DNA of 64,000 nucleotides from positions 960,001 through 1,024,000 of the forward strand of contig OY969695.1 of assembly GCA_963701965.1 (NCBI GenBank), in the 5' to 3' direction. This DNA is from an uncultured Gemmatimonadales bacterium (GTDB lineage: Bacteria > Gemmatimonadota > Gemmatimonadetes > Gemmatimonadales > Gemmatimonadaceae). The notes beneath the pieces are model-generated. The model had not been told where the DNA came from. It saw nothing but the letters and a program-made list of their open reading frames with translations, and did not search any database. Each line of letters starts with the position of its first letter. Within the stretch, counting starts at the first letter, position 1. Positions 1 to 64,000 of this stretch are shown here, piece by piece. A program made the translations under genes and the position numbers.

Positions 1-1
1 G

Positions 2-3000
2 ATCAAATCGATCTTTCTTGTGCACCACTTGACTGAGGCATTGTATGGCAGCCACAGGTCGGCCGTGATCAGTCAGTTGCTGCGCCGCAAATAGCAAATC
101 GGGTGGCTCAACTTGAAACGGATTGACGGCGGCTTTCTTCCAGTACGCGCCAATGTTCTCTCCGAGCAATCGGCTTGCGTGATCCCATACCTCTCGATTG
201 AAGGGAAGAAACGATAGAAATAGCGCGATTTGTTCGACGCTCCATATCGATGCGATGACGCCATTGACCCAGGGCCAGCGCTGGTCCTGAAAGCGGGCCA
301 TGACAAATGCGCCGGCCAATTTGGCGATCGCTTGTTGCGGAGATTCGAGCAAATCCGGAAGTACGTCTACGTCGACCTTGGGTGGCGCAACACGCCCTAA
401 CGCGGCGCCAACCTGCCACGGTGCTTCGACCGCAGTAGCGAATTCGAGCACTGCTTTGAGCCCCCCACTATCAGCGATCTCGGCGACAGCCTGACTGCGG
501 CGCTCTTCAAGTTTTCGGTAGAGTTCCTGGTAATCTTCGCCTCTATCGAGCAGCGTGAGAACGTTTTCGCTGAACAGGCGTTGATGTCGCATGCTCGGCG
601 CACCGGGATCGAGGGCCGTTGCCACTTCCTCGAGTTCGGCCAATCTGCCGGAGCCTATCGCCCACGCTGCGTCCGCGAAGCGACGGTGCTTGTCGATGAC
701 GGCAACGAGGCCGCTCCAAAGCTGGTGTCGAGCTTCCTCCGGCAGAGATTTTATCTCATCAGATCGAAGGTAAGATAGAATTTTTTCGCCTGTTGCCTTC
801 GGTAAGTTCTCCCAGTGATCCATGAGTTGCCGCATCTTCGCTGGATCCTGCGCTGCCGCCTCGAATGCAAGGTCCGCGTACGCGGTGACTTGTTCCCAAT
901 ACTCTGCGTGAGTGGTGCCTGCGGTCCAGTCATCGGGGATGATCGGGCGCCACGCGGGACGGCGAGTGTAGCCCGATGCGCTGTGTACCTCTGGCAGAAG
1001 TGCGAGTAGCAGTTTCCACCCCACATCGGGATACTCACTGAGTAAGGTGGCCGCTGCGCTGCGGCGCTGCGAGACCGGCGCGAGTGTTTGGGGTAACCAC
1101 GGAAGGAGAATCGTGCGCAGGGAATTCGCAGGACGATTCGATATCATTCCTCCTGGGTCAATGGCTGCTAGCCCGCCTAAGCACATCGCGGCCTGATTCA
1201 AATACTCGGGTGCCCACGCTAAAGTCTCCAACGCCCAAAGGACACCAGTAGAGTACGAACGGCTCATGATGCCGTCGCCCTCCTCCGCGAACACATCGCG
1301 GAACACTGAGTTATCCGCGTCTATCGCGTCCTGAAGGCGCCCCAAAAACTCCTGCGGTGCCGCCTCGGCGAGGAGCGGAAGCACATCATTCAGACTGGCC
1401 CACTTAATGGCACTGGCTTCTGACAACAGGGCACGAATGGTCAGAACCGCTGTCGCTTCAGCTTTGCCGAATGAGCAGTTGGTGAGCGCTTCGTCGCGAC
1501 TTCCTACTAGCGCCAGCGCTTCCGCGAGTCCCATGCGGAGGCGCTTGGAGAACTTGCGCGCCTTGCCGTAAATCGACGCTGCGAATCGCTCCTCTTTTGC
1601 GAGGTCGAGCACGGGGTCGTTTTCGCTGAGTACGTCCGTGGCAGCTTTCTGTAACCTTTCGAGATGTTCGTCATACAAACGCGGCCCCAACGCGTACCAG
1701 CCTTCGAAGCGCGCGACAAATCTCCAGTGGCCGTCTTGCTGAACAAGGGGAGTGTCCGGGCCAAGCGCGATCTCACGCACACGGCCGATCCACTCCCCGT
1801 AGGAGTTTCCCGATAGGTTCTCCACAATGGCCTTATCTCCCTCGCTCGTCTCGACCCAACTGCCGAGTAGTTCCGCGATGACGAGGTCGGAGGCGGCTGA
1901 CGTTTCGGCCCAGCTCGGGTGCAGGGAGAGGTTCTGAATGCAACGGAGGAGTGACCCGAGAATGCCACCTGATTTCGCGGCGAGAGTCCTGGCTCGCTCT
2001 GAGCTATAGCCGGCCTTTTCCAACGCGTCTTGTATCTGGCCGATTTTTGGAGCGGGCAGGGCGGCCCTGCTCGGATCAGGGATACCACCCGGATCGCCCC
2101 GGAAGATCACGGCGTGGCCACCTCGGTGTGCCTTCTGAATCAGTATCGTGCCTGCTTCGCCAGCCAGATCGAGCATCGAATCGGCTATTAGGATGTGCCG
2201 TTGACGCTGGGCAACCACAGCGTTCCATGCGGCGCTGCTGGAAACGATCACACACCGACCTTCTGCATCCAACCGACTCGCTTCGCTAAGCTCCGCGACG
2301 TGAGCGCTAACGAATCCGACTACCTGATCCGTGTAAGGTGTGTCCAGTTTGAGATGCTTGGTCTTGTCGGCTAGTACTTGGTCCAGCTTCTCGCGAGCCC
2401 CTTCGCGGTTGACTAAGAATATCTGCGGAGGTAAGGGAGGAGGATCGCCGATTGAACTAATTATATCCCATCTTTGGCCGACCGTGTCTAAGTCCGCGGC
2501 CACAGGACCCACAGTTTGCTGAATGAGCCACGCGTTGACGGAGTGAAACTCGCGAATCCACTCATTCAATCTCGTTCCGTCAATGACCCTGACGGCTTTC
2601 CAGTCGTTGCAACCTCGTCGTTCTTGGAGCCAGTCTCGTTGTTGTCCTTCCTTCCAAGTGTCCTTCCAGTCTCTAAGACTTGAAAGCGGAGTAACGAACA
2701 CGAACGTCGCATCCTTCCTGTCATCTTCTGGGACGGCTTTGGTGCGATCTCGGTAGTCGCTTGTGGCTTTATCGCCGGCATCCAGGCTTGTCCCAATTTC
2801 CCAGAACGACACGCCATCCGGGACGAATGGATCGAGACCAAGCTCGATATCCAGATAGCCATCCGCGCCGTGCTGGCCGATACTGTCGCCACGAGGAAAC
2901 CTCCGGTCGCGCGGGCTCGGACATGAAGCAGCTACAAGCCGCGCGACAAGTTCGACGATCACTCCTTGTGCGATCCTCGAATTGCCACGGACCCACTCGT

Positions 3001-3025
3001 CCAGCTGCGCCTCGGTAATCCACAT
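2..3025 (-). CDS. Large protein (>1008 aa, runs off window): N-terminal restriction-endonuclease-like domain, degenerate NTPase-like middle, long helical C-terminus; defence-like
   Basis: Manual translation from ATG 3025 (RBS GAGGAG): MWITEAQLDEW...QHGADG...FWEIGT...KATSDYRDRT...FVFVTP...WKAVRVIDG...GVLWALETLAW...NRPANSLRTILLPWLPQT; same frame open to base 2; absent from the ORF track because there is no stop in the window. Confidence 0.8.
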   Translation of the reverse strand, partial: MWITEAQLDEWVRGNSRIAQGVIVELVARLVAASCPSPRDRRFPRGDSIGQHGADGYLDIELGLDPFVPDGVSFWEIGTSLDAGDKATSDYRDRTKAVPEDDRKDATFVFVTPLSSLRDWKDTWKEGQQRDWLQERRGCNDWKAVRVIDGTRLNEWIREFHSVNAWLIQQTVGPVAADLDTVGQRWDIISSIGDPPPLPPQIFLVNREGAREKLDQVLADKTKHLKLDTPYTDQVVGFVSAHVAELSEASRLDAEGRCVIVSSSAAWNAVVAQRQRHILIADSMLDLAGEAGTILIQKAHRGGHAVIFRGDPGGIPDPSRAALPAPKIGQIQDALEKAGYSSERARTLAAKSGGILGSLLRCIQNLSLHPSWAETSAASDLVIAELLGSWVETSEGDKAIVENLSGNSYGEWIGRVREIALGPDTPLVQQDGHWRFVARFEGWYALGPRLYDEHLERLQKAATDVLSENDPVLDLAKEERFAASIYGKARKFSKRLRMGLAEALALVGSRDEALTNCSFGKAEATAVLTIRALLSEASAIKWASLNDVLPLLAEAAPQEFLGRLQDAIDADNSVFRDVFAEEGDGIMSRSYSTGVLWALETLAWAPEYLNQAAMCLGGLAAIDPGGMISNRPANSLRTILLPWLPQTLAPVSQRRSAAATLLSEYPDVGWKLLLALLPEVHSASGYTRRPAWRPIIPDDWTAGTTHAEYWEQVTAYADLAFEAAAQDPAKMRQLMDHWENLPKATGEKILSYLRSDEIKSLPEEARHQLWSGLVAVIDKHRRFADAAWAIGSGRLAELEEVATALDPGAPSMRHQRLFSENVLTLLDRGEDYQELYRKLEERRSQAVAEIADSGGLKAVLEFATAVEAPWQVGAALGRVAPPKVDVDVLPDLLESPQQAIAKLAGAFVMARFQDQRWPWVNGVIASIWSVEQIALFLSFLPFNREVWDHASRLLGENIGAYWKKAAVNPFQVEPPDLLFAAQQLTDHGRPVAAIQCLSQVVHKKDRFD

Positions 3026-3154
3026 CGCTACTCCTCGGTGGATTGAAGCCGCGCCACTAACGTGAGCGGCGGCCCGGTAGGGGCGAATCCGACGCGCACA
3101 AACATACGACTCTGGTGCATGGGCCGGCAGGGATCGGGAGGGGCGCGCTCGCGC

Positions 3155-3175
3155 TGGGCACATTTTGGGCACATT
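3155..3175 (+). repeat. Tandem direct repeat TGGGCACATT x2 (11-bp period)
   Basis: TGGGCACATT-T-TGGGCACATT seen directly. Confidence 0.7.
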
Positions 3176-3299
3176 CATCCGCAAAACACCGCAATCGGAT
3201 GCGAAGCGGCGCTGGCGTAGTTCGCCGCCAGCGCCGCAATCCCAACGTCTGGCGGCATCGTGCAACTCAGCGTAAACGGGTCGCGAGAATTTAGCAAAA

Positions 3300-3727
3300 C
3301 CAAGCGCTGTGGCCCTCTCGCCGCCCAAGGCCCGCGCAGCAACCGCTTCCAAGACACTGACGCAAGCCCGGCACCCACCAGCCTACAATCTCGGGATCGT
3401 AGTAGGTCGGGTCGCGGAGTACGCCCTCGACGCGTGGCCGAGCGGTGACACGAGCCAATAGTGTCGTGCATCCGGATCCGCCGCATTGAGCGGCTAGTCG
3501 GCGTAGTGGGCCACCGCATCAGGATCGGTGATAATCGCGCGCCAGAAGTTGACAATGTAACAGTCCCGATCGCAGGCGGTCTCTACCCTCACCGCATGCG
3601 GGCAACGCAGCCGTACGATAGGCGACCCGGCGAAGGGCTCTACGTAATTTGGCACATCGCCGAATCGGCTCCACACGAGCAATGCCGCGCGCGACTTGCC
3701 GCCAAACCACGGGAACGGTACCCGCAC
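3300..3727 (-). pseudogene. DNA adenine methyltransferase (Dam/D12-class) remnant
   Basis: PFPWFGGKS...NYVEPFAGS...CYIVNFWRA motifs; TAG at 3494-3496 followed by in-frame PLNAADPDARHYWL, then a frameshift; left limit approximate. Confidence 0.75.
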
Positions 3728-3728
3728 C

Positions 3729-4259
3729 CTACCACGTCCATACCGGACGCAGGACGGCAATCACGTCGTGCGTTGACACCGGTCCGAAATACCGACTATC
3801 GAAGGACCGCACGTTATGGGTGCCAACCAACCAAAGCTGTCCGGGTTCAAGTACCCACTGAACGCCGGTGAGCTGGGGCAACGACCGGCCGCGGGAGTCG
3901 ACGCGTAACGGAGCCGTGGACGCGACGGGACGACCATTGACGACGAGACCCGTCGCCGTGACCTGCACGGTATCGCTCGGTCCGGCGGCGACTTGCTTTC
4001 CAAGAGGCTCAATGTCCGCAGGGCACCGCCCCTGCGTCAAGTAGCCACGTGCGCGCGCCAACACCGCCACGTTTCGTGGCAGACAGACGAGCACTATGTC
4101 ACCGCGGCCCGGCCGCGCGCCTTGCACCATGCGATAAAGGCCTATCGGAATGCTGGGCAATGTGTTGATCGGATAGAGGCCCTCAGCGGCGATCGAGAGT
4201 ACGGCGTGTGCCAGTGCGGCGGCAACGCCCGGCGCCAGGAGACGACACCACGCATTCAT
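3729..4259 (-). CDS. traF: Conjugative transfer S26 peptidase / pilin maturase TraF
   Basis: NTLPSIPIGLY, LGKQVAAGPSD and SFDSRYFGPV motifs; coupled to traG. Confidence 0.88.
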   Translation of the reverse strand: MNAWCRLLAPGVAAALAHAVLSIAAEGLYPINTLPSIPIGLYRMVQGARPGRGDIVLVCLPRNVAVLARARGYLTQGRCPADIEPLGKQVAAGPSDTVQVTATGLVVNGRPVASTAPLRVDSRGRSLPQLTGVQWVLEPGQLWLVGTHNVRSFDSRYFGPVSTHDVIAVLRPVWTW

Positions 4260-6103
4260 AAGGCACGCGAGGGAGGCTGAATGAGTGACGCCAAGTCACG
4301 ATCGGTGCGGTAGTCGAGCCGTCGTGCCCGTATCGGCGCCGCGCCGCGCGGAAAGACGACTACTTCGTCGCGCGCGAGTCGGCGCGCCTCGTCCGGGAAC
4401 AGCAGCCGCCGGCCGTGTTCCGACACGGATGCAGAGGCGCTCTCCTGACTGCTGCCGCCGCGACCGTGGCTCACGCCCGCTGAGCGATTCTCGCTGGAGA
4501 CGCGAACCGTCGCGTCACCCGTGAGCTTGGAAACAAGTTCCGCCGTGCGATAGTCGTTGATGCCGAACAGCATGGTGATGTCCGCATTGCTTATGAAGGT
4601 CTCCCACGACTTGGGATAGGTCCGTTGCAGCCCCGCAATGTCTTGCGCGATGAGCCAGAATCGGACGCCGGCGCCCGCGGCAATCGTGAACTCCTCCTCG
4701 ATCGGATCGAGACGCCCGAGATTTTGGACTTCGTCGAGCAGCGCCAGCCAGCCAGGATGCGAGCGATCGAAGTGCGTGGTCACCTCACGTAAGAAGGTGC
4801 CGACTACCAGCCGACAGTATCGGCGCGCCGTCTTGGTGCGGCGGCGCGGGACAATGAGATAGATCGTCATCGGCTGACCGGTGTCGCCAAACGAGATCGT
4901 GGAGTCGGCCATCGCCGTTGCCAGGAGCGGACTGTCCAAGAAGTGCGTATGCGCATACGCCGTCGCGAGCACGCCGGCGAGCGTGCGCTCGTCCAATTGA
5001 CTGAGCTGCGCTGCGGTGCGCTTGATGAGGCCATGCTGGCTCCGGTCGTTCGCCATGTCAGTGAGCACTCCGGCAAACTCGGTCTTCGGGCGACACAACA
5101 ACGCCCGGACGCCCGGCAAGTCACGATGTTGCGCATGTTTCTCCGCCGTCGCGACGTGGAGAATGAGGCCGGCGATCAGGGCTCGGGCTGACTCGTTCCA
5201 GAACGCCGCGTCTGCGCCACGGTCCTCCGGGTCCACCAGCAGATCAGCGAGGTACCACGCATCCTCGCCCGCCTCGGGATTCTGCGCGGAGATGAGGTCG
5301 AGCGCATTCATCTGCGCGCCGTTATCGGACACGACGGCGTAGGGATCGAGGGCGATGACCCGGTGCCCCATCGCTTCGCGGCGGGCGGCGGTCAGCCGGT
5401 AGTTCTCACCTTTCGGATCCGTCACGAACATGCTATCCGGACAGGTCAGCAGCGCCGGAATAACGAGGCCGACCCCCTTCCCTGCGCGTGTCGGCGCCAC
5501 GGCGAGTAGGTGGCCGTCGCCCGCGTACCGCAGCAGTCGTCCCTCCGCATCGCGTCCGAGCGGCAGACCCTTCGCGACGCGGAGCTCCCGGCCGTCCCCC
5601 CACGCCGCACTGCCATGCGACTCGCTCAACCGCACATCGTCGCGGCGCGCAGCGGCCGCCAGAGACGCCACCGTGAGCGCCACGAGTGCGGCGGCGAACG
5701 CGAGCCAGCCATCGCGCAGAAATGGCGTAAGTGCCGCGACATTACGGTACGCCCAGGACCACACGAGGAGACGCTCCGGCGCGTATATGCGTCCGCCCGA
5801 GAATACGAGCAGCAGGGCCGCGAGGCCCACGAGCGGCGCCAAGCGCCGCCACCTACGGATGCAGAGGAGTATGACCGCTACAAGCGCTATCCACGCCGCG
5901 CCGGGAGCAATCCATCGCGACAGGGCCGCCGGTGCCACGTAGAGGGGCGGCCCTAAGTTCGCGTGGTCATGAAGGCGAAGCGCGACGTAGCGCGTGGCAA
6001 TTCCTAAGGCGATCAGCGTATCGATCAACAGCACCAACAGCAGGGCACGCCGGCGTGTCGCGCCGAGCGGCGGTGGGCCGACGGTCGCGCGACCGCCCTT
6101 CAC
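4256..6103 (-). CDS. traG: Type IV coupling protein TraG/VirD4
   Basis: SHGSAAW, HLLAVAPTRAGKGVG, VTDPKGE, LLDEVQNLG, GRRLLFPDE. Confidence 0.93.
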   Translation of the reverse strand: MKGGRATVGPPPLGATRRRALLLVLLIDTLIALGIATRYVALRLHDHANLGPPLYVAPAALSRWIAPGAAWIALVAVILLCIRRWRRLAPLVGLAALLLVFSGGRIYAPERLLVWSWAYRNVAALTPFLRDGWLAFAAALVALTVASLAAAARRDDVRLSESHGSAAWGDGRELRVAKGLPLGRDAEGRLLRYAGDGHLLAVAPTRAGKGVGLVIPALLTCPDSMFVTDPKGENYRLTAARREAMGHRVIALDPYAVVSDNGAQMNALDLISAQNPEAGEDAWYLADLLVDPEDRGADAAFWNESARALIAGLILHVATAEKHAQHRDLPGVRALLCRPKTEFAGVLTDMANDRSQHGLIKRTAAQLSQLDERTLAGVLATAYAHTHFLDSPLLATAMADSTISFGDTGQPMTIYLIVPRRRTKTARRYCRLVVGTFLREVTTHFDRSHPGWLALLDEVQNLGRLDPIEEEFTIAAGAGVRFWLIAQDIAGLQRTYPKSWETFISNADITMLFGINDYRTAELVSKLTGDATVRVSSENRSAGVSHGRGGSSQESASASVSEHGRRLLFPDEARRLARDEVVVFPRGAAPIRARRLDYRTDRDLASLIQPPSRAL

Positions 6104-7380
6104 GGCGCGGCGGCGCCGTAAGGGCGCGGGAACGACAGGTCTGTCGTCAACAGCAGGTTGAACAATGCGCCGGGTGGGAGGGTCAGCGTGGGAGGGACAT
6201 CGAGTTCGCGCCGAACGATCTCGAGTCCGACGGTGCCCAACTCCTGCCCAAGGGATCCGGCGAGCACCTGTCCGACGCTCGGCGTCGTCAACACGGAGCC
6301 GCCGTTTTGTGGTTGGCTCAGCTCGACGCCGGCGCCGATCGCAGCAGCAATGCCGGCCGCGCTGAACGTCCGAAAGGAATGGTTGTCCACGTCCGCGGCG
6401 ACACCGGCTGCGCCACGCTCGTCGGTCGCTGGCTGCCCCGGTAGATCAATTACCTCCCCGTTCGGCAGGTTGATGCGGACCCACGCGAGCGCCACGCGCT
6501 TTTGACCGTGCACGACTCCCGACCCGAGGTGACCGACTAATCGCGCCCCCTTGGGGATCAAGACGACAGACTCGGTCGGACTATCGTAGACATCGCGCGT
6601 CACTTGCGCCCCGACGTCGCCAGGCAGATCGCTGTTGAGGGCCGTCACCAAAACAGCCGAGATGACGGACCCCGCCGTGAGTAGGAATCCAGTGTTCGAC
6701 TGACGCGCGTTGACCGCGATCACGGGCACCGGCCCCTCCCGCGCCACGAGCTGCGACACGGGCTGGCGCGGGTCACCACCGCGTCGCGTCGGCAGCCCAC
6801 CAGCGACTTGCAGCGGAGAGGCCACCGGCGGCGCCCCCGCCTCCGGACCACCCTGGGTCGGAAGGTCAGCGCCCTCCCGACGGTCGGTTACTCCAGCAGC
6901 GACCGTCAGCGGGCTTCTAAGGGCCCTCCAGTAGTCGTCCTCGCTGTCACTGCGCATCGTCGGAGGGGCAACATCGGGCGAGCGATAGAGCGGCGCGTCA
7001 GCAGTGGTGCCCGTTGTGTAGCGGCCAGAGATCGCCACCCGCGTTGAATCGCCAGCGATCGGAGGCGGCACCACCGCCGGACTGTCAATGCCGGCCGCTC
7101 CGCTGGCGCCGCTTGGAGGCATCGGAGCCGGGCCAGGGCGATCCAAGAACAATGGCGGTGGGGGTGACGCCGCCCGCGCCCCGCTCGCCGCTGCCGCGAC
7201 GGGAGAGGCGCCCTTGGCGGGGACGAGGAACACCACCGCCACGAGTGCCGCCATCCCGAGAACGCAGCCGGCGACGATCAGGGCGTTGCGATTGAGGCGT
7301 TCGGCAAGCGGCGCCGTCGGCCGCTGGAGAGGCATCGGCGTGCGGTCTCGCGGCGTCTTCCCTGAATCGTGATCGCTCAT
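6100..7380 (-). CDS. trbI: TrbI/VirB10
   Basis: TM plus Pro-rich linker; GSVISAVLVTALNSDLPG...VYDS...LIPKGARLVG, VDNH. Confidence 0.93.
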   Translation of the reverse strand: MSDHDSGKTPRDRTPMPLQRPTAPLAERLNRNALIVAGCVLGMAALVAVVFLVPAKGASPVAAAASGARAASPPPPLFLDRPGPAPMPPSGASGAAGIDSPAVVPPPIAGDSTRVAISGRYTTGTTADAPLYRSPDVAPPTMRSDSEDDYWRALRSPLTVAAGVTDRREGADLPTQGGPEAGAPPVASPLQVAGGLPTRRGGDPRQPVSQLVAREGPVPVIAVNARQSNTGFLLTAGSVISAVLVTALNSDLPGDVGAQVTRDVYDSPTESVVLIPKGARLVGHLGSGVVHGQKRVALAWVRINLPNGEVIDLPGQPATDERGAAGVAADVDNHSFRTFSAAGIAAAIGAGVELSQPQNGGSVLTTPSVGQVLAGSLGQELGTVGLEIVRRELDVPPTLTLPPGALFNLLLTTDLSFPRPYGAAAP

Positions 7381-7389
7381 CGGCGGCGA

Positions 7390-8298
7390 CTATCGATCCG
7401 GACGCCAGCGCGCATTCATCACTTCTACGGTGCGCTCGTTCTTCCCCGTTCCCAGCGCGAGGACGGCCCGATCAAAAATGTGGTCGGTCTTGTAGGTCCC
7501 GTCGCGGAGAACATAGTTGAGCAAGGCACGTGTGCCGTCCGGCTGGATCTCCCACAATGCTGGTGCGGCGGCGAATCGCGCCGTTTCTGGCAGGCGGATA
7601 TACACATGGGCGCTATCGTCGTAGACCTGCTCCGGCGCCCACGGCACCGCTTTGGCCGCGTGCCATTGGTAAGCAAAATTGAGCCGCTCCGGTGGCGCGG
7701 GTGGAGACCCACCAGCGCTCGGATTCGGATTGGGCATTGCCGCGACGGTCGGCGGCGCTGTGCTCCCCGAGTCGACCCGGCCCGATCGTGCGGCATCGGG
7801 GAAGTAGAACGCGACGTGGCGAACGGTCGGTGCGCTGGCGGTCCCGGCGCGGCCGACGCATGGCGGTGCCCGGAGCGCGACGTCGTACACGCGGCGATCG
7901 GTGGCGATCAAGAGGTTCGTCGCGACGTCACAGGCGGTTGGTTTCACCACAACCAACATCCGGGGAACGTCTCCACCTTGCGCGAGGGTATCGAGCTTCC
8001 AGCGCACGGCGTCGCAGCGCGCAATGCCGGTCACGCGTTCACCCGGCTCCAGGCTGACATAGCACGCGTGCAGCGGCGCACAAATCATTTCCGGTTCGGC
8101 GTACCCGAACGGATACACCACCGCATCGGCTGTCCGGACGACTCGCGGGGTCCATCCGTGCTCTCGGACCTCCGCGAGCGCGATCGCGACGGCCCCGCTC
8201 TCGACCGACTGCCCCTGCGCTCGCGCGCCGATCACGGCCGACTGCATCGCGACGAATGCAACGAACGCCAGGAATCGCCGACTCTTCCCATCCGTCAT
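7390..8298 (-). CDS. trbG: TrbG/VirB9
   Basis: Signal peptide, ICAPLHACYVSLEPGE, TNLLIATDRRVY, LNFAY, PEQVYDDS; ATGA overlap with trbF. Confidence 0.9.
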   Translation of the reverse strand: MTDGKSRRFLAFVAFVAMQSAVIGARAQGQSVESGAVAIALAEVREHGWTPRVVRTADAVVYPFGYAEPEMICAPLHACYVSLEPGERVTGIARCDAVRWKLDTLAQGGDVPRMLVVVKPTACDVATNLLIATDRRVYDVALRAPPCVGRAGTASAPTVRHVAFYFPDAARSGRVDSGSTAPPTVAAMPNPNPSAGGSPPAPPERLNFAYQWHAAKAVPWAPEQVYDDSAHVYIRLPETARFAAAPALWEIQPDGTRALLNYVLRDGTYKTDHIFDRAVLALGTGKNERTVEVMNARWRPDR

Positions 8299-9037
8299 CG
8301 TGCCTCCATAGCCGAGTTCGCGACGCCCTCGCGGACAGCGCGACCCACTTTCGACCAAGAAATCGACGTCACGTAGACGCCGAGGGGATTCGCGATCACA
8401 TCGTCGAGTGACCGCGGTGTGGCGAGCCGTGTCCCGAGGTACGCCTCCCAGGCGGCCGAGGACGGAGCACCGCCGCCGGCGGCGATCGGCCAGTCAGTCT
8501 CGACCACGCGACCCGGTAGACGGACAACGCGGGCACGCGGAGGAGCCCTGTGATCTCTACGGTACGTACGCGGTCGCGGGCGATCGTCCGCGGGTTGTTG
8601 GCCGTGTCGCCGAACCACTGATTCAGGAAGGTCGCCGCTGCAGGGTCGACGAATGCGTAGGCACGACTGACGACGTCCTTCTCCGCGACGTCCGTGGGAT
8701 ACACGGTCCGGACATCACGCACGAAGTCAGCGATCTGCGACCGAACGACCCGCTCATCTGGCGCGCGGAGCTGTTCGGCCGGCCCGAACGCCTTGGCCCG
8801 GCCAAACCGATCCACCTCGACGATCCACGGAATGACCCGAGCTGAGAGGACGAGCCAGACGCACGTTCCCGCTAATACCGCTGTCACCACCAGTTGCCCG
8901 AAGAACGCCCGCTGCCAGTTGGCCTTGGCCCGCGCGAGGTTGGTCCACGCATGCTCGAACTCGTGACGGGCCGCGAGAAATACCGGCTCGTCGCTTGCCG
9001 GCGCAGCCGGCCGTATCCGCTCCCGGCGCAGTCTCAT
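8295..9037 (-). pseudogene. trbF: TrbF/VirB8, frameshifted near 8500
   Basis: AKANWQRAFF...PWIVEVDRFG in one frame, NPLGVYVTSISWS in another; ATGA overlaps at both ends. Confidence 0.85.
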
Positions 9038-10012
9038 AGCGCCCGCAGGGCCGCCGCGATCCCGAGCGATTGGTGGCCCGCAATGCGCTCCGCGACACGA
9101 TCCGGAATGCGGATCACCATCAACGCGAAGATGAGCGCGCCACCGAAGACCTCGCCGAGCGCTTCCATGCCGAGCTGTCCAATCGCGACGAAATGCGCCT
9201 GCACGACCCAGGTCCGACTCATGTCCATCCCGACCGCAACGAGCAGGTAGAGCAGAAATATCTTGATCGCGACGCTGAGCGCATCCGGGGGACTCCCCTG
9301 CATCAGTACCGCCGTACCCGAAAAGCGGGTCAGCCCCATGAACAGCGCACCGGCAGATCGCGATGCTGAAGCTTGATGAAAGCAACAACAAGCAGCACCG
9401 CGATACGACGTAGGCGACGGCAACGATTAATGCTTCGGCGGCACCAACGAGTGCGGTCGCGACATTGCGCAGTGTGCCAATGCCCTCGAAGGAGAGCAGC
9501 ATCTCGCCACTCAGTGACCAGCCCAGGCTCACCGACTTCGGACGGTCCGACGACCCCCGCGGTGCCGATCGCGCGTTCACCCGCCGTGGCGAACCCGCCG
9601 ACGATCGGCGGAACCCAAAAGCTGTACGACGTGACGAGCGTGAGCAGGCCAGCAATGAAGCAGAATTTCAGGATGAACCGGCCGGCGATATCGTCGAGCG
9701 CATCGCGCCGCAATCCGTCAATGGCGCCCGACACGGCAAACTCCAGACCGGCCGAACGACGAACGTTCGTTGTGCGATGGGCGTCAGGCTCGCGAGCCAC
9801 CCTTGAGACGCCACCTTGTATTGGTGCGCCATACCATCGAGCATGCCGCCCGGTTGGACCGCGGTCTGTGCGTACAGTCCAGACGCGACTACGAGTCCAA
9901 TGGCGGTCAGCATGAAGGACGCCCACACCGACGCGTGCGGCGACCGGAGGAGTGCGCCGAGCCGCGCGCGCCACGGGCCCACAACTTGGCTGGGCACCGA
10001 GCGCCCGATCAT
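9034..10012 (-). pseudogene. trbL: TrbL/VirB6, multiple frameshifts
   Basis: Hydrophobic segments spread over several frames (FILKFCFIAGLL, AVATALVGAAEAL, VAIKIFLLYLLVAVG); position between trbJ and trbF. Confidence 0.75.
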
Positions 10013-10741
10013 GCGTCGGGCCGGAACGAGACCAGTGCCCGGTGCGGCGCATCGACGGCGAGCTGGGTGTACCACGCGTGCGCGTTCGCCTCGGGCTGCG
10101 CCGAATCCGTCATGTCCTGGGCGACACGCACGGCGGCCAAATTGTTCGCGGCCTCCGTTGCTTGGCGATTCAGCAGGTTTTCGCCTGCCTGAAACAGCGC
10201 GATGCTATTTGAGAGTTCCAACGCCTCCTCATGACCGTGAATACCGGTCAGCTGCGACTTCATATCCGCGAGCTGCTTTAGCCCGGCGACAAAAGCGTCT
10301 GCGCCTGAATGCTGTGCGGCCGCGAGCACTGCCGCGGCGGTGCTGAGGGCGCGTGCCACCTGCGCTGCACGTTCGGCGGCGTACTGCACCAATGGCCGGT
10401 TGCCAGGAAACGTGGAGCGGAGGAGAGCGGCCGAATTGCCGGCACCGTCTGCGCCCGATGCCGCTGGCCGTGGTGAAATCCGTGTTGAGCGTACTCAACG
10501 TGCCCGTCAGGTCCCGCCATGACGGATTCGCGAGTTTCTTCAGCGCGGTGACCTGATTCTGGATGGCCGTGAGCTGATTCGAGATTTGGGATGCGCCCTG
10601 GGCGGCCGACTTGACGGCCTCAGCAAACACGCTCCCGTCAAAGACGGCGAATTGCGCGTGCGCCGCTGACGGGGTCGTGAGCGTGCCGCCCATGAGCGCC
10701 CCGGCAATGGTGAGCAAGCGCGGACGAAACCGGGCCAACAC
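10009..10741 (-). pseudogene. trbJ: TrbJ/VirB5-like, frameshifted
   Basis: Signal peptide AAHAQFAVFD then QISNQLTAIQNQ; second half in the 10009..10392 frame. Confidence 0.7.
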
Positions 10742-10751
10742 AGCCCGCGCG

Positions 10752-13400
10752 TTACCGGGGTAGCGACCAGCGGGCGCGCCGGATACGCGCTGGAACGATC
10801 ACCGTCAGGGAGAGCCGTCGCATAGGAATATCCTCCGTCCTGCTGCCCGAGAGCAGCGTAGGGTGAGCGAACGTGAGCGGCGTCGGCTTCGACCGCTTGG
10901 TCGAAGCGCGCCGCCCAGGGATCGAGACCGAGCTGTCGGAGCCAGTGCGCGGGCCATTGCGCGCCATGGCGAGACATCAGTGCCTCCACGGCGGCCCTGG
11001 TCTCAGAGATGGTCAAGCCCGTCGGCGTGCCGAGAAATGCCAGAGCTAGGCGGCCGAGGCCGAGCTGGAACAGTCGACGGCCGCGCGGTGCGGCCAGGTA
11101 GTAGTCGCGCTTCGGGACCGCCGACGCAATGGCTGGGACCTCGGTCTCATTGAGCCCTAGCTCGGCGTACGCCTTGGCATTTGTCACAGAGGTGGCGTCG
11201 GGATTCGGCAGGAATAGCCGCGTCGGACACGATTCGTATAGCAGCTGGGCACCGGGCAGCGCACAGAGCTGGGCCGGGCTATGTGGATGACGAGGACGAC
11301 CGCGGCATTGTACTTCCGCAGTGTCAGCATCCACTCGCGAATCTTGGCCGCGAAGGCACTGCGCATGAGCGGGGCCCAGAGTTCCTCGAGTACGATCAGC
11401 GTTGGACGGCCGTCCAGCGCCCGTTCCACCCGCCGGAACAAGGCGAGTGTGACCGGGACACGGCGGCGTCACTCAAGTCCATGAGCCGCTTCAACTCGAA
11501 CGTCACATGTCGTCCCGAGAGCGTCGTGTCAGCCGTACCGTCCAGGACTGAGTAAGGCCCCGCCACCGTGTAGGGCCGCAGCGCGGCGGCGACGTCAGGG
11601 AGCTGGACTTGGGTGCAGAAAGTTGTTCAGGGTGCGATGTTCCCGTGCGCCGTGGGCGAGCAGGAGTAGCGCACGGTCGATCCGCTCCCGCATGAGGGGC
11701 GTCGGTTGAACGCCCTGAATCGCCAGGACGGTCTCGATCCAATCCGCGGCCCACGCGCGTTCGCTCGGTTGGTCCACTTCGGCCAACGGCTGGAGCGAGA
11801 GACCCGCCTGGTCATCCGTGGCCACATGGTCGTGTTGGCCCCCGGTCGCCTGGCAGAGCAGCCAGCCCGAATAGCCGACGTCGAACACGAACGCCTGCGC
11901 GGCCCGATGCCGTTGAAATTGCGCGGCGAGAAGGCCCACCAGTGTGCTCTTGCCCCCACCGGTCTTCCCGACGATCAGCGTATGGCCAATGTCGGACTCG
12001 TGCAGATCGAGTCGGAACAGCATGGCGCCCCCGCCGTGACTGCCCATACGAGTGGCGGGCTCGCGATCGGGTAGTACGAACACGGGTTAGCGGAAGGTCC
12101 AGGCCACACCGATTCCAAGGGCAGGAGATCGGCCACGTTCAAGGTGTTCGCCAGTACCCGGCGAACGTTGGCGTACCCATTGCCGGGGAGCGTCCCAGGT
12201 ATGCATCCAATGCGTTGACACTCTCGATCCGCGCCGTGTAGCCGGCATCCTGCAGGCGCTCCGAATGTCCCTGGCCGCACGATCCGCGTCCTCGGCTCGC
12301 GGCTCCATCACCACCACGCATTGCGTGAGATGCGCAAACCGCACGTGACCCGACGCGTTCTCCGCGAGCGCGGCCGCGGCATCCGCCGCCATAGAGGTCG
12401 CATCCTGGTCGGTGAAGAGGGCGTCGTCCGCCTTCGGAGGAGCGTTACCCTTGGCGGCCATGTCCCGCACCCAGGCGCCCGCCCTTTCCGCTTCTGGAAC
12501 CACCGGAGCTGCGCGCGCTCAATCAGCGTCGCCCCCTGCTGCGCGTCGAGAGGCAGGACGCGGGTGGACCATCGATAGGTCAACGGCAGCTCGCTCAGGA
12601 ACGCGAGGGCGCCGGCAGACGAGTTAGCCGGATAGCCCTGGACCGCAATAATCCGGATGTGCTGTTCGCCAATACGCGGCGCGAACCCACCAATGGACTC
12701 TTGATCGGCAGAGTGACATTGAGATACGCCCCCGGTGCCGGCGTCCGTACCGGATGCGGGAGTCCGGTGAGGCACCGGTGGAGGAAGGTGCACAACTCGT
12801 CCGAGCCGAGCCGTCGCAGTGACAGGTGCGTGCTCAGGCGACGCGCGAGAGCCGCAATGTCACGCTCAAAGGCGCCGAGCACGCGATCCCACTCAACGCC
12901 ACGCGCGGCCCCAGCACGTTGGACGAACCACGCGGCCAGGCGCGAGTCCACGTCCGCCGGTGGCAGATACGTCACCGTGAGATATGTGTCCGACTCGAAG
13001 CGGGCGCCCCCCGCTGCGTAGTCGTCCCGCTCCGCGTCGATCAGCTGACCGATCACACTCGGAAATACGCTCTCGGGATAGGGGGTCGCCGGTCGCCGCA
13101 CCACCGAGACGTCAAGCATCAACGCCCAGTCAACCCGAGCAGCGCTTCGTTGACGTGCTCCGACAGCGCGGCGCGCTCGGCGTCGGTCGCCGCGACCAGA
13201 TCCGGTCCGCGCAGCGCGAAGGTCGCGAGCAGACTGCCATCCTTCTGCATGACGACGCCGTCGCCAACCAGAAAGGCCCACGTGGTGAGGTCGGCCACGC
13301 CCTCGGTTTGGACGCGGTGCTCCCGGAGGAACGTCGACAGCATCACCGCCAGGAGCCCAGTCGCCACCCCCGCCACAAGCCAGAGTGTCGCGTGCATCAT
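10752..13400 (-). pseudogene. trbE: TrbE/VirB4 ATPase, many frameshifts
   Basis: KDGSLLATFALRGPDL, YRWSTRVLPLD, Walker A GHTLIVGKTGGGKST, Walker B LIVLEELW, ESCPTRLFLPN spread over several frames; 3' end approximate. Confidence 0.88.
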
Positions 13401-13760
13401 GGCACCTGTGGAAACGACCGCGGCGCGCTGGGCGTCCCGATCGCTGGAGCGCATGCGGCGGGTAGAAGTCGCGCGCGAAGAGGCTCCGGACGTACACCAC
13501 ACTGATCTGCGGGTCGGACACCGTAAGGCGCGCGACCGCACTGTGCACGACAGTGACGTAGAAGAACGCCACCGCCACGGTCGCGACGTGCACGCCGACG
13601 ACGAACAGCAGCGCGAGAACGACGGCTGCCTCAACGAGCACGACACCTGGCTCGGCACCGAGAAACAGAATCGGCCGAGCCAGGGACGGGTGATGGGGTG
13701 GCGCGACGAGGATGTGGCGGGTCGGTGCAGATCGGCATCAGCATCGCTCATTCTTGTCAT
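13397..13760 (-). pseudogene. trbD: TrbD/VirB3, frameshifted
   Basis: RPILFLGAEP, two TM segments, SDPQISVVYVRSL. Confidence 0.8.
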
Positions 13761-14130
13761 ACGACGGCGCCAGCGAAGGCGAGAGCGGCAACGATCTGCA
13801 CGGACCCAAACATAATGGCGATGCCAAAAATGGCTTGACCGACCCGCTTCGCTCCTTCCTCGTGTCGGGTGAAGCCCCATGGCCCCCCCGATCACAAGCA
13901 TGAGACCCGCGAGCACCCGGGCGGTCGTGCCGCTCAGGTTGTCGAGCAACTGTTGGAGCGGCTGATCCCACGGCAGATCGGCGCCACCCGTACCGGCCCA
14001 TGCCGGATTCGCGAGCAGCAGCAGCGCGATTGTCGTTCGGAGCCGACAGAGCCCGGTGGCCACGACGACGCGACGCCCGGCACGAGGACGAAGGGCGGCG
14101 ACCGGCGAAAACTGACGTGAGGAAGCGCAT
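13757..14130 (-). pseudogene. trbC: TrbC/VirB2 pilin, frameshifted
   Basis: AWAGTGGADLPWDQPLQQLLDNLSG followed by two hydrophobic helices. Confidence 0.85.
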
Positions 14131-15139
14131 TACAAGGTCTCCTGGGTGCCGAAGGGTTCCGCGATGCAGTGGCCCTCCGCATCCAGGCCGCGGACGCGCG
14201 AGAGCCCACGACCTGCCGGTGCGCCATGGTGATGATCCAATCGATGGCCTCCGCGACGAGCGCAGATTGCGGCGGCACATTCTCCCGCTGGGCAAGCCGG
14301 TCGAGGCGATGCAGTGCGCCAATCGCGTCGGTCGCATGCAGGGTCGCGACGCCACCGCTATGCCCAGTCGCCCAGGCGTCCAGGGGGTAGAGCGCCGCGC
14401 CATCGCGTACTTCCCCCACCACGATCCGGTCCGGTGGAGCCGCAACGTCCATTTGACGAGCTGCGCCAAGTCGTAGCCATCCGCCGTGCGCAGTGCGATG
14501 TGGTCGGCGGAAGTACAACGAATCTCCGCCGTGTCTTCGAGAATGACAATGCGATCCGTCGGATGCGCGGAGGCGATTTCGAGCAAGAGGCTGTTCGCCA
14601 TGGTGGTCTTGCCTGACCCAGTGGAGCCAATGACGAGGACATTCTCCCGGCGTCGGGCGATGCCGACCAGCGCAAGGGCTATTTCGGTGTGGGAGCGCCT
14701 GCGGCCATCCAGTCCGGCAGCGACAACACGCGCCCCGCAGGCCGGCGAATGACGAACGTCGGCCCTATCGTAATGGGGGGGACGAGCCCTTGCAGCCGCG
14801 CGCCCTGGAAATCTCGATACGGGAGCGATGCCTGTACCGAAGGGGTGTGACGGCCCAGGGCGATGTTCTCGCGCGCAGCAACCGTATTGAGGAACATCTC
14901 ACACGGCGCGCATCGAGTCTGATATCGAGCGCCATGCGACCACCCGCCCCGCGATCGACACGAAGGACTGCGTCTTGGGGATTCCACGACACCTCGCGGA
15001 CGTCTTCCTCAGCCAGCATCGCCATCAGCTCAGGGCCGAGATGGCGTCGCATCATGGTGATATAGCCGTCCTCCGTTTGGGACGGTCGTGCGGCGCCAGT
15101 GCTGCCGGGTGATGGGACTGATCCGTCGTTCGCGGGCAT
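14130..15139 (-). pseudogene. trbB: TrbB/VirB11 ATPase, frameshifted
   Basis: GARLQGLVPP, GSTGSGKTT, ILEDTAE, PDRIVVGEVRDG, AWATGHSGG...TLHA across several frames. Confidence 0.88.
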
Positions 15140-15626
15140 TCCGCCTCTTCGACATCGAGTGGTGATGAGCCTTCTACCCAGGGAACCCCGCAGCCCCATC
15201 GAATCCGCAGTCGCCCGCGGGCCGACCGTCGGCATAGGCGTACGATGCGTAGGCGCGACAGCGCGGGCCGCGATGTCGCGGGTACGGCCGAAGACCCTGG
15301 CGCCCTGGAGACGCTGACGGCGGTCGTCTGACTGGCTCACCGATTTTTAACGGGGATGTAATCGGGTTGACGTGACGCCCACCTGACGCAACCGCTTACG
15401 CTGATGACGGAGGGGATAGGCCAACAATCGTCGCTGGAGGGCACTCACGGCGGACGCTGCACTACCGGCGGGTCCGCATTTATAACACCGCGCCCCACGC
15501 AAACCCGTAGTGCTCATTGACAGCCAACGGAGTCCGTTGCGCGGACGGTATTCCAGTGGCGACCATTCGCATCCAGCGATCCACTCGGCGTGGGGCCACA
15601 GCACGTCGAGTGACAGGAGTGGACAC

Positions 15627-16427
15627 GTGACGAGGAAGCGCGCACTAGATCTGCCGAAAGGGAGCAGCCCTGACGCAAGAGACGTCGCCACACGCACTGA
15701 GCTGTCGCGCTTGGCGTCCGAACCACAGGAGGCGGAATCCCGATGGGGTGCGGCACTGCGTGGTGTCGACGAACACCGAGCGGCAGCGGCGCTCATGGAG
15801 ATGTTCGATCTCTTTTACCGACCGCTGGTGGGATGGGGCGTACGGCACCGCGGCCTCACGATCGACGAGGCCGACGACATTGCGCAGAGCATCTTCATCT
15901 TCATTTGGACACACCGAGCGGAATGGCCGGTCACCAGCGGCACGTTTCGCTACCTCCTGCGTGCGATGCACAATCGCAGCAAGAACGAGCGACGAGACCG
16001 TGAGCGCCGTCTCGCGCGGCAGGGCGCCGCGACTGCCGCCGACGAGCCATCGATCCTCAACGACGCGGAACACGCCATTGATGAAGCGGAGCTTACGGCC
16101 GACATCACCGCGATTGTCGGCAGTTTGCCACAACGTGAACGCGATGTGCTGCGCATGCGCAAATGGGAGGGCCGAAGCATGAAGGCGATCGAGCACGCGT
16201 TGGGATTGTCCGAGAATACCGTACGCGCGACGCTCGTCCGCGCCATCGCGAGGCTGCACGCGGCACTAACGGAGCGTGGCTGGGGCGACATCCTCTTGCG
16301 TATCCGACACAATCGCGGCTTGCGTAGTAGACGTGGCGCCCAGCGAAGGGAGGCGGCTGATCCGGTCGCTACGCTTGGGACGGCGGACGAGACGTGCCGA
16401 GGAGAGGGCAATGCGCGGCGATCGTAA
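15627..16427 (+). CDS. ECF (FecI/RpoE-like) sigma factor
   Basis: Region 2 (EADDIAQSIFIFIW) and region 4 (LPQRERDVLRMR...IEHALGLSENTVR); GTG after AGGAG; could start at 15510. Confidence 0.85.
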   Translation: MTRKRALDLPKGSSPDARDVATRTELSRLASEPQEAESRWGAALRGVDEHRAAAALMEMFDLFYRPLVGWGVRHRGLTIDEADDIAQSIFIFIWTHRAEWPVTSGTFRYLLRAMHNRSKNERRDRERRLARQGAATAADEPSILNDAEHAIDEAELTADITAIVGSLPQRERDVLRMRKWEGRSMKAIEHALGLSENTVRATLVRAIARLHAALTERGWGDILLRIRHNRGLRSRRGAQRREAADPVATLGTADETCRGEGNARRS

Positions 16428-17286
16428 TGGCGACGAGGAGCCCGGACCACTTGGCCGCCCACGGCCTCACACGCCCCATAGGTCGCTGTCGTTCCAGGAC
16501 TATCGACTGATCGCGTCCTATGTCTGCTGCGATCCCGCTCAGAGGACGGACGGTGAGGCATCGGTCGCCGGACAGCGTCTACAGACTGATGTCGAATTTG
16601 CGACGGCGCTTTACGTGGTCGAAGAAGCGCTGACCATCGCCCGCACGCCGGAGTTCGATTACGCGGCCAGGCGACGGTCATTCATTGAGCGCCTCGCTAG
16701 TCATCGATTCGGTGCCATCCTGGGCGAGCACGAAAAGAGGCCTGCTCAGTCCTGGGGACGACGCCTGCTCTCATCCCGAGTGTGGCGCGCGACGGACGAT
16801 TCGCTGTCGTGGGTCGAACGCCTCGGCGCTGCCGTCTTGGTATTGGCATTGATTACTGGCGCGGCCTATCGACTGATGACGCCCTGGCGCTCGTCAATCG
16901 GCAGCGTGCACTTCGCTGCATCGGTTGATGAGCGGCGGACCTTCGAGTTGCCCGACTCCGTTCGGGTCACGCTGGAACCCGGCAGCACGATCGACTATCG
17001 CTCGTCGAAGAACCGCCCCTCACGCGTCGCTCGGCTAGAGGGGGCGGCACAGTTGGAGGTAGGACACGATTCTGGCCGTCAGTTCGAGGCCCGGGTAGAC
17101 GGGCTCACTGCGCGGACGGACGCTGGCGCGTTTGTCGTCGGCAAGATGAGCGCTCCCGACCGCGTCACCATTACTGTCTTGCGGGGTAACGTGGATGTGT
17201 GGTCTGACAGTGTTAGCACCGGCCCACCGAAGCGCCTGACTGCCGGACAGAGCGAGAACATGTCCCACGGCGATCCGGAGAGGTGA
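16411..17286 (+). CDS. FecR-like anti-sigma factor
   Basis: TM followed by RRTFELPDSVRVTLEPGSTI, RVARLEG, VTITVLRGNV; overlaps the sigma gene end. Confidence 0.8.
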   Translation: MRGDRNGDEEPGPLGRPRPHTPHRSLSFQDYRLIASYVCCDPAQRTDGEASVAGQRLQTDVEFATALYVVEEALTIARTPEFDYAARRRSFIERLASHRFGAILGEHEKRPAQSWGRRLLSSRVWRATDDSLSWVERLGAAVLVLALITGAAYRLMTPWRSSIGSVHFAASVDERRTFELPDSVRVTLEPGSTIDYRSSKNRPSRVARLEGAAQLEVGHDSGRQFEARVDGLTARTDAGAFVVGKMSAPDRVTITVLRGNVDVWSDSVSTGPPKRLTAGQSENMSHGDPER

Positions 17287-17498
17287 TTTGACCCTTCCCG
17301 GCTGTCAGTCCCTGGTGTCCTTGGTACATGGGAATTCGGTGCCAGCGCGCGATAGACCGAAAATCGGACGCACGCGTCTATCGCATCGATCACCACAACA
17401 CCCGCTGGCGGGTGCACCCGAAAGTTAATGGAACGCAGCAGCTCGCCGAGCCCTTTAAGCGGCGACTTTGCCGTTCGGTGATCTGTTAGCCACCGATC

Positions 17499-17522
17499 GG
17501 CAATACTGTACTTGACGCACCC
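17499..17522 (+). repeat. Left copy of a 24-bp inverted repeat
   Basis: GGCAATACTGTACTTGACGCACCC; 22/24 identical to the reverse complement of 19384-19407. Confidence 0.85.
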
Positions 17523-17544
17523 GGACCAGGGGAGAGTATCGTAG

Positions 17545-18414
17545 GTGATACCCTTCCTGAGTCTGATAGACGTGATCGAACTTGTAAGTGGCACGCCAAT
17601 GTTCCTGTCGGAACTGCTATGCGGGAACGAGCAGGTCCTGACGGAAGTGATCCAACAGTATGGACCGCTGGCGCAACTTCCCCCAGACGCTTGGGCGCAT
17701 GTTCGCGGTCCGGTACTGGCGCTTAGGGAAATTGCCAACCGCTTTTCTCTATCCGGGTCTGGCATGGTAGCTCAGGCGCTGCTTTCCACGCTCAATGGCG
17801 CCAGGGCTTGCAACCTGCAGATCGTTCGAGAAAAACTCGCCGATCTGCGCCGCACCGTTATCGCGGAATGGGGAGCCCGGCAATTCGCCTACATTCCGCC
17901 GGAGAGGTCGAAGTACGCTACTGCGGAACCGCAATTCGGCGCAGCGGTGGATACAGCCTTCCCTGACGCCCAGAGGGACATCCGTGCAGCTGCGGAGAGT
18001 TATGCTGTCGGGCTGAACGACGCTTGCGTGTACCATCTCATGAGAGCAGCAGAGATCGCCTTGCGAGTGCTCGCGCGGGACCGCGGCGTCAAGTTCCCGC
18101 ATCCGGTTGAACTGGAGAACTGGAACACCATCATCGAGAAGATTGACGCAAATGTGAAGGACGAAGTTGAGAAGTGGCCCAAGAGCGCGGCAAAGAGCGA
18201 CGCATTGGAGTTTTACCGCGGCGCCACCGGAGAGTTTCGCGCCTTAAAGGACTACTGGCGCAACCGCAACTCGCATGCGCGTGTTCACCACAATGAGCAC
18301 CAGGCTGCGAGCGCGTTTCTGCACACGCGAGAATTCATGGCCCGGCTTGCGGTCCGCCTATCGCAATCCCGCAAGAAGCCGATTGCATGGCGGACGAAGA
18401 AGAACGGGCCTTAG
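17545..18414 (+). CDS. HEPN-superfamily (DUF4145-like) predicted RNase
   Basis: ACVYHLMRAAE helix and RxxxxH motif (WRNRNSH); RBS GGGGAG. Confidence 0.7.
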   Translation: MIPFLSLIDVIELVSGTPMFLSELLCGNEQVLTEVIQQYGPLAQLPPDAWAHVRGPVLALREIANRFSLSGSGMVAQALLSTLNGARACNLQIVREKLADLRRTVIAEWGARQFAYIPPERSKYATAEPQFGAAVDTAFPDAQRDIRAAAESYAVGLNDACVYHLMRAAEIALRVLARDRGVKFPHPVELENWNTIIEKIDANVKDEVEKWPKSAAKSDALEFYRGATGEFRALKDYWRNRNSHARVHHNEHQAASAFLHTREFMARLAVRLSQSRKKPIAWRTKKNGP

Positions 18415-18526
18415 TGCGTACCGCATTCACGGCGTTGGTGGTAGAATGAACTGTTCTACCACCTAGTCGCCATTCCGGCACCCTGCACAGGCGGTGTGGT
18501 TGGGTGGCGACCCGACAAATTGCCGA

Positions 18527-19300
18527 GTGGCTATTTTCCACGCCTACTACGACGCGAGCGGAACTGAGACGACTCCCGATAGCCTACTGGCCATGGCCGT
18601 TCTGGTGGCGACCGTGGAGCAGTGGGAGGCCATCGAAGGCGATTGGCGGGCCGTGCTCAAGGATTGCAATGTGCCGTACCTGCACATGAAGAAGTTCACG
18701 GCGTCCAAAGGGCCGTTTGCTAGTGGCTGGGAGGGCAATGAAACCAAGCGCGCAAAGTTTCTCGGCCGATTGGCAGACACCCTGCACTCGCGCATCGAGT
18801 ATGCCCGCGTCTTCGATAGTCTCCCGGCAGACTTCAACGCGGCAGATGAACAATACCAGCTGAGAGAAAGTGGGTACTGGTCCGGGCCATACGCGTTCGT
18901 CTCTAGCCTTTGCCGGGACTACGTTCAGCGCTGGTTCATGGCGTCGCACCCAACAGACCACATCATCCATGTCTTTGAGGACGGCGATAATGGCCAAGGG
19001 CCGCTCATCGCCTATGCACGAAAGATGAAGGTTCCTCTCCTAGTCGCCCCTAAGACGGACCCGGTTACCGGCGAGCACAATGTGGCTTTCCAGGTAGCGG
19101 ATTGGGTCGCCTACGAGCACAAGCTAGAGGCTTCCAGAGTCGATGCTGGCAAAACCCACGAAGTGCGTCGCTCATTACGCGCGATAAACGACGCTATTCA
19201 TCCTACTAAGCATTTCACGATCGGGTATGATGTCATTACGCAAATCTGCCGTAACCATCCCGACCTGTACCCGCCTCGATCCCATGGGACCGGCGCCTAG
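18527..19300 (+). CDS. DUF3800-like (RNase H-fold) protein
   Basis: AYYDASG, LHMKKF, FEDGD, FQVADWVAY motifs; start uncertain (18494 or 18527). Confidence 0.78.
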   Translation: MAIFHAYYDASGTETTPDSLLAMAVLVATVEQWEAIEGDWRAVLKDCNVPYLHMKKFTASKGPFASGWEGNETKRAKFLGRLADTLHSRIEYARVFDSLPADFNAADEQYQLRESGYWSGPYAFVSSLCRDYVQRWFMASHPTDHIIHVFEDGDNGQGPLIAYARKMKVPLLVAPKTDPVTGEHNVAFQVADWVAYEHKLEASRVDAGKTHEVRRSLRAINDAIHPTKHFTIGYDVITQICRNHPDLYPPRSHGTGA

Positions 19301-19383
19301 TGCGCGCGCTTTCGCTTCCGCGCCGGTTTGTGTTTTGTCGGCAATTCCGACTTCGGCACCGCAATGATCCGCAGGTACCTATG

Positions 19384-19407
19384 GGGTGCGTCAAGTACAT
19401 AATTGCC
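19384..19407 (-). repeat. Right copy of the 24-bp inverted repeat
   Basis: Reverse complement reads GGCAATTATGTACTTGACGCACCC. Confidence 0.85.
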
Positions 19408-19870
19408 TACCCATCGGTACTTCGTGAGCCGGGACGGTGACGAGCGCGTATCAACCCAAGACTGTCGCCCCGCGAGAGGTCGCGCTCCAAGTGCTCGGCC
19501 GTCAACTCGCGGCTGCGGGCTCGTCGGCGCGCGGGCCTTCGACGGCCGACATTTGACGTCAGAGCCACCGCGACGGCGGTCCTGAACCCCTCGCGGTCCA
19601 CCAACTCGTAGTAGGTCTCGCCGAGCATCGGCCCCTGCCCCGCGTGCTGGCACGCGGTTCCGGGAGGGGATGACCCTCGGTTTCACTTCGCGTACGCGCC
19701 TATCACGGTGAGATCAGGCGAAATCACGCATCGGGCCGCGCGTGCGGGTTTCGGGCTTGCGCGGGGTTCCTCTAGTAGAGGCCCCTCGCAGACGTCGGGC
19801 GGATGGCGCATTCGGTCCGTACTGTCGCCGCGATTCGGGAGGCCAGACGCACGGGTTGAGGGACCGCCCG

Positions 19871-20113
19871 ATGAATCAAGACTTGGCCCGCGCCACCGGA
19901 CACTCCGCGCACCCTCGCGGGCAACACCCAGCGGTCCGCGCCTGTAGCGATCGATGGCAACTGGCAATCGAAGTACGTCGCGTCGCGCACTTGGCGCGGC
20001 TGGATAACTCGCGCGTGCAGCCGGTGTTGTTGTCTCTCTACCGCGCGCAGCGAAGGGTCCAGGCTTATCCAACCTCCCGGCGCTCGAATTCTAGTGGGCT
20101 CGGAGCGCCATGA
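19871..20113 (+). CDS. Small hypothetical protein
   Basis: ATG after GAGGG; its TGA overlaps the ATG of the next ORF (ATGA). Confidence 0.4.
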   Translation: MNQDLARATGHSAHPRGQHPAVRACSDRWQLAIEVRRVAHLARLDNSRVQPVLLSLYRAQRRVQAYPTSRRSNSSGLGAP

Positions 20114-20346
20114 GTCCCGACAAGGACCCGCGCACGTCGGGCAACCCCCGCGCGTCACCTCCGCGCGTTGCGCGCCGTCCATCCCCGCGCGTCGTTTGCC
20201 GACAGAGTGAGGACGTCGTTGATCTTTCTGCGTGGGCGCGGCAATATGTCGACGCCATTCTCGCGCTATACGACACCGGGGAGTCAAATGCAGCGTACAA
20301 CTGCCGTGCCCGCCGCCGTCCCGACCCTTCCGGACCCTGCGACTGA
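20110..20346 (+). CDS. Small hypothetical protein upstream of the recombinase (possible directionality factor)
   Basis: Amphipathic helix DLSAWARQYVDAILALY; overlaps the recombinase start. Confidence 0.45.
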   Translation: MSPDKDPRTSGNPRASPPRVARRPSPRVVCRQSEDVVDLSAWARQYVDAILALYDTGESNAAYNCRARRRPDPSGPCD

Positions 20347-22138
20347 TACGGTCGGCTACATCCGCGTGAGCAAGGAAGAACAGGCAGGAGAAACCAAGAC
20401 GTCCTTGGCCACGCAACGCGCCCAAATCACTGCGCTAGCCGCACGCCTCGGTCGTTCTCTGCCTCCGACGGCCATTTTCGCGGATCCCGGCGTAAGCGGC
20501 CAGACGGCCGAGGGGCGCCCCGCTTTTATGGCCCTCGTCGCCTTTTGCGAGGGTCACAAGCGATCGCGGCGGTCCGAAGGATTCGTCCTCGTCTTAAACG
20601 ACAGCCGCTTCGGACGCTTCCACGATCCGGAGGAGGCGGCCTACTGGAGAATCACGCTCCAACGCCTTGGGTGGATTGTCAGATACGCGGAGAACGACGA
20701 CACCACTGATCCCACGGTGCGCACCCTCATGCGCGCAATCGGGTCATCCACGGCTTCTGCGTATACCGCGCAGCTCCGAGCCAACACCACGCGCGGCAGT
20801 AGAGGCGCGGCAGCACAGGGATTCTGGTGCGGCCGCGCCCCGATCGGATATCGGCGCGTTGCTACCCGCAACGGCCAGGACCCCATCGTCCTGCCGAATG
20901 GCGTCAGGAAAGCGGATGACCAAGTGACACGCCTAACGCTCGGACCAGCGGAGGAGGTTGAACTGGTCCGCTGGATATTCAGCTCATACGCGAGCGGCGC
21001 GGAGTCCCTTCGTTCACTGGCATTGAAGCTTCGCAAACGCCAACCGGATAAAAGGTGGTCCGGACCCGTCGTTCAGAAGCTCCTCCGCAATATGACCTAC
21101 CTCGGTCACGTGATCTGGGGCCGTCGTCCCGGCAACGAGCGTGAACGACGTGAGCTTGGAATACGACCAGAGAGCGAGTGGACTGTGGCACGAGCCGCGC
21201 ATCCCGCAATTATCGACCAGTACTTGTTCGACAGGGTGCAGCAGAGGCTCGCCACAAACAGGCGAACGCTTCGCTCCGTGGTCGGCGGCTACTCCTTGTC
21301 TGGTCTCCTAACGTGCGCACATTGCGGCGTACCTTATTGGGGCGGTGGCGGCTCTATCAATTACAAAGACCCGAGCGACCTCGACCGATACCGGTTCTAT
21401 CGGCACGGGCAGATCGACGACCCAGCCGAGTGTGTTGGGCAACGCGGCACCCTGAAACGGCGCCTGGTCGAACCGGCGGTCGTCGAGGCGGTGGCGGCAG
21501 CCGTGGAGAAGCCTGTGGTCCGCAAGGCCATCGCCGACGCACTGGATGCGGCGCTGGCAAGCCGGAAACGCGGCGCGACGGGGCGGGCTGACCGTCTGCA
21601 AGCGCGGCAGGCTCAGTTGCGGGCAGAACATGCCCGGCTCGTAGCTGCTGTCTCCAGGGGCGTCCTCGACGATTCAGACGCGCGCGATGGCCTCGCCAAG
21701 CTCCGGGCCGAGGAGGCCGACATCGCGGCCCAATTGGAGCAGGTACGCTTCGGGGATCGCGCCGCGACCCGCTTTCGCACAGAACGCAGCGAATTGCTCG
21801 CCTTTGCCTCAGATTTTCGCAGCCGGGCGAGTCAGGTGTCAGGTCTGGCATTGCGCGAGCTGCTGCGGCCTTGGATTGCCAGCGCCACAGTCGATCGAGA
21901 GTCGCATTTTATCGACCTGGCGATTCGGAAGGTGCCGGCGGCCGGTCCATTTTTACCGTCGTCGCATTCTGCCGGGGACAGATTCACCGTCATGCGACGG
22001 GGAGGGACGGTGAAATCCGAGTTCACGAGCGCGGCGTTGACGCGCTCGCGGCTTTCCTTCACGGCGTTCGTCGGCAGACCGACAATGGTCCAACTGGGAA
22101 GGCCGAGGGCGGCGTCGACTTCGACGACGACCTCGTAG
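20288..22138 (+). CDS. Large serine recombinase (integrase)
   Basis: GYIRVS catalytic Ser, GRPAF, SRFGR, APIGY, HPAIID, zinc ribbon LSGLLTCAHCG, coiled coil; ATG after GGGGAG. Confidence 0.93.
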   Translation: MQRTTAVPAAVPTLPDPATDTVGYIRVSKEEQAGETKTSLATQRAQITALAARLGRSLPPTAIFADPGVSGQTAEGRPAFMALVAFCEGHKRSRRSEGFVLVLNDSRFGRFHDPEEAAYWRITLQRLGWIVRYAENDDTTDPTVRTLMRAIGSSTASAYTAQLRANTTRGSRGAAAQGFWCGRAPIGYRRVATRNGQDPIVLPNGVRKADDQVTRLTLGPAEEVELVRWIFSSYASGAESLRSLALKLRKRQPDKRWSGPVVQKLLRNMTYLGHVIWGRRPGNERERRELGIRPESEWTVARAAHPAIIDQYLFDRVQQRLATNRRTLRSVVGGYSLSGLLTCAHCGVPYWGGGGSINYKDPSDLDRYRFYRHGQIDDPAECVGQRGTLKRRLVEPAVVEAVAAAVEKPVVRKAIADALDAALASRKRGATGRADRLQARQAQLRAEHARLVAAVSRGVLDDSDARDGLAKLRAEEADIAAQLEQVRFGDRAATRFRTERSELLAFASDFRSRASQVSGLALRELLRPWIASATVDRESHFIDLAIRKVPAAGPFLPSSHSAGDRFTVMRRGGTVKSEFTSAALTRSRLSFTAFVGRPTMVQLGRPRAASTSTTTS

Positions 22139-22182
22139 GCATTGATGCCGTCGACCGCCGCTGACCGTACGCAGGCGTGCAC
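21968..22182 (-). pseudogene. comM: comM/yifB (Mg-chelatase-like AAA+) 5' fragment, interrupted by the ICE
   Basis: VRSAAVDGINAYEVVVEVDAALGLPSWTIVGLPTNAVKESRERVNAALVNSDFTVPPRRMTVNLSPA, after which similarity ends. Confidence 0.9.
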
Positions 22183-22219
22183 GCCGCCAGCATAGCGGCG
22201 CGCTCCGGTCACCCCATCA

Positions 22220-23476
22220 TCATCGCGCGACGAGGATAGGCCAGAGTGGTCCGATGTCGCCGTCGATCGGCCCGGTCTTCAGTCCGAGGATGTGCGCGAT
22301 CAGCGGATAGACGTCGATGTTCTGGAACGACGGGACCGTGACGCCGTGCTTGATCTGCGGGCCGGCGGCGAAGAAGCTCGCCTTCATCTCCGGGATCTTC
22401 GCCGGATCGAAGCCGTGGGCGCCGACCTCGTGGGGGCGTGATTGAGTCGGCGTCACGACGCGGACCAGGTACGGACCGTTCGTGACGACCATGGGATCGC
22501 CGGAGCGCGCATTGGCGTCGTCGTGGAGCCACGCGGGGAGCTCGGCGCGACGCACGACGGTGAACTTGTCGCTGGCATGGGCGAGCGCGGCCACGATATG
22601 GGCCGCGTCGCTATCGGAGCGCGCGTACATCAATGGGCCGTTGGTCTTGTCGACATGGGACGCGATGTCGGGCTCGAACTGATCGAGGCTGATCCAGTCA
22701 CCCTCGACCGTGACCATGCCGTGATCGGCCACGACGACCAGATCAATCGGGAGATGGAGGGCGGTGAGCGCCGAGTCCAGCGTGCCAATGTTCTGGTCCA
22801 GCGCATGGACGGCTTCGGCCAGCTGCGGGCTGTCCGGACCATAGGCGTGGCCGGCGTCGTCCGCGTCCGACATGTACAGCGTGATGAAGTGCGGGCGCTG
22901 ATCCGGCGGGAGGCGCAGCCAGTCGATGACCTGTCGGACGCGCGCCGGGTTTGGGACCTTCTTGTCGTACTTGAGATAGTACGAGGGCCGCACCCCCTGG
23001 ATCGCGGCTTCCGACCCCGGCCAGAAGAAATCCGCGGCGCGCATACCCTGTTGCTCGGCCAAGACCCAGAGCGGCGTGCCCGCATACCAACTGCCATCGG
23101 TCACGGTCGTCGAGTCGCCCAAGCTGTAACTCTGGTGGCGCGCCGGATCGTAGAACGAGTTGGCGACGATGCCGTCGTGCTCCGGGTAGAGACCGGTGAC
23201 GATCGCGTAGTGGTTGGGGAACGTCAGCGACGGGTACACGGGGATCATTCCGTTCGGCGCGCTCGCCCCGCGCGCCGCGATGGCCGTCAGGTGCGTCGCG
23301 TGGTAGCGCGCGGCATAGTCGTAGCGAAACCCATCCAGCGATACCAACACGACGTAGGGCTTGGACCGGGCCGACACCGAGTTCGGCGCGTTGGGCGCCG
23401 TGAGGACAGGAACAGTCTGAGCCGGGCAGGGCGCCGCCGCGAGGAGCGCCACTGGGAGGAAGAGGGCGCGAAGCAT
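22220..23476 (-). CDS. Secreted nucleotide pyrophosphatase/phosphodiesterase (alkaline phosphatase superfamily)
   Basis: VSLDGFRYDY, PSLTFPNHYAIVTGLYPEHDGI, VVADHGM, HGFDP. Confidence 0.92.
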   Translation of the reverse strand: MLRALFLPVALLAAAPCPAQTVPVLTAPNAPNSVSARSKPYVVLVSLDGFRYDYAARYHATHLTAIAARGASAPNGMIPVYPSLTFPNHYAIVTGLYPEHDGIVANSFYDPARHQSYSLGDSTTVTDGSWYAGTPLWVLAEQQGMRAADFFWPGSEAAIQGVRPSYYLKYDKKVPNPARVRQVIDWLRLPPDQRPHFITLYMSDADDAGHAYGPDSPQLAEAVHALDQNIGTLDSALTALHLPIDLVVVADHGMVTVEGDWISLDQFEPDIASHVDKTNGPLMYARSDSDAAHIVAALAHASDKFTVVRRAELPAWLHDDANARSGDPMVVTNGPYLVRVVTPTQSRPHEVGAHGFDPAKIPEMKASFFAAGPQIKHGVTVPSFQNIDVYPLIAHILGLKTGPIDGDIGPLWPILVAR

Positions 23477-23572
23477 GGGGAACGGATAGCCACGCGCCGT
23501 TCGGCGCGCAGCCGGACGTCCTCCCTGTTGCCAGGTCGTGACCGGCGTAGCGGCGACGGTCTATCTTTGTAA

Positions 23573-24215
23573 ATGGCCGATCAATTCGACGTGCAGGCGC
23601 TCATCGTCACGCAGGAGCTGCCGGTGCGGGCCGAGCGACTCGAAGGCGACCGCGCGCCCGAGTCCCTCCGGCCCGGTACGGTCTGCCTCGGCCTCTTCCT
23701 CGGACCCCAACTCGTCTCCCGTTTCGAGGTGGACCTGGAAGACGAGGAGGCCATCGGGCGCAAGGGATTCTTCGGCGAGCCCCGCCGGCTCGTGCTTTAC
23801 GGCATGGCCTATCCGCCCGGCGTGCAAGGCCGGCTCATGGCCCTCATCCCCGAGACCCTGATCGCGGACGCCGAACCCTGGGAAGCGGACAGCCAGTCGT
23901 ACGAGCGAGAGACGTCCGACCAGGGCGAAGGGCCGCTCGCCGAGTTGCTGGCCGGCATGCGGCAGTTGCCCGTCGGGGACCTCGTGCGCTATGACGCCAT
24001 GCGCAAATTCCCGGACGACCTCGCGGCGGAGTTAGCCGACATGTTGGCCAACGCCGTGCACCGCGGGGCCCAAGACATCGTCGATCACGCCTTGGCCGCC
24101 ATGGAGCACGAGTTCGGCGCCAGTACACACGGCGATGCGCCGAACGACGGAGAAGAGAAAGAGGACGGAAAAGAAGAAGAAGAAGAAAGAAGAAGAAGAA
24201 GAAAAAGACGACTAA
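23573..24215 (+). CDS. Hypothetical protein with acidic tail; apparent +1 slip in a GAA tract
   Basis: Removing one A in the GAA run gives poly-E-KDD and TAA at 24213-24215, overlapping the convergent stop. Confidence 0.6.
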
Positions 24216-24706
24216 GGCCCGATCGAGCGCGCCTGCACCTCTTCGGCCGTCAGGCCGTAGATGGGCGGCGTCGCCACCCCGCGTATGGCGAGCATGAGAT
24301 AGAGCTGCCCGCGGTGGTGGGCCTCATGTTCCAAGTGGGCCCGGAGCCATTTCCAGACCGTGATCGGCGACCCCGCGGGTGTCTGGCACTTCTCCATCAT
24401 GCGCCCATCGCCCAAGCCCGCGAACTGTTCGCGGGCTTGGGCGTGCAGGTGGTCATAGTACGCCAACGTCGCCGGGAACCCCTCGGCCAACCCGGTCCCA
24501 TGCCCGGGATACCGCGTTGGCCGCCCCTGCACCGTCTCGGCGTACATGAACCGCTCGATGCCGGCCAAATGCCGGACCAGGCCGCCCATCGTGAACCATC
24601 CCGCTTTCGGCGCCCACTCGATGTCGCCGGGCGGGATCAGCACGACAATGCGGCGCGTCCGGGCATGGACGCGGTCCAACTGGTCGAGAAACGTCAATAA
24701 TTCCAC
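24212..24706 (-). CDS. DinB/YfiT-family protein
   Basis: GGLVRHLAGIE, HLEHEAHHRGQL. Confidence 0.88.
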   Translation of the reverse strand: MELLTFLDQLDRVHARTRRIVVLIPPGDIEWAPKAGWFTMGGLVRHLAGIERFMYAETVQGRPTRYPGHGTGLAEGFPATLAYYDHLHAQAREQFAGLGDGRMMEKCQTPAGSPITVWKWLRAHLEHEAHHRGQLYLMLAIRGVATPPIYGLTAEEVQARSIGP

Positions 24707-26403
24707 TGTCTCGTATCTTCTCCCCGCGGCGCGTGCTTCGTGATCGCCGCGGCCATCTCGCGGAGGATGCCCGCGTTGTTCGTGTGCTGCCACCCGTGCC
24801 CCTTCTCAGGGCGCCCATAGCGGAACTCCCCGGGCACGTGCGGCGCCTTCGTCGAGTCCAGGAACGCCTCGAGGTCGTACACCGCCAGGTTCAACGAGAA
24901 GTTGTCCATGTCTCCGACATTGACGTGAATCTTGTCGACCAACTGCGGCCCCTCGGTGGCCCAGTGGGCCGCCAGGTACGCCCGCAGGTCGTAGCCGTGA
25001 TCCCGCATGTAGTTCACCACGTCGTGATCGATGTGCCCGGTGCGCTTGTCCCACAGGGGCTTGGGGTAGCCGTCGGCGCCCACCGGCCCATAGACCGCTT
25101 CCCACGCCTCGAACTGCTGCGCCGAGCGCCCATGCGTGCCGAGGACCTCTTCCATCTGGCTGAACTGCTGCTCCGTGATGTACGGCTGTCCGTCGTTGCC
25201 GCGCATGATGATGCGCGACGGATGGAACCAGGGACTGACCGGGCTATTCGGTTCTTCGCCGACCGTGAACGCGTTCGTGTCCGCGTAGGCGTTCACCGCG
25301 TCGTAGTGCCGGAAATCCACGGGATCCGGATACAGCGTCCACGTGCCGCCGAAGAAGTCCGGGTGATAGATCTGCAGCGCGATCGACTCCCAGCCGCCGG
25401 TAGAACCCCCCGTGAGGACCCGGGCGTACGGCTTCGGGATCATGCGGAAATGCGACTCGAGATACGGCACGAGCTCTTTCAGGAGGGCGTCGCCATATGG
25501 GCCGTTGTTCGCCGAATTCACCGCGTACGAGTCATCGAAATACGGCGTCGGATGCTGCCACGTGACCGCGATGAAGCGGGGGAAGTTCGGTCCGTCCCAC
25601 GTGCGATAGAAACCGAAGCCCGGCGTCTGATTGTAATTCGCCATCCGGGCCACCAGCGCGGGCGACGGCGGCGTGCTGTCCGTGGTGAAGCCCAGCGGCG
25701 GGCGCAACCCGAAGTGCCCTTGCTGATACACGACCGGGTAGTGCGCGTTGGGATGTTCATCGTAGCCCTTCGGCAAGAGCACCGTGGCGCCGAGAAAGAC
25801 CGGATGGCCCCAGAAGTCCGACAGCATCTTGCTCTGGATCTTGATGTGCTTCACCCACTTCGTGTCCTCCGGCATCGTGACCGCCGGCAGCGCACGGCTC
25901 AACGCCACGTGGACGCGGTAGCCCGCGGTGGGGTCCAGGTGGACCCGCTGCACGGCGCTCACCAGGTTGCCCGGGGACGTCGAGAAGTGCTGGCCTTCCC
26001 ACTGGTCCATGTGACCCCAGATCGTGTGGCCATCGGATCGCTTGAATTGCGTATAGACGTTGAAGATCGCTTGGACGTAGTAGTCCCCTGGCGGAACGTT
26101 CCGCAGCGACGACATCGGGAACCCGAGCGTCGTGTCGGTGACGAGGGCCGGCTGATCCGGCTTGAGCTCACTGACGTCCGCGCCGAACGTCGCGACCTCC
26201 GTCCCGAATCCGCCGAGGCGCTCGCGCGGCTCCGGCGTGGAATCGTGCGTGATCAACACGAACACGCGGCCCGTGATCGGTTCGGCGTGCAACGATTGCG
26301 GAAACGTGACGGCGACCTCGAGCGGGGCGGCGTCGGTCTGCGTGCGGCAGGCGAGCGCCAGTGCACTCGCGGCGATGACTACGGCGGCGCGATAGGGTCT
26401 CAT
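24694..26403 (-). CDS. Secreted alpha/beta-hydrolase (putative esterase)
   Basis: Lipoprotein-like signal; GGSTGG nucleophile elbow, GDMD, HGW. Confidence 0.82.
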   Translation of the reverse strand: MRPYRAAVVIAASALALACRTQTDAAPLEVAVTFPQSLHAEPITGRVFVLITHDSTPEPRERLGGFGTEVATFGADVSELKPDQPALVTDTTLGFPMSSLRNVPPGDYYVQAIFNVYTQFKRSDGHTIWGHMDQWEGQHFSTSPGNLVSAVQRVHLDPTAGYRVHVALSRALPAVTMPEDTKWVKHIKIQSKMLSDFWGHPVFLGATVLLPKGYDEHPNAHYPVVYQQGHFGLRPPLGFTTDSTPPSPALVARMANYNQTPGFGFYRTWDGPNFPRFIAVTWQHPTPYFDDSYAVNSANNGPYGDALLKELVPYLESHFRMIPKPYARVLTGGSTGGWESIALQIYHPDFFGGTWTLYPDPVDFRHYDAVNAYADTNAFTVGEEPNSPVSPWFHPSRIIMRGNDGQPYITEQQFSQMEEVLGTHGRSAQQFEAWEAVYGPVGADGYPKPLWDKRTGHIDHDVVNYMRDHGYDLRAYLAAHWATEGPQLVDKIHVNVGDMDNFSLNLAVYDLEAFLDSTKAPHVPGEFRYGRPEKGHGWQHTNNAGILREMAAAITKHAPRGEDTRQWNY

Positions 26404-26475
26404 GTAGCGCAAGGTATGCGAAACGGACGTGGTCGCCACTGGCACGTATCGCCGACCGCCGCCAAGCTACAACAT

Positions 26476-27231
26476 ATGACGCCATGGGTCCGGCGACTTC
26501 TCGTCGCCAATATCGTGATGTACGGGTTGCAGAACGTCGTGCCGTCGGTCACGCCGGCGCTCGAGTTCGTACCGGCCGCCGTGTTTCTGCGTCCGTGGAC
26601 CATCATCACCTACATGTTCCTGCACGGCAGCATCACCCACATCCTGTTCAACATGCTGGCGCTGTACTGGTTTGGCTCCCGGGTCGAGGAGCGGCTGGGC
26701 GGCCGGCAGTTCATCACCCTGTATTTCTCGAGCGGCATCGGCGGCGGCCTCCTCTCCGTCGTCCTGGCGCCGATGGCACCCATCATCGGCGCCTCCGGGG
26801 CCATCATGGGCGTGATGGTGGCGTATGCGAAGTACTGGCCGCGCGAGCGCATTTACATCTGGGGGGTCCTCCCGATCGAGGCGTGGATGCTCGTCGTCGG
26901 GTACGTGCTCTTCGACCTGGCCGGATTCGGCGCCAACGTCGCGCACTTCGCGCACCTGGGCGGCGTGGCCACGGGATTCCTGTACTTGTCGTGGACGGAG
27001 TGGCGCTCCCCCGCGCGGGCGTTTCGCCGGCGCGTCGGCGGCCCGGTGGTGGCGCGCCCCAGCCCCAACGGCGACCAACTCAAAAAATGGCGCGAGATCC
27101 GGCTCGACGATCTCCACCCCATCAACCGGGACGAGATCGTGCGGCTCCTGCAGAAAGCGCAGGCCCAGGGCGCGAAGAGCTTGACGCCCGAAGAGCGCGC
27201 CACCCTCAACCGGTTCGCCGGGATCTCCTAG
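26476..27231 (+). CDS. Rhomboid intramembrane serine protease
   Basis: MFLHGSITHILFNM, GASG, AHFAHLGG. Confidence 0.92.
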   Translation: MTPWVRRLLVANIVMYGLQNVVPSVTPALEFVPAAVFLRPWTIITYMFLHGSITHILFNMLALYWFGSRVEERLGGRQFITLYFSSGIGGGLLSVVLAPMAPIIGASGAIMGVMVAYAKYWPRERIYIWGVLPIEAWMLVVGYVLFDLAGFGANVAHFAHLGGVATGFLYLSWTEWRSPARAFRRRVGGPVVARPSPNGDQLKKWREIRLDDLHPINRDEIVRLLQKAQAQGAKSLTPEERATLNRFAGIS

Positions 27232-27235
27232 TCGC

Positions 27236-27793
27236 ATGCGCATCCGCGGATGCGACGTCGTCGTGGAGAACACGCGCCCGGACATTGAGACCGCGTTCGT
27301 GGTGGCGCGCTTCGACGCCGCGTTGGCGCTCATGGAGCGCTACCAACCGTGGCGGCTCCGCCACGTGCGTCGCGACATCGCGCATTTCTGGATCGTCGCC
27401 TACCCGTGCCGCGGCGCGTATTTCCCGGCCCAACGCGTGATCATGACGGAGCTGAGCTTCCTGGCGCGGGCCGCCGAGTTCTCGCCGGCCGTCATTGCGT
27501 CCTCGATCCTTCACGAAGGCGTACACGCGCGCGTGCACCGCATGCGCGAGCGCCTCGGTCTTCTCGCCCGCCGCACGGACCCGGCGCGCGAGGAGCGCCT
27601 CTGCCGCCGCGCCGAGCTGGCGTTCGGCCTGGCGCTCCCGCGCGATGTGGGCGCGCCGGTCGTGGAGCGGGCCGCCGCGTCGCTGGCGCTCGACGACGCC
27701 GACGTGGCGCCGGTCATCGATTGGGACGCGGCCCACGCCGCCAAGTCCCGCGAGCAGCGCGCGGCCGTCGACGCCTGGCGCCGGAGCCGCTAG
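27236..27793 (+). CDS. Hypothetical protein with HExxH motif
   Basis: ILHEGVH plus downstream EE; operon-like spacing. Confidence 0.65.
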   Translation: MRIRGCDVVVENTRPDIETAFVVARFDAALALMERYQPWRLRHVRRDIAHFWIVAYPCRGAYFPAQRVIMTELSFLARAAEFSPAVIASSILHEGVHARVHRMRERLGLLARRTDPAREERLCRRAELAFGLALPRDVGAPVVERAAASLALDDADVAPVIDWDAAHAAKSREQRAAVDAWRRSR

Positions 27794-28572
27794 GGACTCT
27801 CCAGCAGACGCGCCGCAAGCTCGCGCACGATCTTGGCCGCCACCCACGCCGTCGTCCCCAGTGGGTCGACCGACGGGTTGAATTCCACGACGTCGGCGGC
27901 GACCACGCGGGCCTGCACGCTTTGGATCGCGTCGATGAGCTGCCGGGTCGACAAGCCGCCAGGCTCCCGATGCGACACGCCGGGCGCGAACGCGGGGTCG
28001 AGAACGTCCAGATCGACGGAGATATAGAGCGGGTCGTCGAACGACAGCACCCGGCCGTCGCGCCACTCGCGCATGGTCACCACTTCCACGCCGAACCGCT
28101 CCGCCTGCGCGCGCTGGTGGGCGTTGAGCGTCCGAATGCCGACCTGCACGAGCCGGTCGACCAGGCCGTCTTCCATGATGCGCGCGAACGGACTGCCGTG
28201 CGACAAGCGGTCGCCGTCGAGCGCATCGTACAGGTCGGGATGCGCGTCGAACAGCAGCAGCGCCAGGCGGGGGTAGGCCGGCCGCACGCCGCGCACGAGT
28301 GGGTAGGTGATCGAGTGATCTCCGCCCAGGGCGATCGGCCGCGTCCCGGTGGCGATGAGCGCCGCCATCCGCGCCGCGGCGTCGGGCAGTGCCACGTCGC
28401 CGGCATCGGCGAGCGTGCCCGGCGCGCGCAGATCGACCATCGACTCCGTCCAGCCGTTGGTGGCTTCGGAATGGAGCGTGTGGCGAATCAGCGCGGGCGC
28501 CCCAGCGGAACCGCGCAGGAACGATGACGAGGCGTCGTAGGGCACGCCGAGCATCGTGACGCGGGCCGTCAC
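27790..28572 (-). CDS. Agmatinase/arginase-family ureohydrolase
   Basis: GGDHSIT, DAHPD, SHGSPF, DLDVLDP. Confidence 0.92.
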   Translation of the reverse strand: MTARVTMLGVPYDASSSFLRGSAGAPALIRHTLHSEATNGWTESMVDLRAPGTLADAGDVALPDAAARMAALIATGTRPIALGGDHSITYPLVRGVRPAYPRLALLLFDAHPDLYDALDGDRLSHGSPFARIMEDGLVDRLVQVGIRTLNAHQRAQAERFGVEVVTMREWRDGRVLSFDDPLYISVDLDVLDPAFAPGVSHREPGGLSTRQLIDAIQSVQARVVAADVVEFNPSVDPLGTTAWVAAKIVRELAARLLESP

Positions 28573-31330
28573 CTAGCGATTGTCCGCCAACAGGGGTTGG
28601 AAGCTGGCGACGGGTCGCAGGGGCGCCCACGTCGGGTCGATGCGCAGCCACGCCGGCGTGATGACCTGCGCCGGAATGCGCAGCGCCGTCGCCATGGCCT
28701 GCACCGCGCCGTCACTGTCCCCGGTGATCATGCGGACGCGCGCCAGGTACGTGAAGATCTGGCCGGCCGTGAACGGGTCGCCGCGCATCGGCGCCAGGGC
28801 GATGGCGCGGCTGACCGCGCGGATGGCCTCGTCGTTCCGTCCGCCCATCGCATCGGCCAGCGCCAGCAGGCCGTAGTTGACGCCGTCCGTGGAATCCTCG
28901 GCCACATCACGGGTGGCCGCGACGCGGGCCGAGTCGGCGTAGGCGCGGGCCCTGATCGAGTCGCCCTGGACCTGATACAGGTCGGCGCGCGCCAGCGCCC
29001 AGTCGCCGCGCCCCAGCTGGGTCACGTTCTCGAACGTCTTGAGTGGCGTGCCCAGGACGAGGCGCTGCTCCGAAGGGTCGAGCACCCAGGCGAAGTCCGG
29101 GCCCAACGCCATTTGACAGTAGAGCGCCGTCCGATCGACGCCGGGCGGGGGATCCTGGAGCACGGCGCGCGCGCCGGGCAGATCGCCCGCCATGAGATAC
29201 GTGAGCGTCGTGAAGAAGATGGCGTGCAGGTTGGTCGGATCGATCGCCTCGATCCGCTGCGCGTACCTCCGCGATCGCGGATAGTCGTGGGCGAACGCCG
29301 ACGCCAACGTCGCGCTGAAGAGGAGCGAGATGTCGGCGGGATCGATCGCCAGTCCGCGATCCGCGGCCGCCTGGCTCTCGGCGTACCGCCCCAGCTTGAT
29401 CAGGACCGACGACGAGCGGTTGGCGACCGAGACAGACCGCGGATCCAGCGCCTGCATGCGCTCGAGACGCCGCAGCGCCAGGTCGGGATGGCCGAGGGCC
29501 AGTTCCGCCGTGGCCATGGCGCCGAGCGCCTCGACATCGTTCGGGGTCTGGATCAGCGCCAGCGAGTCCTCCAGGCGCGCCCGTTCCTCGTCGTTGGCCA
29601 CCCGCGAGTAGTATCCGCCGAGCGCCAGATAGGCCTGCGACAGCCCGGGGGACAAGGCCAGCGCGCGATCGGCGTGGGCTTTGATGCGATCCCCGAACTC
29701 TGGCGACGGGTTGTTGCGATACACGCGCGACTCGACCAGCGCCAACCGCGCCCAGGCGCGCGCGAATCCGGAGTCCAGCGTGACCGCCTGCTGAAAGTCG
29801 GCGGTCGCGCGCCGAATCGAGGCAATGTCGACGCCGAGCGTGCGCGGCAAGAGGGCTTCGCCCTGGAGATACGCGTCATACGCGGCGACGTTCGGCGTCG
29901 GCTTGGCGGCCAAGGACGCCCGTTGCCCGGCGCCCAGCGTCACGCCCAATGCTTCGGCCACCTGCTGGGCGATGGCCGTCTGGATGCCGAAGACGTCCGT
30001 GAGCGTGGTGTCGTAGGGCGCCGACCACCGGTCGGTCGAGCTGGAGACGTCGACCAGCTCGGGGTCGACCTGAATGCGTCCGCTGACCCCCGAGGCGTGC
30101 GCCCACCGCACTTTCCCCATCAACAGGTACCGGACGTTCAGCTCCCGGCCGACGTCCTGCAACCGCTTGGCCGTGTGCCGGTATTGGGCGGAACTGCCCG
30201 ACGCGATCACCTCGACGCCCGGCAGCGCCGTGAGCTTGGCGCGAATGGCGTCGGTGAGTCCGTCGGCGAAGTACGCCTGCGTCGAATCACCCAGGTTGTC
30301 GAAGGGCAGCACCGCCAGGCGGACGGGCACAGGCTTCACCTTGTGGAACGCGGTCCACATGGCGGCGATCTCAATGAACGCCAGGGCACCCAAGACGAGC
30401 ATCACGGTCGACGGCCGCCGTCCCGACGCCCGGACCCGGCGCGTCGTCGGGGCCGTCGTCACCGCGGCCGTCTCGTCGACCTCCAACGCCGTGGCGAAAT
30501 CCGCCGCCGAGGAAAACCGGTCGACGGGCAGCGGGGCGAGGGCGCGGCGGATGGCCAAGTCGACGCCCTCGGGCACCGAAGGCCGGGCCCAGCGCACGGA
30601 GGGCACGGCTCCGCTCATCCGCTTGGCGGCGATCGTTTGCGCCGTCGCGCCGGCGAACGGCGGCTCGCCCGCGAGCGCCTCGTAGAGCACCGTGGCCAGC
30701 GTATACACGTCGGAGCGCGCATCGAGCTCGCGCTCGCCCGCGGCCTGCTCGGGACTCATGTAGGCGGGCGTCCCCATGCTCACGCCGGTCTCGGTCAGCG
30801 GGCTCTCGGTGACGCCGGTCGGCGTGAGCACGCGCGCGATCCCGAAATCGGCGATCATGGCGTTCAGGCCCTGATTGGCGTCGCCCGAGAGCAGAATATT
30901 TTCCGGCTTGATGTCGCGGTGGACGACGCCGTGCCGGTGCGCATAGTCGACAGCCAGGGCGACGTCGCGCACGATGCGAATCGCATCGGCCACGCGCAGC
31001 TGCTTCTCCCGCGTCAGCCGGGCGCGGAGGGTTTCTCCGTCGACGTACGGCATCGTGTACCACAGAATGCCCCGTGCCCGTCTCCCCGGAGTCGTAGACG
31101 GACACAATGTGGCTGTGCCTGAGACGCGCCGCGAGCGTGATCTCGCGCCGAAAACGCTCGGCGCCCACGTAGGCGGCGAGGTGCGGATGCAGGACCTTGA
31201 GGGCGACGTGGCGATCGTGCTTCACGTCGCGCGCCAGAAAGACCGTCGCCATACCCCCGCGCCCGAGCTCGCGCTCGATCGTATAAGCCGAGCCCAAGTC
31301 GGATTGGAGTTGCTGGGTCAGGTCGCGCAC
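28573..31330 (-). CDS. Ser/Thr kinase with TM, TolB-N-like and TPR domains; single frameshift near 31072
   Basis: GRGGMATV, VALK, HRDIKPEN, DFG, LAVLPFDNLG; an extra G in a G-run splits the N-lobe from the rest (probably a sequencing error). Confidence 0.88.
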
Positions 31331-31388
31331 GCCGCTAATTTGCTGCTGAGACACAGGTTTCGGGGAGTTCTCGTTTATGTCAACGGCC

Positions 31389-32336
31389 ATGGAACTGCTG
31401 GGGCTGCATCATGTAACGGCGGTAACGGCGCAGGCGACCGGCAATCTCCGGTACTACACGGACACGCTCGGACTCCGGCTCGTGAAGAAGACCGTCAACC
31501 AGGACAATGTGTCCGCGTATCATCTGTTCTACGGCGATCGGGCGGGCCGACCTGGCAGCGAGGTGACATTCTTCGACTGGGCGGAGTCGCCGCGGCACCG
31601 GAGCGGCGCCCGGGAGATCGGCCAGATCGGGCTCCGGGTCCCGCATGCGGACGCCCTGAAGTGGTGGCAATCGCGGGTCGGGGGCGAGGTGACGACCGTC
31701 GCCGGCCGCTCGACGCTCGCCTTTACGGATCCTGAAGGCCAGCGCCTGGCGCTCGTCGCGGCGGGCGCCGACCCGGCAGCCGAGGCGTGGGCGGGGGGCG
31801 CGGTGCCCGCCGAAGTCGCGATCCAGGGACTGGGGCCGATCACCCTGGTCGTCGACGAGGCCCACGCGACGGTCGATCTGCTCACGACGGTGATGGGGTT
31901 CCGGCGCATGGGAGGCGAGGGGCAGTTGCAAGCGTTCGTCACGGGCCCGGGCGGCGCGGGCACCGAGGTGCACGTGGTCGAGCGGCCGGACTTGGGACAG
32001 GCCGAGCAAGGCGCCGGCGGCGTCCACCATGTGGCCTTTCGTACGCCGAACGCCCAGGAGCAGCTCGCCTGGCGCGATCGTCTGCACGCCGCGGGTGTGC
32101 CGACATCGGGAGTGATCGACCGGTACTACTTCAAGTCCCTGTATTTCCGGGAGCCGAACGGCATCCTGTTCGAGATCGCGACGGATGGGCCGGGGTTCAC
32201 GGTCGACGAGCACCCGGCGGCGCTGGGCTCGCGGTTGTCCCTGCCGCCTTTTCTGGAAGGGCGGCGCGCGGCGATCGAGTCAGGGTTACGGCCGCTCGAT
32301 CCGCTTCCCGTTCGTCCCGTTTCCGTCGAACAGTAA
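31389..32336 (+). CDS. Ring-cleaving dioxygenase (VOC/glyoxalase family)
   Basis: GLHHVTA, VKKTVNQD, VHHVAF, DRYYFKSLYFREPNGILFEIAT. Confidence 0.92.
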   Translation: MELLGLHHVTAVTAQATGNLRYYTDTLGLRLVKKTVNQDNVSAYHLFYGDRAGRPGSEVTFFDWAESPRHRSGAREIGQIGLRVPHADALKWWQSRVGGEVTTVAGRSTLAFTDPEGQRLALVAAGADPAAEAWAGGAVPAEVAIQGLGPITLVVDEAHATVDLLTTVMGFRRMGGEGQLQAFVTGPGGAGTEVHVVERPDLGQAEQGAGGVHHVAFRTPNAQEQLAWRDRLHAAGVPTSGVIDRYYFKSLYFREPNGILFEIATDGPGFTVDEHPAALGSRLSLPPFLEGRRAAIESGLRPLDPLPVRPVSVEQ

Positions 32337-33779
32337 ACGGAGGCGCTTGGCGAATCGCCCGCCCCACCGCGCGATCTCGCCCGGGCGGCTCAAGCCAAGT
32401 CGCGAGGACACGACGTCGAGTCCATCGCCGACGACGCTGGTCATGCTTTCGACCCAGTCCGCGGCGTTCGTGGTGTGGCTCCGGCCGAGCGCGGCGAGGA
32501 CCACCGGCTGCAGGCGGAGCACCACGGGTGTGGCCACGGCCAGCGCGTTGAACCGCGGATCGTACCGGGTGCCAATGCCTTCGATCAACGACGCCGTACG
32601 CGCGAAGTACACCATGGAGCTGGGCAGCGTGATCGGCGAGTCGTACAGGTTGATCATCACCTGGTCGGCGAGGAGCTCCATGCGCTCCAGCGTCGTGGTG
32701 TAGCGGGACGCGAGGCCGAGCAACAGCGCGACGAGGGGCCGCAGGTCGTCGCGCGGCACATCCGGGGCGACGAGTCCCAGCGCGTCGAAGCCGGCGATGA
32801 CCGCATCCACGTCCTTCCGGATCGCGGCCAGGATCGTTCCCAGGAGCGCCCGGCGCATGGCACGCGACACGCGGACGACCATGCCGAAATCCAAGAGCAC
32901 GAGCGCGCCGTCCGGGGCGACCCGGAGATTCTTGGGATGTGGGTCGGCGTGGAACAGCCCGTCGACCATCATCATCGACACGTAGGCTTCGATGAGACGG
33001 CGCACGAGGAGGGTGAGGTCGATCTCGCCGGCGGCGACGCGGGCATTGAGCGCGTCGAGCGCGTCGCCTTCCATGAACTCGAGCACGAGCACGCGTTGGC
33101 GCACGAACGGCAGAACGACCGCGGGCACGCGGATCCCCGGCGTGTCGGCGAAGTTCTCGCCCATCTCGACCGCGTTGGCCGCCTCCAGGCGATAGTCGAT
33201 CTCGTCCCGCACCCGAAAGGCGAATTCGTCGAGCACAACGCGGAGCTGTCGCAGGTTGCGGATCACACGGGGGCTGCCGCGGAAGAGGCGCAAGCAAAGG
33301 TCGAGCAGCCGGCCCGTCGCCGCGCAGTCGGCCGCGATCAGGCGCTCGACGCCGGGGCGGAGCACTTTGACAGCGACTTTCTGGCCCGCCACGCGTGCCT
33401 CGTAGACCTGCCCGAGCGAGGCGGACGCGACCGGTTCGTGGGAGATCCACTCGAAGACCGCGTCGGCCGGCCGGCCATAGGCGCGCGCGATCTCGCGCGC
33501 GATCGGTGGCCACGGCGTCGCTGGCACACGATCCATGAGCGACGCGAGGGCGCCGAGGTAGGGCTCGGGGATCACGTCCGAACGCGCGCCCAGGAGCTGC
33601 GCCAGCTTGATGAACGAGGGCCCGAGGCCCGCCAGTGTCCGCGCGATCCGCTCGGCGCGCTTGGCATGGAATGCCGCGGTGCGCGGGAGCGGCGCGCCGA
33701 ACCAGACCCAGCGCGCGACATCGCGACGGAACGACACGATGACGGGCACGACCCGCCAGGCAATGATCACGAGGCGCAT
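32286..33779 (-). CDS. AarF/ABC1/UbiB-family atypical kinase
   Basis: LGPSFIKLAQ, SASLGQVY, VAVKV, FHADPHPKN, LDFGM. Confidence 0.92.
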   Translation of the reverse strand: MRLVIIAWRVVPVIVSFRRDVARWVWFGAPLPRTAAFHAKRAERIARTLAGLGPSFIKLAQLLGARSDVIPEPYLGALASLMDRVPATPWPPIAREIARAYGRPADAVFEWISHEPVASASLGQVYEARVAGQKVAVKVLRPGVERLIAADCAATGRLLDLCLRLFRGSPRVIRNLRQLRVVLDEFAFRVRDEIDYRLEAANAVEMGENFADTPGIRVPAVVLPFVRQRVLVLEFMEGDALDALNARVAAGEIDLTLLVRRLIEAYVSMMMVDGLFHADPHPKNLRVAPDGALVLLDFGMVVRVSRAMRRALLGTILAAIRKDVDAVIAGFDALGLVAPDVPRDDLRPLVALLLGLASRYTTTLERMELLADQVMINLYDSPITLPSSMVYFARTASLIEGIGTRYDPRFNALAVATPVVLRLQPVVLAALGRSHTTNAADWVESMTSVVGDGLDVVSSRLGLSRPGEIARWGGRFAKRLRLLFDGNGTNGKRIERP

Positions 33780-33818
33780 GTGTGTTAAGCTAGCCGGTGG
33801 GCCCTATCTTTCGCGGCC

Positions 33819-34676
33819 ATGGCCCAGGCGCCCGGCATTCTCTTTTCGTTCGCGCATCCGGATGACGAGAGCTTTCTCGTGGCCGGGACGGGGTGCGCCT
33901 ACGGAGCCCGCGGCGTCCGGCTCGCCCTGTTCACCGCGACCCGCGGCGGCGCGGGGAAGGTCGGGGATCCGCCGGTGTGCGCGCGCGAGGAGATCACGGG
34001 CGTCCGGGCGCGGGAGTTGAGCGCGGCCACCGCCATCCTGGGCATCGACGACGTCACCCTGCTCGACTATCCGGATGGGGCGCTGGGGGATGTGCCCGCG
34101 GATGACATCCGGCGGCATCTCGTGCGGCTCATCCGGCGCCATCGGCCCGCGGTGGTCGTCACGTTCGACCCGAACGGCGCGAACGGACATCGCGATCACG
34201 TGGCCATCAGCCGGTTCACGTCGGACGCGATCGCCGCGGCCAGTGATCCGCGGTGGTACGAGGACGAAGGCGCGCCGCACGAGGTGCGGCGATTGGTGTG
34301 GACGCCGCCGGCGCCGTGGTGGTCGGACCGCGACCAAACGCTGGGCGTCGACTTTCGCATCGACGTCCATGCCTACTGGGAGCGGAAGGCCGCGGCGCTG
34401 CGGGCGCATTGGACGCAGCATCAGTCGATCAATCGGATTTTCTTTGCGAATGAGCACGCCGCGGAGATCTCGGCGCAGCCGAGATCTGTCCAACCGACCG
34501 GGGATCTCGCGACGCGGAGCGGCGCGGAGATCTCGGCGCAGCCGAGATCTGTCCAACCGACCGGGGATCTCGCGACGCAGCGCGTCGCGGACATCTTGTC
34601 AGTGGAGGCGTTCCGCCAGGCATGGGGGCCGCGACTGCCCGAGCGACCGACCGCCGACCTGCTCGTTGGCTTGTGA
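33819..34676 (+). CDS. PIG-L/LmbE-family deacetylase carrying an in-frame repeat insertion
   Basis: AHPDDE, GHRDH, KAAALRAHWTQ. Confidence 0.88.
   Translation: MAQAPGILFSFAHPDDESFLVAGTGCAYGARGVRLALFTATRGGAGKVGDPPVCAREEITGVRARELSAATAILGIDDVTLLDYPDGALGDVPADDIRRHLVRLIRRHRPAVVVTFDPNGANGHRDHVAISRFTSDAIAAASDPRWYEDEGAPHEVRRLVWTPPAPWWSDRDQTLGVDFRIDVHAYWERKAAALRAHWTQHQSINRIFFANEHAAEISAQPRSVQPTGDLATRSGAEISAQPRSVQPTGDLATQRVADILSVEAFRQAWGPRLPERPTADLLVGL
34461..34600 (+). repeat. Two tandem 63-bp double-hairpin units, in frame
   Basis: Period 63; AGATCTCGGC-GCA-GCCGAGATCT stem, TGTCCAACCGAC linker, second imperfect stem. Confidence 0.95.
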
Positions 34677-35941
34677 CCACCCGCCGGGCGTTCGTTTCGA
34701 CCGTGGCGTGGGCCGCGACCGCGCCGCGCGCGCTGGCGCACGCGGCGGCGTATGCGGCCTCCGCGTCTCCCGCGTTGCTCGTCGATGACGAGGCGTACTG
34801 GTCGAGCGTGCGGCAGGCGTTCGCGCTCGATCGCACGCTGACGTATCTCAACAGCGCCGGCATCAGTCCGGCGTCAACCGCGGTGCTCGAGGGGATGGTG
34901 CGCGCGCTGCGGTTCGCGAACAGCGCGCCCGTCGAGCATATGTGGCGCGGAGAAGAACCGGAGATCGAAGGCGTGCGCCGGGCGCTGGCGGCGGAGTTCG
35001 GGTGTGATCCCGAAGAGATGGCGATCACGCGGAACGCGTCCGAGGCACTGGAGACGCTCATCTTCGGCCTGCCGCTCGGCGCCGGGGACGAGGTCATCGT
35101 GACCGCGCACAACTATGACCGCATGCTCACGGCGTGGGCACAGCGCGCGCGGCGGGATGGCATCGTGGTGCGCACCGTGACGTTCCCGCTGCCCGTGACA
35201 TCGGACGCGGTGGTGATCGAGGCCATCCGCGAGGCGATCACCGATCGCACGCGCGTGATCGAGATTCCGCACCTCACGAATTGGACGGGCCAGCCGTTAC
35301 CGGTCCCGGCGATCGTGGCGTCGGGTCGCGCCCGGGGCGTGAGCGTCATCGTGGATGGGGCGCAAACGTTCGCCCACACGCCGGTGTCGCGCGATGCACT
35401 CGGCTGCGATTACTACGCGACCAGTCTGCACAAGTGGTTGCTCGCCCCGGTAGGGTCGGGCTTCTTGTATGTCCGGCGCGAGCGCATCCCTGCCGTGTGG
35501 CCGCTCTTCGCTGCCCCGGAGGCGCGGAGCGCCGACGTGCGCAAGTTCGAGGAGATCGGCACGCATCCCGCGGCCAACCACAACGCGATCACCGCGGCGC
35601 TGGCGTTTCACCACAGCATCGGCGGGCCCCGGAAGCTGGCGAGGCTCAAATGGCTCCGGGATCGATGGGCGCGCGCGATCGGCGCCGAGAGCCCGCGGGT
35701 GCACATCCGCACGCCGCTCGACGATCCGCGGAGCGGAGCCATCGCGCTCGTGGAGATCGAGGGACTGGAAGCCGGCGCGCTGGCGCGGTGGCTCTGGGTT
35801 ACGCATCGCATCGTGACGAGCGCCATCGCGTTTGGGGGCGTGACCGGAGTCCGCGTCACGCCGAACGTGTTCACCACGCCGTCGGAGATCGACCGGTTGA
35901 CGGACGCACTCCGGACGGCCATTCGAAAAGGCATCACGTGA
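34673..35941 (+). CDS. Class V PLP aminotransferase (isopenicillin-N epimerase-like) with Tat-like signal
   Basis: TRRAFV, YLNSAG, VDGAQ, SLHKW. Confidence 0.88.
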   Translation: MTTRRAFVSTVAWAATAPRALAHAAAYAASASPALLVDDEAYWSSVRQAFALDRTLTYLNSAGISPASTAVLEGMVRALRFANSAPVEHMWRGEEPEIEGVRRALAAEFGCDPEEMAITRNASEALETLIFGLPLGAGDEVIVTAHNYDRMLTAWAQRARRDGIVVRTVTFPLPVTSDAVVIEAIREAITDRTRVIEIPHLTNWTGQPLPVPAIVASGRARGVSVIVDGAQTFAHTPVSRDALGCDYYATSLHKWLLAPVGSGFLYVRRERIPAVWPLFAAPEARSADVRKFEEIGTHPAANHNAITAALAFHHSIGGPRKLARLKWLRDRWARAIGAESPRVHIRTPLDDPRSGAIALVEIEGLEAGALARWLWVTHRIVTSAIAFGGVTGVRVTPNVFTTPSEIDRLTDALRTAIRKGIT

Positions 35942-36777
35942 AGGCCCTCCGCCGCATCCCGCCATCGCTCTTGGTACTGACGTCAATGTCGACGACGCAG
36001 ATCGGGGGCGCGCTGGCCAAGACGGTGTTTCCGGTGCTCGGCACCCCGGGCACGGTCTTCATCCGCGTGGCGAGCGCGGCGCTCATGCTGCTGGTGGTCG
36101 CTCGGCCCCGTCTCGAGCACGGGTGGAAACGAAACGCCGGGATTGTGGGGCTGTTTGGCGCGATCCTCGGCACCATGAACCTGGTGTTCTACCTGGCGCT
36201 GGCGCGGATCCCGTTCGGGATCTGCGTGACGCTGGAGTTCACGGGTCCGCTCGCGGTGGCGGTCGCGGGCTCGCGCCGGCCGCGCGATCTCCTCTGGGTG
36301 GTGCTGGCTGCCGGGGGCATCGTGCTCTTGTCACCGCTCGAAACGCACGACCTGGATCCGATCGGCGTGATGCTGGCACTCGGGGCCGGCGTATGTTGGG
36401 CCTCGTACATCATCGTGGGCGCGCGACTCGGCAAGGCGTTCGATGGAGGACACGGGCTGGCGATGGCGATGGCGGTTGCCGCGCTCATCCTGCTGCCCAT
36501 CGGCGGAGGGACAGGCATCGGGCGCGGCATCCATGCCCCTCTGGCGCTCGTGACTGGATGCGCCGTGGGCCTGCTCTCGTCGGCCCTGCCCTACTCGCTG
36601 GAGGTCGAGGCGCTGCGGCGATTGCCGACGCGGGTGTTCGGCGTGTGGATGAGCCTCGAGCCGGCGCTGGCGGCGGTCGCGGGTTTTCTCATGCTAGGTG
36701 AACGACTGGGTTTTCACGCCATTATCGCTTTGATCATGGTCACCATCGCCAGCGCCGGAGCGGCGGCTTTCGGATGA
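35938..36777 (+). CDS. EamA/RhtA-like DMT transporter
   Basis: Multiple TMs; LEFTGPL, YSLEVEALRRLP, SLEPA. Confidence 0.9.
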   Translation: MKALRRIPPSLLVLTSMSTTQIGGALAKTVFPVLGTPGTVFIRVASAALMLLVVARPRLEHGWKRNAGIVGLFGAILGTMNLVFYLALARIPFGICVTLEFTGPLAVAVAGSRRPRDLLWVVLAAGGIVLLSPLETHDLDPIGVMLALGAGVCWASYIIVGARLGKAFDGGHGLAMAMAVAALILLPIGGGTGIGRGIHAPLALVTGCAVGLLSSALPYSLEVEALRRLPTRVFGVWMSLEPALAAVAGFLMLGERLGFHAIIALIMVTIASAGAAAFG

Positions 36778-37883
36778 CGGAACTTCTCTCGTGTCAACGC
36801 GACGCGTTCTCCCTACCGGAGGACTCGCACTATCTCAACTGCGCGTACATGTCCCCGTTGCCGCGCGCCGTCGAAGCCGCCGGGGTCGCGGGTATCGCGC
36901 GGAAACGCGACCCATCGCAGATTCGCCCGGCGGACTTCTTTACGGAGCCCGATCAGGCGCGGGCGCTGTTCGCGCGGCTCATCGGTGCCGCGCCGGCGCG
37001 CGTCGCGATCATCCCGGCGGTGTCCTACGGGGTCGCCGCGGCGGCCCGCAACGTGGAGATCCGCCCGGGCGCGAACGTGGTGCTGCTCGATGAGCAGTTC
37101 CCGAGCAACGTGTTGAGCTGGCGGCGCACGCGCGCCGAGATTCGCACGGTCGGTCGCGGGCCCGATTGGAGCGCGCGGCTCCTCGACGCCATCGATCGCC
37201 ACACGGCGGTCGTGGCGGTCGACGCCGTCCACTGGACCGACGGCACGCGCTTCGACCTGGCGGCGATCGGCGCCCGCGCGCGCGAGGTGGGCGCCGTGTT
37301 CGTCGTCGACGCCACCCAGTCCATTGGAGCCGAGCCCATCAATGTCTGCGTGCTCCAGCCCGACGTCCTGGTGACCGCGACGTACAAGTGGCTGATGGGC
37401 TCCCTCGGCATCGGGTTCGCGTATTTCGGACCGCGATTCGACAACGGCGCGCCGGTCGAGGAGAATTGGCTGTCACGCGGCGGCAGCGACGACTTCCGCC
37501 GGCTCGCCGAGTACCGCGACGACTACCGGCCGGGCGCGGCGCGCTACGACGTCGGCGGGCGCGCCAACTTCATCCTGCCAGCCATGGCCGCCGCGGCGCT
37601 CGAACTGATCCTGACCTGGGACCCGGCCCGCATCGCCGCCTACTGCCGCGCGCTCAACGGCCCCCTGGTCGACGCGGCGCGGGCCCTCGGCTACACCGTA
37701 GGCGACGTCTCCCACATCGTCGGCCTGCGCCTGCCCGCGGGGCGCGACACCGCGTCGATCGAGCGGAAACTGGCCGACCACCGCGTCTTCGTGTCCCTCC
37801 GCGGCAGCGCCGTGCGCGTCTCGCCCAACGTGTACAACACGCCAGACGACATCGCGGCGCTGGTCGCGGCGCTGGCAATGTAA
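36774..37883 (+). CDS. Class V PLP aminotransferase
   Basis: YLNCAYMSP, VDATQSIG, YKWL, VRVSPNVYN. Confidence 0.9.
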   Translation: MTELLSCQRDAFSLPEDSHYLNCAYMSPLPRAVEAAGVAGIARKRDPSQIRPADFFTEPDQARALFARLIGAAPARVAIIPAVSYGVAAAARNVEIRPGANVVLLDEQFPSNVLSWRRTRAEIRTVGRGPDWSARLLDAIDRHTAVVAVDAVHWTDGTRFDLAAIGARAREVGAVFVVDATQSIGAEPINVCVLQPDVLVTATYKWLMGSLGIGFAYFGPRFDNGAPVEENWLSRGGSDDFRRLAEYRDDYRPGAARYDVGGRANFILPAMAAAALELILTWDPARIAAYCRALNGPLVDAARALGYTVGDVSHIVGLRLPAGRDTASIERKLADHRVFVSLRGSAVRVSPNVYNTPDDIAALVAALAM

Positions 37884-37913
37884 GGTTCCGGGGGGGTCGG
37901 TCGTTTGCTCTGT

Positions 37914-38423
37914 ATGAACGACCCCCTCGTGGTACCACGGGATCCGGACGCGCTGGCGGCGCTCTACGAGCGGTACGCGCCGGTCATGATGCGCGTGGCC
38001 TATCATATCACCGGCTCCCGGGCCGACGCCGAGGACGTGCTCCATGACGTCTTTCTGGGCCTGCCGCAGGCGCTCCAGCGGTACGAAGAGCGCGGCCGAC
38101 TCGAATCCTGGCTCGTGCGCCTCACGGCCCGGGCCGCGCTGTCGCGCGGCCGCCGCCGGCGGCGCCAAGCCGAGACACCCATCGAGAACAAGATCGTGTC
38201 CGCCGCTCCGGGAGACGTCGAGCGCCGGCTGGCCCGCGCGGACCTGCGCGCGGCACTTCATGCGCTGCCGGCGTCGCTGCGCGCGGTCGTCGTGTTGAAG
38301 GAGATCGAGGGGTACGCCCACGCCGAAATCGCCGAAATACTCGGGATCACCGCCGGCGCGTCCGAAGTTCGCCTCTGCCGCGCCATGCGACGGCTCCGCG
38401 CCACGCTCACGGAGGGCACATGA
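37914..38423 (+). CDS. ECF sigma factor
   Basis: DAEDVLHDVF, EGYAHAEIAEILG. Confidence 0.9.
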   Translation: MNDPLVVPRDPDALAALYERYAPVMMRVAYHITGSRADAEDVLHDVFLGLPQALQRYEERGRLESWLVRLTARAALSRGRRRRRQAETPIENKIVSAAPGDVERRLARADLRAALHALPASLRAVVVLKEIEGYAHAEIAEILGITAGASEVRLCRAMRRLRATLTEGT

Positions 38424-39520
38424 CACACCTCAGCGATAGCGCACTGCTCCAGTACGCGACTGGTGAATTGACCGGTGATCGCTCGGGCGTCGCCGAGCAT
38501 CTGGCCGGCTGTGGCGCGTGCCGCGGGATCGTGCTCGACACGCGGCGCATCGGGGCCGATCTCCGCGATCTGCCGGTGCCGCCGGCCCCATCGCTGGATG
38601 CGCTGCTGCGGATCCCCAGGGTGCGGCCGCGGACCGTGTGGCCCCAGGCCATTGCCGCGGTCCTGGTCATCGGCATCGCGGGGGCGCTCATCGCCAACAC
38701 GCCCGGCGCCATCGCGACCATGAGCCTATGGCCCGAGCCGCCACACGAGCCCGGGCCGCCGGTTACGGCGATACTGCCCAACCGCATCGCCGCGGGCCGG
38801 TGGACCTACATGTCGCGGATGTACACGGACAGCATCCTGTGGAGCACGCCCGTGATGTTCACGGTGACGGTCGATTCGGCCGCGGTTGGACCGACGCCGG
38901 CGTGGCGCGTCGTGGAGAGCGGCGCCCGGGGCTCCGATACCACCATTGTCGCCCGCGGCGACCTGCGACCAATGTCCGGCGTGCTCTCCGATCCGGGCAG
39001 CGGCCTCCGGGTCGTGACGACCTACTCGCGCGACAGCGTCATCACGATCGACTCGGCGCCGCGATACCGGTACGCCGACGGACATCGCGGGCTCAAAGTG
39101 CGACGGCACGCGTTCGCGATGGCCGACACGGTGCGCGTGCGCGCGGTCAACGAGGCCGGTCTCTGGGCCCTCATGCGGACCTTGCCCCTCGAGCGCTCGT
39201 GGCGCGGAACCATTGCCATGGTCGAGGACCCGGCATGGTCCCACGGCGCGGTGATTCGACAGCTGGCGGTGGAAGGCCGGCATACGATCGTCACGCCCAT
39301 CGGCCGCTGCGACTGCTGGCAGGTTTCCGTCTCGCACGGCGGCGTAACGGGGATCTCGGCGCAGCCGAGATCTGTCCAACCGACAATGGATCTCGCGACG
39401 CGAAGCGTCGCCGAGATCCTGTGGGTGCGCGCGTCCGATCGGATCGTGGTCAAGACCGAGTCCGTCGGCGAAGACGTGGGTGTCGTGGAGCTCGTCGCCG
39501 AGGACCCGCCGCCGACCTAG
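38420..39520 (+). CDS. Zinc-finger (ZAS) membrane anti-sigma factor
   Basis: HLAGCGAC motif, TM, beta-rich C-terminal domain; ATGA-coupled to the sigma gene. Confidence 0.8.
   Translation: MTHLSDSALLQYATGELTGDRSGVAEHLAGCGACRGIVLDTRRIGADLRDLPVPPAPSLDALLRIPRVRPRTVWPQAIAAVLVIGIAGALIANTPGAIATMSLWPEPPHEPGPPVTAILPNRIAAGRWTYMSRMYTDSILWSTPVMFTVTVDSAAVGPTPAWRVVESGARGSDTTIVARGDLRPMSGVLSDPGSGLRVVTTYSRDSVITIDSAPRYRYADGHRGLKVRRHAFAMADTVRVRAVNEAGLWALMRTLPLERSWRGTIAMVEDPAWSHGAVIRQLAVEGRHTIVTPIGRCDCWQVSVSHGGVTGISAQPRSVQPTMDLATRSVAEILWVRASDRIVVKTESVGEDVGVVELVAEDPPPT
39352..39419 (+). repeat. Single copy of the double-hairpin element, in frame
   Basis: GATCTCGGCGCAGCCGAGATCTGTCCAACCGAC identical to the 34.5-kb copies; second stem GGATCTCGCGACGC-GAA-GCGTCGCCGAGATCC. 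Confidence 0.95.
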
Positions 39521-39918
39521 TGGCGCGCGCTATCGTCCGGCGCGGAGGGACCGAACCGGTGCGAGCGCTCGTGGCTGCGCATGCGCGCGAACCGGTCGCG
39601 TTGTTCCGGCGTCAACACGCGCTCGATGTCGGTGCGCGTCGAGTCGAGGATCAGGCGGATGGCGGGGCGGATGCGCTGGGTGATCGAGTCGCGTTGGGCC
39701 AAGCGATGCTTCACGATCGAGTCGACCGCGGCGCGCTGGGCGGGCGACAACCCTAGCGCGTCGCCCAGGCGGCCCGGCGGGCCCATGGGATAGGAGCGGC
39801 CGAAGGGCGAGCGCGGGGCCAGCACCCGGCGGTCGAGCGCGATGCCGATGACGATACCGGAGACCAGCGAGAGCGCGACGACGAGACCGGCAATGACGCG
39901 CGCGGAGGCGCTCGACAC
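39517..39918 (-). CDS. Periplasmic Spy/CpxP/ZraP-like protein
   Basis: TM followed by LGLSPAQ...VLTPEQ motifs. Confidence 0.7.
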   Translation of the reverse strand: MSSASARVIAGLVVALSLVSGIVIGIALDRRVLAPRSPFGRSYPMGPPGRLGDALGLSPAQRAAVDSIVKHRLAQRDSITQRIRPAIRLILDSTRTDIERVLTPEQRDRFARMRSHERSHRFGPSAPDDSARH

Positions 39919-39924
39919 GCTGGC

Positions 39925-40341
39925 CTACTGGACGGTCGGTCCGAGCGCCGCGGCGAGCCACGCGTCGCGCCCGCCACCACCAACGACGGCGTCGTCATTC
40001 TCGCTCTCGGCGACGGTGCTGCGGACCCACGCCGCCACATCCGTGGAGTCGGCGGTCGCGCCGATCGTGCCGGACGGCGACACGACGGACGGCCCGACGG
40101 CAAAGAACGCTGCCGCGAGCGTCGCGACAATGCCCACGGGCACCATCGCGCGCCACCACATGAGGCCGTCGAGCAACCGACGGCTCTGCGTGGGCGCCAG
40201 GAGATATCCCGCGTCCGTCCCAATGCGGCGGCGCAACGACCACCAGTCGACCGTCTCGGCCGGCGGCGCACCAGCGACCGCACGGAGCGCCGCGACGACG
40301 CGGCCATCGAGCCCGCGCGAACGACGGATCGGTTTAGTCAT
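39925..40341 (-). CDS. Putative membrane anti-sigma factor
   Basis: Single TM, directly downstream of an ECF sigma gene. Confidence 0.6.
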   Translation of the reverse strand: MTKPIRRSRGLDGRVVAALRAVAGAPPAETVDWWSLRRRIGTDAGYLLAPTQSRRLLDGLMWWRAMVPVGIVATLAAAFFAVGPSVVSPSGTIGATADSTDVAAWVRSTVAESENDDAVVGGGGRDAWLAAALGPTVQ

Positions 40342-40945
40342 TGCGCAAAGCGCCGGCGAGCGGCGCGAGTGTCACGCGGAGCGCGTTGCGCGCCTCGTGG
40401 AGATACCACCGCACCGTGCCTTGCGAGAGATCGAGAATGCTCGCGATCTCGACGCTGGAAAATCCCTCCAGCTCCGAGAGCCGGAGAATGAGCCGCTGGC
40501 GCTCGGGCAGCAAATCGACCGCCGCCCGCACGCGCTCCTGGAGCTCCCGGCGCTCGGCGAGCCCGTCCGGCGAGCCTTCCCCGCCCGCCGCGTCGGCCGG
40601 CACCTGCTCTGTCTGCCGCACCGTCCGCGACTTCCGGGCGTTCAACCCGCGATTGACCAGAATGCGAAAGAACCACGGCGAAAACGCCCGCTCCCGGTCA
40701 AACCGGTCGATCTGCTCCAGCACCGTGATGAATGTCTCCTGCACGAGGTCCTCGGCGTCCTCGCGATGGTGCATGACGTGATACGCCACCGCGTACGCGC
40801 GGCGCAGGTAGCGCCGCACCAGCTCGTCGAACGCCGACGGATCCCGGTGACGCACGAGATCGAGGAGCGCCGGTTCGGTCAGCGCATCGAGGCCCGGAGC
40901 GCCGGACCGGACAGCAACAATGGCAGGCGACGATTTCGGCTTCAC
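40334..40945 (-). CDS. ECF sigma factor
   Basis: AFDELVRRY, DAEDLVQETF, LPERQR, EIASIL; start approximate. Confidence 0.88.
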   Translation of the reverse strand: MKPKSSPAIVAVRSGAPGLDALTEPALLDLVRHRDPSAFDELVRRYLRRAYAVAYHVMHHREDAEDLVQETFITVLEQIDRFDRERAFSPWFFRILVNRGLNARKSRTVRQTEQVPADAAGGEGSPDGLAERRELQERVRAAVDLLPERQRLILRLSELEGFSSVEIASILDLSQGTVRWYLHEARNALRVTLAPLAGALRND

Positions 40946-40980
40946 ATCTCTTATACCCGCGGCGCGTTCCGTTCGTTGGA

Positions 40981-41946
40981 CTACTGGTACTGAATGTAGA
41001 CCGGGGCCGGAAAGAGCTTGAGAATGTCGGCGATCGCCGTCTGCGGCACATCCTGCCGGAAAAACTGCTTCCAGCCGGCGAACTGCACGGGCGACGCGAA
41101 CACATAGTCGTGGTACGACTCGCGTTTGAGCTCGGGCGGCCCGAAACCGTCCATGTCGATCACGACCTGCACGTGGGGATCGAGCACGATCCGATCCGGA
41201 TGCGTCAACATCGGGCGCCGAAACCGGTGGATCACGAGAATCTTGGGCGGCAAGCTGTCCCCAACGAGCTTGGCCAGAAACTGCGTGGCGTAGTTCACGT
41301 CGGCCGCGTCGATCGTGCCAATACGGCGGCCCGGCACGCCACCCCGCTTCGCCATCGCGAACTCCGGATCGATCGCCAGATGCACGTTGGGCCGGGCCAA
41401 AAACGGCGCCAGCCGCGGCAACTCCGCCTCGACGGTGCTCAACCCCGGTTGCACGTCGAGAAAGAGGAGCGCGTGACGGCGCGCGGCCCAGGAGTAGACA
41501 CGCTCCACGAGCGTGTCGGGCATCCGGGCCCGGTACTTCCCATCGGCGCCCGCGGACCCCTGGGCCACGACCGCAATGAGTTGGAGCGCGGGAATAACGG
41601 GCGTCGCCGAGTCCGCCGCGCGCCAGGCCGCGACCTCCCGGTCGAGATGCGCGAGCATCGTGTCGACCGGATAGGCGCCCAGCACCCCCATGTGCTTCGA
41701 CAACGGATTGCCATAGAAGGCGACGATTCGGTGCGATGGCAGGAGCGCCGTCGGGGACGCCGGCATCGTCGCCAGCGCCGCCCACCGACCAGCGAGGACA
41801 CTGTCCTGTCGCGGGCCGGGCCGCGCCACGTGGTAGTGATGATGCGCGTGCGACGCCGGCGGCGGCTCCGCCGCCACTGAATCCTGCGCCCCCAATGCCG
41901 CCGGAAACAGCACGGCGGCGACGACGAGTGGCCCGGCGATCCGCAA
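40981..41946 (-). CDS. Secreted hypothetical protein
   Basis: Signal peptide; VAFYGNP, FLDVQPG, LAIDPEF, DMDGFG globular motifs. Confidence 0.75.
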   Translation of the reverse strand: MRIAGPLVVAAVLFPAALGAQDSVAAEPPPASHAHHHYHVARPGPRQDSVLAGRWAALATMPASPTALLPSHRIVAFYGNPLSKHMGVLGAYPVDTMLAHLDREVAAWRAADSATPVIPALQLIAVVAQGSAGADGKYRARMPDTLVERVYSWAARRHALLFLDVQPGLSTVEAELPRLAPFLARPNVHLAIDPEFAMAKRGGVPGRRIGTIDAADVNYATQFLAKLVGDSLPPKILVIHRFRRPMLTHPDRIVLDPHVQVVIDMDGFGPPELKRESYHDYVFASPVQFAGWKQFFRQDVPQTAIADILKLFPAPVYIQYQ

Positions 41947-41951
41947 TCTGG

Positions 41952-42488
41952 CTACGACGCGTTCGCGGCTTTGACGAGAGTCTGCTCGAGCATCCCGGTG
42001 CTGGAGCAGTGGGTCGGGTCGTTGCTGTCGCCCGACGTCGGTTGCGCCGTGCCCTCCACCATCGTGGACACTCTCGTGGTGCCGTTGCCAAGCGCCGTGA
42101 GGGTGGAGACGACGGAAATCGTCAGGCGATCCTTGTCGGCGAGCGGTCCGCTGGCGATGTCCACTCCGCAGCGCAAGTACCGGGACAGCGCCGTGCCGTG
42201 CAGCGAGTGAATCGCCACGACGTGCACATTGCCGACGATGTGACGCTCCGCGTCGCGGGTGCCGACGTCGATGCCGAGCTTGATGTAGGCCGTCACCACC
42301 GCGGCGTACGCATCATCGAGCGGCCGCTCCATGGTGAGATCGTTGGGCGAATCCGCGGTCGTACGGGTCACCCGGCCCGCGTCGTCCTCGATGAGAACGC
42401 GCTCCGCATCGCGCGGCGCCGGGGTTCCTGGTGCGGACGCGCACCCGCCGATCAGTACCGCGAATGCTACGACACTCGAGCGCATCAT
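41952..42488 (-). CDS. Lipoprotein, paralog of the upstream gene
   Basis: Lipobox IGGC; C..CSSTG. Confidence 0.75.
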   Translation of the reverse strand: MMRSSVVAFAVLIGGCASAPGTPAPRDAERVLIEDDAGRVTRTTADSPNDLTMERPLDDAYAAVVTAYIKLGIDVGTRDAERHIVGNVHVVAIHSLHGTALSRYLRCGVDIASGPLADKDRLTISVVSTLTALGNGTTRVSTMVEGTAQPTSGDSNDPTHCSSTGMLEQTLVKAANAS

Positions 42489-42512
42489 ACCGATTCTCCA
42501 GAAGCGCGGGTT

Positions 42513-43049
42513 CTACAAACCACGGGCGGTCTCGACAATGTCCTGCTCCAGCGCACCGGTGCTCGAACAGTAGGTCGGTGTCGTGCTCGTCCCTCGCGAG
42601 ACCCCGTACCCATTGACCAGCGTCGACACTTTTGTGGAGACCGAGTCGACCAACGACAGTGAGGAAACGACGGAGAACGTCACGATATACTGATCGGCGA
42701 GCGCCCGACCCATCATGTCCGCCCCGCAACTGAAGTATTTCGAGAGGGCCGAGCCGTGGAACGTCCGCGACGCGACGACCTGCGTATTGCCGACGATATG
42801 GTGTGCCGCGTCGCGCGTACCAATGTCGATGCCCAACTTGAGGTACGCCGCCGCGGTGGCGGCGAAGGCGGCATCCAGCGGCTCACGAACGGTCGCCTCG
42901 GTTGGCACATCCGCGGTCGTCCGCAGTCGGGTTCCCAATTGCTCGTCGGAGACCATGCGCACCATGTCGCCTTGTGACGTCGTCGGAACACCGGAGGAGG
43001 CACACCCGAGTGCCAGGAGGGCCCACGCTACAATGCTGAAGCGAATCAC
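42513..43049 (-). CDS. Lipoprotein
   Basis: Lipobox ALGC; same 178-aa length as its neighbour and shared KLGIDxGTRDA, CSSTG. Confidence 0.75.
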   Translation of the reverse strand: MIRFSIVAWALLALGCASSGVPTTSQGDMVRMVSDEQLGTRLRTTADVPTEATVREPLDAAFAATAAAYLKLGIDIGTRDAAHHIVGNTQVVASRTFHGSALSKYFSCGADMMGRALADQYIVTFSVVSSLSLVDSVSTKVSTLVNGYGVSRGTSTTPTYCSSTGALEQDIVETARGL

Positions 43050-43079
43050 CGCGTCTCCAGATGTTTGGACGGCCCTACG

Positions 43080-44823
<1,744 letters not shown>

Positions 44824-44831
<8 letters not shown>

Positions 44832-47800
44832 GATCAGTTGCGACGAGCGAAATAGTCACCACGGTACCGCGACCTCGCTGACTCTCAACGGTGATTGTGC
44901 CGCCCCACCCATCGACGACACGGCGACTGACGGCCAGCCCCAATCCGCTGCCACTCGTCCGCGTAGAGAAATGTGGCTCGAAAAGGCGCGGCATGACGTC
45001 CTCGGGAATTCCTTCCCCATCATCTTCGACGGCGACGGTCACCCGCCCGACATCGCGGTCGACCCGCACGCGGACGCGGTGCGCGTCAGCGAGACGCGCG
45101 TTTTCCAGGAGGTTGAGCAACACCTCGCGCAACTCGTCGGCGCGCGCCCGCGCCACGAACGCGTTCGTGTCACTCGCGTCCACGGTCCACTGCACGCCGT
45201 CAGCACCGAGTCGCTCCAACTCGACCACGTCGCGGGCCACCGCGCCCACGTCGGTCGGCTCGGCCGGCGGCCGCTCCTCGGGCGCCGTGCCATACCGGCT
45301 GAAGGCGCGCGCAATCTCATCGAGCCGGTCGATCTCGGCCAGGATCCGGGACACGTTCTGGTGAAGAATTCGGTCGAAGTCACGACGCTTATCTGTATGC
45401 GCCCGTTGGAGATGCTGCACTCCTAGGCGAATTGGGGTGAGGGGGTTCTTGATCTCGTGGGCGACCTGGCGTGCCATCTGGCCCCACGCCAGGACGCGCT
45501 GGCTGTCGCCGAAATCGGCCGCCATGCGCCGGAACGCCGAGTACACCGGGATGAACTCCGCCGGCGGTTCACCGCCCAAATCGGGTTCGCGGGCGCCGGC
45601 GGCGGCGGCCAACGCGGCGCGGCGCAGCGCGTCGATCGGCCGCGCGAACCGGCGGGCCACGAGCCCGCTCAACCACAGGGCCGCCACCGCGCCCGCCGCC
45701 GTCGCGAACAGGACCAGGATACTCAGATCGTCCCGGCGGCGCGTGAGCGCCGCGTCGTCGATCGGATCCGTGCCGGCCGGCGCGGCGAGGATGACGTGCT
45801 CCTGCCGGTCATCGGTCGCGGCGCGGTACCCGAACAAGAGGCGCACGGCGTCCGCCCGCTCCACGCGGTCGGCCGTCAGCTCGTCGGCGAGACCGAGCCC
45901 CAGCTCGATATCCGGCCGCACGAATCCGCCGATGGGGGCCAGGGCCGTGAACAGGGTGTCACTGGCCCCGCTCAGCGCGCCGTTCCGATACAGGAGCAGG
46001 GGCGTGTCGAGGCGATCGCCGGCCAGTTGCAGGAAGTCGACTTCGCCGTTGTTGACCACGGAGCGCAGCGTCTCCAGCACACGGAGCGCGTGCGACTGCC
46101 GGTCATCGCTCGCCAGGCGCCGGTAGGACCAGGCCGTGAACAGGAGCGCCGGAGTCACGAAGAACGCGAACAACACCACGGTCAGCTGTGCGCGGTAGCT
46201 GCGGGCCCACCCGCGCGCCCGCCAGCGCGCCCACCGCCATACGGCGCCACCGGACACGGCGGCCAGGGTCCACAGGAGCGCGATGACCAGGAGATCGAGC
46301 AGCAGGAGCAGTGTGCCCCGCTCCGCCAACGCATCGATCGAGCGCAGATCGATCTCCACGTGGGCGCGCGCCGGAGTGAATCCGCCCCCAACGACCCAAT
46401 CGGCGTGCAGCTCCTCCCCCTCCCGCCACCACCGGCGGAGCGCGGCCCGTGTCTCGATCGTATCGGCGTGGCGCGAGGCGATACGGATCAGGATCAGCGA
46501 GTAAGCGGGCGTCCCGCCATTGGCGGCCGACGCCAGGCCGAATAACCGCGCTTCCGGCGACTCGGCGATCAACCGGGTCGCCGGCGCGACGACGACCGCG
46601 GTCACCGCGTGCGCCGGTCCGCTCCCTTCCGGCACCGCCAGAATGAGCTGCGTGCCCTGCGACGCCGCGGCCCCGATCATGACAGACGTATCGGCGGCGC
46701 TCGCGGCGTTCACGGCCTGCGCGACGCGTTGGCCCAATGTCTCGAACCGGGCCAGCTGCAGGGTGGCGATCGTATCGCCCGCGGGCGACCAGGCGCTGAG
46801 CGCCACCGGATACCCGCCCGCGGCGAGATCGGAGCGGGAGTACAGCTTGAGGAGATCGGCGCGCGAGCGCGGCGCGGGCGCGGCCGCCAAGTCGGCCCCG
46901 AACCGCTGCAGCAGCACGATCGCATTCGAATCCGGGGTCGTCAGCCCCGCCACGTCGCGCTCGGCCAGCGCCACCCGACGCTCGGCGTTCTCCGCCCAGA
47001 TCAAGAGCGCCGCGCCACACCCGGCGACCACGGTCACGGTCGTGATGCGCGGACGCGTGCCCGACGCGAACGCCGCGGCCGCCGCGGCGGCGATCCAGAG
47101 CCCGATATAGGCCGCCGGCCAACCGGCGACGGTCGGCGGCCGCCAGAGGAGCACACCGAGAACGGCCGCGATCACGGCGAGCGCGATGGCCACACCCGGA
47201 GCCGCGCCGCGCGACGTCCGGAGGGCGCTCCGCCCGGCGACGACGGCGACGCACAGCAAGGCGACGCCGGCCAGGGCCAGGGTGAGCTGCCACACAATCC
47301 ACAGCTCCACCGGCACGCCCGACCCCGGCGATGTGATGCCCTCGGCGAGCTCGCGGACAAAGTACGGCGTCGCGGCGCTCACGGCGACCGCGATCGCCGC
47401 CGCGAGCGGCCGGGAGCGCACCCGGACGCCCGCCTGCACGAGGGCCAGGGCCCCGAGCGCGGCGACCGCGCTGGTGAGCGCCAGGGCGCCGATGCTCGCG
47501 GTAAGCGGGCCGCCGATCGTCGAGTAGAAGTACGTCGGATCGAACACCGCGCTCAGATTGGAGAGCGTGTTGAGCGGCACGATCGCGATCACGGCCACTG
47601 GCAGGAGGAGGGCCGCCAACCGCCGCCCCAGGGGCGCGCGAGGGTACCACTCGGCGCCAATGAACGCGATCACCGCGAGCGCGAGGAGGGCCACGCCGCG
47701 GCGGCGGGCGCGTTCGATGGCCGCCGGGCGCGCGACGTCGACCCGCGGGGCGATCGGCTCGACCGTGACCAGGGTGTCGCCGCCGGCGCGGTTGAACGCG

Positions 47801-48498
47801 AGTCCCGACACGCCCGTGCGCCGCGTGATGACCTCGTCGAGCGCCATCGACAAGCGGTCCGCGGGCGGGTCGGCGTGCAGCAGCACGGTGGCCACGGCCC
47901 GCGAGGCGCCGCGGGTGACGGCCGCCTGCAAAGTGACGTAGAAATCACTCCACGTGACCGAAAGCCCGGGCGCATCGGACGGCGGCGTGCGAATGGTGCC
48001 GGCCCAGGCCACGGGTCCGCCGTTCCGGTATAGCACGATCCCACGCTCGGGGTCCACGGCTTGGCCGAGCACCCGCCGCACGGCGTCGAAGGCCGCCGGC
48101 GGATCGGACGGCGCGTCGAGGGCCCGCGTGGCGGTCCGGGTCAGCGACGCCGAGAGCCGCCCAAGGGCTTGCTGGGCGGTGCCCTGGGCTCGCGCCACGA
48201 CATCCTGGGAGACCGCGGGCCAGAACTGGTCGATGCGCCAGAGTGCGTACTGTCCCGCCATGCCGGCCAGGGCAAACGCGGTCAGCAGCACGGACGCGGC
48301 CCGGGCCGCGGACGTGCCGGGTCCGCGGCGCGGGGCGGCCAACGCGAGGGTGGCGACCGTGGCGCACACCGTGGCGACCAGATAAGGTAGGTCGGGCGCG
48401 CGGAGCCATCGCGCGGCCAACAGCACGGCGATCGCGGCGGCGGCCGACCACCAGGAGGAACGCGCGCCGCCGCGGCGATCCCTTTGTCCCGCAGGCAT
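44824..48498 (-). CDS. Multi-TM sensor histidine kinase (NtrY-like HisKA)
   Basis: AHEIKNPLTP, NLLENA, DDGEG, FSTR.SGSGLGL; start uncertain. Confidence 0.9.
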
Positions 48499-49216
48499 GT
48501 CGTCACCGCGACGTCTCAAAGAGTTGCCGCCCGGCCGTGTCGCCGCCGCGATCGCCGATGATCCGAGGCTCATCGTGCCGATTGGCACCTGTGAAGCCCA
48601 TGGGCCTCACGTGCCATTGGGGACCGATACGATAATCGTCGAGCATCTCGCCGACGATCTGTCCGCGGAGTTCGGCGTGCTGCGCGCGCCGACGGTCGAA
48701 TATGGCGTGAATGCCGAGACGGCACGGACGTCACCGGGGAACGGATCCGTGCGCAAGAAGACCTTGCACTCCCTGCTGAACGATCTGCTCGCTTCGTGGG
48801 AAGCGACGGGCGTGCGGGAGTTCATTCTGTTGACGGGGCACGGCTATGACGCGCATCAGGAGGCCTTGGCGACGGTCATCACCGCCGAGGCGCGCGTGCG
48901 CGTCGTCAATGTCTTCGCGGTTCACTTGGGCGATCTGTTGAGTGGCCAGGATGGCCCGATGCACGGAGATGAGGTCGACACCTCGCTTCTGTTACACCTC
49001 GCGCCGGAATTGGTGAATATGCGGGTCGCCGAGGACTATAGTCTGCCGGACCGCGAGCAGCGGCGCTACCGCCGCGGCCGGCTACGCGTGCCCGGTGAGG
49101 GGTCGGGGTCGGTGGGCCGGCCGACGTTGGCGACCGCCGAGAAAGGGCGCCTCGTGTACGAGCGACTCCTCGAGCGGATCGCGCAGCGGATCTTTCGGCC
49201 AGCGGGTCAGGGGTGA
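48497..49216 (+). CDS. Creatininase family protein
   Basis: PIGTCEAHGPHVPLGTD, HGDEVDTS. Confidence 0.88.
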   Translation: MSSPRRLKELPPGRVAAAIADDPRLIVPIGTCEAHGPHVPLGTDTIIVEHLADDLSAEFGVLRAPTVEYGVNAETARTSPGNGSVRKKTLHSLLNDLLASWEATGVREFILLTGHGYDAHQEALATVITAEARVRVVNVFAVHLGDLLSGQDGPMHGDEVDTSLLLHLAPELVNMRVAEDYSLPDREQRRYRRGRLRVPGEGSGSVGRPTLATAEKGRLVYERLLERIAQRIFRPAGQG

Positions 49217-49935
49217 GGCGTGGCTGCATCCTCGCTCTCGCCGTCTTCGGGGCCCGGGTGGTCGGGGCCCAGGCCGCGAACGGGCTGGTGGTCGACCAGG
49301 GGAGCTTCACCATCACCGTGGGGTCGACCCGCGAGGGGCGTGAGACATTCGCCATCCGGCGTTCGCCGGCGGGAGGGGTGGACGCGCCGTTTCAGGCCAC
49401 GGGCACGGTGTTGCTGACCGACCGGCGCTTGACGCCAGCGCTGACGACGGACGCCTCGGGAGGACCCATCACGTATACGCTCGAAGTGCGGGGGGGCAGC
49501 GCGCCCATCGAGCGCATGGCCGTGAGCCGGGACCGTGGGTTCCTGACGTTACGCGGCCAGTGGCCGGGCGAGGAGTCGGTGCGGGAGATTCCCACCGCGC
49601 CGGTCCGCTGGGGGCCCGACTCGGCGGCCATCGGCGGCACCGTCCTCGTGGACGACGATGTCGTGCATCACTACTACTTTTTGTTGCTGCGGCGCCGGGA
49701 AGGCACGGTGTCGGTCGTCGTCCCCCGGCGGCAGGCCGCCGTCGCCCTGCACATCGCGCGCGATGGCGCCGACTCGGTCGTCATTGGCAACCACATTCTC
49801 AAAGCCGAGCGCGTCAGCATTACGGGTGACGCGGATGGGGAGCGCCTGGTGTGGGTCGATGCGGCCGGCCGGGTGCTCAAGGTCGAGGCGCCGGACCGGC
49901 ACTTGCTGGCGTTGCGCGATGACCCGCCGCGGTAG
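49213..49935 (+). CDS. Secreted hypothetical protein
   Basis: Signal peptide, beta-rich, GTGA overlap with upstream gene. Confidence 0.7.
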   Translation: MRRGCILALAVFGARVVGAQAANGLVVDQGSFTITVGSTREGRETFAIRRSPAGGVDAPFQATGTVLLTDRRLTPALTTDASGGPITYTLEVRGGSAPIERMAVSRDRGFLTLRGQWPGEESVREIPTAPVRWGPDSAAIGGTVLVDDDVVHHYYFLLLRRREGTVSVVVPRRQAAVALHIARDGADSVVIGNHILKAERVSITGDADGERLVWVDAAGRVLKVEAPDRHLLALRDDPPR

Positions 49936-49965
49936 CCGGCACGGTGTCAGGGAGGCGCAGGCAGT

Positions 49966-50041
49966 CGAGGAACGCGTGAGCGTTCCTCGTGTCCAACCGA
50001 CGGTTTCAGGGACGGCCGACAGGCCGTCCCTGAAACTTGTC
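49966..50041. repeat. Intergenic double hairpin sharing the TGTCCAACCGAC linker
   Basis: Perfect 10-bp stem 49966-49989, linker 49990-50001, perfect 15-bp stem 50003-50036, then TTGTC. Confidence 0.85.
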
Positions 50042-50083
50042 ATAACTCCGTCACGTACGGTCACCAACTTGGCCCAGGGATTC

Positions 50084-51562
50084 ATGGTTCGTTCTAGAGT
50101 CGTCCGTCTCGGCGCCCGTCTGCTTGGCGCCTGCCTGTTGTCGGCCAGCGCGGCCCGGGCGCAGGGACCCACGCCGGACTCGGCGGGACCCATCCTGTCC
50201 TTGACCAATGCGCAGAAGATCGCCCAGCGCAACAACCCCGCGTACCTCCAGAGCATCGTGGCGCGCCACACCCAGAGCGCCTCGTTGCGCGCGGCGTACG
50301 GCGGCCTGCTGCCGCAGCTCACCACATCGATTCAAGGCCAGTACACCCAGGCCGGTACGAGTCTGATCGCCGGCCAGCAGCTCGGCGCGAGCTCGGACTA
50401 CTGGGCGTCCTTGTGGCAGCTCAATCTGAATTACACGCTGAGCGCCAACACGTTGCTGAGCCCCGCGGTGGAGCGCGCCAATCGCGATGCCACCGAAGCG
50501 GACATCGGCACCGCGGCCGCGACGCTGCGCAACAACGTCGCCATGGCCTACATCGCCGTCCTGCAGGCCCGGGCCCAAGCCGAGCTGCAGGACACGCTGG
50601 TCTCCGATGACCAGGCCCAGTTGCTTCTGGCCCAGGCGCGGGTCGCCGCCGGCGCGGCGACGCCGCTCGACGTCCAGCGCGCCGAGGTCACGCTCAACCA
50701 GCAACAAGTGCAGGCTGTCCAGGCGCACAACCAGATCGATATCACGAAGCTCCAGCTCTTTCAGGTCCTCGGCGTGCAACAGCCCAAAGGCGTGCAGGTC
50801 CGCGACACGTTCGCCCTCGTGCCTCCGCCCTACGGGCTCGACAGCCTGATGGCGATCGCGCGCCAGTCGAACCCCCAGCTCGTCGCCATGCACGCCCGCA
50901 CGCACGCCGCATCGGCGGACGTGCACCGCCAGCGCGGCCTCTACGCGCCGGTCCTGCAGATCCAGACCGGTCTCAGCGGCCAGACGTTCCAGTACACGGA
51001 CGTCAACGTCCTGGTGAACTCGGAGCAGCAGAACTTCGCGTTGAACTACCAGCTCTGCCAACTGCTCAATGGCGGGAACGCCGCGACTTGCGGCCCGCCG
51101 ACGCTATCGCCGGCGGAGATTCAGAGGCTGCGCCAGGCCAACAACCAGTTTCCGTTTGGTTTCATCAACAACCCGCGGCAGATCTCGGCGATGGTCTCGC
51201 TGCCCCTCTTCGACGGGTTTGTCCGCGAATCGCGGATCGAGCAGGCCGAAGCGGCGCGCGAGAACGCCCAGTACAACCTGCGGGGTCAGGAGTTGACGCT
51301 GACGGCGGCGGTCACGAGCTCGTATCTGAACGTGATGACCGCCCGCCGAACGGCCGATCTCCAGCAGCAGACGGCGGCCAAGGCCCGTGAGGAGATGGCC
51401 CTCGCCCAGGCCCGCTACGAAGTGGGAGCGGCCTCATCGTTGGATGTGACTGATGCACGGGCCGCGTTCGAGCGCGCCGAGACTGATCGGATCAACGCTG
51501 TGTATTCTTATCAGACGGCATTCGCCGCGCTCGAGAGCGCGGTGGGCCGTCCTCTTCGCTGA
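50084..51562 (+). CDS. TolC-family outer membrane protein
   Basis: Signal peptide, NNP, LPQL, SLPLFDG, ARYEVGAASSLDV. Confidence 0.9.
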   Translation: MVRSRVVRLGARLLGACLLSASAARAQGPTPDSAGPILSLTNAQKIAQRNNPAYLQSIVARHTQSASLRAAYGGLLPQLTTSIQGQYTQAGTSLIAGQQLGASSDYWASLWQLNLNYTLSANTLLSPAVERANRDATEADIGTAAATLRNNVAMAYIAVLQARAQAELQDTLVSDDQAQLLLAQARVAAGAATPLDVQRAEVTLNQQQVQAVQAHNQIDITKLQLFQVLGVQQPKGVQVRDTFALVPPPYGLDSLMAIARQSNPQLVAMHARTHAASADVHRQRGLYAPVLQIQTGLSGQTFQYTDVNVLVNSEQQNFALNYQLCQLLNGGNAATCGPPTLSPAEIQRLRQANNQFPFGFINNPRQISAMVSLPLFDGFVRESRIEQAEAARENAQYNLRGQELTLTAAVTSSYLNVMTARRTADLQQQTAAKAREEMALAQARYEVGAASSLDVTDARAAFERAETDRINAVYSYQTAFAALESAVGRPLR

Positions 51563-51576
51563 CCGGGTCCCGACCT

Positions 51577-52871
51577 ATGACAGCACGCGCCAAGTGGACG
51601 ATTGCGCTGAGTATTCTGGCGATAGCCGCCATCGGCGGCGTCACGATCGCCGCCACGAACGGCAAGAAAGCCACTGAGGTCCGCATCGAGCCCGTGGTGC
51701 GGCGGGACCTCGTGGCGTCCGTGACCGCGAGCGGCCAGGTCGTCCCCCACACCAGGGTCGACGTCAGTACCGATATCTCAGGCCGCATCATCCAGCTGGC
51801 CGTGAAGGAGGGCGACATGGTCAAACAAGGCCAGTTGCTGCTCCAGATCGACCCGGCGATCTATGCGGCCGAAGTCGAGCACGACAAGGCCGCGCTCGCC
51901 GGCGCCAAGGCGGCCGAGGTCCAATCGTCCGCCAATCTGGCCCAAGCGCAGCACAACTACGATCGCTCGGCGCAGATCAAACGCCAGAATGCCTCGCTCA
52001 TCTCCGACGAGCAGATCGAGCAACTCAAGACGGCGCTCGACGTCGGCAAGGCGACGAAGGAAGCGGCCGACTTCCAGGTCGATCAGGCCGAGGCCACGCT
52101 GCGCAACTCCGAGAGCGCCTTGAGCAAGACGACGGTGCTGGCGCCCATGAGCGGGCGCGTGACCCGCCTCAATGTCGAGCAGGGGGAAACCGCGATCCAA
52201 GGGACGCTCAACAAGGATGCCGCGACCCTGCTGACCGTCAGCGACATGACCAATCTGGAGACGCGCGTCAAGGTCGACGAGACCGACGTCGCGCACATTC
52301 AGATTGGCGACTCGGCCCAGGTCCAACTCGACGCCTTTCCCGATACCACGTTCCTCGGACGCGTCACGAAGATCGCCAACAGCTCGGTCAAGGCCGCGGG
52401 GCAGGCCAGCACCACGACGTCGACCGATCAGGCGGTCGACTACGAGGTCACGATCAAGTTGCTCAACCCGCCGCCCGACACCCGTCCCGACTTTTCGGCC
52501 ACGGCCCGCGTGGTGACCGACTCCCGCACCCACGTGCTGTCGATTCCCATCATCGCCCTCACGGTGCGCGAGAACGAGCCCGTGCCCGCCGGAGACTCGG
52601 CGGTCACCATTGGCCGCGCCCAGCCCACGAAGCAAGTCGGCAAGCGCGACGTCGAGGGCGTGTTCGTGGTGGGCAAGGACAACAAGGTCACCTTCCGACC
52701 GGTGCGCGTCGGCATTGCCGGCGACAAGTTCTTCGAGGTCATGAGCGGCGTGCAGGAGAACGAGAAAATTGTTGGCGGCACGTACCAGGCCATCCGCGAC
52801 CTCAAGGATGGCGCGCTGGTGCGCGAGGCCAAGCAGGAGACGCCACATCTCGCGGCGACACCGGCCAAGTC

Positions 52872-52875
<4 letters not shown>
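51577..52875 (+). CDS. Efflux periplasmic adaptor (MacA-like)
   Basis: [31 protein letters not shown]. Confidence 0.92.
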
Positions 52876-54913
<2,038 letters not shown>

Positions 54914-54914
54914 T

Positions 54915-56165
54915 GTGAGCCGCGGCGCCAAAGTGTCCGCGATGTTCGAGGGCGTCTCCATCGCCCTCGACGCGATCCGCTCCAACAAGGTGCGTGCGGC
55001 GCTCACCATCTTGGGGATCGCTGTAGGCGTCTTCTCGGTGACCGCCATCGCGGCGGCGATTCACGGGATCAACGAGTCCGTGGCCAAGGACATTGAGTCG
55101 GCCGGCGCCACTACGTTCTTCATCTTCCGGTTCCCGATTACGTTCAGCTGTGATGGCACGGACGAAATGTGTCCGTGGATGCACAATCCCCCGATCACGC
55201 TGGCGGAGGCGACGGCCCTGAGTCGCCTCCCCGCATTGGAGGGTGTCACCGGGCAGATTGAGTTCCAGGGATCGTTCAAGTACGGAGACCGCGCGTTGCC
55301 CGCGGCGCAACTCCTGGGCTATACCCCGTCGTGGACTCAGACCGATGGTGGCGACATTAATCCCGGCCGCTCCTTCACCATTCAGGAGAACAACAGCGCC
55401 GCCCACGTCGTCCTCATCAACGACGTGATGACGAAGAAACTGTTCGGCGACAGCGTCGACCCTGTCGGCAAGACGATGACGATCAATAACTCCCAGTACG
55501 AAGTCATCGGCTTCTACCACTATCATCCGAGCATCCTCTCCGGGGGCGAGCGCGCCATGGCCATCGTCCCCATTCAAACGCTGATCCGGCACTTCAACGT
55601 CAGCGTCCGCGAGATGATGCTGACGATCAAGCCACGGTCGGAGGTCGCGCGGGACCAAGCGATTGACGACGTCACGGCTTTCCTGCGCGCCGCGCGTAGC
55701 CTTCGGCCGAGCACCACGAACAACTTTTCCGTCGTGACGCAGGACCGTCTTTTTCAGCTCTACAACAGCTTCTTCGGCGTCATCTTCGCGGTGACGCTCT
55801 CGTTGTCCGCCGTCGGGCTCCTGGTCGGTGGCGTCGGGGTCATCGCGATCATGATGATCAGCGTGACCGAGCGGACGCGCGAAATCGGCGTGCGGAAGGC
55901 GCTGGGCGCCACCCGATTCGTGATTCTGTGGCAGTTTCTGATCGAGGCGATCACGCTCACCAGCATCGGCGTCGCCATCGGTTTCGTGCTGGGCTGGCTG
56001 GCGGCATTGGTGGTGCGGCTTACCCTGCCCATTCCGGCCTCGGTGCCACCCATGGCCATTCTCGCGGCCGTCGGCGCGAGCATCGTCACCGGCATTCTCT
56101 TCGGCGTGCTCCCCGCAACGCGCGCCGCCCGCCTCGATCCGGTCACGGCGCTTCGTTACGAATAG
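54915..56165 (+). CDS. ABC permease (MacB/FtsX)
   Basis: SVTERTREIGVRKALGA, LDPVTALRYE. Confidence 0.93.
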   Translation: MSRGAKVSAMFEGVSIALDAIRSNKVRAALTILGIAVGVFSVTAIAAAIHGINESVAKDIESAGATTFFIFRFPITFSCDGTDEMCPWMHNPPITLAEATALSRLPALEGVTGQIEFQGSFKYGDRALPAAQLLGYTPSWTQTDGGDINPGRSFTIQENNSAAHVVLINDVMTKKLFGDSVDPVGKTMTINNSQYEVIGFYHYHPSILSGGERAMAIVPIQTLIRHFNVSVREMMLTIKPRSEVARDQAIDDVTAFLRAARSLRPSTTNNFSVVTQDRLFQLYNSFFGVIFAVTLSLSAVGLLVGGVGVIAIMMISVTERTREIGVRKALGATRFVILWQFLIEAITLTSIGVAIGFVLGWLAALVVRLTLPIPASVPPMAILAAVGASIVTGILFGVLPATRAARLDPVTALRYE

Positions 56166-56170
56166 GCCGC

Positions 56171-56710
56171 CTAGGACGAGGGCGGCGTGTGCACCCACGT
56201 CATGCACACGATCGCCTCGGCGGGGATCGCCTGCACCTCCAGGCGGCCGCGTCGCACGGCGTACAGCGACGAGGGATCGACCAGACGCGCCTGCAACGTG
56301 TACCGGCCCGCCGGCCACCACAGCCAGCGGCGCAACGTCCCGGTCCGTGACACACAGGAGTCCGGCGGGCCATACCGCGCCGTCAGCTCGTCCTCCAAGG
56401 CCACGGTGGCGCCTTCCAGACTGTCCAGCGGGATCAAACGCTCCCATCCCGCGGCCACGACGCGGTGGCTCTTCTTGTCCCGATCGAGCAGCCACGTCGT
56501 GTCGCCGGTCTGCCGGAGACAGCGCTCGACCGACGGCCCGCTCTGCTCGTACAGCAATCCGGACTGACACACATATGCGGCACTGGGCGCCATGTAACGC
56601 GCCACCACACTGTCGGCTTCCGGCGCCGCGATCGTTACCGGACGCGGACCGTGACCGCCGCACGCGGTCGCTATCGCCAAGAGCGGGGCGAGAACCCACG
56701 GCCATCGCAT
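56171..56710 (-). CDS. Hypothetical lipoprotein
   Basis: Lipobox ATAC. Confidence 0.6.
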   Translation of the reverse strand: MRWPWVLAPLLAIATACGGHGPRPVTIAAPEADSVVARYMAPSAAYVCQSGLLYEQSGPSVERCLRQTGDTTWLLDRDKKSHRVVAAGWERLIPLDSLEGATVALEDELTARYGPPDSCVSRTGTLRRWLWWPAGRYTLQARLVDPSSLYAVRRGRLEVQAIPAEAIVCMTWVHTPPSS

Positions 56711-56774
56711 GCCCGAACGTTAACGGGCGGTTCGACTTGCCGGAGGGCCAGCGTTCACGTACTCTAGCCAGGCC

Positions 56775-57638
56775 GTGACCATCCCCGAGAGTGGGCGCGC
56801 CGTGGGCGCGGTGATAGGCGGACGATACGTCATCGAGCAGGAGCTCGGGCGCGGCGGGGGGATGGCGACCGTCTACCACGCGTGGGATGGACGGCGGACG
56901 CGGGCCGTCGCCATCAAGTTCTTGGAAGCGCCCTACGCCGATCCGGTGGCGCTCCAGCGGTTCGCGCGCGAGATCGTCACGCTCTCGCAACTCGCCCACC
57001 CCCACATCCTTCCCCTGTACGATTCGGGACAAGATGCGGACGGCAGCTTGTTCTTCGTGATGCCGTACGTGGCCGGCGGATCCCTGCGCACGGTGATCGA
57101 GCGCGAGAAGCAGCTGCCCGTCGCCGACGTCCTGCGCATCGCGCGGCAGCTCGCGGACGCGCTGTCGTTCGCGCACGCCCGGGGATTCGTGCACCGCGAC
57201 ATCAAACCGGAGAACGTGCTGATGCAGGGCGACCAGGCGCTGCTGGCCGACTTCGGGATCGCGCAGGGCACCGGCGGCTCGCGCCTCACGACGACCGGCG
57301 TGATCATCGGCACCCCGGGATACATGAGCCCAGAGCAAGCCTACGGCGATCCCGTCGACGGCCGCAGCGATGTCTACGCGTTGGGCTGTGTGTTGTACGA
57401 GGCGTTGACGGGCGCGCCGCCCGGACGCGACGGCGGCAGCGGCGCGCGACGCTACTTCGGGCCCGCGGCGCCGATCCATCCGCAGCGGCGGGACGTGCCC
57501 GAGCACATCGAAGCCGCGATCCTCCGCGCGACGCGGGCGATGCCCGACGAACGGTTCGCCACGGCCGAGGATTTCGCGCGGGCCCTCGGCGAGCCCGCGA
57601 AGAAGCGCCGGCTCCCGTGGCCCGGAAAGCAACAATGA
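56775..57638 (+). CDS. Stand-alone Ser/Thr protein kinase
   Basis: VAIK, HRDIKPEN, DFG, GTPGYMSPEQ. Confidence 0.92.
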   Translation: MTIPESGRAVGAVIGGRYVIEQELGRGGGMATVYHAWDGRRTRAVAIKFLEAPYADPVALQRFAREIVTLSQLAHPHILPLYDSGQDADGSLFFVMPYVAGGSLRTVIEREKQLPVADVLRIARQLADALSFAHARGFVHRDIKPENVLMQGDQALLADFGIAQGTGGSRLTTTGVIIGTPGYMSPEQAYGDPVDGRSDVYALGCVLYEALTGAPPGRDGGSGARRYFGPAAPIHPQRRDVPEHIEAAILRATRAMPDERFATAEDFARALGEPAKKRRLPWPGKQQ

Positions 57639-57654
57639 CGATAGATTGTGCCGC

Positions 57655-59307
57655 ATGCTTCGGCTGACGGCACTCGGCGGGCTCACGCTCTTGCAGGACG
57701 GTCAGCCGCACCAGGGGCCGGCCAGCCAGCGGCGGCGGCTCGCTTTGTTGGCCCGCATCGCCACCTCCGGCAAGCGCGGCGTCACGCGCGACTTGCTCGT
57801 CTCCACGCTTTGGCCCGGCAGCGCCGCCGACCAGGCGCGCCACGCGTTGGAACAAGCGTTGTCCGCGACGCGCCGCGCCCTGAACGTCGAAGCGCTGTTC
57901 GTCGGCTCGGGCACGCTCCAGCTGAACACGTCGATCTTCAGTTGTGACGTCACTGATTTCGAGGAATCCGTCAGCCAGCGCGCCGCCTATCGGGCCGTCT
58001 CGCTCTATCAGGGCCCGTTTCTCGATGGATTCGCCGTCGACGGCGCGCCGGCGTTCGACCGCTGGATCGACGAGGAACGCGCCCGCCTCCAACGCGAGTA
58101 CGAGAAAGCGCTCGACGTGCTCGCCGAGGCGGCCGCCGACCGCAATGAGCACTCGGTCGCCGTGCAATGGCGACGCCGGCTGGCATCGGTGGATCCGCTC
58201 AGCTCCCGCTTCGCCCTGGAGTTGATCGAGTCGATGATCGCCGCCGGCGATCAAGCGGGCGCGCTCCGGTCGGCGCTCGTTCATGAAGAGCTGATCCGCC
58301 AGGAGTTGGACGCGCCGCCGGACCCGGCGATCAGTGGATGGATCGACCGGCTCCGCTCGGGGCGCGTCCCGATGCCCGCGCCGCGCACGCAACGGAAAAG
58401 CAGCGTCGCTCCCGTGGCGCCGTCGATCGCCGCGACGGCGTCCCTGCCGGAGGCCGTGACGGCGGACCAGTACCGCGACCGCGTCACCCGCGTGCTCGGC
58501 GACCGGTACGCGATCGAGCGGACTGTGGCCATTTCCACCGTGCTGGTGACCTTCGGCGCCAAAGACCGCCGGCGCTCGCGGCCGGTGCACATCCACGTGG
58601 TGGCGCCGGGGTTCGCGGCGCTGGCCGACGGCGAACGCATGGTCCACGTGTTCGAGCGCGTGACCACCCTCGATGATCAGCACGTGATGCCGATCATCGA
58701 CTTCGGGGTCTCGGGCGACGTGGTGTACTACACGACGGATCCCGCGGAGGGGCAGACGCTCAAGGATCGCCTGGCGCGCGAGCGGCCGCTCCCGATCGGT
58801 GAGGCGGCGCGGATTGCCAATGACCTGGTGGCGGGCCTGGCGCACGCGCATAGCCGCGGGGTCCGCCACGGCGACCTGCGGCCCAAACACGTCGTCCTCC
58901 AGGGCGCGATCGCGGTCGTCACGTCCTGGGCGCTCACCGACGCCCTCCGGCCGAGGCCGGGCTCGGACGCCGGCTCCACGATCGCAAGCTTCGGTGCCCC
59001 GGCCTATCTCAGTCCCGAACAACTCTCGGGAGAGTCGGCGTCCGACGAACGGAGCGACCTCTACAGCCTGGGCTGCATTCTTTATGAGACGCTCGTCGGC
59101 GAACCGCCGTTCCGCGCGGCGACCGCGCAGGGCGTCCTGTCGCGCAAGCTGAGCGAGCCGCCGCCGTCGCCGCGGACCCTGCGTCCGGAGATTCCCGAGG
59201 CGCTGGACACGCTCGTGCGGCGCTGCCTGGCGCGCCACCCGGCCAATCGCATCCAGAGCGCCGCCGAAGCGCGGGCGATCACGTCGACGTTGCGCGCGAC
59301 GCTCTAG
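57655..59307 (+). CDS. SARP-like wHTH/BTAD regulator fused to a pseudokinase
   Basis: LRLTALGG, LWP, LYQGPFLDG, FDRWIDEER; kinase part has VHIH, HGDLRPKH and TSW in place of DFG. Confidence 0.85.
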   Translation: MLRLTALGGLTLLQDGQPHQGPASQRRRLALLARIATSGKRGVTRDLLVSTLWPGSAADQARHALEQALSATRRALNVEALFVGSGTLQLNTSIFSCDVTDFEESVSQRAAYRAVSLYQGPFLDGFAVDGAPAFDRWIDEERARLQREYEKALDVLAEAAADRNEHSVAVQWRRRLASVDPLSSRFALELIESMIAAGDQAGALRSALVHEELIRQELDAPPDPAISGWIDRLRSGRVPMPAPRTQRKSSVAPVAPSIAATASLPEAVTADQYRDRVTRVLGDRYAIERTVAISTVLVTFGAKDRRRSRPVHIHVVAPGFAALADGERMVHVFERVTTLDDQHVMPIIDFGVSGDVVYYTTDPAEGQTLKDRLARERPLPIGEAARIANDLVAGLAHAHSRGVRHGDLRPKHVVLQGAIAVVTSWALTDALRPRPGSDAGSTIASFGAPAYLSPEQLSGESASDERSDLYSLGCILYETLVGEPPFRAATAQGVLSRKLSEPPPSPRTLRPEIPEALDTLVRRCLARHPANRIQSAAEARAITSTLRATL

Positions 59308-59322
59308 GGCCGCTCGCGGACG

Positions 59323-60042
59323 ATGGCATCGGTCAGCGTTCTCGCGATCGCCGCGCACCGCGATGACATCGAGCTGACGTGCGGCGGCACGCTGCTCCGC
59401 GCGGCGGCGTTCGGGCATACGACGGCGATCGTCGATCTCACCGAAGGCGAGTTGGGCACCCGGGGATCGGCCGCGCTGCGCGCCGAGGAGGCGAGCCGGG
59501 CCGCCGAAGTCCTGGGCGTCTCGGCGCGGGAGAACCTCCGGCTGCCCGACGGCGCGATCGTGAACACGCCGGAGACCCGCGTCGCGCTGGTGCGGGCCAT
59601 CCGCCGGTTCGCGCCGAGGGTGGTCATCGCCCCGGCGTTGCGCGGGCGGCATCCGGACCATCGGGCGACGGCGGAGTTGGTGCGGGACGCCTGCTTTCTG
59701 GCGGGACTGGCCAAGCTGGATCCCGGCACGCCCAAGCACCGCCCGGTCAAACTGATCCACTGCATCACCTATCGCGACGACTTCGAGAAGCCGACGTTCG
59801 TCGTCGACGTCAGTGACGTCTTCGAGCGGAAGATCGAGGCCGTGCGGTGCTACGCATCACAATTCGAGGGCGTGACGCAAGCCGGCGAGGTCCTGCCCAA
59901 CGGCGAGCCGCTGCTCGATATCGTGCGCCACCAGGCGGCGCACTATGGCGCGCTGATCCGGACGCGCTACGGCGAGCCGTTCTGGACGTCGGAGACCATG
60001 CGCGTGGACGACGTGGCCACGCTCGGCGTGTCGACGTTCTGA
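59323..60042 (+). CDS. bshB1: Bacillithiol biosynthesis deacetylase BshB1
   Basis: AHRDDIELTCGG, DLTEGELGTRG, HPDH, DACFLAGL. Confidence 0.85.
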   Translation: MASVSVLAIAAHRDDIELTCGGTLLRAAAFGHTTAIVDLTEGELGTRGSAALRAEEASRAAEVLGVSARENLRLPDGAIVNTPETRVALVRAIRRFAPRVVIAPALRGRHPDHRATAELVRDACFLAGLAKLDPGTPKHRPVKLIHCITYRDDFEKPTFVVDVSDVFERKIEAVRCYASQFEGVTQAGEVLPNGEPLLDIVRHQAAHYGALIRTRYGEPFWTSETMRVDDVATLGVSTF

Positions 60043-60058
60043 GTTATATTTTTCCGGT

Positions 60059-61222
60059 ATGCCGGATCCCATCTATCTCGACCACGCGGCCACGACGCCG
60101 GTGCGCGCGGAGGTCCTCGAAGCCATGCTGCCGTTCTACGGCCCGCGCTTCGGGAATCCGTCGAGTCTCCATCGCTGGGGACGCGACGCGCGCGTCGCGC
60201 TCGATGAGGCGCGCGAACGCGTCGCCCACTGCCTCGGCGCCCACACGGACGAGATCAGCTTCGTCTCCGGAGGGACCGAAGGCGACAACCTGGCCATCCT
60301 GGGGACCTGGCACGCCGCGCGCGGCGGGAACCGCACCGCGATTGTCACCACGCCGATCGAGCACAAGGCGGTCCTCGGCGCCGTGCACCAGGCGGCCCGC
60401 GAGGGCGCCCAGGAGCGCTTCGTAGCGGTTGATGGCGACGGGGTGGTGCGCGCCGACGAGTTCGAGCGCCAGGTCGGCGCCGACGTCGCGCTGTGCTCGA
60501 TCATGTGGGTCAACAACGAGGTCGGTACCATCCAGCCGATCGGCGCCTTGGCGGAAGTGGCGCGCGAGCGGGGCGCGGTCTTTCACACGGACGCGGTGCA
60601 GGCGTTCGGGACGATCGCCATCGATGCGGCGAGCCAGCCGTTCGACTTGCTGACAATGTCGGGGCACAAGATCGGCGCGCCAAAGGGGATCGGGGCGCTC
60701 TTTGTCCGGCGCGGCACGCGCATCGAGTCCATCCTGCACGGCGGCACGCAGGACCGCGGACGCCGGCCGGGCACCGAGAACGTGGCGTCGGCCGTGGGCC
60801 TCGCCCGGGCCGCCGAGCTGGTGGTCGCCGAGCGCTCGGCGGAACGCGAGCGGCTGCGGCGGCTGCGGGACACCCTGGAGGCGGTGCTGCGCGAGCGCAT
60901 CGGGGACATCGTGGTCCACGGGCGTGGCGCCGCCCGGGCGCCGCACATCGTCATGGTGTCAGTGCCAGGCACCGACAGCGAGTCCCTGCTCATGGCGCTC
61001 GACCTGGCGGGCATCGCCGTCTCGGCGGGGTCGGCGTGCCAGAGCGGATCGGAGGCGCCCTCGCACGTCCTCGGCGCCCTCGGCGTCCGACCCGAGGTCG
61101 CGGCTTCGGCGGTGCGGCTCAGCATCGGGTGCCTGACGGACGACCTGGCGATCGAGCGCGTCGGCACGATCTTCCCCGCGCTCATCGAGAAGGCGCGGCG
61201 TTTGTCCGCGGCCGGACACTAG
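60059..61222 (+). CDS. iscS: Cysteine desulfurase
   Basis: YLDHAATT, GNPSS, HTDAVQ, SGHKIGAPKG, SAGSAC. Confidence 0.9.
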   Translation: MPDPIYLDHAATTPVRAEVLEAMLPFYGPRFGNPSSLHRWGRDARVALDEARERVAHCLGAHTDEISFVSGGTEGDNLAILGTWHAARGGNRTAIVTTPIEHKAVLGAVHQAAREGAQERFVAVDGDGVVRADEFERQVGADVALCSIMWVNNEVGTIQPIGALAEVARERGAVFHTDAVQAFGTIAIDAASQPFDLLTMSGHKIGAPKGIGALFVRRGTRIESILHGGTQDRGRRPGTENVASAVGLARAAELVVAERSAERERLRRLRDTLEAVLRERIGDIVVHGRGAARAPHIVMVSVPGTDSESLLMALDLAGIAVSAGSACQSGSEAPSHVLGALGVRPEVAASAVRLSIGCLTDDLAIERVGTIFPALIEKARRLSAAGH

Positions 61223-61228
61223 CCTCGG

Positions 61229-62323
61229 GTGATGTCGCGGCGCGTGTTGGTGGCCATGTCGGGCGGGGTGGATTCGTCCGTCGCCGCGGCGTTGCTCGTC
61301 GAACAAGGGTACGACGTCATCGGCGCGACGATGAAGTTGTTCTGCTACGGCGACGCGACGCCGGACCGGCCGTGCTGCTCCCTCGACTCCATTGACGACG
61401 CGCGCCGCGTCGCCGCGCGGCTGGGCATCCCCCACTACGTCCTGCAGCTCGAGGACGCGTTCGGACGCGACGTCGTCGGGAATTTCGTCGACGAGTACGC
61501 GCGCGGCCGTACGCCGATTCCCTGCGTCCGGTGCAACACGTTCACGAAGTTCCGGGATCTCCTGGCCAAGGCGGACGCGCTCGACGCCGCGTTCATCGCC
61601 ACGGGGCACTATGCGCGGGCCGACCACGGCGTGCTCCGCCGTGGGTTGGATCCGCGCAAGGACCAGTCCTACTTCCTGTGGGGGCTGGATCGTACGGTCG
61701 TTGCCCGCATGTTGCTGCCCGTCGGGGCGTTGACCAAGCCCGAGACGCGCGCCCGCGCGCGTGGCCTGGGCCTGGATGTGGTGGCGGACAAGATCGAGAG
61801 CCAGGACATCTGCTTTGTGCCCGATGGGGATCATACCAAGATCATCGCCGCGCGCCTCGGCGCTGACGCGCCGGCCTTGTCGCGGGGGCCGTTCGTCACG
61901 GCCGACGGCACGGTCGTCGGGTGGCATGAGGGGTACGCGCGGTACACCGTCGGCCAGCGGCGCGGCGTGCCCGGCGGATATCGCGAGCCCATGTACGTCA
62001 CCGCCATCCGGGCCGGCGAGCGCGCCGTCGTCATCGGCCCACGCGACGAGTTGCTCGGGCGCGGTGTGATCGCGCGGGAGATGAACTGGCTCGTCGAGCC
62101 GCGGGCCGTCGGCGATGCCGTCCTGGTCCAGGTCCGCCATCGCGCGACCCCGGTGCGCGCCGAGATCGTCCGCGTGGACGGTCCTGAGATCGAGCTGGCG
62201 CTCAATGAGGCGATCGCCGCCATCGCGCCCGGGCAGTCGCTCGTGCTCTACGACGGCGACGTGGTGCTCGGCGGTGGGGTCATCGAAGGCGCGCGGAGCG
62301 CCCTGCCCGTTCTCGCCGCCTAG
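61229..62323 (+). CDS. mnmA: tRNA 2-thiouridylase MnmA
   Basis: [33 protein letters not shown]. Confidence 0.96.
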
Positions 62324-62334
62324 CTCATCTGTGA

Positions 62335-63468
62335 CTAGTACTTGAGGCCCCCAGCCTCGGCGAACTCCCGCATCATCTTTTCCTGCTCCTCGGTCAGCTT
62401 CTCCGGCACGTTGATCGTGACTTCCACGATCAGGTCACCGCGCGCACTGTCCTTGGCGATCCCCTGCCCCGGCACGCGAAATCGCTTGCCGGACGGAGTC
62501 CCCGCGGGAATCCGGATGGCGACCTTCTTGTTGTCCAACGTCCGCACCGAGATCTTCGACCCCAACGTCGCTTGCGCGATGTTGAGCGGCACATGGGCGA
62601 TGATGTCGAGTCCATCGCGACGATAAAAGCGATCGGGCTGCACTTGGAAAGTGATGAGCAGGTCGCCAGCCGAGGCGCCTTCGGACCCGCCACCGCCTTG
62701 GCCACGCAGGCGGATCTTGGTTCCCGTGTCGACGCCGGCGGGAACAGTGATCAAGACCTTCTTGCGACTCCGCACCTCGCCCACGCCGTTGCACGTCGGA
62801 CAGGGCGTACTCGGCACCTGTCCGCGCCCCAAGCACATTGGACACGGCCGCGTGACCGCGAAGCCGCCTTGCCCGAACGAGACCACGCCTCGGCCGTCGC
62901 ACTCGGGACACGTCTTGAACGATGCCCCGGGCGCGCCGCCGGATCCGCGGCAGGTGGGGCACGGCTCATTCACTTCCAGCTCGATCGGAATCTTCCCACC
63001 CAACGCCGCGGTCCGGAACGGGATGTCGAGCGTCGTCTCGACCGTCTGTCCGCGCTGCGGCCCGCTCTCCCGGCCAGCACCGCGCGCCCCGTTGCCGCCG
63101 AACATCGAGCTGAAGAGATCGCCGAGCCCGCCAAACCCGCCGACGTCGAACTCGTCGAACCGGGGCTGGGCCTCAGGCCGCGCGCGCGAGCCCGCGCCTC
63201 CCCGGCGCGCCGAGTGCGCCGCGTCCGCGAACCCGCCAAACGCCCCGAGACGCCGCATCTCGTCATACTGCTTTCGCTTGTCGGCGTCGCCAATGACGTT
63301 GTACGCCTCGGAGATCTCCTTGAAGCGTTCGGCCGCCTTGGGATCGCTCTGGTTCGCGTCCGGGTGGTTCTTCTTGGCCAGCTTGCGATACTGCTTTTTG
63401 ATATCGTCTTGCGTGGCGGACGCGGCGACGCCGAGGACTGCGTAATAGTCCTTGGTCTGTGGCGCCAT
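62335..63468 (-). CDS. dnaJ: Chaperone DnaJ
   Basis: J-domain HPD, G/F region, four CxxCxGxG repeats. Confidence 0.96.
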
Positions 63469-63475
63469 ACTCAGG

Positions 63476-64000
63476 TCAACCGTTCCACTGCTTCACGACC
63501 ACGCGCGCCGGACGCAGCAGCTGTCCGTTGAAGACGTACCCTGGCTGATAGACGCGGGCGACGACGTGGTCGTCCTCGGGAGACAACGCCGGCTCCGTCC
63601 CCACCGCTTCGTGGAGCGACGGGTCGAAGGCCTGGTCGAGCGGGATGATGATGGCCATGCCCGCATTCTGGAGCGCCTTGAGGAGCTTGCGCTCGGCGAT
63701 CTCGGCGCCGTGGATCACCGTGCCCACATCGACCGTCGCCGGATCGACATGCGCGGCTCGCGCGAGATCGTCGAGTCCGTCGACGAGCTGCTTCGCCAGG
63801 TCGGCCTGCGACCGGGTGCGATCCTCGGAGCGTTCGCGCTGCGTGCGCTTACGATAGTTGTCGTATTCGGCGGCGAGCCGCAGGTACTTGTCCTTTTGCT
63901 CTTGCAACTCGTCGACCTCCGCGGCCGATGCGCCGCGGGCGAACTCGTCCTCGGAACCAGGCACGCCTTCGTTGCGGGACTCGTCGGGAGCGCCGTCTGC
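63476..64000 (-). CDS. grpE: Nucleotide exchange factor GrpE (5' end may lie outside the window)
   Basis: [31 protein letters not shown]. Confidence 0.95.

Follow-up and report, generated by a model that had tools for sequence, protein, structure and literature searches.

Insertion loci in the window

Within the 64,000-nucleotide stretch of DNA that was analysed (the window), a plus-strand gene at 33819..34676 encodes a deacetylase of the PIG-L/LmbE family (PF02585) of 285 residues, 42 of which are contributed by two tandem 63-nt units. Unit 1 (34466..34528, plus strand) is formed by hairpin 1 (34466-34486), a linker (34487-34498), a 3-nt spacer and the arm of hairpin 2 with its inner stem-loop; unit 2 (34529..34591, plus strand) has a hairpin 2 that is not identical to that of unit 1. 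The target core CATC-T found directly after the units (34592..34596, plus strand) closes hairpin 2 imperfectly, and is read as host-derived from the protein alignment of PIG-L homologues. A second plus-strand open reading frame (38420..39520), for a putative anti-sigma protein of 366 residues, carries a single unit (39352..39414, plus strand; hairpin 1 at 39352-39372, linker at 39373-39384, spacer at 39385-39387, hairpin 2 from 39388), which adds 21 residues and is followed by the host core GATC-C (39415..39419, plus strand) completing hairpin 2. The label ‘ZAS anti-sigma’ of the initial annotation, which was made from the sequence alone, found no match in Pfam or NCBIfam; the anti-sigma part is kept as putative because of the N-terminal HxxxCxxC motif, which we take to be the ZAS signature, and of the ECF sigma factor gene (37914..38423, plus strand; PF04542, PF08281) lying upstream.

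As a repeat family (D1), the window copies are placed at 34462, 34525 and 39348, with spacings of 63 and 4823, and the units encode the peptides ISAQPRSVQPTGDLATRSGAE, ISAQPRSVQPTGDLATQRVAD and ISAQPRSVQPTMDLATRSVAE. The 63-nt double-hairpin units in two unrelated genes, in tandem in the PIG-L gene, had already been recognised in the initial annotation, and the exact units given above do lie in open frames; all three copies that it listed are present, while a diverged intergenic member of the family (49966..50036, plus strand; fold z −9.0), which has the linker in common and different hairpin sequences, had been missed. The 68-nt copy at 39352-39419 folds into two hairpins (z −7.6, with none of 200 shuffles equally good); a single 63-nt unit, cut out at 34461-34523, shows no significant fold by itself (z −1.2).

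Alignment with orthologues confirmed a clean insertion, the peptide being absent from those of both window genes: 118 of 119 PIG-L homologues have 20 residues where the window protein has 62, and the sole homologue found for the putative anti-sigma protein (38% identity) has 11 residues versus 32. In the AF2 model of the PIG-L protein (mean pLDDT 87; residues 220-237 mostly below 50) the insert appears as a loop of low confidence, beside a protein core that is predicted with confidence to be intact.

Anatomy and distribution of the family

Genome-wide, the copies expected from the window are indeed many: about 110 units were found at 67 hand-curated loci in the Gemmatimonadaceae genome G000, by a census that initially counted 95 units at 62 loci, then 65 loci (the number used in several of the tests below) and then 67. 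L063, L065, L066 and L068 (non-Gemmatimonadaceae or doubtful) and L073, none of which has the fold, were dropped during curation. Orthologous sites are empty in relatives. Each unit consists, in this order, of hairpin 1 with a GNA loop, a conserved GTYCAACCGAY linker and hairpin 2, which starts 0-3 nt from the linker at 58 of 65 loci. GNA triloops, described as extra-stable DNA loops (PMC13037366), predominate in hairpin 1. The fold is maintained by covariation (96% of cells paired, six pairs with two-sided change, 0/500 shuffles), and conservation sits in the central linker and in the fold rather than at the element ends. Evidence on strand polarity is mixed: both strands fold equally well, mismatches in hairpin 1 are five A-C versus one G-T, and the replication-strand bias is weak (39 versus 26 by local skew, which is patchy; 36 versus 29 by a dnaA-based split).

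The family is genus-restricted. All six genomes of the genus contain it, as do independent metagenome contigs, and some sites are common to several genomes; outside the genus, single pattern matches occur in 5 of 395 genomes of the taxonomic family versus 6 with control matches. No match to the element was obtained in viral contigs, plasmids or phages, no Rickettsia record was among the matches listed in a genome scan, and Rfam returned for 33500-40500 one sub-threshold, unrelated match only. That no described family could be recognised in the sequence is borne out by Rfam, plasmid/phage BLAST and literature searches, none of which gave a match. That copies are assembly artefacts or simple local duplications, as the frame change noted below for one array might suggest, is refuted at the family level by the independent assemblies just mentioned and by the compensatory changes that distinguish copies, and is most improbable overall.

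Insertion in coding frames and the junction

The 63-nt units of what we call the GATC subfamily were said to be stop-free in one frame; they are so in all six, and are found in frame at 18 of 25 loci. The same orientation and frame, as noted for the two window genes, do not extend to the genome, where four different frames are used. Each unit adds 21 amino acids, in about 18 unrelated proteins that include pyruvate kinase, Ada/AlkA, Ogt and an Lhr helicase. The insert-bearing pyk is the only pyruvate kinase gene found (single-copy among called proteins) and shows a net gain of 63 nt against 5/5 orthologues, two of which read 64 through a one-base anchor shift. The same net +63 nt was observed at G000:3400017 (4/4 orthologues), 2676703 (5/5), 3435906 (3/4) and in a DUF58 gene (1/5). 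A single-sequence model of the pyk product, computed with no alignment, has a pLDDT of 38. Clean inserts, numerous copies, empty sites and the PIG-L loop model together support the original view of a non-autonomous mobile palindrome that adds peptide loops to host proteins. One array, at G000:2274954, straddles a frame change.

At the junctions of the GATC subfamily, which looks the youngest, the 5′ core is GATC at 22 of 23 loci and the 3′ core at only 14 of 23, arm pairing being kept in 7 of the 9 variants; two of the 23 cores, including that of the PIG-L gene, are without full pairing to the arm. The base at −1 is a purine at 21/23 loci (genome 36%), and that after the core is C or T at 21/23 (37%). 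The match between arm and flank ends, in this subfamily, at the 5-6-nt core: the spacer of 3 nt shows no match to the flank of its own locus (19/69 matches versus 17.3, p 0.36), so that copying is not obligatory at insertion. Direct repeats of 4-7 nt lie beside most copies, with a constant 5′ core and a varying 3′ one, and may or may not be duplications, the orthologues compared being distant (70-80%). In G000, GATC occurs 46,130 times, 86% within called genes, and CTAG 1,914 times, 48% within called genes.

The hairpin 2 arm and the host flank

It is host DNA that completes hairpin 2; at 20 of 65 loci the pairing partner is the stop codon of a convergent gene. At 17 loci the arm copies the last codons of that gene at 82 of 110 positions (versus 43.3 ± 4.5 permuted). 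In a 15-locus subfamily, in which hairpin 1 is near-identical (17-22 of 22 positions to its consensus), the arm-flank match is 58/81 versus 26.8, and every arm is different, each fitting its own flank. A replicate in other genomes gave 29/40, from a small and non-independent set (6 rows from about 4 sites). As to background, 24 of 3203 gene ends scored against 17 for the control, and the 24 included two new elements.

By sequence comparison the copied end is supported as probably host-derived at five of six genes checked (GroEL, GlnA, glutamate dehydrogenase, MBOAT and PccB). In rpsA three orthologues lack the last codon (Ile), so that the element supplied the matched bases there; at the site of L048/L061 the orthologue in G000 continues beyond the stop. 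The target-copying arm is a new feature, in-frame insertion being already known from Rickettsia palindromic elements (RPEs) and intragenic REPs.

Search for a mobilising enzyme

The RAYT/IS200-type HUH transposase that had been anticipated as mobiliser was not found in six genus genomes (completeness 67-95%), where Y1 (PF01797) and Y2 (PF04986) transposases were both at 0/6; 11 of 35 other relatives carry PF04986. A six-frame scan of G000 for the HUH motif gave no match, and HUH/relaxase motif searches returned two chance-like matches in 100 and no candidate. No mobile gene was seen beside the elements, and a G000 homologue exists for 108 of the 118 neighbouring ORFs in relatives, the remaining 10 not looking like transposases by eye. 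The 12 integrase-family proteins scanned (5 of the 14 matches in G000) do not reach the TIGR02249 cut-off for integron integrases, the two best being XerC/XerD.

Other candidates were considered and rejected: IS110, present in 3/6 genomes, with G000 copies no closer than about 98 kb to an element; reverse transcriptase, found in 1/6 genomes; GIY-YIG proteins, two in G000 that are read as UvrC-like from sequence, one of them 1 kb from an array; and DUF559, with one weak match.

Proposed mechanism and alternative explanations

On balance, though with considerable reservation, we favour a family of genus-restricted hairpin repeats that inserts at many sites, including in frame, likely as folded single-stranded DNA mobilised by an enzyme supplied from elsewhere, with pairing between arm and core picking the target. 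The element would begin with a G-core of its own (GATC or GAGC) and be attached, through an R|G junction, immediately 5′ of the host core, so that the apparent direct repeat would not be a true target duplication. The target would be chosen by pairing of the arm with the 5-6-base host core, with G-T wobble allowed, and the arm may then be rewritten from the host flank, at or after insertion, by fold-back template switching. Rewriting in the opposite direction would harm the end of the host gene and be purged. The GATC subfamily would enter genes, each unit adding a 21-residue loop, because coding DNA is rich in GATC and no frame of the unit contains a stop, whereas the CTAG-type subfamily would land at TAG stop codons. 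Tandem arrays may grow via slippage or unequal exchange between two cores. A bolder version, which we regard as rather unlikely, is a new class of DNA-guided mini-element adding 21-residue loops, in which the arm is a guide rewritten at each landing for the next jump; as the six genus genomes yielded no known HUH transposase, it would be moved by an enzyme of the host or by a nuclease that has escaped recognition.

The most serious alternative, which is still somewhat unlikely, denies the arm any guiding role: a protein-recognised motif (RGATCY or YTAG) would set the site, and the arm-flank match would arise later via quasi-palindrome correction and selection for a gene-end hairpin. It would account for the youngest copies matching at the core only, and PMC5941160 supports, for bacteria, the perfecting of inverted repeats through template switching. 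At a glutamate dehydrogenase site shared among relatives, the arm of one of them (L082) mirrors a synonymous host change, as such correction would produce, but the arms at L059, L076 and L083 do not track later host changes. Short hairpins over the stop codon were also seen, by eye, in five GroEL orthologues that lack hairpin 1 or the linker, showing that they occur on their own. However, the 7 of 9 variant cores noted above are exactly those keeping arm pairing, and random correction predicts no fixed boundary such as that between linker and hairpin 2.

That the arm is instead made afresh from the host flank at every insertion, by snap-back synthesis during repair or replication, appears improbable; the copy would then record the target, and the guide would be self-reprogramming. 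Long matches, of 13/14 nt at G000:2250179 and of similar lengths at 3643343, 4814442 and 5094864, are hard to obtain by site choice and speak for such synthesis, as do the 15 different arms beside a near-identical hairpin 1 and the three-hairpin variants of relatives (L056; L045, L064), in which the host copy sits in the last hairpin. It is difficult to reconcile with the youngest-looking GATC subfamily, which does not copy past the core, and no enzyme for it was identified.

Highly improbable is a classical MITE, 59 nt in length and mobilised by a DDE transposase, which would end in short terminal inverted repeats and duplicate 4 nt of its target (GATC or CTAG). An inverted repeat of 10 nt, though an imperfect one, is indeed present at the ends of the GATC subfamily (median 8/10, perfect in 3/23), the empty sites of L062 and L047 resemble TAGAT and TAGC duplications, and the genome contains five multi-copy IS-like repeats; but the element ends are unlike any of those five, so that no resident IS with the same terminal inverted repeats was found, and the CTAG-type subfamily has no terminal repeat past the core. 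Moreover, of the 9/23 loci where the 3′ core is not GATC, 8 have GATC as the 5′ core and the ninth has a 5′ core unlike its 3′ one, mismatches that duplication would not give, and it is the linker and the fold that are conserved.

The preferred reading would explain the contrast between a subfamily that enters genes and one that sits on stop codons. What the family leaves behind can be read from the sequence: the linker is fixed, the junction is defined, and the arm pairs with the target and in many cases is a copy of it. This yields testable predictions on target choice and a defined substrate for an enzyme hunt, and new peptide loops are documented in core proteins. The mirror copy of host DNA that many loci carry beside the element likely reveals how elements with no enzyme of their own choose the places where they insert and adjust to them.

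Comparison with known elements

Compared by features, the closest parallels are the RPEs, described as palindromes that lie in intergenic DNA as well as in the coding frame of unrelated genes, where they use more than a single frame, and for which no dedicated transposase is known (PMC10969869, PMC3733652); the in-frame insertions found here are likewise absent from orthologues. RPEs are, however, given as about 150 nt long in these sources versus 63 nt here, where a conserved linker lies amid two or three small hairpins, host DNA closes the last of these, whose arm copies the flank, and the host is a free-living member of the Gemmatimonadaceae. The assumption that REP elements are normally extragenic holds as a rule, but intragenic REPs have been described (PMC3733652). 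The CGTC REPs of that report share with the present family stems of 8-9 bp, short loops, a short unpaired tail, intragenic copies and apparently no dedicated transposase, their mode of spread being there an open question. They differ in their loops of 4-5 nt (3 nt here), in forming head-to-head dimers instead of two different hairpins and in the phyla listed, from which the present one is absent (PMC3733652); the CGTC/TGTC tag lies at the hairpin foot in just 2/65 loci here.

GTAG REPs, REPINs and BIMEs with RAYT are similar as short hairpin repeats near gene ends, in tandem arrays, lineage-restricted and probably acting as single-strand substrates (PMC6006769, PMC3116915). Here, in contrast, a GTAG guide lies 5′ of the hairpin in just 4/65 loci, no RAYT was found in the six genus genomes, the unit is not an inverted doublet and about a third of loci lie in coding frames. 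With IS200/IS605 ends and their non-autonomous derivatives the family shares conservation of structure over sequence, and it would also share target choice by base pairing and lack of target duplication, but it has a continuous antiparallel arm in place of a guide of four nucleotides lying 5′ of the hairpin foot (PMC6006769). Moreover, the arm here turns site-specific, no TnpA was found and neither was a cognate Y1/Y2 HUH transposase with matching ends, as an IS200/IS605 or IS91 derivative would call for.

Integron attC sites combine an RYYYAAC-like box with a GNA-capped hairpin containing an unpaired base, are variable in sequence and often touch stop codons. All these traits are found here, the unpaired base being on one arm and the fold outlasting the sequence, but there are no partner GTTRRRY box (GTT occurs within 12 nt after hairpin 2 in 6/65), no cassette arrays and no integron integrase among the 12 proteins scanned. 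Finally, mini-hairpins are reported to mark single-strand initiation sites (PMC13037366), and on this basis a reading of the element as a primase signal was also considered.

Copies in the window and their host genes

Two tandem units (34466–34528 and 34529–34591) lie inside the gene of a PIG-L deacetylase (PF02585) and a single one (39352–39414) inside a gene for a 366-residue protein behind an ECF sigma factor gene, so that the repeat in two unrelated genes reported in the initial annotation was recovered, with the three copies placed at exact unit boundaries. A diverged third locus of the family (49966–50036), with a perfect 15-bp second hairpin, is intergenic. As for the label ‘ZAS anti-sigma’ given to the 366-residue protein, the gene position stood, whereas the family search returned no match; by this position and an HxxxCxxC motif, we take the protein to be an anti-sigma candidate.

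At the repeat, 118 of the 119 aligned PIG-L homologues have 20 residues (the remaining one, 21) against 62 in the window protein, and the sole homologue found for the 366-residue protein has 11 against 32. Judged from these alignments, the repeats are additions to both host proteins, and the expected clean insertion relative to homologues was found. An AF2 model of the PIG-L protein (80-sequence alignment) predicts the core with confidence (mean pLDDT, 87) and the insert as a low-confidence loop on it.

Anatomy and fold

Hairpin 1 is usually of 9 bp with a cGNAg loop (CGCAG, CGAAG or CGGAG in 41/65 loci), and is followed by a linker (GTYCAACCGAY in 46/65 loci, with a possible 3-bp mini-stem around CAACC in 49/65) and by hairpin 2, which begins 0–3 nt past the linker in 58/65 loci, varies greatly in sequence and in many cases leaves one base on the 3′ side unpaired. 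The single copy at 39352 folds, together with the following host bases, into two hairpins (z, −7.6). Across 17 aligned copies of the GATC subfamily (young 63-nt units with a GATC core), 96% of the cells are paired and 6 pairs show two-sided change, values that relatedness inflates. The two strands fold equally in the folding model, and the wobble evidence is mixed (hairpin 2, 11 G-T cells; hairpin 1, 5 A-C versus 1 G-T). Because GCGNAGC loops are extra-stable as DNA (excerpts of PMC13037366), loop stability suggests a single-stranded DNA substrate.

Census and distribution

The genome that holds the window (G000) is assembled as one contig (5.12 Mb, 67% GC); its genes were called by a purpose-made dicodon model, so that gene edges are approximate. 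Linker-anchored scans yielded 89 and 96 candidates. Hand curation removed those without both hairpins (e.g. 971711, 1390967, 1546179, 1559689, 2911159, 3267882, 4530001 and 5084815) and included, in addition, imperfect members of arrays and two further loci, leading to a first census of 95 units at 62 loci and, after addition of three and then two loci, to a final one of 67 loci with about 110 units (array counts), in agreement with the prediction of further genomic copies.

The element pattern is present in 6/6 genus genomes. Beyond the genus it is at control level (5/395 genomes versus 6 for the control pattern), and the credible ones among the 23 stretches listed by a species-genome scan are labelled Gemmatimonadaceae or Gemmatimonadales. 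A metagenome scan gave 18 stretches and a scan of viral sequences none.

The insertion junction

The junction was tabulated for 23 of the 25 GATC loci, 2402395 and 2679454 being left out for their partial-unit ends. The 5′ core is GATC in 22/23 loci and the 3′ core in 14/23; 7 of the 9 variant 3′ cores are still paired with the arm of hairpin 2, either by G-T wobble or because the arm has changed to match. A purine precedes the element in 21/23 loci (36% expected), and C/T follows the 3′ core in 21/23 (37% expected). From these sequences, the insertion site is read as R|GATCY, with the 5′ core coming from the element and the 3′ core from the host. In the second, CTAG-type subfamily, TA precedes the element in 12/16 loci; empty sites for two individual stretches, L062 and L047, agree with the same junction.

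Copies inside genes

GATC-type copies are in frame at 18/25 loci (12 in the ISAQ/IPAQ frame, 4 in the DPGA frame and 2 antisense), with one further locus spanning a frame change and one uncertain, as opposed to only 2/42 loci outside the subfamily. This split is accounted for by GATC being 24 times as common as CTAG in G000, and mostly coding. The 63-nt unit is free of stop codons in all six frames; the period is 63 or 69 in 4/4 clear in-gene arrays, and 7/9 intergenic arrays include a non-triplet period.

In-frame hosts include pyruvate kinase (the sole pyk among the called G000 proteins), Ada/AlkA, Ogt, Lhr and SNF2 helicases, a VirD4-like protein, a glutamine amidotransferase and DUF58. Exactly 63 nt are missing in the orthologues of pyk (5/5), 3400017 (4/4), 2676703 (5/5) and 3435906 (3/4). 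The length difference is +90 in 4/5 orthologues at 2667463, and +119 in a poor DNA alignment with the sole PIG-L orthologue; DUF58 is +63 against 1/5 orthologues only, the others having different N-terminal stretches. In relatives, the DUF58 gene start carries hairpin repeats of other kinds, with GNA loops and no linker (G001:C10:71150-71700, L204; G003:C21:9300-9900, L206; G005:C154:2600-3150, L205), and is one spot struck by different repeats.

The VirD4/TraG-like coupling protein gene (PF02534; G000:C1:2401512-2403119) has two in-frame units, and no other conjugation gene was recognised nearby. A three-hairpin subfamily of about 80–90 nt (stretches L050, L051, L052, L054, L056, L058 and L077, and G000:C1:340740) is dominant in relatives, and is also in frame in genes that include, as read from sequence, those for an alcohol dehydrogenase and a cardiolipin-synthase-like protein.

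Matching of the arm to the host flank

At 25/65 loci the end of a convergent gene lies no more than 60 nt from the linker, and at 20 of these the stop codon of that gene is arm-paired (19 TAG, 1 TGA; genome-wide, 934/3249 stops are TAG). Where the stop pairs without a gap (17 rows), the pre-stop codons are matched by the arm at 82/110 positions, versus 43.3 ± 4.5 on permutation (0/20,000 as high), and in one subfamily (15 loci) the match past the 4-nt core is 58/81 versus 26.8. Element-free orthologues of GroEL, GlnA, MBOAT and PccB retain the same protein end, and the glutamate dehydrogenase domain extends to residue 432 of 435; in rpsA it is the element that supplies the last codon. Such a mirror copy is present at 24/3203 gene ends not next to a known element (control, 17), two of which proved to be previously unseen family members. 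In other genomes the arm pairs with 8/11 convergent stops, at about 5 independent sites.

Three observations count against a universal copying rule: the 3-nt spacer of the GATC subfamily does not match its own flank, hairpins that lack the linker cover the stop in GroEL orthologues, and some arms are unchanged despite later host changes.

At G000:C1:346120-346191 the pairing partner of hairpin 2 is the end (3′) of a tRNA-Arg gene. In an array of four units, the last one pairs with the stop codon for a 72-residue protein without Pfam match (G000:C1:4078291-4078509). Five stretches (L059, L069, L071, L083 and L085) share an element directly past a gene read as infB, at a site that is empty in G000; hairpin 2 of this element spans the GTG start codon of the gene that follows, a putative rbfA by its sequence, whose translation the element could affect.

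Proposed mechanism and relation to known systems

The element is most likely a folded-DNA unit that is non-autonomous. Protein would bind to hairpin 1 and the linker, the arm of hairpin 2 would select a 5–6-nt target through pairing, and template switching would afterwards rewrite the arm from the host flank. Copying is required at some stage because flank matches reach 13 nt and more, and is dispensable for insertion because the youngest copies show no such copying. For bacteria, PMC5941160 supports the correction of inverted repeats by template switching.

Each mobiliser family searched in the genus genomes and G000 (Y1/Y2 HUH, IS110, reverse transcriptase, integrases, GIY-YIG, DUF559, HUH/relaxase motifs) was absent or unlinked to the element; the suggested RAYT/IS200-type HUH transposase flanked by the repeats was not found in the genus genomes. 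The mobiliser may be an enzyme of the host, a divergent one, or one that these genomes have lost.

Tests for the GTAG tag, RAYT, integron attC and, family-wide, MITE were negative, as was that for the CGTC tag, a comparison made without published REP consensus sequences, which could matter (PMC3733652, in part). The element behaves like Rickettsia RPEs (PMC10969869) and intragenic REPs (PMC3733652), its pairing resembles guide–target pairing in IS200/IS605 (PMC6006769) and its tandem clusters those of REPINs (PMC3116915). In-frame insertion behaviour is already known and recurrent. In a literature search covering few subscription papers, neither this family nor a target-copying arm was found described, and within it the earlier impression that the family is undescribed holds. 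The element is real and a new family. The surprising part is a hairpin that is completed by, and copies, host DNA, which renders the transposition mechanism testable.

Other observations in the genome

Long inverted repeats, nested in one another over about 700 nt (G000:C1:2612434-2613130), are unrelated to the family. Two genes of IS110 type are clustered with two for reverse transcriptase at G000:C1:238000-254100, unlinked to the element. Two same-orientation elements flank 1.4 kb at G000:C1:4779293-4780762 (L110), where four relatives have only 7–262 nt between the neighbouring genes, which may reflect either a composite insertion or loss of DNA from the relatives. Finally, the adjacent gene pair at G000:C1:3306151-3310427 has similar ends (FPAH*, KFPH*), each trailed by a diverged element, which suggests a duplication postdating insertion.

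Follow-up and report, generated by a model that had tools for sequence, protein, structure and literature searches.

The hairpin-linker-hairpin element upstream of a TolC-like efflux gene, at positions 49966-50041 of the window (the whole 64,000-nt stretch of DNA analysed), is a private-sequence member of a dispersed repeat family with at least 99 units at 66 loci of the present genome (G000), and this family is, as far as searched, an undescribed mobile repeat of the REP/MIRU kind whose stems are matched to their targets. We regard the mobility of the repeat as very likely. The flank-matched stem is the surprising part of the finding: the last hairpin often has an outer arm that repeats, in inverted form, sequence which the host already had. 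Family counts refer to the whole 5.1-Mb genome, gene placement is based on our own gene calls, and five congeners (G001-G005) were compared. The 99-unit catalogue was curated by hand (7 doubtful rows were left out and 20 sites added by eye) and undercounts at least one array.

Read on the plus strand, the focal copy opens with hairpin 1 (49966-49989; 10-bp stem, GTGA loop). At 24 nt, this hairpin is a longer variant of the 21-nt form that is usual in the family, and its geometry is shared by the copies at genome positions 395718 and 395783. Next comes the 12-nt linker (49990-50001; family consensus N-G-T-Y-C-A-A-C-C-G-A-Y), which would act as the recognition or cut site. A single unpaired G at 50002 separates the linker from hairpin 2 (50003-50036), a perfect 15-bp stem with a GACA loop, and TTGTC follows directly (50037-50041). 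This is the architecture described in an earlier note on the same DNA, apart from the G at 50002, which that note omitted. The 3' end of hairpin 2 is the TGAAAC box of the host, and its 5' end is an inverted copy of that box. The 76-mer folds into the two hairpins with a DNA z of -9.0, an equally good fold being found in 0 of 200 shuffles, and the genome holds no second copy of hairpin 1 (at up to 4 mismatches) or of hairpin 2 (at up to 7). Immediately upstream, at 49936-49965 (+), lies a degenerate partial copy consisting of the linker end and the left arm of hairpin 2; its alignment score is 37, against a maximum of 33 among 5000 random genomic 40-mers, and it is likely a relic of a tandem unit.

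The association of the linker with hairpins was readily confirmed. The 12-mer occurs four times in the window (0.00 expected; none in shuffles) and 20 times, exactly, in the genome, and a hairpin of at least 7 bp lies directly 5' of 17 of these 20 copies, compared with 1.5% of 20,000 random positions. In its relaxed form, NGTYCAACCGAY, the linker has 85 exact sites, 59 of them abutted by a hairpin of 19-24 nt, and the hairpin-abutted share drops to 0.25-0.44% when 2-4 mismatches are allowed. The core [CA]AACCGA[CT] has an upstream hairpin at 77 of 513 sites, against 2/330, 3/240, 1/502 and 2/489 sites for four scrambled cores. The proposal that the 12-mer is flanked by hairpins more often than by chance was thus well founded (17/20 versus 1.5%; 77 sites versus 1-3). 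AAC is present in the linker of all 99 units, which is partly a product of how the catalogue was selected. The first four linker bases are variable, with 20 different 4-mers; TGTC is found in 24 of the 99 units (15 of the 66 loci), AGTT and AGTC have similar frequencies, and what stays constant is AAC(CGAY).

Across the copies the stem sequence varies and the structure is conserved. Hairpin 1 usually has 9 bp and a 3-nt loop, which is of the GNA type in 64 of the 84 canonical hairpins 1, and two-sided changes occur at seven of its nine pairs, a covariation score reached by 0 of 500 shuffles (49 distinct rows, pre-selected for pairing). Hairpin 2 begins 0-4 nt past the linker in 61 of the 66 loci, mostly spans 30-41 nt and often has a single bulged base in its 3' arm. 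GNA/GNNA tips are found in 36 loci, and tips of the reverse complement in none. A GNA cap makes a hairpin particularly stable in DNA, as opposed to RNA, and the confinement of these loops mostly to one strand is as expected for single-stranded DNA. Units measure about 60-90 bp, lie mostly at gene boundaries and follow one another head-to-tail within arrays, with no inverted dimers. Cross-tabulation shows that 5' and 3' hairpin types mix as modules around the AAC-containing linker: each of the two main types of second hairpin is found after a GATC-type first hairpin, and the three-hairpin 3' module characteristic of G003 also occurs behind a G-rich first hairpin. The suggestion of a REP-like family defined by structure, with interchangeable stems, is borne out by this mixing.

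Two further loci, which belong to the GATC subfamily, lie in the window, both on the plus strand and both in frame. At 34466-34597, two tandem units with a 63-nt period are inserted in a PIG-L deacetylase gene, adding about 40 residues which the G002 orthologue lacks; a single unit at 39352-39419 lies within the ORF at 38420-39520. Read by eye, this ORF is anti-sigma-like, and it follows an ECF-sigma-like ORF (37914-38423) which resembles a gene product near another copy of the repeat; the pair (37914-39520) may be related to the TGAAAC-CGTA promoters considered below. More generally, repeats of this family add 20-40 residues to housekeeping proteins.

The focal copy sits between a host gene without any Pfam match (49258-49935, +) and the TolC-like outer-membrane efflux gene (50084-51562, +), the first of an OEP-HlyD-ABC-MacB/FtsX operon. 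A predicted ECF-sigma-type promoter of this operon, TGAAAC-N17-CGTA, spans 50031-50057 (+), and the motif agrees with the sigma-W-type promoter consensus as given in the accessible part of PMC5758882; it occurs 22 times in the genome, 17 of them outside called genes. TGAAAC followed by CGTA at 16-17 nt is kept before the tolC-like gene in all five congeners, and in each of them the orthologous position lacks the hairpins. The predicted promoter is older than the insertion, and the element landed just 5' of it, its stem taking in the predicted -35 box. In G000 the promoter spacing is intact although TGAAAC forms the 3' end of hairpin 2, so that the focal repeat folds the predicted -35 box of a promoter into a stem.

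The focal element is not a conserved operon signal, nor a tolC-specific regulator. The wider proposal, that selection maintains the hairpins as signals in RNA (protecting 3' ends or terminating transcripts between genes), or as a regulator of the tolC operon at the focal site, draws on the placement of the copies: 18 of the 49 non-coding loci lie between convergent genes, compared with 620 of 4396 gene pairs genome-wide, hairpin 2 stands against a convergent gene end in 33 of these 49, and 15 of the 17 loci inside reading frames are on the coding strand. Nonetheless, we consider it very improbable. A structured RNA signal upstream of the operon, one of the two readings offered in the earlier note, is not supported for an element absent from 5/5 congeners, lying mostly upstream of the predicted promoter and found elsewhere beside unrelated genes; no Rfam family was matched, the best hit scoring 26.6 bits against a gathering cut-off of 52 and the interval 34.4-34.66 kb of the window giving 0 matches. 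In addition, a terminator-like U tract was not found, 17 loci lie inside reading frames, and the loop type is one that is stable in DNA rather than in RNA.

Among the 66 loci, 49 are intergenic or at a gene boundary. At 22 loci the right arm includes a convergent stop codon, at six the upstream stop codon ends on the first base of hairpin 1, and ATGA/GTGA junction insertions are seen in L021, L055 and L094. The period is 63 or 69 nt in all four arrays wholly within genes; among intergenic arrays, values of 62, 65 and 68 nt also occur. Some orthologous sites are filled in G000 and empty in congeners, and for others the reverse is true; at two sites, G000 and G003 have elements that differ or that point in opposite orientations. 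Short duplications (TA, TAGAT, RTGA, GATC-like) accompany the filled sites L037, L074, L021 and L094; their boundaries are approximate, since the relatives are only about 70-80% identical. The genes beside the copies are unrelated host genes, and no mobile gene recurred among 265 neighbouring proteins (Pfam was run on 41 of them). Several individual neighbourhoods may be recorded here: a two-unit in-frame copy lies inside a gene for a VirD4/TraG-type coupling protein (L044:6513-8120); a 72-aa ORF, of a type often seen in mobile cassettes, stands directly against a four-unit array (L178, genome 4078291-4078509); and G003 carries a different small ORF at the position of the G000 copy at 3025831.

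The family appears to be narrowly distributed. A covariance model was built, as had been suggested, from hairpin 1 and the linker, and searched in the congeners and the order; it gave 10, 9, 63, 6 and 9 matches in G001-G005, respectively, that is, 6-63 copies in each of the five. The 140 other genomes of the order yielded no strong match, 15 of them having weak matches only (best E = 0.0019). In a collection of 185,579 genomes, the strict pattern was found at 20 loci, 19 of them in MAGs of Gemmatimonadales or Gemmatimonadaceae and the remaining one without a hairpin; the same collection contained no mycobacterial match to the family pattern. A metagenome scan returned 18 loci, most with flanks homologous to the G000 genome. 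Three scans of viral contigs gave 0, 2 and 7 matches, none with the architecture of the element, a plasmid collection gave no full-length match, and the G-rich variant was found in 0 of the 301 class genomes searched.

The relationship between outer arm and host flank was evaluated at the 22 loci with a convergent stop in the right arm, by swapping flanks and refolding. Own flanks pair 114 nt in total (mean 5.2), against 1.9 per swapped flank; the permutation maximum was 90, and 114 was reached by 0 of 100,000 permutations. The own flank is strictly the best in five of the 22 loci and best or tied in 12, and two loci pair 0 nt with it. Such mirroring recurs at individual loci. The left arm of L031 mirrors eight coding-flank bases conserved in the empty site of G000; arms of L037, L022, L021 and L094 mirror flanks with start or stop codons; in another copy the mirrored sequence is the 3' end of a tRNA-Arg gene; and the array at 3681426 agrees with the Asp-Tyr-stop codons of its own flank and not with the synonymous ones in G003. 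In L126 and L135, which lie against the end of the same gene (…GYWF-stop), the Phe codons are synonymous, and the left arm of each copy agrees with the codon beside it.

Such matches could arise if the left arm were inherited and acted as a guide, so that the element lands only on targets that pair with it, as in retargeting of the IS200/IS605 type, the arms diversifying by mutation. The GATC subfamily fits this picture: its arm is largely common to the copies, the target already resembles the arm, targets such as the Glu-Ile codons are present in the empty orthologue, and one target pairs through a G-T wobble; moreover, guide-directed choice of cleavage has been demonstrated for TnpA-REP, according to the portion of PMC8266576 available. 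For the family as a whole, however, we find guidance quite unlikely. The 22-locus test gives private matches, with 18 distinct 5-nt flanks among the 20 loci scored. In subfamily B (11 of 13 copies scored), the outer arms are as diverse as random stop-codon contexts (difference of 2.82 versus 2.83 of 4 for random TAG contexts), and relatedness of arm and core is uncorrelated (Mantel r = -0.34); being diverse and not tracking the core, these arms were not simply inherited.

Alternatively, the element may be mobile and its arms be matched to the flank later, by ordinary template switching during replication (quasi-palindrome correction), a process which perfects imperfect inverted repeats in bacteria (PMC5941160, PMC7202029, PMC8794818; accessible parts). 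Compensatory changes after insertion do occur, in the inherited pairs L033/L136 and L055/L253 and in the L052 array, so arms can also be rewritten later; the evidence is limited to these named cases, an automated count having mixed array units and misalignments. We nevertheless judge template switching unlikely as the general explanation: the matching stops at a fixed place by the linker, without outer homology on which to realign, flanks in L021/L123/L134 have drifted without compensation, and internal units of arrays have not adapted to the sequence next to them but retain an arm that suits the terminal flank. The last point applies to the arrays at genome positions 644118, 4078051 and 4117055 and to L021, whose internal units carry the arm fitting the terminal flank; matching therefore preceded amplification. 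Template switching and guided target choice are the main rivals to copying at insertion, and each may explain some of the copies.

On balance, we favour as probable a gene-less element which moves as single-stranded DNA, is cut at or near AAC, and acquires a new outer arm, templated by the 3' flank, before amplification. The nuclease would be supplied in trans; it would bind the GNA-capped hairpins and cleave at the constant AAC or close to it, so that the 5' and 3' modules could be swapped. Insertion would take place at short sites such as TA/CTAG, GATC or RTGA, with duplication of 2-5 bases. At or soon after insertion, the nascent strand would fold back on the hairpin tip and use some 4-10 nt of the 3' flank as template for the left arm, as far as the linker; tandem arrays would arise afterwards between the duplicated ends, and purifying selection would spare only those copies that preserve codons and promoters. 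A more specific version, possible but doubtful, has an enzyme other than Y1 cutting the AAC linker and synthesising the outer arm from the target during insertion itself, each copy being thereby re-programmed. If copying is indeed part of insertion, it would be a target-templated step of which we found no description for bacterial mobile DNA in the literature searched. Neither the family nor flank-copied bacterial arms turned up in the word-matched full-text literature searched, and this silence is weak evidence of novelty.

Candidates for the mobilising enzyme were sought in the genomes of the genus. Y1 (PF01797) and RAYT (NF047646) were each detected in 0 of 6 genomes, which are 67-95% complete, with positive controls; a search for Y2 also gave 0 of 6, its control being likewise silent. 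A six-frame scan for the HUH motif, judged by eye, gave nothing convincing; the polarity of the loops and the swapping of modules are indirect signs of a single-stranded element mobilised by an HUH enzyme. Tyrosine integrases are numerous in all five genomes searched, reverse transcriptases were found only in G000, IS630-type DDE_3 exceeded the cut-off in 1 of 6 genomes, and IS110 is present in 3 of 5, no element of the family being seen in the IS110 flanks examined. Other candidates were set aside: the GIY-YIG gene near one array is UvrC/Cho-like and belongs to a housekeeping operon, DUF559 gave one weak match, and a possible gene-flanking inverted pair in G003 encloses housekeeping genes. 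The idea of an IS91-like GTYC tetramer at the cut site is weakened by G003 copies that start with ATTCC, TTTCC or CATCC.

These searches bear directly on the reading that a RAYT mobilises the family as a classical REP system with a GACA foot. In its short GC-rich hairpins, its bulged long stem and its tandem clusters, the family does resemble REP/BIME elements as portrayed in the accessible parts of PMC6006769 and PMC3733652. Yet TGTC, the counterpart of GACA on the strand read here, is found in only 24 of the 99 units (15/66 loci), which leaves no fixed foot of the kind the earlier note had envisaged; searches for a gene of the Y1/RAYT type found none in the six genomes; and the units stand head-to-tail, not as inverted dimers. 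This reading is largely refuted and we find it scarcely credible.

Besides the family proper, several stretches associated with tRNA genes or foreign in appearance deserve mention. At L196, L205 and L207 (G136:C9) and at L189 (G138:C67), GC-GNA-GC hairpins are followed by a linker-like word sharing 10 of the 12 linker bases. They sit at the T-loop inside duplicated tRNA 3' ends, and in G136, next to tRNA-Ser, they make up a tandem unit of 134 nt; these tRNA-end hairpins are possibly a distant relative of the family. In G000, tRNA-Lys lies between two divergent copies whose first hairpin is G-rich (L045:7880-8250; genome 345.9-346.25 kb), in a tRNA cluster upstream of an rRNA operon, with a duplicate of the tRNA-Lys 3' end after one copy; a hybrid with a tRNA T-loop at 345.9 kb was considered and rejected, since the site is better described as a minus-strand copy with a G-rich first hairpin. 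At genome 3048-3120 kb, the 3' end of tRNA-Asn is duplicated seven times, six of the duplicates within about 70 kb of the gene and one at 4.29 Mb, and they adjoin two integrase-like matches, as in a tandem integration hot spot. Finally, genome positions ~237-256 kb (L231, L234, L184, L185) hold integron-cassette-like repeats, two IS110 genes, two reverse transcriptases and an ORF which we take to encode a dfrB-like dihydrofolate reductase; this stretch looks foreign, and may be an island or contamination.

Compared with known systems, the family differs from MITEs in that its ends are not mutually complementary, each end forming its own hairpin, and in that a cognate IS was not found, the IS110 loci examined having no element of the family in their flanks. 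In integron attC sites, the RYYYAAC end pairs with a distal GTTRRRY end; the linker contains an RYYYAAC-like word, but the partner end is absent from the focal copy and, by eye, from the folds of the family. Cyanobacterial SDRs are likewise very small mobile repeats, with compensatory structure and in-frame insertion, but they are single units of 21-27 nt. With IS200/IS605 ends and REPINs, as covered in the available parts of PMC8266576 and PMC3116915, the family shares subterminal hairpins, an unpaired stem base and single-stranded substrates (likely in our case), and differs in that TnpA was not found, short duplications are seen at filled sites, there is no inverted doublet and the arm is matched to the flank. 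The Rickettsia palindromic repeats (RPE) are also inserted in frame into unrelated genes (PMC10969869, in part), but they measure about 105-150 bp with a family-wide sequence, whereas the present repeats measure about 60-90 bp, have variable stems and lie mostly at gene boundaries.

The family also has parallels among REPs and MIRUs. REP/BIME elements (GTAG, CGTC) share short palindromes, hairpin-bulge-hairpin stems, clusters and some intragenic copies, and REPs of the CGTC class are also without a known transposase (both from the accessible text of PMC3733652). The present family is equally made of multi-copy, short, GC-rich hairpins, mostly extragenic (49/66 loci); it departs from REPs in its constant motif, which is internal, the terminal tetranucleotide not being constant, in its head-to-tail units and copy-specific stems, and in that RAYT was not found. 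MIRUs are elements of 40-100 bp in tens of copies, with GC-rich internal inverted repeats, short direct repeats at filled sites, ends that overlap start and stop codons, and open frames (PMC3184786, PMC12548453; accessible parts). Compared by description, insertion at start/stop overlaps, open frames and short direct repeats are all present here (L021, L055/L253, L094); the differences are the phylum and, as far as the accessible parts of these two papers report, the fixed linker between swappable hairpins and the arm copied from the flank. How tiny gene-less palindromic repeats such as REP-CGTC, MIRU and RPE spread is an open question, to judge from the portions available of PMC3733652, PMC3184786 and PMC6006769, and this family offers a testable handle on it, since its internal motif is constant, its modules can be swapped, empty counterparts of its sites exist in congeners, and its stems keep a record of their targets. 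In its way of working it belongs with MIRU, RPE and CGTC-REP, but the tests that define REPs and MITEs set it apart from both.
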